Part shown: positions 1 to 24,000 of the stretch, in pieces | How the letters are laid out: each line of letters starts with the position of its first letter | Numbering within the stretch: position 1 is the first letter of the stretch | DNA from: Spongiibacteraceae bacterium | GTDB lineage: Bacteria > Pseudomonadota > Gammaproteobacteria > Pseudomonadales > Dasaniaceae | Length of the DNA stretch: 24,000 bases | Assembly (NCBI GenBank): GCA_030621845.1 | Contig: JAUXHA010000033.1 | Location: 1,604-25,603 of the forward strand | Direction of reading: 5' to 3' | Translations under genes and position numbers: made by a program | The notes under the pieces: model-generated | What the model was told of the DNA's origin: nothing | What the model saw: only the letters and a program-made list of their open reading frames with translations | Database searches by the model: none

Positions 1-625
1 TCGCCTCGCCCTCAACAAAAACATTAATACCGGCTTTGGGATTATCCAGCTTAATCGCCAGATGACCTTCACCCAGCTCCCCACGCCTGAAGTCGATATC
101 GACAATGCCATTGGCCGCACCACTGTTTGCGGGCTTGCGGGAAACTCCGGCAAGAACGGGATTTTCCTTAGTAGGCTTAAGGTAATTTTTGGCGCCGGCA
201 TCGCCGACATCAACAAATAAACTGTTACCTTCAATACGGGTTTGGTAGGGCGCTAATTCCACCAGGTTTAATATCATCCGGGTGCGCCCGCCCGATTCAA
301 GAATGACTGCACTGCTGGCATTACCATAAGACAGGGTAAACTTTTTCTCTTTTAACTGACTGCTGACTCCCTCAAAATCCAACGCAATCCTGGCCGGCCG
401 CTCAATGTTATAGCCCTTGGGCTCAGGCGGCACGCCATCGAAATCCAGCCGGACTTCAAAACGCCCGTCTGGTTGGGAGCTAAACTCCACGTTGGTTAAA
501 TTGGTACCCGCTGCAAAGCTAAGGTTGGTAACGATAACGCATACAACCGCTAGCATAATCTTTGCTGGCATCTGTAAGCACCACCTTACAAGCGGCGCGC
601 GCGGTTGTTTATATGCAGTATTCAT
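1..625 (-). CDS. pilQ: Type IV pilus secretin PilQ, N-terminal part (gene runs off the left edge)
   Basis: The minus-strand frame is open to the window edge, so it is absent from the ORF track. My translation from ATG 625 is MNTAYKQPRAPLVRWCLQMPAKIMLAVVCVIVTNLSFAAGTNLTNVEFSSQPDGRFEVRLDFDGVPPEPKGYNIERPARIALDFEGV... This gives a signal peptide followed by AMIN-type repeats typical of PilQ. The gene lies directly downstream of pilMNOP. A GGAG sits 6 nt upstream of ATG 625; alternative in-frame starts are at 631 and 571. Confidence 0.85.
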   Translation of the reverse strand, partial: MNTAYKQPRAPLVRWCLQMPAKIMLAVVCVIVTNLSFAAGTNLTNVEFSSQPDGRFEVRLDFDGVPPEPKGYNIERPARIALDFEGVSSQLKEKKFTLSYGNASSAVILESGGRTRMILNLVELAPYQTRIEGNSLFVDVGDAGAKNYLKPTKENPVLAGVSRKPANSGAANGIVDIDFRRGELGEGHLAIKLDNPKAGINVFVEGEA

Positions 626-645
626 GGACATCTCCACTCTCATTT

Positions 646-1182
646 CTATTCTTCTACAGTCTTTAAATTGACGGTTCTGGGACGTTCTATCCAGCCATCG
701 ACACCATTTGAAACTATCTCTATAACGGAAACATAGGTTTCTGTCGTTTCTACAATACGACCATTGTTACGCCCCATATGATTGCCCTGTTTAACCCTGT
801 GTACTGAGCCATCGTTATCTTCCATCAATATCCATAAAGTACCCGACTGCTGCAGGGTACCCACCATGGTCAGTGAATCCAGACTGAATTGCTCCAGGTA
901 TTCCTTGGTACGACTTTCGTCGGGCTGAACATTGGTTCGGGTTTGAATGAAGGTAATTTCCTTCACATCAATAGGTCGATCAAAGGGGCTACGCAAGGCT
1001 GCCGCGCCATAGGTAAAGGCCTTATATGCCTGGAAGGGCGGTATAGGTTTAATGTGCCCTGCCGGGCGCGACTTCTTTTCAGCCATAAACGCATCGATAT
1101 CACTGTAACCGCCACCGCTACAGGCGGTCAGCAATACAGCGCAGGCGAGGGGGGTAAACTGGAAAAGATTTTTAATCTTCAT
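646..1182 (-). CDS. pilP: Type IV pilus assembly lipoprotein PilP
   Basis: 178 aa. The N-terminal lipobox is LLTAC|SGG. The gene sits between pilO and pilQ in the canonical pilMNOPQ order, 2 nt after the pilO stop. Confidence 0.85.
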   Translation of the reverse strand: MKIKNLFQFTPLACAVLLTACSGGGYSDIDAFMAEKKSRPAGHIKPIPPFQAYKAFTYGAAALRSPFDRPIDVKEITFIQTRTNVQPDESRTKEYLEQFSLDSLTMVGTLQQSGTLWILMEDNDGSVHRVKQGNHMGRNNGRIVETTETYVSVIEIVSNGVDGWIERPRTVNLKTVEE

Positions 1183-1184
1183 GA

Positions 1185-1796
1185 CTAAGCCCCCTCATCC
1201 TTATAACGGTAAGTTTTTGCAGTAATTTTCATCGTCAATGCATTGGTCTTTTTGTCGCGACTGATCAAAAATTTATGCAGCGTAACAATTCTTGGCAAGC
1301 CGGCAATACCACTGACGAATGCGCCAATATCGTGATAGCTGCCCGTCACCACAATATCAATGGGCAATTCCACATAAAATCCCTTAGTCCGCTCAGCCCC
1401 CAACACAATACTGCTGATATCCAGACCATTCTCTACGCCCTTATTGGTAATATCTTCCAATAAACCCGGCACTTCTGTTTCACTGGGTAACTGCCCAACG
1501 AGTGCGCCGAAGGACTCCTCCATCTCTTTCATTTGCTCGCGGTAGGCGTCCAGGTTGGCGGCCTGGAATGCTTTTCGCTCAAATTCTGTTCTTAGCGACC
1601 GCTCTTGCTGCGCTGCACGTTCCTGCTCGGTAATTAAATCCGCAGTATCCTGACTGTAACCCAATGCCAGTACCGCAAAAAAAACAACCGCCCATGCTAT
1701 AGCTTTTATGGCAATAGGCCATGAGCCAATGTTATCCAGGTCGAGATCATTGATATCAAAACCCTGTAATTCTTTTAATGCATCCTGAATAGCCAT
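1185..1796 (-). CDS. pilO: Type IV pilus inner-membrane alignment protein PilO
   Basis: 203 aa. It aligns closely with Pseudomonas PilO as I recall it: DINDLDLDNIGSWP, KAFQAANLDAYREQMKEMEESFGAL, LPSETEVPGLLEDIT, LPRIVTLH, AKTYRY. It has one N-terminal TM segment. Confidence 0.88.
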   Translation of the reverse strand: MAIQDALKELQGFDINDLDLDNIGSWPIAIKAIAWAVVFFAVLALGYSQDTADLITEQERAAQQERSLRTEFERKAFQAANLDAYREQMKEMEESFGALVGQLPSETEVPGLLEDITNKGVENGLDISSIVLGAERTKGFYVELPIDIVVTGSYHDIGAFVSGIAGLPRIVTLHKFLISRDKKTNALTMKITAKTYRYKDEGA

Positions 1797-1799
1797 TCT

Positions 1800-2359
1800 C
1801 TACTTATCCCCACTTTTTGATGGAGTACTGATCTTAACTGACAGCGAAAAGCCACTGGCCTGCTCACCGTATTTAGGCGCGGCTTTAACTGCAGATAAGT
1901 TGGGGGAGGTAAACCAGTCAGAGCTATCCAGCCTTCTCATCAAGCTGGAAATCCTATTATTTGATTCTGAAACACCCTCCAGGGCGACTTTAGCACCCGA
2001 TCGCTTCAGTGTTGTATAGAAAACACCATCGGGTAATGTTCTGACCAATTCATCGAAAATACGTACGATAAGAGGACGATCCCCTTGCAAGCCCTGGATA
2101 ACATTCATCCGATCCAGCAGCTCGTTACGTTTTTCCTCTAATTCCTTAATTTCCGCCACCTGCTCACTCAGCTCATCAATATGACGCTGAAGATAGGCAT
2201 TGCGATGCTGCTGATCATCGATAGCGCCATTGACATACAGGTGCATCAGGATAACCAGGCCAAAACCCAGCACAGCCATGCCACCCAGCACTACCAGAAA
2301 TTCGCGTTTCAGCTCCTGGCGCCGCTCTTCGCGCCATGGCAGTAAGTTGATATTCGCCA

Positions 2360-2360
<1 letters not shown>
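1800..2360 (-). CDS. pilN: Type IV pilus inner-membrane protein PilN
   Basis: 186 aa. It has the conserved N-terminus INLLPWREERR, a single TM segment and a coiled-coil region. The start overlaps the pilM stop by 1 nt. Confidence 0.88.
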
Positions 2361-3454
<1,094 letters not shown>

Positions 3455-3531
3455 TTACAGCGAACTTTTACACACTACATTAAATATCACGTCTGGCGAT
3501 TGCGCAAATAATCAGTGATAAAAAATATGCT

Positions 3532-3537
3532 TATAAT
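3532..3537 (+). promoter_or_regulatory. Candidate -10 hexamer (TATAAT) for ponA
   Basis: A perfect TATAAT lies 65 nt upstream of the ponA ATG, in the AT-rich pilM/ponA divergent intergenic region. No convincing -35 was found at 17 nt spacing, so this is tentative. Confidence 0.3.
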
Positions 3538-3601
3538 TTCACACTTTGGCTTTAACCCTTAAAGTAAAGTATCGTTACTCGTTTATCACAACCGAAAAAG
3601 T

Positions 3602-6103
3602 ATGCCACAAATCACAAAACTCACCAGAATAAGCCTTTGGCTGTTAATAACCGGTATCTCGGGGGCAACATTATTACTTGCCGCCGCCTATTTGTATTTA
3701 AGCCCCCAGTTGCCGCCAGTGAATCTAATAAGAGATGTCCAGCTGCAAACGCCCTCGCGTATCTATTCGTCAGACCGTCAACTGATTGGTGAATTTGGCG
3801 AAAAACGTCGCAGCCCAATTACCTTTGATGAAATACCCCCTCTTTTTGTCCAGGCCATCATTGCCGCAGAGGATGACCGCTTTTTCTCTCACCACGGTGT
3901 GGACCTCACCGGGCTCCTGCGTGCTGTTTCGCAGTTAGTACTCACTGGCGAGAAACAATCCGGCGGCAGTACCATCACCATGCAAGTCGCCCGAAACTAT
4001 TTCCTTTCTTTCGAACGCACTTTCTCCAGGAAATTTAATGAAATCCTGTTAGCATTACAGATTGAACGAGAGCTACCCAAGGAAGAAATCCTTGAACTTT
4101 ATCTCAATAAAATTTTTCTTGGCAATCGCGCCTACGGTATAGAAGCCGCGGCTCAAGTGTATTACGGCGAATCAATCGGCCAGCTGACACTGGCGCAACT
4201 GGCGATGATCGCCGGCCTACCCAAGGCGCCTTCAACCTTTAATCCCATTGTGAACCCCAGTCGGGCGCTGCTCAGGCGCAACTGGATCCTGGGGCGCATG
4301 CATGAACTGGATTACATCGATCAGTCCCAACTGCAGCGCGCGATTGAAAGTCCCCTTGTAGCCAGTTACCACGGCTCAACGCTTAAACTCAGCGCCCCCT
4401 ACGTGGCCGAAATGGCTCGCAAGGTGTTGTACGAGCGCTACGGTAACAAAGCCTATACCGCCGGCTACCAGGTCTATACCACGGTTTCTGCAAAGCTACA
4501 GGCCACGGCTCAACATGCGGTCATCAGTGGTTTGCTGGCCTATGACCGCCGCCATGGCTACCGCGGCCCCGAACAACAACTCGAATACAGCGAAGACGAC
4601 ATTAGCCGTGAAAACTGGTTAAGCACATTGGCCAAAACCGCAAGCTACGGTGGCCTGGCACCCGCCGTGGTCACTAGCGTCCAGCCGCAATCATTTACCG
4701 CGCTACTGGCAAGCGGTGAAGAGGTCAGCGTTGGCTGGGAAGACGGGCTGGCTGATTTCAGGCCCTATCGCAGTGTTAACAGCCGTGGCCCCGCCCCCAA
4801 ACAAGCGGCCGACATTGTTGCCATCGGTGACCTGATCAGGCTTAAACCCGAAGCTGATGAACAGTGGCAATTCTCCCAACTGCCGGCAACCCAGGCAGCA
4901 CTGATCTCCCTGGACAGCAACAATGGTGCCATCCTCAGCTTGGTGGGGGGCTTTGATTATGGGCGCAGCAAGTTTAACCGGGTGACCCAGGCCAACCGAC
5001 AACCGGGGTCAAACTTTAAACCCTTTATTTATACCGCCGCCCTCGCCAATGGCTTTACGCCCGCCACCATCATTAACGATGCCCCTATCGTTTTTGAAGA
5101 CCGGCAGCTGGAAAGTTCATGGCGCCCGGAAAATGCCAGCGGTAAGTTTTTCGGCCCCACACGTATGCGCCAGGCACTGTATTTATCCCGTAACCTGGTC
5201 TCCATCCGGATTTTACGCCGGGTGGGCATCAACACCGCGATCAACTATGTGGGGCGTTTCGGCTTTGACACCCAGCAGCTACCCAGAGACCTGTCGCTGG
5301 CGCTGGGAAGCCATTCACTGAAACCTATGGAGGTAGTGAGCGCCTACTCCGTCCTGTCCAATGGCGGCCACAAGGTATCGCCCTACCTGATCGAGCGCAT
5401 AGAGTCCCTGTATGGCACGGTACTCTATGAAGCTAATCCTGCCACCGTTTGTCTTACCTGCGAAGAAGTCGCCGAAACAGCGACCGAGCCTGCCGCAATG
5501 GCCGCAGAACTGAGTATGGAAGAAATCATCGACCAGGACGACGAGCTGAGCATCGAGGAAATTCTCCAGCAAGAGGAGCAAGCCACTAAACCCGAGCCAG
5601 TAATCGCTGAACGGGTGGTGGGCAAACGCATCGCTTACATCATTGATGACATGCTGCGCGATGTGGTTAAACGGGGTACCGGGCGCAAAGCGCTGGCCCT
5701 GGGGCGCTCAGACCTGGCCGGAAAAACGGGCACCACCAACGGCCCCGCCGATGCCTGGTTTTCGGGCTATGGCGGCGGCGTTGCCACCACCACCTGGCTG
5801 GGTTTCGATAGAAATGAATTACTGGGCCGAAACGAATATGGTGGCTCGGCGGCCCTGCCGATCTGGATCGACTATATGCGTGTTGCCCTTGAAGGCCGAC
5901 CCGAAACGCTGCGAAAGCGTCCGGAAGGCATCGTCAGTGTCAAAATTGACCCCAAAACCGGCCTGTTGGCCAAACCCGGCCAGCAGAACGCGATCTTCGA
6001 AATCTTCCGCCAGGAACTGGCCCCCTCAAGGGAAACCAGCGACAACCACGACCATGTGATACCGTCGGAAGAACAGGATCTATTGGACGATGATATTTTT
6101 TAA
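3602..6103 (+). CDS. mrcA: Penicillin-binding protein 1A (bifunctional glycosyltransferase/transpeptidase)
   Basis: 833 aa. It has an N-terminal TM anchor. GT51 motifs are present (AIIAAEDDRFFSHHGVD, GGSTITMQVARN, RKFNEILLALQIE), as are transpeptidase motifs (SNFKP = SxxK, SRN, KTGTT). Confidence 0.93.
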   Translation: MPQITKLTRISLWLLITGISGATLLLAAAYLYLSPQLPPVNLIRDVQLQTPSRIYSSDRQLIGEFGEKRRSPITFDEIPPLFVQAIIAAEDDRFFSHHGVDLTGLLRAVSQLVLTGEKQSGGSTITMQVARNYFLSFERTFSRKFNEILLALQIERELPKEEILELYLNKIFLGNRAYGIEAAAQVYYGESIGQLTLAQLAMIAGLPKAPSTFNPIVNPSRALLRRNWILGRMHELDYIDQSQLQRAIESPLVASYHGSTLKLSAPYVAEMARKVLYERYGNKAYTAGYQVYTTVSAKLQATAQHAVISGLLAYDRRHGYRGPEQQLEYSEDDISRENWLSTLAKTASYGGLAPAVVTSVQPQSFTALLASGEEVSVGWEDGLADFRPYRSVNSRGPAPKQAADIVAIGDLIRLKPEADEQWQFSQLPATQAALISLDSNNGAILSLVGGFDYGRSKFNRVTQANRQPGSNFKPFIYTAALANGFTPATIINDAPIVFEDRQLESSWRPENASGKFFGPTRMRQALYLSRNLVSIRILRRVGINTAINYVGRFGFDTQQLPRDLSLALGSHSLKPMEVVSAYSVLSNGGHKVSPYLIERIESLYGTVLYEANPATVCLTCEEVAETATEPAAMAAELSMEEIIDQDDELSIEEILQQEEQATKPEPVIAERVVGKRIAYIIDDMLRDVVKRGTGRKALALGRSDLAGKTGTTNGPADAWFSGYGGGVATTTWLGFDRNELLGRNEYGGSAALPIWIDYMRVALEGRPETLRKRPEGIVSVKIDPKTGLLAKPGQQNAIFEIFRQELAPSRETSDNHDHVIPSEEQDLLDDDIF

Positions 6104-6109
6104 CCCCGG

Positions 6110-7477
6110 CTAATCAATCGCTTCCAGCGCCTCCGCCAGTTTGTTGACCGCGATTACCTCCATTCCGGCGATGGGCTGCTTGGGCAAATTGCCCTTCGGC
6201 ACGATCGCCCGACGAAAGCCGTGTTTGACCGCCTCCTGTATACGCTCCTGACCGCTGGGAACCGGGCGAATCTCGCCCGCCAGCCCCACCTCACCAAACA
6301 CCACCAAATCCCGAGGCAATACCCGGTCACGAAAACTGGAGACGATAGCCAGCAACAGCGCCAAATCGGCACTGGTCTCCAGCACCTTAACGCCGCCAAC
6401 CACATTGGCGAACACATCCTGGTCGCCCACTTGCAAACCGCCATGACGATGCAAGACCGCCAGTAACATAGCCAGCCGGTTCTGCTCCAGCCCGACAGCC
6501 ACCCGACGGGGGTTACCCAGCGCTGACTCGTCGACCAGAGCCTGAATTTCAACCAGCAACGGTCGCGTCCCCTCCCACACCACCATTACCACACTGCCGG
6601 ATGCGGGCTCAGTGTCACGGCTAAGGAAAATTGCCGAAGGATTTTTAACCTCCTTTAATCCCTGCTCGGTCATGGCAAATACGCCCAGCTCATTAACTGC
6701 GCCAAAGCGATTCTTTTGCCCCCGCAGGGTGCGAAAACGGCTGTCATCGGAACCCTCAAGCATGATCGAGCAGTCGATCATATGCTCCAGCACTTTCGGC
6801 CCCGCGAGGCTGCCATCTTTGGTCACGTGACCTACCAGAAATAGCACCGTCCCGGTCTGCTTGGCGAAGCGGGTCAGGTACGCGGCGCACTCGCGAACCT
6901 GCGAAACGCTACCCGGCGCCGAGCTGATCTCATCACTGTGGACGGCCTGGATGGAATCCACCACCAGCACCCGGGGGCTGAGTTGCTGCGCCTTGGCGCA
7001 AATGGCCTCAACATTGGTTTCGGATAACATTTTCAAGTCTGCGGTCGGCAGACCCAAACGCTGCGCCCTCATGGCAACTTGCTGCAAGGATTCTTCACCG
7101 GTCACATAAAGCGCACTTCGATTTTGTGCCAGATGGCACATGGTCTGTAACAGCAGGGTGCTTTTACCTGCACCGGGATTACCGCCAATAAGAATCGACG
7201 AACCTGGCACCAAACCGCCCCCCAACACCCGATCAAACTCTCCGGCCCCGCAGGAAAACCGGGGCAGCTCATCCAGGTCAATTTCACCGAGGGTTTTAAT
7301 CGCCGTTGCCGCACCGCCATCATAGCTCTGGAAACGGGCCTCTTTTGCCGACTTGCCCGAGGCCAGCTTTATTTCCGACAGCGTATTCCAGGCCCCGCAA
7401 TCCTTGCACTGCCCCTGCCATTTACTGTATTCCGAGCCACAATCATTGCAGACAAAAGCGGTTTTTATTTTAGCCAT
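6110..7477 (-). CDS. radA: DNA repair protein RadA (Sms)
   Basis: It has the N-terminal zinc ribbon MAKIKTAFVCNDCGSEYSKWQGQCKDCGAWNT, a Walker A motif GGNPGAGKST, the KNRFG motif and a Lon-like C-terminal domain. I place the start at ATG 7477 (MAKIK...), matching the E. coli RadA N-terminus, rather than at the track start 7498. Confidence 0.93.
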   Translation of the reverse strand: MAKIKTAFVCNDCGSEYSKWQGQCKDCGAWNTLSEIKLASGKSAKEARFQSYDGGAATAIKTLGEIDLDELPRFSCGAGEFDRVLGGGLVPGSSILIGGNPGAGKSTLLLQTMCHLAQNRSALYVTGEESLQQVAMRAQRLGLPTADLKMLSETNVEAICAKAQQLSPRVLVVDSIQAVHSDEISSAPGSVSQVRECAAYLTRFAKQTGTVLFLVGHVTKDGSLAGPKVLEHMIDCSIMLEGSDDSRFRTLRGQKNRFGAVNELGVFAMTEQGLKEVKNPSAIFLSRDTEPASGSVVMVVWEGTRPLLVEIQALVDESALGNPRRVAVGLEQNRLAMLLAVLHRHGGLQVGDQDVFANVVGGVKVLETSADLALLLAIVSSFRDRVLPRDLVVFGEVGLAGEIRPVPSGQERIQEAVKHGFRRAIVPKGNLPKQPIAGMEVIAVNKLAEALEAID

Positions 7478-7606
7478 TAAATTTCCCAAGGTAATCAATA
7501 GGGTTACACACCGTGCATTGCACTACCGCTATGCTATCAGTGTAAAAGGGCTGGCGGCAATCTGCCTCTGAGCTTACAATGGTCACCAGCGAATAAAGGC
7601 AACAAA

Positions 7607-8188
7607 ATGAACCGCAAGAGAAACAATTACAGCGCATCCTGGGGCGATATGGTTGAAGCGCGCGGGCTGGCGATTTCCGACAGCTGGCAGCCCTCCAGTC
7701 AATTGCTTAACCAACTCATTAGCCAGGGTATCTCCCGCTATGCACTGCTCAATGAATGGCGCGGTGCCTTCATCCAGATCATGCAAAATGAAGATCGCCG
7801 GGAGGGTCAACAGCAATGGGATACACTGTTCCAGCAATTCGTAGCGCAGCAACAGCCGGTGGTCACTCCCTCCCCCGGCACCTATCCTGGCAGGCCAGGC
7901 AGCGAACCTTCGCGCACAGCCACCATGACTAACGACTGGCAGCCCAGCCAGGAAATGTTAAAACTCATTCGCGACACCGTCTGCCCGAACGGCGACTATA
8001 TTAAAGCGCAGCTAACCAGCTTTAGTAGCCACTTTTATGGCCAACACCATCCCAACTGGGATCAAAAGTTCAGGCAGTGGATTAACAACGGCTGGAATGT
8101 TTACGGCCATAAAAATAATTACAAAGAGCAGTCCGAGCAGGGATTTATTGAAAAACACACCGACCGGAGCTGGGCCGATGACCTCTGA
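7607..8188 (+). CDS. Protein with two tandem DnaT-C-terminal-like (phage O/DnaT type) modules; candidate replication/primosome accessory factor
   Basis: 193 aa. Two internally repeated modules each begin with a (S/D)WQPS motif: SDSWQPSSQLLNQLISQGI...QQQWDTLFQQFV and TNDWQPSQEMLKLIRDTV...HPNWDQKFRQWINNGW. They resemble the E. coli DnaT C-terminal segment as I recall it (PDWQPDADFIRL...VQWQQKLARSL). The C-terminal tail TDRSWADDL is reminiscent of the lambda O tail (TDWIYGVDL). The gene is translationally coupled to the next gene. Confidence 0.6.
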   Translation: MNRKRNNYSASWGDMVEARGLAISDSWQPSSQLLNQLISQGISRYALLNEWRGAFIQIMQNEDRREGQQQWDTLFQQFVAQQQPVVTPSPGTYPGRPGSEPSRTATMTNDWQPSQEMLKLIRDTVCPNGDYIKAQLTSFSSHFYGQHHPNWDQKFRQWINNGWNVYGHKNNYKEQSEQGFIEKHTDRSWADDL

Positions 8189-8768
8189 AGTCAGCGCCAG
8201 GCCAGGCATTGATAAAGAAGCCCTGATTAACGTCATTAATCAGCTGTTCGCCGAGTTCGAACTGGTCTATCACAACCAATACAACAAGGCCTTTCCTAAT
8301 GCTGAAAAAGTAAGCTACGCCAAAAAACTCTGGCTGAGCCACCTCTCGGATCACCCGCCACAAATTATTTTGAAGGCCGCTCACTGCGCCATCAGGGAAT
8401 CGGAGTTCCTGCCAACCATTAGGGGCATCCTCAAATATTGTGATGATGGCTACGGCCTCCCTGATGCCCGCAGCGCTTACCTGGAAGCCTGCCGCGCCAG
8501 CAGTCCAAAAAATGAATTCAACTGGTCACATCCTGCGGTATATTATGCTGGCCGTGAATCAGACTGGTACTTTCTCGCCGGTAGTCAGGAGCAACAAGGC
8601 TTCCCGGTATTCAAACGCAATTATACGCTGATCTGCGAGCGTGTTATTGCTGGCGAAACGCTTTCCATCCCCCTGCCCAAAGCCATTCCTGAAACGATCA
8701 ACACGCCCCTCAGTAATGACCAGCGCAAACAGCGCCTGCAATCCCTGCGCAAAGAACTGAAGATTTAA
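8178..8768 (+). CDS. Phage lambda P-like replication protein (helicase-loader family)
   Basis: 196 aa counted from ATG 8178. A GGAG lies 8 nt upstream, and the start overlaps the upstream stop by 11 nt. The protein is colinear with lambda P as I recall it: INQLFAEF vs INGVFSQL; FLPTIRGILKYC vs FLPSPGQFVAWC; GLPDARSAYLEAC vs GLPNVSELVDMVYEYC; WSHPAVYY vs WKSNAHYW; RVIAGETLSIPLPKAIP vs RINRGEAIPEPVKQLP. Confidence 0.65.
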   Translation: MTSEVSARPGIDKEALINVINQLFAEFELVYHNQYNKAFPNAEKVSYAKKLWLSHLSDHPPQIILKAAHCAIRESEFLPTIRGILKYCDDGYGLPDARSAYLEACRASSPKNEFNWSHPAVYYAGRESDWYFLAGSQEQQGFPVFKRNYTLICERVIAGETLSIPLPKAIPETINTPLSNDQRKQRLQSLRKELKI

Positions 8769-8911
8769 TAACAGGCGATGACAGCGGAAGCGGCTATGGC
8801 CGAAAAATGTATCGCCACACTGAGCCACTCGAACTGAATGCCTAACACCTTAAATCCCCACGGGGCAAACTACCACAGTGCCTGCCCTGCACATAACAAA
8901 GAAGATGACAC

Positions 8912-10459
8912 GTGAGTCGAATTATCCGCCTGGGGAAAATCATTGGCACTATTATCCATTATCGGCTGGATACCCTGTTGGATATTGATAACTCATCCGG
9001 CAAATTAGCGTGGCTGCTAACAACCGTGTCATCGCGCTTCCTTCCCAAGCCTGAGCGATCACGCGGTGAACGCTTGCGGCTGGCGTTGGAATCACTGGGT
9101 CCGATTTTTGTTAAATTTGGCCAGATGCTTTCTACCCGTCGCGACCTGATCCCCATCGACATTGCCGATGAACTGGCCAAACTACAGGATCAGGTACCAC
9201 CCTTCCCACAGCAGCAAGCCATTGCCACTATCGAAGCCGCACTGGGCGAATCGGTCGATACCATTTTCGCCCGCTTTAGCGCCGAACCCATGGCCTCCGC
9301 CTCCGTCGCCCAGGTGCATGCGGCAACATTGCATAGCGGCGAACAAGTGGTGGTCAAGGTTGTGCGCCCGGGCATCAAAAAAATTATTACCCAGGACATC
9401 AAATTACTATTTACCCTTGCTCGACTGATAGAAAAATACCTGCCCGATGGCAAGCGTTTGCGCCCCGTAGAAGTGATTGCAGATTACCAGCTAACCATTC
9501 TCGACGAACTGGACTTACAACGAGAAGCGGCCAACACATCTCAACTACGCAGAAATTTTGAGCACTCTGACTCGCTGTATGTGCCCGCCGTCCATTTCGA
9601 TTACACCCGCCGCAATGTTCTGGTAATGGAGCGGATAGACGGCATATCAGTCACCGACCTGCCGGCACTGACAGCACAAAATACCAACATGAAATTACTC
9701 GCTGAACGGGGAGTGGAAACCTTTTTCACCCAGGTATTTCGCGACAGTTTTTTTCACGCCGACATGCACCCTGGTAATGTCTTCATCGCCAAACAACACC
9801 CCGAATCACCACAGTACATTGTCATTGATTGCGCCATTATTGGCAGCCTCAGTGATTTCGACCAATACTACCTGGCCCGCAACCTGCTCGCTATTTTTCA
9901 CCGCGATTACCGCTTGGTGGCTGAGCTTCACATCGAATGTGGCTGGGTACCACCCGATACCCGGGCCCATGAATTTGAATCGGCAATCCGCAGCGCCTGT
10001 GAGCCCATTTTCGCCAAACCGCTGAAGGAGATTTCCTTCGGCCAGATGTTGATTTATCTGTTCCAGACCGCCCGACGCTTTGATATGGAGATACAGCCGT
10101 CCCTGGTTCTATTACAAAAAACCTTATTGAACATCGAAGGCATGGGGCGCGACTTATACCCCGAGCTTAATCTCTGGGATACTGCCCAGCCGTTTCTGGA
10201 AAACTGGATTAAAGACCGCTATGGCCGCGACGGCATCTCTCGACAACTGCAGAAAAAACTGCCCGGATGGCTGGAAAAATTACCCCAGCTACCCGATGCT
10301 GTTTTTGACACGCTAAAACAGAGTGCGCAGCTACAGCAAGCCTATAATAAACAGCAACGCCAACTCGAACTGCTTGAAAAACAGCTTCGATTACAGCATA
10401 TCAGCCAGTGGCTCATTCTGGGCGTGGCCCTCACTGCCCTGTACCTCTACTGGATTTAA
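8912..10459 (+). CDS. ubiB: Ubiquinone biosynthesis regulatory kinase-like protein UbiB (ABC1/AarF family)
   Basis: 515 aa with a GTG start. ABC1 family motifs are present ([47 protein letters not shown]), along with a C-terminal TM helix. The gene is followed by hisIE-tatABC, as in Pseudomonas. Confidence 0.9.
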
Positions 10460-10577
10460 TTGCCACGCTTTCCCGACAAGGTCGCGACCACGATAACCCC
10501 TGCGGTTTCATCGGCTAAGCCGGGCAGCGTGACACGCTAGACTTTTTCAGAGGTGCCCTAGTGAGAATACACGGGGT

Positions 10578-10607
10578 CTATGCCATAATGTGTCATTAAC
10601 GGCATAG
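10578..10607 (+). promoter_or_regulatory. Nested inverted repeat / hairpin 16 nt upstream of hisI
   Basis: CTATGCC-A-TAATG-TGT-CATTA-AC-GGCATAG gives 12 potential base pairs. No T-tract follows on either strand, so this is not a classical terminator. Function is unknown. Confidence 0.3.
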
Positions 10608-10622
10608 AAATAGAATGCGACA

Positions 10623-11018
10623 ATGAACGACAGCTATCTCGATCAAATCCAGTGGACCAGCGATGGACTGGTTCCCGCCATCGCCCAGGACCATCAAACC
10701 GGCCAGGTACTGATGGTGGCATGGATGAATCGGGAATCCCTGGCCTTGAGCATAGCGGAGCAGCGCGCCGTATACTGGTCGCGCTCTCGACAAAAACTTT
10801 GGCGCAAGGGTGAACAATCGGGCAATGCACAGCATCTCAAAGACATTCGACTGGATTGTGATGCCGATGCATTGCTTCTTTGCGTCGAGCAGGTGGGAGG
10901 CATAGCCTGTCACACTGGCAGGCAGCACTGTTTTTACCGCCGCCTGCAAGATGGCCAATGGCAAACCGTAGAGCCGGTCATCAAGGACCCTGAACAACTG
11001 TATGGAAAATCACCCTGA
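10623..11018 (+). CDS. hisI: Phosphoribosyl-AMP cyclohydrolase
   Basis: 131 aa. HisI motifs are present ([38 protein letters not shown]). The stop overlaps the hisE start (TGATG). Confidence 0.9.
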
Positions 11019-11353
11019 TGAGTGATGTATTAGCTGAATTAGCCACCGTACTGGCTTCCCGCAAAGCAGAAGCCAATCCGGATTCCTCATATGTTGCCAG
11101 CTTGCATCATAAAGGCTTGAACAAAATCCTGGAAAAACTGGGCGAAGAGGCGATAGAAACCATTATCGCCGCGAAGGAGGCCCGGATCAGCGGTAACGAT
11201 GACGATGTAATTTATGAAGTGGCGGATCTGTGGTTTCACAGCCTGGTCATGCTGTCCGAACTTGAACTGGATTACAACGCGGTACTGGATGAATTAAAAC
11301 GGCGCTTTGACCTGTCCGGGCTGGAAGAAAAAGCCTCCCGCAACAAAGCGTAA
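11018..11353 (+). CDS. hisE: Phosphoribosyl-ATP pyrophosphatase
   Basis: 111 aa. It has the MazG-like HisE pattern (SYVASL...[16 protein letters not shown]...E.ADLWFH..V.L). Confidence 0.9.
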
Positions 11354-11384
11354 GTGAATTAACACGATAGATCGGAGATAAACT

Positions 11385-11591
11385 ATGGGTATTGGTGGAA
11401 TTGGTATTTGGCAACTGCTGATCATATTAGCCATTGTCATTATGTTATTTGGTACCAAGCGACTTCGTAACCTGGGCGGCGACGTCGGTTCAGCGATCAA
11501 GGGATTTCGAAATTCGATGCAAGGTGACGAAGAAAATCCTGAGGACAAGACTGAGGATGAAGCCGAGAAAACTGACAATAGCAGCAAATAA
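11385..11591 (+). CDS. tatA: Twin-arginine translocase subunit TatA
   Basis: 68 aa. It has an N-terminal TM helix plus hinge [10 protein letters not shown], an amphipathic helix and an acidic tail. A GGAG RBS lies upstream. Confidence 0.9.
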
Positions 11592-11604
11592 GCAGTAAGG
11601 CATC

Positions 11605-11934
11605 ATGTTTGATATCGGGTTTTTAGAGCTAATTTTCGTTGCAATTATTGCCCTGCTGGTAATGGGGCCGGAAAGGTTGCCTGGTGCCATTCGCACAGGC
11701 AGTCTGTGGCTGGCGCGTTTAAAAAACAGCTTTCAACAAATTAAAAACGATTTTGAACACGAAATCGGCGCCGACAGCATCAAGCAACAAATTCACAATG
11801 AAAGCCTGCTCGACAGCCTTACCAACTCCAAGGATGAGCTACTGGAGATTGGCGAGCAACTACGCAAGGACGCCGGCAAATTACAATATGATATTGACGA
11901 TGTTATCAACAAAAAAAATGAGCCACCGGAATGA
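11605..11934 (+). CDS. tatB: Twin-arginine translocase subunit TatB
   Basis: 109 aa. The N-terminus is [26 protein letters not shown], typical of TatB. It overlaps tatC by 4 nt (ATGA). Confidence 0.87.
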
Positions 11935-12689
11935 ACAATGATTCCCATCAGGATGCGCTCGACCAAGATGCCGACGAAGATGACCGCACCCAGCCGCTGA
12001 TTGCTCATCTCACGGAATTACGTGACCGCCTGTTACACTCTGTAGTGGCGATTCTGGTGATTTTTCTTTCGCTGTTTTATTTTGCCAATGATATTTACTA
12101 TTTTGTTTCGGAGCCCCTGCGCCAGTTCCTTCCCGAAGGGACCACAATGATTGCTACGGATGTAGCCTCACCCTTCCTGACTCCGTTCAAACTAACCCTG
12201 GTGGCATCGATTGTCTTTGCCATGCCTTTTTTACTGTACCAGGCCTGGAGCTTTATCGCCCCGGGGATGTACCAGAAAGAAAAGCGCATCGCCATTCCCT
12301 TGCTGATTTCCAGTATTGTTTTGTTCTATGCCGGACTGGCCTTTGCCTACTATGTGGTGTTCCCGCTGGTGTTCGGCTTTTTTAGCAGTGTTGCCCCTGA
12401 AGGCGTTAGCTACACACCTGATATCGCCCGCTTTCTGGACATGGTACTGAAACTGTTTTTTGCCTTTGGTATTGCTTTTGAAATTCCTATCGCCACGGTA
12501 TTAATGATCTGGGCAGGCATTACCACGCCCGCCGCACTGGTAGAAAAACGCCCCTATATTGTTGTCGGCTGTTTTATCTTCGGCATGCTACTGACACCAC
12601 CCGATATTATCTCCCAGGCGCTGCTGGCAATCCCAATGTGGCTACTGTTTGAACTAGGAATTATTTTTGGCCGAATGATCAAGAAATAG
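11931..12689 (+). CDS. tatC: Twin-arginine translocase subunit TatC
   Basis: 252 aa. It has the conserved HL.ELR.RL motif and a polytopic (six hydrophobic segment) TatC architecture. Confidence 0.92.
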
Positions 12690-12724
12690 TTTTCCAACTC
12701 ACCTTATTCACCACAGATAAAATC

Positions 12725-13762
12725 ATGACAAGCACAATCAATCATCGTCGTTACAAGATAATCCTGGTGGCGCTGGGCTGGCTTAATTTTACCGCAGTAG
12801 CACTAGCCGATGAACTACCCACGGTAAATGATCTGCTAGTTGACACGCCTTTTCGTTCAAACCACAGCAAACAGGTTCTGGCCGGGGAAATTGCCAGCAC
12901 CAAGGTTGTTCCAGTATCAAAGTCCGAACTGGCTCAAGGCGTTGCCTGCCTGATTAAGGGCGACAAACTGGACCGCCTCGCCTCCGTCCAGGGTGCCACC
13001 TGGCTGGCACCCGAGCGGCAGATTATCAGCAGCGCCAGAATACCGAATCACGCATCGGTAACTGATTTTAATGCTATCCAGCTGCAGCCGAAATACAGCG
13101 ATGAAATAAACGCCTACATGAAGGCCAAAGCCGGCAATCAATTAAATCTTTCCCTCACAGAAATATCGGCCTTTAATGCGCTACAAAGCAGCGAAGACCC
13201 ACAATTAACACTGAACGGTGTCGACCCGCTGATACAGAAAAATTTACTGTCCCGATACCGGGAGTACCGAGAGCAGGGATTAAAAAACCTGTCGCCTTAT
13301 GCTCGAACTCGAGGCAAGGAAGTCCAGCCAGGAAAACAATTAATGATTTCTCTGGAGGAATCATTAGCACTAAAGAGAATATACCCAAAAATTTATAATG
13401 CGCTTGAGCAATACCCCCAAGCCAGCAGCGATGTCGTAGCGGTAGAAGATTATTTTTCGTATATGGTGGACTTGAATGATCGCCCCGCTATCGGCTTAAG
13501 CCATCGCCTCCGCATCCACGCCGAAGGCGCAAGCTTTGTTATCGAGCGCGGTTATTACATCAGCCATACACTGGATACTGTACAGATTGTGGTGGCGTTA
13601 ATTCCGGTTCAGGAAGGCATGCTACTGATCTACACCAACCGCACCTGGACAGAAAAAATTACCGGCTTGTTCAGCCTGATCAAACGAAGAATTGCCTACA
13701 ACATCATGATTGCTGAAATGGAACATGTAATGAAAAATATCGATCTATGCGGCGCGTCCTGA
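12725..13762 (+). CDS. Hypothetical exported protein (family not recognised)
   Basis: 345 aa. It starts 35 nt after tatC on the same strand. The N-terminus MTSTINHRRYKIILVALGWLNFTAVALA|DE has a signal-peptide shape with an RR pair and an AxA cleavage site. I can name no known domain and see no obvious SD sequence. Confidence 0.6.
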   Translation: MTSTINHRRYKIILVALGWLNFTAVALADELPTVNDLLVDTPFRSNHSKQVLAGEIASTKVVPVSKSELAQGVACLIKGDKLDRLASVQGATWLAPERQIISSARIPNHASVTDFNAIQLQPKYSDEINAYMKAKAGNQLNLSLTEISAFNALQSSEDPQLTLNGVDPLIQKNLLSRYREYREQGLKNLSPYARTRGKEVQPGKQLMISLEESLALKRIYPKIYNALEQYPQASSDVVAVEDYFSYMVDLNDRPAIGLSHRLRIHAEGASFVIERGYYISHTLDTVQIVVALIPVQEGMLLIYTNRTWTEKITGLFSLIKRRIAYNIMIAEMEHVMKNIDLCGAS

Positions 13763-13796
13763 ATAGAACCATTCAACAAGGCAACGCCTGCGGCCA

Positions 13797-14222
13797 TTAG
13801 CACTCCAGCTCAATAATCTCATAGCTATGACTGACATCGACCCCGGCAGCCTCCATCATAATGGAAGCAGAACAGTATTTTTCAGCCGACAGGCTCACCG
13901 CCCTTTTCACCTGCGCTTCCTTGAGCTTTCGCCCACTGACAATAAACTTAAGGTGTATTTTGGTAAATACCGCTGGCACCGCATCGGCACGTTCCGCCTC
14001 AACTTCCACCTTGCAGGTATCAACCTGCTGACGAGATTTCTGTAAAATACCCAGCACATCAAAAGTGGCGCAGCCACCCATGCCCAGCACCAGCATTTCC
14101 ATCGGCCGAATACCCATATTTCGACCACCCAATTCCGGCGGGCCGTCCATCACTACCGCATGCCCACTCCCCGACTCACCGAGGAACATAACCCCGTCCA
14201 CCCACTTCACAGTTGCTTTCAT
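13797..14222 (-). CDS. yhfA: OsmC-family protein, YhfA-like
   Basis: It is colinear with E. coli YhfA as I recall it: KATVKWVDGVMFLGESGSGH vs ARVKWVEGLTFLGESASGH; PMEM...GGC; LSAEKYCS; THSYE. It is divergent from crp/vfr, as in E. coli. The start is set at ATG 14222 (MKATVKW) rather than the track start 14267. Confidence 0.85.
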   Translation of the reverse strand: MKATVKWVDGVMFLGESGSGHAVVMDGPPELGGRNMGIRPMEMLVLGMGGCATFDVLGILQKSRQQVDTCKVEVEAERADAVPAVFTKIHLKFIVSGRKLKEAQVKRAVSLSAEKYCSASIMMEAAGVDVSHSYEIIELEC

Positions 14223-14404
14223 AGATACGTCTTCTTCACGGTTGTCATCAGCCGGCAAGCTTATCATAAGCCGCTTAAGGCTGCGCCCTGCACGGCCTAT
14301 CGGCAGGCATACACTGATTCACGTTAAAGCTAGCGCTATCGTCAATTTGAAGCCATACTGACAGTCTGATTATTACAGCATTATGTACAGCGAGGGACAA
14401 TCCG

Positions 14405-15040
14405 TTGGTTAGCGTAACTCTCAACCCCCACATCAAAGATGTAGAGGAATTTCTCAATCACTGTCACCGCCGCCGCTACCCGGCGAAAAGTACTATTATC
14501 TACGCCGGTGATAGCAGTGATTCCCTCTACTATATTGTCGATGGTTCCGTGACCGTCATTATCGAGAACGATGAGGGCCGCGAAATGATTGTCGCCTATC
14601 TCAACAAGGGCGACTTTTTCGGTGAAATGGGCCTGTTTGACCAGGAAGACTCGCGCAGTGCCTGGGTTCGGGCCAAGACCGAATGTGAGGTCGGTGAAAT
14701 CAGCTATGCGAAATTTAACGAGCTGAGCGAAAGCAGACCTGAAATCCTCCAGACCATTGGCACACAGATGGCACACCGGTTGCGCCAGACGACTCGCAAG
14801 GTGGGCGATCTGGCATTTTTGGATGTCACCGGCCGGGTTGCCCGCACGCTGCTGGATCTCTGCAAACAACCCGATGCCATGACTCACCCCGATGGCATGC
14901 AAATCAAAATTACTCGCCAGGAAATTGGCCGCATTGTTGGCTGCTCCCGGGAAATGGTTGGCAGGGTATTAAAAACCCTGGAAGAACAGGGGCTGGTTAA
15001 TGTTAAGGGTAAGACCATGGTGGTTTTTGGTACTCGATAA
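14405..15040 (+). CDS. vfr: cAMP receptor protein family global regulator (Vfr/CRP)
   Basis: 211 aa. It is near-identical over long stretches to Pseudomonas Vfr and E. coli CRP: [96 protein letters not shown]. The start is TTG with a GAGGGA SD 7 nt upstream. No in-frame ATG or GTG exists after the upstream stop at 14348-14350. Confidence 0.94.
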
Positions 15041-15061
15041 GCCAGCCACCGGTAATCGATC

Positions 15062-15089
15062 AAGGCCGCAACAACTGTTGCGGCCTTTT
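15062..15089 (+). terminator. Rho-independent terminator of vfr
   Basis: AAGGCCGCAAC-AACT-GTTGCGGCCTT forms an 11-bp GC-rich stem with a 4-nt loop and runs into a TTTT tract. It begins 22 nt after the vfr stop. Confidence 0.75.
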
Positions 15090-15100
15090 CATTTCAGCGT

Positions 15101-15766
15101 TCAGGGATTTTTATCGCCGGCCAGGTTTAACACCGCCGCTACACACTGCGTAATGCCCTTGTAGGCGTCCAATACACAGTCGGCCAGCATATAAGCCGGT
15201 GTTGTCACCAGCTTTCTCTCCTTATCAATCACCACCTTATCGACCGGACACACCCTGTGCTCGCCGCCCATGGCCTTAATCGCGGCCGCTGTTTCGCTAT
15301 CATCACCAATAGTGCAGCTCACACCTTCGCCACATATTGCCGCAGCCATAGTGGGTGCGATACAGATTAAACCAATCGGTTTCCCGCCCAGATGCATGGC
15401 GCGGGCAAACTGGAGAAAGTCTGCCTGCACCGTCATCGCGTTACCGCTGACAGCAAAATCCGAGAGATTTTTTGCCGCCCCAAAACCACCGGGTACCAGC
15501 AACGCATCGAAGTCGTCCGCATCGGCCTCAGCCAACGGCTGTATATTACCTCGAGCAATCCGCGCTGCTTCAACTAGCACATTGCGTGTTTCACCCACGG
15601 CAACGTCCCCGTTAAGATGATTAATCACATGCAGTTGCTCAATATCAGGCGCAAAGCACTGGTAACGGGCTCCGGCCTGCTCCAAGGCCAACAAGCTCAA
15701 TACCGCCTCATTAATTTCGGCGCCATCGTAAACACCGCATCCCGCCAATACCACCGCTACTTTCAT
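15101..15766 (-). CDS. elbB: ElbB, DJ-1/PfpI-superfamily protein (glyoxalase-like)
   Basis: It is colinear with E. coli ElbB as I recall it: VVLAGCGVYDGAEINEAVL, CFAPD, VINHL, TRNVLVEAARIARG, LLVPGGFGAAKNLS, ICIAP, VTTPAYML. The start is ATG 15766 or 15769 (MMKV), preceded by GGGAGAGGA. It lies 21-24 nt downstream of the methyltransferase stop. Confidence 0.88.
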   Translation of the reverse strand: MKVAVVLAGCGVYDGAEINEAVLSLLALEQAGARYQCFAPDIEQLHVINHLNGDVAVGETRNVLVEAARIARGNIQPLAEADADDFDALLVPGGFGAAKNLSDFAVSGNAMTVQADFLQFARAMHLGGKPIGLICIAPTMAAAICGEGVSCTIGDDSETAAAIKAMGGEHRVCPVDKVVIDKERKLVTTPAYMLADCVLDAYKGITQCVAAVLNLAGDKNP

Positions 15767-15790
15767 CATTCCTCTCCCGATCAAACATAA

Positions 15791-16906
15791 CTAGCAACAA
15801 GCGCCATCAGTCGCACCGCCGTGCAAGCTGCCTTTGGTTTCCTGTACCCCGCGCAAGGTACCGGGCGCCGCATTAAAACAACCGTTATTGACTGCGGTTG
15901 ACGACGAAATACAGACAAAATCCCCCGCATAGGGGCCATCGGCAAGCAATTCAAAGGTACGTCGGGAAACCGCAATGCGCTGCCCGCGCGGATACACATT
16001 ACCCAAATCATCATGCACTGACTGGTAAGGCCCCTTATAAATAACAGCATCACCACCATCAAATAACTGAGTGTGCGCCGGTTTGGTTGCGATCAGGGTC
16101 ACCGAACGAAATTCAATCCCCTCAACGACCTGCCAGGCTTGCTGGTCCCACTTGTCATAGGCAACACCGATAAAGCCCGCATCCAGGAATGCCTGTAAAA
16201 ACTCCTGCTCAAGAAAAGCACCGGAAATACAACCACTCCATAAGTTGGGGTCATTCTGTAAATGCTCGGGAATTTCCTCATCGGCGACAATATCCGAAAT
16301 AGCCACGCGACCGCCCGGGGCTATTACCCGAAAAATTTCTTCAATCATTTGCTGGCGGTGTTTTTTTTCTACCAGGTTCAACACGCAATTAGAAATCACC
16401 AGGTTCACCGAGGCATCAGCAATGAGCGGTGACGCTTCTCTCTGCTGCTGTTTCCAGGCTTCCAGGGATTGTAAATCCGCCGCACTGCTGACCGCTTGTG
16501 TAGATAAACGCTGCTCCAGCGCATCAAGACTCAAGGCAAGATCCTGAATATATCCCTTGCGAAATTCCACCCTGTCACCACCGAGTTTTTCGGCCATGGG
16601 CTGTTGGTATTTTCTCGCCAAAGCCAGCATATCATCAGTCATATCGACACCAATAACACGGCCCTGCTCACCAACCAGTTGCGCCGCCATATAGCAAATT
16701 TTGCCACCCCCGGAACCGAGATCCAATACCACATCACCCTCGCGAACATAGCGCGAGGGGTCACCACAGCCATAGTCCTTATCGATGATTTCCTGGGGCA
16801 ATAAGGCCAATAGCGATTGATCGTAATCCACTGGGCAGCACAAGGCCTCCTGTCTGGACTGCGCCCCCTCTGCGTATCGTTCCTGTACTACTGTTTCCAC
16901 TGACAT
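15791..16906 (-). CDS. AS3MT/ArsM-type (arsenite-methyltransferase family) SAM-dependent methyltransferase, three-domain form
   Basis: 371 aa.
- N-terminal region: VQERYAEGA...LCCP and DYGCGDP.
- SAM motif I: VLDLGSGGG, then VIGVDMTDDML.
- Further family motifs: ISNCVLNL, PGGRVAISD, LWSGCISGA.
- Cysteines at 23/24, 47, 174 and 226 match the pattern of the four conserved ArsM cysteines.
- The C-terminal domain resembles that of human AS3MT (AVIYKGPY...FELL...DF), and the protein ends in a terminal ACC.
- A GGAG RBS lies 7 nt upstream. Confidence 0.75.
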   Translation of the reverse strand: MSVETVVQERYAEGAQSRQEALCCPVDYDQSLLALLPQEIIDKDYGCGDPSRYVREGDVVLDLGSGGGKICYMAAQLVGEQGRVIGVDMTDDMLALARKYQQPMAEKLGGDRVEFRKGYIQDLALSLDALEQRLSTQAVSSAADLQSLEAWKQQQREASPLIADASVNLVISNCVLNLVEKKHRQQMIEEIFRVIAPGGRVAISDIVADEEIPEHLQNDPNLWSGCISGAFLEQEFLQAFLDAGFIGVAYDKWDQQAWQVVEGIEFRSVTLIATKPAHTQLFDGGDAVIYKGPYQSVHDDLGNVYPRGQRIAVSRRTFELLADGPYAGDFVCISSSTAVNNGCFNAAPGTLRGVQETKGSLHGGATDGACC

Positions 16907-17011
16907 TGCCTTACTCCACTGCTTTCGGCGTTAAGTTAAATTGTCCGCAACACATTAGCCTAAATCCAGATGCTCACTCTTAACCTCCTGGCGAGCGGGA
17001 CAGGGCATCCA

Positions 17012-19150
17012 CTAGGCATTTCTTTTATAGCGATGAAACTTCTCAGCCAGGCGTAATAAAAATTCCGGTTTACGTTGTTTTTTCCATTCCCCCGCCACGT
17101 ACTTATTAGCTTCACTAAAAGTCGGGTAAATATGAATCGTGGCGAGAATCTTATTCAAACCCAGGCCGTGCTTCATTGCTAAAATATACTCGGTTATTAA
17201 TTCACTGGCATGATAACCAACAATGCTAACGCCAAGAATTCTATCACTGTTAACGGCCGTCAGGACTTTAATAAAACCCTGCGTCTCGGAATCAGCGATG
17301 GCCCGATCCAAATCATCCAGGGCAAATACCGTTAGCTCGTACTGGATACCCTGCTGCATTGCCTCCTGTTCATTCAAGCCGACACGCGCCGCTTCGGGGT
17401 CAGTAAAGGTGACCCAGGGAATCACCGAATAATCGACCTTGAATTTCCTGAAACTGCCAAACAGGCTGTTCACCGCCGCATACCAGGCTTGATGTGAGGC
17501 CACATGGGTAAACTGATAGGGACCGGCGACATCGCCACAGGCATATATGGTTGGGCAATCGGTACGCAGATTGTCATCCACCGCAACCGTACCGGTTTCG
17601 GTGCGTTCAATACCCACGGTTTCAAGCCCCATATTCTCGGTATTAGCCTGACGCCCTACGGCAAACAACAGTTGGTCAAACTCAATCGTCGACTCACCAC
17701 CACTGTGTGACAGGGTTGCTGAATACTTGCCCCGTTTATTTTCCAGTGCCAGCAACTGGTGTCGGCACAGGACATCAATCCCCTCACGCTCAAATTGCTG
17801 TTTAATCTCGGTACTCACATCCAGATCTTCCTTCGGCAGCAACTCACTGCGTACGACCATGGTTACCCGGCTGCCCAGACGAACAAATGCCTGCGCCAAC
17901 TCACAGCCAACCGGACCACCGCCGACCACCAATAAATGCCGCGGCTGTTGCGCCAACTGCCAAATCGTATCGGAGGTCAGGTAATCAATCGCGTCCAGGC
18001 CCTCGATATCAGGCACCTGTGGGCGACCCCCGCTGGCGATAATAATATTTCGCGCGCTTTGCACCTCATTGCCTATTTTCACCTCCCAGGGCGAGATGAT
18101 CTTCGCCTCACCCTGTACACAATTAACCCCCAGCTCGGTATAGCGCTCAACCGAGTCATGGGGTTCAATCTGGCTGATCACCCGGTCAACCCGCCGCATC
18201 ACCTCAGGAAAATTCACCACCCCATTGACGCCTTCAATACCAAATTCACTGGCGCGACTCAAATAATGATTGATACGACTGGAACGAATAAGTGCCTTGC
18301 TAGGAACACAGCCGGTGTTGAGACAGTCACCGCCCATTTTATGTTTTTCCACCAGCGTGACTTTCGCCTTGACCATGGCGGCGATATAGGCCGACACCAG
18401 CCCCGCTGAACCCGCGCCAATCACCAGCAGGTTATTATCAAAAAAATCCGGCTTGCGAAAAGGTGCCAGCCGCCGCCGATCTTTAAACCAGGCGATCATT
18501 ACTTTCGCCAACCAGGGGAAAATACCCAGAGCCACAAAAGAACCAATCAGTGCCGGTGAGAAAATATCCCCGACACTGTCCAGCCGACCCAACTGGGTAC
18601 CCGCATTCACATAGACCGCAGTACCCGCCAACATTCCCAGCTGGCTGACCCAGTAGAATGACCAGATCCTGATCGGCATTAAGCCCATCACCAGGTTGAT
18701 GACGAAAAAGGGGAACAGCGGCACCAGTCTCAAGGTAAAAAGATAAAAGGCCCCGTCTTTTTCTATGCCCGAATTAATCGTTGACAGGTACGGCTCAAAA
18801 CGCTGCTGTACCCATTGCCGAAACAGCGTGCGAGAGATAATAAACGCCAGCGTAGCCCCGATGGTCGAAGCGAAGGAGACAATTAGCAACGCCCAGCCGA
18901 AGCCAAACAGGGCACCTCCCGCCAGGGTTAGCACTGCGGCACCGGGCAGGGACAGAGCCGTCACCACAATATAAAGCCCCGCGTAGAGTAGCGCCGCCAG
19001 TAACGGTTGCCCTTCACGCCAGGCCTCCAGCGCCTGGCGTTGAGCGGCAAAGTAATCAAGACTCAGGTATTGTCCTGCATCAAAGTAAAAGAATGCCGCG
19101 ACCGCCAAAACCAGTAGCACAAACAAAGCCAATTTATACATATACATCAT
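17012..19150 (-). CDS. Fusion protein: N-terminal DedA/TVP38-TMEM64 membrane domain plus C-terminal class-I pyridine-nucleotide-disulfide oxidoreductase (GR/LpdA/MerA-like)
   Basis: 712 aa.
- Approximately aa 1-225 (nt 18475-19150) are polytopic and hydrophobic, with DedA-like motifs (LSLPGAAVLTLAGGALFG, FTLRLVPLFPFFVINLVMG).
- From approximately aa 237 on: FAD GxGxxG (LLVIGAGSAGL), redox-active disulfide GGDCLNTGCVPSK, NAD(P)H GxGxxG (LLVVGGGPVGCE), IYACGDVAG, and the C-terminal His-Glu dyad HIYPTFSE. Confidence 0.85.
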   Translation of the reverse strand: MMYMYKLALFVLLVLAVAAFFYFDAGQYLSLDYFAAQRQALEAWREGQPLLAALLYAGLYIVVTALSLPGAAVLTLAGGALFGFGWALLIVSFASTIGATLAFIISRTLFRQWVQQRFEPYLSTINSGIEKDGAFYLFTLRLVPLFPFFVINLVMGLMPIRIWSFYWVSQLGMLAGTAVYVNAGTQLGRLDSVGDIFSPALIGSFVALGIFPWLAKVMIAWFKDRRRLAPFRKPDFFDNNLLVIGAGSAGLVSAYIAAMVKAKVTLVEKHKMGGDCLNTGCVPSKALIRSSRINHYLSRASEFGIEGVNGVVNFPEVMRRVDRVISQIEPHDSVERYTELGVNCVQGEAKIISPWEVKIGNEVQSARNIIIASGGRPQVPDIEGLDAIDYLTSDTIWQLAQQPRHLLVVGGGPVGCELAQAFVRLGSRVTMVVRSELLPKEDLDVSTEIKQQFEREGIDVLCRHQLLALENKRGKYSATLSHSGGESTIEFDQLLFAVGRQANTENMGLETVGIERTETGTVAVDDNLRTDCPTIYACGDVAGPYQFTHVASHQAWYAAVNSLFGSFRKFKVDYSVIPWVTFTDPEAARVGLNEQEAMQQGIQYELTVFALDDLDRAIADSETQGFIKVLTAVNSDRILGVSIVGYHASELITEYILAMKHGLGLNKILATIHIYPTFSEANKYVAGEWKKQRKPEFLLRLAEKFHRYKRNA

Positions 19151-19375
19151 CCGTTGAAGAGAGCCACCGCAATAGCCAACAAACTATCCGGCCGCCGCCA
19201 GCTACTGACCGGGCAATTAAATTCAAAGCCCACCTTGAATTATCTGCTAGCAGCCCCATATTGAGCGAATAACAGCAGGCGGGATTTAATTTACTGTTGG
19301 CAATGTTATGATGACGACATTGTACATTTCCAACAACCGGCTGACAGCCTCATTATTGATTCTGGAGAGAAAACC

Positions 19376-19702
19376 ATGAGCGGCAATATCGTTCACACAA
19401 GCGATGCAAGTTTTGAAACAGATGTACTGGCTTCCGAGCTACCCGTATTAGTCGATTTTTGGGCTGAATGGTGTGGCCCCTGCAAGGCTATTGCTCCGCG
19501 CCTGGCCGAAATTGCCGATGAATATGCCGGTAAAATCAAGGTTTGCAAAGTCGATGTTGACGCCAACCCCGACACCGCGCCTAAATATGGCATTCGCGGT
19601 ATTCCCACCCTGATCATTTTTAAAGGCGGCAACGCAGAAGCGACCAAGGTCGGCGCCCTGACCAAAACACAGCTGATTGAATTTGTCGACGCCGCACTAT
19701 AA
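19376..19702 (+). CDS. trxA: Thioredoxin 1
   Basis: 108 aa. It has the active site WAEWCGPCK and [14 protein letters not shown]. The gene lies immediately upstream of rho, as in E. coli. A GGAGAG RBS is present. Confidence 0.96.
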
Positions 19703-19976
19703 CGTCCATTCCCCCCTGGTGGGCCGCTAAATCGATGAGAAAGGGCTGGACGATTACCCCTTTCAGTGCTAAATTGTTTGCAACTGCTGTTTCGGCAGGT
19801 GTCACTTGTACCCTATTTTGAATAAATGCACCAATAAACGTATACGTTGCTGCCTAAAAACGTAGCAACCTCAAGCCGATCAAGCTTCATAACAACTTTC
19901 GAGTTAATGACACTGTACATTCCCTGGCGCATTCGCGCTGACCATTTCATTCTTTCACTAAGCCCATCTGAATCCT
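19703..19976 (+). promoter_or_regulatory. rho leader / probable autoregulatory (rut-like) untranslated region
   Basis: This is a 274-nt non-coding gap before rho. By hand count, 19801-19980 is roughly 28 percent C and 14 percent G, with little strong secondary structure. That is the composition expected for Rho loading. Rho autoregulates by attenuation in its own leader in E. coli. Confidence 0.4.
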
Positions 19977-21236
19977 ATGAATCTAACTGACTTAAAAACC
20001 AAACCAACCCCCGAATTACTGGAAATCGCCAAGGAGATCGGCCTCGATAACGTTGCCCGGGCTCGCAAACAAGATATTATCTTCTCGATACTCAAACGCC
20101 ACGCTAAAAGCGGCGAAGATATCTCCGGTGATGGCGTACTGGAAATTCTCCAGGACGGTTTTGGTTTCTTGCGCTCTGCCGATTGCTCCTATTTAGCCGG
20201 CCCCGACGACATTTATGTGTCGCCCAGCCAGATCCGACGTTTTAATTTACGTACGGGTGACACCATATCAGGCAAGATTCGCCCCCCCAAAGATGGCGAG
20301 CGCTATTTTGCCCTGTTGAAGATCAATGAGGTCAACTACACCAAACCCGAGCAATCGCGCAACAAGGTACTGTTTGAAAACCTGACACCCCTGTTCCCCA
20401 CCGAGCGCATGACGCTGGAAGCCGGTAACGGCTCGACCGAAGATATCACCGGCCGTATTATCGACCTGGTATCGCCCATCGGCAAAGGCCAGCGCGGCTT
20501 GATTGTTGCCCCGCCAAAGGCCGGTAAAACGCTGATGCTACAGCACATTGCCCAGAGCGTCGTGCGCAACAATCCCGAATGTTACATTATCGTACTACTG
20601 ATTGATGAGCGCCCTGAGGAAGTCACTGAAATGCAGCGCTCAGTGCGTGCGGAAGTGGTCGCATCCACCTTTGATGAACCCCCTTCGCGTCACGTCCAGG
20701 TGGCAGAAATGGTGATTGAAAAAGCCAAGCGACTGGTCGAGCACAAGAAAGATGTGGTAATCCTGCTGGACTCAATCACCCGACTTGCTCGCGCTTACAA
20801 CACCATCGTACCCTCCTCCGGCAAAGTATTAACCGGTGGTGTAGACGCCCACGCACTGGAACGCCCCAAGCGTTTCTTTGGCGCCGCGCGGAATATAGAA
20901 GAGGGTGGCAGCCTCTCTATCATCGCCACCGCCCTGATCGATACCGGCTCTAAAATGGATGAAGTTATTTACGAAGAATTTAAAGGCACGGGTAACATGG
21001 AGTTACACCTGGACCGAAAAATTGCCGAAAAACGAGTTTACCCCGCGATCAATATTCGTCGCTCCGGCACCCGCCGTGAGGAACGCATTACCGGTGAAGA
21101 AGAGCTGCAACGCATGTGGATTTTACGGAAATTACTCCACGGCATGGAAGACACTCCTGCCGCAGAATTCTTAATCGACAAACTCAAAGATACTAAAACC
21201 AATGAAGATTTCTTTAACTCGATGAAAAGGAAGTAG
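19977..21236 (+). CDS. rho: Transcription termination factor Rho
   Basis: 419 aa and highly conserved. Motifs include MNLTDLK...[14 protein letters not shown], a Walker A motif [20 protein letters not shown], and [23 protein letters not shown]. Confidence 0.97.
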
Positions 21237-21263
21237 CGGCCGCACCAAGCGCCTACCCGCTTT

Positions 21264-21300
21264 AAAAAACCCGGGCGAACTTACCGAACGTTAGCCCGGG
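21264..21300 (-). terminator. Hairpin with U-tract only on the minus-strand transcript
   Basis: AAAAAA-CCCGGGC-(17 nt)-GCCCGGG. On the minus strand the 7-bp GC stem is followed by TTTTTT. On the plus strand, downstream of rho, it is followed by AATTAGC. The 17-nt loop is long (an inner AAC/GTT pairing is possible). Confidence 0.35.
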
Positions 21301-21407
21301 AATTAGCTTCGCAGCTGTTCAGCTCCCGCGAATAAGGCAAAGTCATTGCCGTCAGCACAGCCATAAAGCCAGGCGGATGATCGCTGGAACTTACCAGGAC
21401 CGGATTA

Positions 21408-22538
21408 ATGCCACTGCCACCACTCAGTCTTTACATCCACATTCCCTGGTGTATCAAAAAATGTCCCTACTGCGACTTTAATTCCCACGCCGTTAAACAG
21501 CCAATTCCTGAAACCGATTATGTTAAGGCATTGCTCCATGACCTCGACCAGCAGCGAGGTAGTGCCCAGGGTAGAAAATTGCAATCAATCTTCTTCGGTG
21601 GCGGCACGCCAAGTTTATTTTCGGCCAGGGCCATTGCCACTTTACTCAAAAAGATCGAACAGACCACAGGCTTTACCGAGGGTATAGAAATCACCCTGGA
21701 AGCTAATCCTGGCACCACCGAGCAGGAAAAATTCAATGGCTATTTCAATGCCGGGGTTAATCGACTCTCGATAGGCGTGCAAAGCTTTAACAACCATCAC
21801 TTACAACAGCTTGGTCGGATTCATAACTCAGGGGAGACCATCAGCGCCATCGCTACGGCCAAACAAGCTGGCTTTGAAAACGTTAATCTCGACCTGATGC
21901 ACGGTTTACCCGCACAATCTCCCGCCGATGCATTGCTCGACTTACAACAAGCGATCGATCTTCAAGCCCAACACATTTCCTGGTATCAGCTCACTATAGA
22001 AAACAATACCCAGTTTTATAACACCCCGCCCCCACTCCCCGATGACGACGCACTGGCGGATATTCAGGATCAGGGCGAGCAATTACTTGCCGCCAATGGT
22101 TTGGTAAATTATGAAGTTTCCGCCTTTAGTCGAGCCGGAAGACAGTCACGACACAATCTCAACTACTGGCAATTTGGTGATTATATCGGTATCGGTGCGG
22201 GCGCACACAGCAAGATCACTTCCTCGCAGGGGGTCATTACACGCCATTGGAAAACCCGCCAACCCAGGGATTATCTCAACAATGAAAAGCCTTATACCAG
22301 CGGTAGCAGAATCTTAAGCCGCGAAGAATTACCGCTGGAATTTGTCATCAATGCCCTGCGCCTGAATCAAGGCTTTAGCAAACAATTATTTACCGAACGC
22401 ACCGGTCTGGAATATGTTCAACTGCAAAAGACCGTTAGTGAGCTGATTGAGCAAGGCTTATTAACAGAAAGCCGGCAGCACATTATGACTTCAAAAACAG
22501 GCCGCCGATTCCTCAATGACGTGCTTGCCGCCTTTTAA
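21408..22538 (+). CDS. hemW: Radical SAM heme chaperone HemW (HemN-like, YggW)
   Basis: 376 aa. The N-terminus PPLSLYIHIPWCIKKCPYCDFNSHA contains the CxxxCxxC radical-SAM cluster motif. FFGGGTPS and the HemN C-terminal domain are present. Confidence 0.9.
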   Translation: MPLPPLSLYIHIPWCIKKCPYCDFNSHAVKQPIPETDYVKALLHDLDQQRGSAQGRKLQSIFFGGGTPSLFSARAIATLLKKIEQTTGFTEGIEITLEANPGTTEQEKFNGYFNAGVNRLSIGVQSFNNHHLQQLGRIHNSGETISAIATAKQAGFENVNLDLMHGLPAQSPADALLDLQQAIDLQAQHISWYQLTIENNTQFYNTPPPLPDDDALADIQDQGEQLLAANGLVNYEVSAFSRAGRQSRHNLNYWQFGDYIGIGAGAHSKITSSQGVITRHWKTRQPRDYLNNEKPYTSGSRILSREELPLEFVINALRLNQGFSKQLFTERTGLEYVQLQKTVSELIEQGLLTESRQHIMTSKTGRRFLNDVLAAF

Positions 22539-22550
22539 TTATTATCAGGC

Positions 22551-22582
22551 AAAAAAATAGTCGCTAAAAAGCGACTATTTTT
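22551..22582. terminator. Bidirectional rho-independent terminator between hemW and the PEP-CTERM gene
   Basis: AAAAAA-ATAGTCGC-TAAAAA-GCGACTAT-TTTT forms an 8-bp stem flanked by an A-tract and a T-tract. It can therefore terminate both convergent transcripts. Confidence 0.8.
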
Positions 22583-22595
22583 GCTGATAACTCGG

Positions 22596-23372
22596 CTAAC
22601 TCTTCCGGCGTATGGTCAACAAACCAATCAAGCCAAGTGCTAACAACGCTATTGAACTCGGCTCCGGAACTTCAGCAACAACAATATTACCGTCGATGGC
22701 ATCATTACCACAGGACATCGTCCAATGGGCATCAAAGTTATCCAGTGAGGCAAAACCCAAGGCAGCAAGGTCAAAGGAGACCTGGCGGTAATAACTATCA
22801 CCACTGACACCAGCCATATTCGCGGACAGGGCATTAGCACTGGAATAAGTCGACATGGCAAAGGGGTTAGACACTGTATGGCCACTGTAGACATCGTTAT
22901 TCCAGCTACTCACCTGATAGACACCCTCCGCCGCATTTAAGCCCTGCTCATTATTATCACCGCAATCGGCGTTGTTTCGCTGGCTCCAACCACACTGTTC
23001 CAAACCAAAATCAACGGCATATTCGTAGGAGCCGGCATCACCCAGCGTCGCACCATCAAATGACAGCGCAAGATCGCCGGCCCAATAATTTTTACCACTG
23101 TAAAGCTGGTGACCATCGATAATATCAAAACCGGTTTGCAAACCAATTGATAAGGTAGTGCCATCCAGCTTGTACAACAGGTATTCAGCATCGAACTGCT
23201 GGCCGCCATAACCGGGATCGACATAATTGAAATTGCCTTCCTGGTCCTCAGCGGCAAACTCTGTCCAACCAGCCCATGTACCATCATTGATCAAGCCTGC
23301 ATTGACCGCAGAAGAAAATAATACCAAGCCTAAACCAACAGAAAGAATTCCCTTTGTATAACGCATTGCCAT
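22596..23372 (-). CDS. Secreted PEP-CTERM sorting-domain protein (function unknown)
   Basis: 258 aa. The N-terminal signal peptide is MAMRYTKGILSVGLGLVLFSSAVNA|G. The C-terminus is VPEPSSIALLALGLIGLLTIRRKS, which is the PEP motif, a TM helix and a basic tail. The body is rich in Gly, Asp, Asn, Ser, Tyr and Trp. A GGAG RBS is present. Confidence 0.82.
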   Translation of the reverse strand: MAMRYTKGILSVGLGLVLFSSAVNAGLINDGTWAGWTEFAAEDQEGNFNYVDPGYGGQQFDAEYLLYKLDGTTLSIGLQTGFDIIDGHQLYSGKNYWAGDLALSFDGATLGDAGSYEYAVDFGLEQCGWSQRNNADCGDNNEQGLNAAEGVYQVSSWNNDVYSGHTVSNPFAMSTYSSANALSANMAGVSGDSYYRQVSFDLAALGFASLDNFDAHWTMSCGNDAIDGNIVVAEVPEPSSIALLALGLIGLLTIRRKS

Positions 23373-23730
23373 CTACTCCGATATAACTTCATCCACACGT
23401 ACAAATCATTATGTACGTCATCCTAACAGGTTTAATGCATAGCTCGTGCCAACATGGTATTTTCCTTTATTATCAACTGCTTATTGGCGCGCACTGCCTT
23501 TCAAGCTGGCCCCGTGTAAGTTTTATCGACAAGCTATCCCGGTAATACTTTACAGTTATAAAAAGCAACGGCTTAAACACGGGATTTGCATTCCTCACCG
23601 CCCCTTCAAAAGGTGTAAAAAAAAACGACACATGGCCCGCCAGCCTCCTGTTTCCGTGCCTACAGCAGCAAATCTCGCACGCTCTATGCTATCCTTAGCG
23701 CCCCGGATTAACTGGCCCAGAGATCACATC

Positions 23731-24000
23731 ATGCCCCGATACCGCTCCAAAACATCCACTGCAGGTCGTAACATGGCTGGCGCCCGCGCCCTGTGGCGAG
23801 CCACGGGAATGAAAGACGACGACTTCCAGAAACCCATCATTGCTATTTCCAATTCCTTCACCCAATTTGTTCCTGGCCATGTCCACCTCAAGGATCTGGG
23901 TCAACTGGTCGCAAGGGAAATAGAACGCGCCGGTGGTGTCGCCAAGGAATTCAACACCATCGCAGTCGATGACGGCATTGCGATGGGACATGATGGCATG
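23731..24000 (+). CDS. ilvD: Dihydroxy-acid dehydratase, N-terminal 90 codons (runs off the right edge)
   Basis: My translation is [90 protein letters not shown]. This is almost residue-for-residue the E. coli IlvD N-terminus. It is absent from the ORF track because there is no stop in the window. Confidence 0.95.

Follow-up and report, generated by a model that had tools for sequence, protein, structure and literature searches.

What is a pair of genes resembling the replication genes O and P of phage lambda doing among the housekeeping genes of a bacterial chromosome? The pair lies in a stretch of DNA of 24,000 nucleotides (hereafter the window), and an original prediction had proposed that it encodes the organism's own system for loading the replicative helicase DnaB. 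A precedent has been published: genes named dopC and dopE were described for the Cellvibrionales and part of the Oceanospirillales as O/P genes of phage lambda that had been captured by the host, probably for replicative helicase loading, with Saccharophagus degradans and Cellvibrio japonicus (CJA_3124) among the examples (Brezellec et al. 2017, PMC5509034). In that study the Cellvibrionales lack both dciA and dnaC/dnaI, and all of them carry dopE (PMC5509034), a proposal that the original prediction had stated accurately; from this order-wide pattern, the genome of the present organism would be expected to lack them too. Alongside DciA and DnaC/DnaI, DopCE has been put forward as a third kind of loader for the bacterial replicative helicase, and it is quoted as a textbook-style example of a domesticated phage gene, a 2026 Sci Adv paper being one instance; in the literature searchable up to 2026 we found no experiments on either protein. 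As judged from the comparisons set out below, the pair in the window is an ortholog of the known dopC/dopE, and the original interpretation is largely right without being new. We read it as the dopC-dopE operon of a marine member of the Cellvibrionales (Spongiibacteraceae-like), a chromosome-fixed lambda O/P-type module that most likely serves as a DnaB loading system, and put the probability of this reading at about 0.78. The locus comprises the following features:

7499..7606, + strand: divergent intergenic region between radA and dopC, the probable dopCE promoter region (promoter function inferred).
7607..8188, + strand: dopC (ORF1), 193 aa, short form.
8166..8188, + strand: dopC/dopE junction, with GGAG at 8166-8169, an 8-nt spacer, the ATG at 8178-8180 and the dopC TGA at 8186-8188.
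8178..8768, + strand: dopE (ORF2), 196 aa, predicted lambda-P-like DnaB helicase loader.

In the frame of ORF1, position 7607 is the earliest start codon 3' of the preceding in-frame stop, while the ATG of dopE at 8178-8180 lies within the open frame 8037..8768; the N-terminus MTSEVS is common to the closest homologs. Direct reading of the junction confirmed the coordinates and spacing previously given for two co-oriented genes that overlap by 11 nt, with a GGAG 8 nt before the second ATG, and the independent metagenomic relatives L051 and L052 have the same arrangement with the same 11-nt overlap. This overlap and the GGAG suggest that dopC and dopE are co-transcribed and translationally coupled. 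Antisense ORFs within the pair (7583-7852, 8012-8236 and 8145-8384, all <90 aa) were without support. The 108-nt region between radA and dopC probably holds the dopCE promoter. Three blocks in it stay invariant when the window is aligned with L051, L052 and L055: the dodecamer CTATGCTATCAG at 7529-7540, a -10-like TACAAT at 7575-7580 and, at 7596-7599, a weak ribosome-binding site, AAGG. A consensus scan found no strong sigma-70 site on the + strand, and we dropped TGGCGGCAATCTGC upstream of dopC as a sigma-54-like site because its spacing deviates by one.

The gene order in the window is pilQ-pilPONM, ponA, radA / dopC dopE / ubiB, hisI, hisE, tatABC, continuing past tatABC with an ORF without assigned function, OsmC, crp/vfr, trxA, rho, a hemN-like gene and ilvD. 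Divergent radA lies upstream of dopC and ubiB downstream of dopE, and all neighbours are housekeeping genes. As originally claimed, no phage structural or integration gene, integrase, att-like repeat or tRNA was found in the 24 kb, and GC is flat as well, at about 0.5 across the window; no Rfam family matched the window, which thus revealed no hidden RNA element. The nearest named matches of RadA belong to Oceanicoccus (85% identical) and Dasania (82%), and those of DopE to Spongiibacter, Zhongshania, Oceanicoccus and Dasania. Oceanicoccus is placed in the Cellvibrionales, Spongiibacteraceae, and by these similarities the organism falls in the Cellvibrionales/Spongiibacteraceae. The search for DopE homologs found 705, and all that are named among the matches listed come from Cellvibrionales or their relatives.

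Both proteins match phage families, and their closest characterised relatives are phage O/P proteins, as might be expected if the pair were two replication genes left over, without cellular function, from a decaying or cryptic lambdoid prophage. Against this, DopE is 42-79% identical to chromosomal homologs (about 60-64% in the best named species) and at most 32% identical to a phage protein, the best such match being PAJU2 P; in a neighbour-joining tree (no bootstrap) the chromosomal DopE proteins, that of the window included, form one monophyletic clade that excludes PAJU2 P and lambda P. The order radA / dopC dopE is kept in L001-L004, whose DopE is only 54-55% identical, and also in the closer metagenomic relatives L051, L052 and L055. 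Both frames are intact and their coupling is conserved, and dN/dS lies at 0.05-0.10 for dopC and dopE, compared with 0.054 for radA, values that are rough because dS is near saturation and that nonetheless indicate strong purifying selection on both genes. Conserved synteny and purifying selection effectively refute a prophage remnant, a reading for which the 24 kb offers no further phage genes, no att-like repeats, no tRNA and no GC anomaly, and which we consider extremely improbable. The evidence instead supports a resident chromosomal module derived from lambda O/P, in agreement with the original prediction. A replication origin inside dopC was likewise rejected: dopC has no iterons, just chance-level 11-15-nt two-copy repeats, and DnaA-box matches numbered 6 where 5.3 were expected, none of them within 7400-8900.

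Downstream of the pair the gene order departs from that of the relatives, at the following position:

8769..8911, + strand: dopE-ubiB spacer, 143 nt, a module boundary where every relative examined has ubiE and ubiJ.

The absence of ubiE and ubiJ ahead of ubiB had been noticed before and taken as a synteny break in which the dopC-dopE pair stood in their place. The absence itself is borne out, as both genes are missing between dopE and ubiB in the window; displacement by the pair is not, for the relatives carry both. Because all relatives checked have the order dopC-dopE-ubiE-ubiJ-ubiB, the absence reads as a separate lineage-specific event, a deletion or relocation at 8769..8911, though an artefact of MAG assembly may also account for it.

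Having established that the pair is resident, we can ask what each product resembles. Two features of DopE matter here:

8406..8417, + strand: DopE F77-L-P-T80 motif, aligned by hhalign with F99-L-P-S of lambda P.
8715..8756, + strand: DopE C-terminal 'lasso' helix, predicted at residues 180-193 after an extended segment (158-179).

ORF2 matches the Pfam family Phage_lambda_P (PF06992) over aa 19-163 at 7.3e-12 and 45.8 bits (cutoff 26), a match that spans model positions 2-160 of 162, and it matches PHROG_109 'P-like helicase loader' over aa 12-195 at 2.3e-21. The colinearity with lambda P that had been predicted was recovered by hhalign, which aligns DopE 13-196 with lambda P 33-228 (E 1e-3, probability 20%) at an identity of about 17%. 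When the AF2 model of DopE (pLDDT 83) was compared with the PDB by Foldseek, the top 5 matches were all lambda P chains from structures of lambda P with DnaB (9oa1/9oa2; probability 1.0, lowest E-value 2.6e-5), although the TM-scores of the fold matches are low, at 0.34-0.51; among viral proteins, the folds nearest to the model are those of replisome organizers, G39P-type loaders and protein P. Among PDB chain sequences, neither lambda P nor DnaT was retrieved by phmmer with DopE or by the DopE and DopC profiles, and since these direct sequence searches failed, the links to lambda P and DnaT rest on Pfam/PHROG profiles, hhalign and the fold search. NCBIfam holds no model for DopC or DopE.

Taken together, alignment, model and fold give DopE counterparts of lambda P domains II, III and IV, the C-terminal lasso helix included, and point to a lambda P-like architecture of two helical domains followed by that helix. 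Across 33 DopE sequences, residues S75, L78 and P79 in and around the FLPT motif never vary, and E76 and T80 hardly do; the aligned F99 of lambda P has been described as belonging to its ssDNA-binding site (PMC12661323). [quoted passage not shown]

A protein of this kind need not load helicase for its host; it might instead deny DnaB to invading phages or throttle initiation by sequestering it. Lambda P does out-compete DnaC for DnaB, and Brezellec et al. speculated that domestication might hamper phage replication (PMC5509034). A PADLOC search nevertheless gave no match to a defence system, so that we rejected this assignment, and a core-genome position with order-wide conservation is unlike that of defence islands; the complementary distribution with dciA/dnaC (PMC5509034) fits replacement of a loader and not addition to one. 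We therefore hold sequestration to be very unlikely and retain the loader reading of DopE.

The upstream gene had been predicted to carry DnaT/O-type modules and a lambda-O-like tail, and both parts of this description hold. The modules are:

7673..7852, + strand: DopC repeat 1, degenerate DnaT-like, aa 23-82 (repeat HMM 3e-15).
7922..8110, + strand: DopC repeat 2, best-conserved DnaT-like, aa 106-168, the best stretch in Pfam.

ORF1 matches Pfam DnaT (PF17948) in two stretches at 1.9e-15 and 56.8 bits (cutoff 25), and, at 2.7e-14, the C-terminal portion of PHROG families annotated as 'replication initiation protein'. Its AF2 model (pLDDT 71) has two helical bundles with a disordered linker and tail, and the best PDB fold match is the DnaT84-153/ssDNA complex 4ou6 (probability 0.95, TM 0.60 on target). 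The profile searches and Foldseek comparison that had been suggested as checks on the original prediction thus returned significant DnaT (PF17948) and lambda P (PF06992, PHROG_109) matches, with lambda P chains and the DnaT complex as top PDB matches. Repeat 1 has kept W-x-P, but of the residues with which E. coli DnaT binds ssDNA it has neither the aromatic pair nor the Lys. Repeat 2, in which the invariant DopC columns cluster, bears a W-Q-P-S motif, His/Phe at the position of Tyr127/Trp128, Trp151 and Lys154, the last being the equivalent of DnaT K143 in an alignment with E. coli DnaT; at 25% identity to the DnaT domain it keeps most of the ssDNA-contacting positions of the E. coli protein (ssDNA-binding residues from PMC4132743).

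The canonical DopC, found in 37 of the 40 other loci, consists of an N-domain (~130 aa), three DnaT repeats and a tail, whereas that of the window has two DnaT repeats and the tail, and its N-terminal domain is missing. The protein starts 22 residues ahead of repeat 1, with no in-frame start codon further upstream, and the lambda-O-like (HTH-type) N-terminal region described for S. degradans DopC is absent. That domain is the only part of DopC that PMC5509034 called lambda-O-like; no Pfam family covers it in canonical DopC, and the HHpred-level HTH assignment of that paper was not reproduced. Phage_rep_O (PF04492) gave no match in DopC in a search that recovered lambda O at 5.7e-36 and PAJU2 O at 3.9e-19. 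Short-form DopC proteins make up one subclade (the window, an Oceanicoccus MAG at L003, Dasania phycosphaerae at L004, L051, L052 and L055), and DopC homologs of similar length, 14 in number, measure 189-206 aa. A whole subclade thus manages without the single domain earlier called lambda-O-like. By tblastn against 50,697 phage genomes the short DopC had no match, unlike the canonical long DopC, which matched phage initiators.

Since position, DnaT repeats and tail all match, orthology holds despite the missing N-domain, and the first gene of the window is, on these characters, a truncated DopC variant; by the same comparison it is not an O-type initiator and has only the tail in common with lambda O. 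The two genes do not always travel together: dopC stands immediately upstream of dopE, in the same orientation, in 40 of 47 genome loci, and one DopE clade (the other 7: L014, L017, L035, L036, L039, L041 and L042) has no dopC within 6 kb, so that DopC may be accessory or unlinked there.

What the short and canonical forms have kept is the C-terminal end:

8144..8185, + strand: DopC C-terminal tail, aa 180-193, FIEKHTDRSWADDL; disordered, acidic and aromatic.

DopC ends in ...HTDRSWADDL, lambda O in ...TNTDWIYGVDL and the O protein of Pseudomonas phage PAJU2 in ...NDTSWAVGLEQDLF, each before the stop codon, so that D-x-S-W-x-D-D-L in DopC compares with T-D-W-I-Y-G-V-D-L in lambda O. In the model, aa 170-193 have a pLDDT below 50. 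No other feature of DopC is as well conserved in the family as this tail: its motif closes the upstream ORF in 40/47 genome loci, and D-x-[STGD]-W ends 85 of 150 family representatives, as against 0.6% of internal windows. The motif also ends the O proteins of lambda and PAJU2 and the O-like proteins of VW-6S and SC_8. In lambda, the Oam29 product (294 of 299 aa) is null, making the last 5 aa of O essential, and the C-terminal region of O binds P, whose own C-terminal region binds DnaB (PMC6022878). Since DopC and lambda O have this ending in common, and lambda O cannot function without its final five residues, the tail is probably a DopE-docking peptide and, by analogy, the counterpart of the essential lambda O C-terminus.

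From these parts a mechanism can be proposed. By analogy with lambda P, several copies of DopE would sit at the subunit interfaces of DnaB, break the ring open into a spiral and place it on ssDNA. DopC would act as a minimal adaptor made of two DnaT-type three-helix bundles and a disordered HTDRSWADDL tail homologous to that of lambda O, its repeats lying on exposed ssDNA and its tail bringing in DopE-DnaB. Such ssDNA might be offered by the unwinding element of a DnaA-opened oriC, by the lagging strand at abandoned forks, or by both. Lacking the N-terminal domain that canonical DopC has in common with phage initiators, and with no iterons at hand, this DopC cannot, on this model, be a sequence-specific origin binder. 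We tentatively suggest, as a possibility that may well prove wrong, that the short form represents the minimal DopCE unit, an ssDNA-binding DnaT adaptor with a tail that docks a P-type loader and no sequence-specific domain. If so, DopCE would be a convergent counterpart of E. coli DnaT-DnaC, DnaB would be loaded wherever ssDNA is exposed, at DnaA-opened oriC and at restarted forks, and the D-x-S-W tail would be a general O-to-P recruitment motif of lambdoid replication modules, of which we know of no earlier description.

The same parts could belong to a module for replication restart only, in which DopC is a DnaT analogue downstream of PriA, DnaB is passed on via DopE, and oriC is served by another loader or none. 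The sole recognisable domains of DopC are indeed DnaT-type ssDNA-binding bundles, arranged in tandem in a way that could mimic the filament which the C-terminal domains of E. coli DnaT form along ssDNA of the lagging strand within the restart preprimosome (PMC13377028); a DnaT-domain gene followed by a loader gene recalls the E. coli dnaT-dnaC operon, and fork reactivation was already raised as one option for DopC/DopE in PMC5509034. DopC has neither the N-terminal domain nor the acidic PriB-binding linker of DnaT, however, and no priB or dnaT context is visible in the window, whose features fit initiation and restart alike. If the phyletic pattern of PMC5509034 holds, DopE is the sole DnaB loader and must serve oriC too, and the two roles are not exclusive. 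A function confined to restart is on balance unlikely, and we return to DopCE as most likely the DnaB loading system of the cell, a picture that the window leaves unchanged while adding constraints to it.

Compared with the published dopC/dopE, the window has the same DnaT-domain gene ahead of a P-like gene of family PF06992 in a resident housekeeping context, the same lack of iterons and DnaA boxes, the same host order (Cellvibrionales) and the same linkage of DopE to radA as in Spongiibacteraceae relatives; it differs in its DopC of 193 aa, without the N-domain and one of the three DnaT repeats, and in the missing ubiE-ubiJ downstream. With the O/P pairs of lambda and PAJU2 it shares an adaptor/initiator gene tightly coupled to a following loader gene (by a 4-nt overlap in lambda) and C-terminal tails on the O proteins that are like that of DopC, and with lambda P colinearity over domains II-IV, the FLP(S/T) motif and the C-terminal lasso helix. 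[quoted passage not shown]

The initiators of PHROG 1408/1032/2509 are closer to the body of DopC, and the DopC of the window matches their DnaT-like part. One of them, the 'replication initiation protein' of Stenotrophomonas phage StM171, is 31% identical to a canonical DopC (L013) over the N-terminal domain and first two repeats (aa 4-274); it contains a single repeat, does not end in a D-x-S-W tail and has no partner of the P-like kind, while the DopC of the window differs from such DnaT-like phage initiators in lacking any N-terminal domain.

The nearest cellular parallel is dnaT-dnaC of E. coli. DopC shows no similarity to E. coli DnaT outside the C-terminal domain, and its repeat-linker-repeat-tail architecture, in which tandem repeats and an O-like tail replace the N-terminal oligomerisation domain and the acidic PriB-binding linker, indicates that it is not a DnaT ortholog; DopE, unlike DnaC, is a P-type loader and no AAA+ ATPase. 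Both operons nonetheless encode a DnaT-type three-helix-bundle domain directly upstream of a phage-derived DnaB loader gene, and both would follow the same proposed logic, with an ssDNA-bound adaptor recruiting the loader-helicase complex.

Two co-oriented, coupled genes had been predicted at 7607-8768 of the window, and the ORFs, their 11-nt overlap and the spacing of a GGAG motif were all as originally described:

7607-8188, + strand: ORF1 (dopC), 193 aa, opening at 7607, the earliest start available past an in-frame stop
8178-8768, + strand: ORF2 (dopE); its ATG at 8178 lies within ORF1

The overlap, which runs from the ORF2 ATG to the ORF1 TGA (8186-8188), recurs in two independent metagenomic contigs; GGAG (8166-8169) is spaced 8 nt 5' of the ATG, and the ORF2 N-terminus, MTSEVS, is common to its nearest homologues. 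Only 108 nt separate ORF1 from the divergent radA. Within this gap, CTATGCTATCAG (7529-7540) and TACAAT (7575-7580) are invariant in the window and three relatives whose synonymous-site divergence is at saturation, and are likely promoter or operator elements of radA/dopC.

The second product is colinear with lambda P, as predicted: in an alignment made from a profile of 33 homologues, DopE 13-196 aligns with lambda P 33-228, a span that takes in lambda P domains II, III and IV as bounded in the 2025 cryo-EM study (PMC12661323). DopE matches Pfam Phage_lambda_P (7.3e-12, nearly the entire model covered) and PHROG_109, 'P-like helicase loader' (2.3e-21), and its F77-L-P-T motif pairs with F99-L-P-S of lambda P, where F99 belongs to the ssDNA-binding site (PMC12661323). 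The AlphaFold model (pLDDT 83) is all-helical, with an extended segment followed by a terminal helix (180-193), and a PDB fold search with it puts chains of lambda P, taken from DnaB-lambda P complexes, in all five top positions (probability 1.0, best E 2.6e-5). TM-scores against these chains are low (0.34-0.51), which we attribute to lambda P being extended and shaped by its partner. A role in sequestering DnaB or acting against phage is one that we consider very unlikely; the 24 kb hold no defence-system match.

Homologues of DopE fall into 705 clusters, and those that carry a name among the matches listed are Cellvibrionales or Pseudohongiellaceae. Its best phage match, P of Pseudomonas phage PAJU2, is 32% identical, and in a neighbour-joining tree the chromosomal DopE proteins form one clade, with PAJU2 P and lambda P falling outside. 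The surroundings are, as proposed, those of housekeeping genes: pilQ-pilPONM, ponA and radA precede the pair, which is followed by ubiB, hisI, hisE, tatABC, an ORF of unknown function, genes for OsmC, a Crp-family regulator, DJ-1 and a methyltransferase, and, farther on, a DedA-oxidoreductase fusion, trxA, rho, a HemN-like protein, a PEP-CTERM protein and ilvD. No tRNA, Rfam family, phage structural or integration gene, or compositional break was found in the 24 kb; iterons were absent and DnaA boxes were at chance level. RadA is 85% identical to that of Oceanicoccus and 82% to that of Dasania, both Spongiibacteraceae (Cellvibrionales), and the closest of 47 genome loci (HTCC2143, Oceanicoccus, Dasania) carry pilM-ponA-radA beside dopC-dopE-ubiE-ubiJ-ubiB-hisIE-tatABC, an order shared by metagenomic relatives with 78% DopE identity. 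For dopC and dopE, dN/dS is 0.05-0.10, close to radA, a rough estimate with dS near saturation. Despite the kinship with phage P proteins, a prophage remnant is thus scarcely credible; synteny, selection and clade fit domesticated lambda O/P genes, and that interpretation was correct.

Three neighbours deserve separate mention. The 712-aa fusion (17012-19150, - strand) couples a membrane domain of the VTT/DedA type with an entire pyridine-nucleotide disulphide oxidoreductase, dimerisation domain included; the 345-aa ORF straight 3' of tatC (12725-13762, + strand) has no Pfam or PHROG match; and the OsmC-like protein (13797-14267, - strand) matches PHROG_30510, of unknown function, very strongly (3.3e-67), probably because phage datasets have picked up a host gene and not because the gene in the window comes from a phage. 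The dopE-ubiB spacer (8769-8911) measures only 143 nt, whereas all relatives examined (L001-L004, L051, L052, L055) place ubiE (249 aa) and ubiJ/SCP2 (~210 aa) there. Neither has a homologue in the spacer or elsewhere in the 24 kb, which could reflect relocation, loss or an assembly artefact of the MAG.

The DnaT/phage-O-type modules proposed for the first product were recovered as two matches to the Pfam DnaT DNA-binding domain (1.9e-15); DopC also matches the C-terminal portion of PHROG families annotated 'replication initiation protein'. Its model comprises two three-helix bundles with a disordered linker (85-102) and tail (170-193), and the PDB entry that it resembles most closely is the DnaT84-153-ssDNA complex. 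Repeat 2 retains H142/F143 at the positions of DnaT Y127/W128, and K154 at that of K143, all ssDNA-binding positions in DnaT (PMC4132743); repeat 1 has no equivalents, and most of the invariant residues sit in repeat 2 or the tail. DopC is longer (~375-400 aa) in 37 of 40 loci, with an N-domain, three repeats and the tail:

L001 4815-5969, L013 4827-5990 and 35 further loci: canonical DopC, three tandem DnaT-type repeats after the N-domain

These repeats have a 73-aa period and score ~80-97 bits each. The conserved N-terminal domain (~130 aa, MQSSLIPERPLVISPTLAATIGLEE...) has no Pfam family; together with the first two repeats it is 31% identical to phage replication initiators (Stenotrophomonas phage StM171). 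Short DopC (190-205 aa; two repeats and tail, no N-domain) characterises one subclade, which comprises the window, an Oceanicoccus MAG and Dasania phycosphaerae, along with metagenomic relatives of these. Since lambda O homology was placed in the DopC N-terminus (PMC5509034), the short form has lost the lambda-O-homologous part. Six other proteins of ~180-200 aa (P0259, P0267, P0274, P0277, P0281, P0291) match repeat 2 only, including an NGWNV-like end, and terminate at that point, lacking the D-x-S-W tail, and may form a separate DnaT-domain family.

The tail itself, F-x-x-(H/F)-T-D-x-S-W-x-(D/E), terminates the ORF 5' of dopE in 40 of 47 loci, and among the 150 best family representatives 85 have a D-x-[STGD]-W ending, compared with 0.6% of internal windows. 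Its predicted likeness to lambda O was borne out: similar tails end lambda O (TNTDWIYGVDL), PAJU2 O and the VW-6S and SC_8 O-like proteins, each encoded just 5' of a P-like loader gene. Genetically, loss of the last five residues makes lambda O null; P is bound by the C-terminal region of O and in turn binds DnaB through a C-terminal region of its own (PMC6022878). By this analogy, we propose that the DopC tail is a DopE-docking peptide. In Marinomonas phage P12026 (L061, 1531-3620), a P-like gene directly precedes the gene for a replicative DnaB-type helicase of the phage itself, and the O-position protein 5' of the P-like gene has no Trp tail.

From the domains, tail, synteny and selection established here, we consider it probable, at roughly 78%, that the pair is dopC/dopE with a helicase-loader role. 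Coupling would match adaptor and loader amounts; DopE would use its domain III-like region and C-terminal lasso helix to bind DnaB at subunit interfaces, opening the ring in the manner of lambda P; and the DnaT repeats would put DopC on exposed ssDNA, at DnaA-opened oriC, restarted forks or both, where its tail would bring in DopE-DnaB, presumably as the sole loader. Service in replication restart only, to which the DnaT-type repeats would also be suited, appears unlikely.

The system is already published: dopC/dopE were described as domesticated lambda O/P genes of bacteria without dciA and dnaC/dnaI (PMC5509034), and we assign the pair as their ortholog because its features match the criteria of Brezellec et al. 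2017 (PMC5509034). In papers up to 2026 DopE is cited only as a proposed loader or a classic example of domestication, and we found no experimental test of it. The window adds a member with a truncated DopC variant, whose worth lies in constraining DopC function and in a testable tail hypothesis. In the E. coli preprimosome, the C-terminal domains of DnaT are arranged as a filament along ssDNA (PMC13377028), which the covalent triple repeat of canonical DopC may resemble. Contrary to the published claim that dopC invariably neighbours dopE, seven loci forming a single DopE clade (L014, L017, L035, L036, L039, L041, L042; dopE in part at ~6001-6550) have no dopC-like ORF inside ~6 kb, and their dopE lies among different housekeeping genes, such as GGDEF/P450/ADH and SHMT at one locus or GST and a TonB-dependent receptor at another.

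Follow-up and report, generated by a model that had tools for sequence, protein, structure and literature searches.

In Synechocystis sp. PCC 6803, ArsM supplies trivalent methylarsenicals to the radical-SAM protein ArsS, which uses these products and whose gene arsS is co-transcribed with arsM (bioRxiv 10.1101/2022.09.23.509062). Another characterised methyltransferase of this kind, the arsinothricin ArsM of the arsQML system of Burkholderia gladioli (BgArsM), methylates an organoarsenical (PMC8552651). A precedent for a dedicated NADPH-dependent reductase in ars clusters is ArsT (PMC6514093). In a survey of DedA fusions (PMC10127716), neither a function nor an arsenic link was given for the type that joins a COG0398 DedA domain to PF07992/PF02852, and in the literature found, no role was assigned to the reductase/DedA component of clusters annotated as arsenosugar biosynthesis. 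The current study describes a marine gammaproteobacterium in which an arsenic-type methyltransferase gene adjoins a gene for a membrane-anchored flavin reductase. This pair is present in many bacteria, usually within arsenosugar-annotated clusters.

Layout of the locus

The locus consists of three genes in series, all on the minus strand of the window, i.e., the whole stretch of 24,000 nucleotides that was analysed. The first gene (17012..19150, ORF of 712 aa) encodes a fusion of DedA and reductase and probably starts with the ATG at 19141, because the identical deposited protein P0121 has a length of 709 aa. It is separated by a spacer of 105 nt (16907..17011, minus strand) from the methyltransferase gene (15791..16906, 371 aa), which is followed after 21 to 24 nt by elbB (ORF 15101..15784; most likely start ATG 15766, else 15769). 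Shine-Dalgarno sequences precede both downstream genes, namely, GGAG 7 nt 5' of the methyltransferase ATG and GGGAGAGG 4 nt 5' of ATG 15766. A terminator scan detected no terminator-like site in either intergenic spacer, and the RNA fold of the 105-nt spacer, which has no significant structure, was no better than that of shuffled sequence (z +1.45). The corresponding spacer measures 38 to 108 nt in most relatives with directly adjacent genes and reaches a maximum of 272 nt (L023). Judged from the short gap, elbB is probably co-transcribed with the fusion and the methyltransferase gene. Its product belongs to the DJ-1/PfpI superfamily and matches NF008747 ("isoprenoid biosynthesis glyoxalase ElbB") with 314.8 bits at a cut-off of 180.

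Downstream, a G+C-rich hairpin with an 11-bp stem (15062..15087) separates elbB from crp/vfr, which is transcribed towards it. The T-run of the hairpin lies on the plus strand, i.e., on the crp side, with only a weak T tract on the minus side, and the hairpin likely marks the end of the transcription unit. Upstream, a region of 225 nt (19151..19375) separates the fusion gene from the divergent trxA (19376..19702, plus strand) and contains a sigma-70-like site (19347..19319, minus strand; CTGTCA-17-TACAAT), which is only a candidate promoter, since promoter-like matches, like the terminator-like ones, occurred around the locus at the level of shuffled sequences. The adjacency to trxA looks like trxA-rho housekeeping synteny because it is retained at loci without the methyltransferase. 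The remainder of the window is occupied by housekeeping genes (pilMNOP, mrcA, radA, ubiB, hisI, tatC, osmC, crp, trxA, rho, and hemW), and arsR, arsC, an arsenic efflux gene, any other ars gene, and mer genes are all absent from it, as are ArsS and its associated glycosyltransferases. Open reading frames, sequence, and terminator scan thus agree with the preliminary description on the gene order, the gaps, the Shine-Dalgarno sequences, the absence of internal terminators, the divergence from trxA, and the lack of ars and mer genes, the latter across the whole window.

The methyltransferase and the fusion protein

The best NCBIfam match of the methyltransferase is NF040538 (353 bits, cut-off 500), and the remaining top matches are all ArsM families; NF038099 scored 126 bits (cut-off 400), and no curated cut-off was cleared. 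In an alignment to the CmArsM structures 4FR0/4KW7, C47, C174, and C226 correspond to C72, C174, and C224, with the fourth cysteine at the expected place, and the C-terminal domain aligns with CmArsM up to residue 330. Cysteines 23/24, 47, 174, and 226 and a C-terminal CC are invariant among 20 homologues, and the reported Cys30/54/181/233 of BgArsM equal the positions in the window protein plus 7 (PMC8552651). The enzyme falls into the long-insert subfamily that it has in common with arsinothricin ArsM, its closest characterised relative. By sequence it is an ArsM/AS3MT-type SAM-dependent enzyme, and the family matches together with the aligned arsenic-binding cysteines support its earlier assignment.

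The N-terminal part of the fusion protein is a COG0398/TVP38-type DedA (VTT) membrane domain (PF09335, residues 72 to 185), which is connected by the basic linker KDRRRLAPFRKP to a MerA/LpdA-like FAD/NAD(P)H flavoprotein (PF07992, residues 240 to 555; PF02852, residues 577 to 683). The best NCBIfam match, NF004991 (505 bits, cut-off 620), and TIGR02053 (397 bits, cut-off 454) both scored below their cut-offs; the nearest solved structures are MerA 5X1Y (277 bits) and LpdA 1EBD (246 bits). The reductase has a redox-active C276-x4-C281 and the motif H673-x-Y675-P-T. HxYPT was found in 109/109 family members, with Tyr always at the position of the catalytic His, and the C-terminal cysteine pair in 0/109. 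The previously applied label of a CxxxxC disulfide reductase does not hold in the standard sense because Tyr replaces the catalytic His; its motifs set the reductase apart from canonical disulfide reductases as well as from MerA.

Genomic neighbourhoods and proposed function

Gene neighbourhoods were sampled in two ways, i.e., at 80 species-level loci chosen by the methyltransferase, with linkage defined as a reductase within 3.5 kb, and at 80 metagenomic homologues of the fusion, whose flanks were checked for ArsS, glycosyltransferase (GT), and ArsM. A reductase homologue (41 to 72% identity) was present within this distance at 31/80 methyltransferase loci and absent at 49/80, compared with a rough expectation of ~2.5% (binomial P of ~1e-28, with the loci treated as independent although they are related). 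Both the fused and the split form occur, and no fewer than four gene orders were seen: the fusion followed by the methyltransferase; split DedA, reductase, methyltransferase (L009 and L070); reductase, DedA, ArsS, methyltransferase, GT2, GT1 (L020, L037, and L053); and methyltransferase, ArsS, reductase, DedA (Cupriavidus, L072), with a divergent orientation in L051 and L069. The linkage recurs in Nitrosomonadaceae, Cupriavidus, Methylococcaceae, Acidiferrobacterales, and Piscirickettsiaceae, distant from trxA and hemB. A second ArsM type (30% identity) occupies the same slot directly after the fusion in L083, lies 226 bp downstream of it in L142, and is also nearby in L144. In the reverse test, ArsS, GT, or ArsM was found in the flanks of 39/80 fusion homologues and of 15/27 with at least 5 kb on both sides. 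Arsenic-linked contexts were scattered across the entire reductase tree, the basal split-reductase clade included (quick neighbour-joining without support values). The methyltransferase and the DedA/reductase are evolutionarily linked, and the conserved unit is two genes rather than three: of the co-occurrence proposed in the preliminary description, the part concerning fusion and methyltransferase stood, whereas elbB was encountered at only 2/80 methyltransferase and 0/80 metagenomic fusion loci. Contrary to the earlier suggestion, the module is unlikely to be self-contained, and the association is probably not obligatory either, each gene being found also without the other.

ArsS adjoins the methyltransferase in 40/80 species-level loci, often together with TIGR04282 and TIGR04283, which NCBI names arsenosugar biosynthesis glycosyltransferases. 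The ArsS of this neighbourhood scored 458 bits against TIGR04167 (cut-off 300), and the two transferases also exceeded their curated cut-offs. ArsS, ArsM, TIGR04282, TIGR04283, reductase, and DedA make up a widespread proteobacterial neighbourhood, often accompanied by DUF547, DUF3047, and a fatty-acid-hydroxylase-family protein. The ArsS-adjacent methyltransferases form one subfamily with that of the window because their NCBIfam score patterns are identical. In many clusters of the type ArsS-fusion-GT2-GT1, the vicinity is devoid of ArsM; therefore, the reductase cannot serve ArsM alone. The pair in the window appears to be a reduced form of the neighbourhood without ArsS, as is typical of Oceanicoccus-like relatives (probably Cellvibrionales), and the former view that no characterised system has this composition gives way to that of a fragment of the ArsS/ArsM neighbourhood.

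We consider it fairly probable that the locus harbours a two-gene unit, derived from this neighbourhood, of an ArsM-type As(III) SAM methyltransferase and a membrane-anchored NAD(P)H/FAD MerA-like reductase::DedA. The metalloid reduction and methylation role proposed earlier gains support, and arsenic is the best reading of the pair because of the ArsM identity with its cysteines, the conserved reductase linkage, and the second ArsM type in the same slot. Trivalent arsenic would be bound on Cys47/174/226 of the methyltransferase and methylated with SAM, and turnover would oxidise its cysteines (23/24-47), compare the published disulfide-cascade mechanism. What the reductase acts on and what the DedA domain does are here purely inferred. 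Because a basic linker follows the final membrane segment, the reductase domain probably faces the cytoplasm, and electrons would pass in it from NAD(P)H via FAD to C276/C281. The reductase may maintain the reduced, trivalent, thiol-bound state, be it of the enzyme thiols or of the arsenical, which would otherwise be quickly lost in oxygenated sea water; the MerA-like replacement of the catalytic His by Tyr points to a thiolate-bound metalloid rather than an ordinary disulfide as substrate. The DedA domain would tether the chemistry to the membrane and may also translocate either the arsenical that serves as substrate or a lipid-like product. Methylated arsenicals are the expected products of the locus, since the window lacks ArsS, unless this is encoded elsewhere in the genome.

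The fusion might instead be a general membrane-redox or lipid-homeostasis protein of the conserved ubiD-rho-trxA-(hemB) housekeeping region, beside which arsM landed or was retained without functional coupling in this lineage. Halioglobus (L081/82) and L084, with the fusion at the same trxA-linked position and no methyltransferase, would fit this scenario, as would the otherwise entirely housekeeping content of the window and the fact that COG0398 DedA with PF07992/PF02852 is reportedly the commonest DedA fusion and is discussed only for aerobic metabolism (PMC10127716). The 41/80 fusion homologues without an arsenic gene in their flanks point in the same direction, but many of these loci have short flanks. 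A lack of coupling is rendered unlikely by the recurrence of the linkage in distant lineages, off trxA/hemB and in varied orders, by the non-orthologous ArsM in L083, and by the arsenic-linked contexts that pervade the reductase tree. Selenium, tellurium, mercury, or another element or electrophile is a very improbable target, even though flavoprotein reductases of class I can reduce selenite or tellurite in vitro, the Tyr of the reductase is a feature shared with MerA, and ArsS-family proteins are often selenoproteins (curated name "radical SAM (seleno)protein ArsS"). A DedA protein is linked to selenite resistance in work cited by PMC10127716. All significant curated matches of the methyltransferase are nevertheless arsenic methyltransferase families, three of its cysteines exactly match the As(III)-binding ones of CmArsM, its closest characterised relative acts on an organoarsenical (PMC8552651), and its orthologues adjoin ArsS, a family with an experimentally supported arsenic role (bioRxiv 10.1101/2022.09.23.509062). 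The missing MerA-specific features and mer genes also argue against mercury.

A single three-gene operon with ElbB as a working accessory, e.g., a thiol-dependent glyoxalase/deglycase acting on a by-product, was likewise judged quite unlikely. The narrow gap with its good Shine-Dalgarno sequence and no terminator would be consistent with it, and the order fusion-methyltransferase-ElbB is shared by L165 and L166, which are the two closest relatives, as well as by L001 and L009. Beyond these four loci, however, other directly adjacent pairs have different downstream genes, and ElbB is missing from 78/80 methyltransferase and 80/80 metagenomic fusion loci. Its adjacency to the fusion was confined to the window, L001, L009, L081/82, L083 (1.5 kb downstream), L165, and L166; in Halioglobus ElbB follows the fusion even without a methyltransferase, which fits inherited local synteny. 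In gammaproteobacteria, elbB is common as a stand-alone housekeeping gene. The accessory role formerly ascribed to ElbB is thus not borne out; elbB, whose association with the fusion is restricted to a narrow clade (a few Oceanicoccus-like relatives, and Halioglobus) and extends to loci that lack the methyltransferase, is probably a lineage-specific passenger and no conserved member of the module.

Comparison with known systems

The favoured arsenic-related pair is closest to the ArsM-ArsS pathway and the NCBIfam arsenosugar set (TIGR04167, TIGR04282, TIGR04283, and NF038099), in that orthologues of its methyltransferase adjoin ArsS and that reductase and DedA recur inside such clusters; the window differs by the lack of ArsS and the transferases, and its methyltransferase and the NF038099 ArsM represent different ArsM subfamilies. 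With the arsQML system it shares the type of methyltransferase: the NF040538 match extends in one stretch that includes an insert of ~36 aa, the lengths are similar (378 aa in BgArsM and 371 aa here), the four cysteines are equally spaced, and relatives of both ArsM types partner with a radical-SAM former of C-As bonds. In contrast to arsQML, neither ArsL nor the ArsQ permease is present, and a flavoprotein-DedA fusion is the partner instead.

The reductase resembles MerA in its best structure match, the redox-active CxxxxC, and the Tyr at the GR/LpdA catalytic-His position, but it has no C-terminal cysteine pair and carries the DedA membrane domain in the place of NmerA; unlike in mer operons, merR, merT, and merP are absent. 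Some actinobacterial ars clusters encode the thioredoxin reductase ArsT and the thioredoxin ArsX, so that there, too, a dedicated NADPH-dependent pyridine-nucleotide-disulfide oxidoreductase (PF07992) accompanies arsenic genes for reducing power (PMC6514093). The thioredoxin reductase ArsT, however, is soluble, of low Mr, and serves ArsC-type arsenate reduction, whereas the reductase of the window is of the high-Mr class I (MerA/LpdA-like), carries a fused membrane domain, and is associated with ArsM/ArsS instead of ArsC. The combination of COG0398 (TVP38/TMEM64-type) DedA with PF07992/PF02852 (PMC10127716) is exactly the architecture of the fusion described here, and the conservation of the ArsM/ArsS neighbourhood provides such fusions with a concrete functional hypothesis.

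Organization of the locus

The three minus-strand genes lie in series and divergent from trxA, whose start is located 225 nt upstream of the first gene on the opposite strand; open reading frames (ORFs), spacings, and the divergent gap were all found as in the preliminary description. The first gene (19150..17012, minus strand) encodes a fusion of a DedA (VTT) domain with a flavoprotein reductase and was called with 712 aa, but its start is more likely the ATG at 19141, because the identical database protein (P0121) comprises 709 aa. According to the sequence reading, a spacer of 105 nt separates the fusion gene from the methyltransferase gene (16906..15791, minus strand; 371 aa), the ATG of which is preceded by GGAG at 7 nt. 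The third gene, elbB (15784..15101, minus strand), follows after 21 or 24 nt, depending on the start chosen, and its GGGAGAGG box is best sited for the ATG at 15766, so that the good Shine-Dalgarno sequences reported for both downstream genes were recovered. The terminator scan returned no terminator-like site in either intergenic spacer, and the RNA fold of the 105-nt spacer is no better than that of shuffled sequence (z +1.45), for which reason the idea of a structured element or terminator was dropped; the claim of a cluster without internal terminator thus holds. A strong hairpin (15062..15087) was found by the same scan between elbB and the convergent crp gene. Promoter and terminator scan counts were at the level of shuffled sequence, and the promoter-scan site 19347..19319 is a candidate only. 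Rfam gave no match at gathering score across the whole window, and the idea of an intergenic riboswitch or similar known RNA was dropped.

The rest of the window consists of housekeeping genes, i.e., pilMNOP, mrcA, radA, ubiB, hisI, tatC, osmC, crp, trxA, rho, and hemW, and the absence of ars and mer genes from the window, including merR, merT, and merP, was borne out. Moreover, tblastn with the sequences of the radical-SAM enzyme ArsS from 25 loci yielded no match in the window, and neither did the search for the TIGR04282 and TIGR04283 transferases. Of two overlapping ORFs on the plus strand between radA and ubiB (7607-8188 and 8037-8768), one contains PF17948 (DnaT DNA-binding) and the other PF06992 (phage lambda replication protein P), and neither has an NCBIfam match; they could be a primosome/helicase-loader pair in a housekeeping setting, and their overlap of 150 nt suggests that one start codon was miscalled. 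An ORF of 345 aa with a hydrophobic N-terminus between tatC and osmC (12725-13762, plus strand) has no Pfam or NCBIfam match. The sole match of a 258-aa protein (22596-23372, minus strand) is a C-terminal PEP-CTERM sorting motif, so that the genome should also encode an exosortase system.

The methyltransferase and the fused reductase

The assignment of the second gene to the AS3MT/ArsM-type methyltransferases is well supported at the sequence level. The protein has a class I SAM-methyltransferase core (PF13847, 99.5 bits versus a cutoff of 27), and the glycine-rich SAM motif LDLGSGGG is invariant in its homologues. In the alignment with CmArsM (4FR0/4KW7), C47, C174, and C226 correspond residue for residue to C72, C174, and C224 of that enzyme, whose conserved cysteines are C44, C72, C174, and C224, with Cys72/174/224 binding arsenic. 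A C23/C24 pair precedes C47 by 23-24 residues, the corresponding distance in CmArsM being 28; it matches by position only and lies outside the aligned residues. All of these cysteines are invariant across 20 homologues, and at a constant offset of 7 they equal Cys 30/54/181/233 of the arsinothricin ArsM, BgArsM (PMC8552651). The CmArsM alignment extends to query residue 323 (chain residue 330), and the ArsM-specific C-terminal domain is thus present. The NCBIfam matches are confined to arsenic methyltransferase families, the best being arsinothricin ArsM NF040538 with 352.8 bits in one stretch (cutoff 500); NF008823 scores 192 bits (versus 263) and NF038099 126 (versus 400). No curated NCBIfam cutoff is reached, and since the ArsS-adjacent orthologues score likewise, the subfamily, which is characterized by a long insert, has no curated model. 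A role of the C-terminal CC as a reductase-specific electron or arsenic shuttle was rejected, because nearly all ArsMs carry a CC tail in any context.

The fusion protein combines a VTT/DedA domain (PF09335, residues 72-185; 78.6 bits versus a cutoff of 33.9) with the Pfam domains Pyr_redox_2 and Pyr_redox_dim (residues 240-683). Hydrophobic segments extend over about residues 1-223 and are followed by a very basic linker, KDRRRLAPFRKP, with 7 K+R in 26 residues, which suggests that the flavoprotein part faces the cytoplasm. By analogy with the published fusion pattern (PMC10127716), the DedA domain would be of the COG0398/TVP38 type. The best solved relatives of the reductase are MerA 5X1Y (277 bits) and LpdA 1EBD (246 bits), and its score for TIGR01350 (399 bits) falls just under the cutoff of 408.8.

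The preliminary description had classified this protein as a class I CxxxxC disulfide reductase, which is correct for the redox-active CxxxxC motif near the FAD, GGDCLNTGCVPSK, with C276 and C281 each found in 108 of 109 family members, but not for the catalytic histidine. Human DLD reads C-H-A-H-P-T-L-S-E where the fusion reads I-H-I-Y-P-T-F-S-E, placing Tyr675 at the catalytic-His position, and MerA has a Tyr at the same position of the alignment. This Tyr of the HxYPT motif is present in all 109 family members, and His673 is nearly invariant. The His-Glu catalytic dyad (H-P-T-x-x-E) of GR and LpdA is absent from the fusion; reading HIYPTFSE as such a dyad was rejected, because the DLD and MerA alignments put Tyr675 and not His673 at the catalytic position. 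A C-terminal vicinal Cys pair, which in MerA delivers Hg(II) to the active site, was not found either (none of 109 members has two Cys among its final 25 residues), and there is no NmerA domain in the fusion, where the DedA domain forms the N-terminus. These residues set the reductase apart from textbook disulfide reductases as well as from mercuric reductases, and the Tyr-for-His exchange may point to a metal or metalloid bound by thiolates as the substrate.

Gene neighborhoods of the relatives

The neighbors of methyltransferase relatives were scored by tblastn in 80 loci, one genome per species, with up to 10 kb of flank on each side; all counts are based on tblastn, as our own ORF caller gave spurious calls in high-GC loci (e.g., family 10). 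The window proteins share identities of 73% (methyltransferase) and 92% (Rho) with L001 and L002, which places the window near Oceanicoccus-like, probably Cellvibrionales, bacteria. Of the three-gene adjacency that had been proposed, the pairing with the reductase was retained in 31/80 loci, where a homologue lies within 3.5 kb at 41-72% identity, far above that of paralogues such as LpdA, but ElbB occurred in only 2/80. In 15 of the 31 loci, including ones from Oceanicoccus, Porticoccaceae, and "Pseudomonadales" genomes, the reductase is located directly 5' of the methyltransferase and no ArsS is nearby; trxA is present in the flank of 14 of them, often together with rho or hemB, and the upstream flank of L063 is too short to judge. 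The window falls into this group in a tree without support values. The reductase of the other 16 loci is situated amid further genes in varied architectures, e.g., reductase, DedA, ArsS, methyltransferase in Piscirickettsiaceae and Nitrosomonadaceae; fusion, ArsS, methyltransferase in Methylobacter and Cycloclasticus; methyltransferase, ArsS, reductase, DedA in Cupriavidus; and divergent arrangements in Methylococcaceae. Among cultured relatives, methyltransferase homologues are present in Oceanicoccus, Pseudomaricurvus alkylphenolicus, and Exilibacterium tricleocarpae, and of these three only Oceanicoccus sp. KOV_DT_Chl was seen to have a fusion homologue too. In two Porticoccaceae-like loci (L003 and L006), the reductase (~8500-9960) lies directly 5' of the methyltransferase, and a DedA domain was not detected by tblastn; the naively called reductase ORF comprises 564 aa, with an N-terminal part unlike the DedA domain of the window.

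ArsS (TIGR04167, 458 bits; cutoff 300) adjoins the methyltransferase in 40/80 loci, and the TIGR04283 and TIGR04282 transferases, named arsenosugar biosynthesis glycosyltransferases by NCBI, often follow downstream, the transferases being located within 5 kb in 22/80. The locus had been described as lacking any characterized counterpart, a claim that has to be abandoned, as the gene pair is a fragment of this NCBIfam arsenosugar-annotated neighborhood.

The reverse comparison was based on three fusion homologues looked up individually and on a metagenome scan that yielded 80 homologues with 54-63% identity. In Halioglobus, trxA borders on a series of fusion, ElbB, and a GIY-YIG gene without a methyltransferase; L083 has hemB and then fatty-acid hydroxylase, fusion, ArsM, an ORF, and ElbB, its ArsM being of the canonical subfamily (30% identical to that of the window); and the fusion of L084 is adjoined by neither methyltransferase nor ElbB. 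Arsenic genes are present in the flanks, which are short in many metagenomic loci, of 39/80 homologues (ArsS 24, transferases 24, ArsM 11); where each flank reaches 5 kb or more, ArsS, a transferase, or ArsM was found in 15/27 loci. Many metagenomic loci show ArsS, the fusion, and the two transferases (GT2, then GT1) in this order with no ArsM in reach, and the reductase is accompanied by ArsS at least as often as by ArsM. In a neighbor-joining tree of 109 reductase domains, calculated without support values, arsenic-linked contexts are scattered throughout and fill the basal clade of unfused reductases. Canonical, insert-less ArsMs ending in CC were observed directly after the fusion in L083 (8148-9215), 226 bp downstream in L142 (5668-6906), and 1.1 kb off in L144 (4564-5604), and represent non-orthologous replacements of the long-insert type.

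The reductase/DedA genes and the ArsM/ArsS genes are hence linked far beyond chance, according to a binomial P that uses a rough background rate and treats related loci as independent. The maintenance of this linkage through rearrangement, fusion or fission, and ArsM-type replacement is good evidence of a shared pathway. The association of reductase and methyltransferase is not obligatory, as either gene can occupy the same syntenic position without the other. The housekeeping pair trxA-rho keeps its place with or without the methyltransferase. The elbB product is a genuine ElbB protein of the DJ-1/PfpI superfamily (NF008747, 314.8 bits; cutoff 180; profile positions 1-217), and the window shares the order fusion, methyltransferase, ElbB with its two closest relatives (78-82% identity). 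ElbB is located behind the fusion in a narrow clade only, irrespective of the methyltransferase (e.g., Halioglobus), and behaves as inherited local synteny, which speaks against its proposed role as an accessory of the module.

Several other genes recur in these neighborhoods. A DUF547 gene with a conserved N-C-A-S-x-G-C-P motif is a direct neighbor of the fusion in 18 loci from the fusion-selected set, L081-L164 (among them L087, L089, L094, L098, L099, L113, L121, L126, L128, L134, L136, L147, and L148), and the cysteines of this motif would be compatible with a role as redox partner; DUF3047 also recurs beside the fusion, and both families occur in the methyltransferase-selected set. A membrane protein of ~270 aa from the fatty-acid hydroxylase/sterol desaturase family (PF04116), whose weak best NCBIfam match is the ornithine-lipid hydroxylase OlsE, is encoded directly 5' (about 0-50 nt) of the ArsM-type gene in nine ArsS-less loci (L012, L035, L041, L049, L050, L057, L058, L061, and L066), 5' of the fusion in L083 (5140-5940) and L086, and inside full ArsS clusters (L015, L032, L036, L037, and L068); this neighbor may point to a lipid as the product. 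In L111 (11731-12852), L114 (10445-11545), and L163 (11464-13197), TIGR04282 is followed by an additional Pyr_redox_2 flavoprotein (~370 aa) unrelated to the first, so that these three ArsS-fusion clusters would contain two different flavin reductases. A GIY-YIG nuclease-domain gene (80-81 aa) is located just 3' of the fusion in L084 (8203-8445) or of ElbB in the Halioglobus loci L081 (8870-9115) and L082 (8690-8935), all without a methyltransferase.

Proposed function and comparison with known systems

ArsM takes and releases only trivalent arsenicals, which are quickly oxidized by air (PMC8552651), and its turnover oxidizes its own cysteines and requires a reductant, according to disulfide-cascade work as cited in that paper. 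The products of ArsM are used by ArsS (bioRxiv 10.1101/2022.09.23.509062). We consider it reasonably probable that the window carries a two-gene arsenic module, derived from an ArsS-type neighborhood, with ElbB as a passenger. The flavoprotein would spend NAD(P)H on the cytoplasmic side of the membrane to hold either the thiols of ArsM or the arsenical itself in the reduced state, and the DedA domain would serve as its membrane anchor and may also transport substrate or product. Methylarsenicals would be the products of this ArsS-less locus, unless ArsS is encoded elsewhere in the genome. Our confidence in any particular substrate of the reductase is far lower.

A more far-reaching interpretation is that the HxYPT reductases, DedA-fused or DedA-adjoining, constitute an unrecognized family of arsenical reductases. 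Such a MerA-like enzyme would use NAD(P)H to convert pentavalent arsenicals (arsenate, methylarsenate, or dimethylarsenate) at the membrane into trivalent, thiol-bound forms, from which ArsM and ArsS would be supplied under oxic conditions in water, and DedA together with the fatty-acid-hydroxylase-family, DUF547, and DUF3047 neighbors of other loci would handle a membrane-bound organoarsenical, e.g., an arsenolipid. We regard this scenario as rather unlikely; if true, it would account for the accessory steps that are still missing from organoarsenical synthesis in bacteria and would provide a methylarsenical-reducing enzyme.

Arsenic methylation and the formation of arsenosugars and arsenolipids influence which arsenic species occur in seawater and seafood, and the two-gene module proposed here bears on the question of how aerobic marine bacteria keep their arsenic chemistry reduced. 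Throughout the Proteobacteria, a MerA-like flavoprotein tied to a DedA membrane domain repeatedly accompanies ArsM and ArsS, which makes it a tangible candidate for providing the reduction, and the two-gene form of the window is its simplest version for testing. The DedA-flavoprotein combination is the most common fusion of COG0398 DedA domains and was reported without a function (PMC10127716); it now gains a first specific functional hypothesis. No study of the reductase/DedA component with arsenosugar or arsS genes was found in the searchable literature, in which experimentally supported roles in the bacterial pathway are limited to ArsM and ArsS. Within the same scope, the systematic link of the HxYPT reductase/DedA component to ArsM and ArsS is new, and so is the minimal, ArsS-less form.

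With respect to known systems, a precedent for a dedicated reductase in ars clusters is ArsT (PMC6514093). The fusion resembles MerA in its CxxxxC motif and in the Tyr at the position of the GR/LpdA histidine, but differs from it in that the C-terminal Cys pair, NmerA, and the mer genes of the mercuric system are absent. The closest characterized methyltransferase to that of the window is the arsinothricin ArsM, and the locus as a whole corresponds to a fragment of the ArsS-type arsenosugar cluster as annotated by NCBIfam, without ArsS or the transferases.
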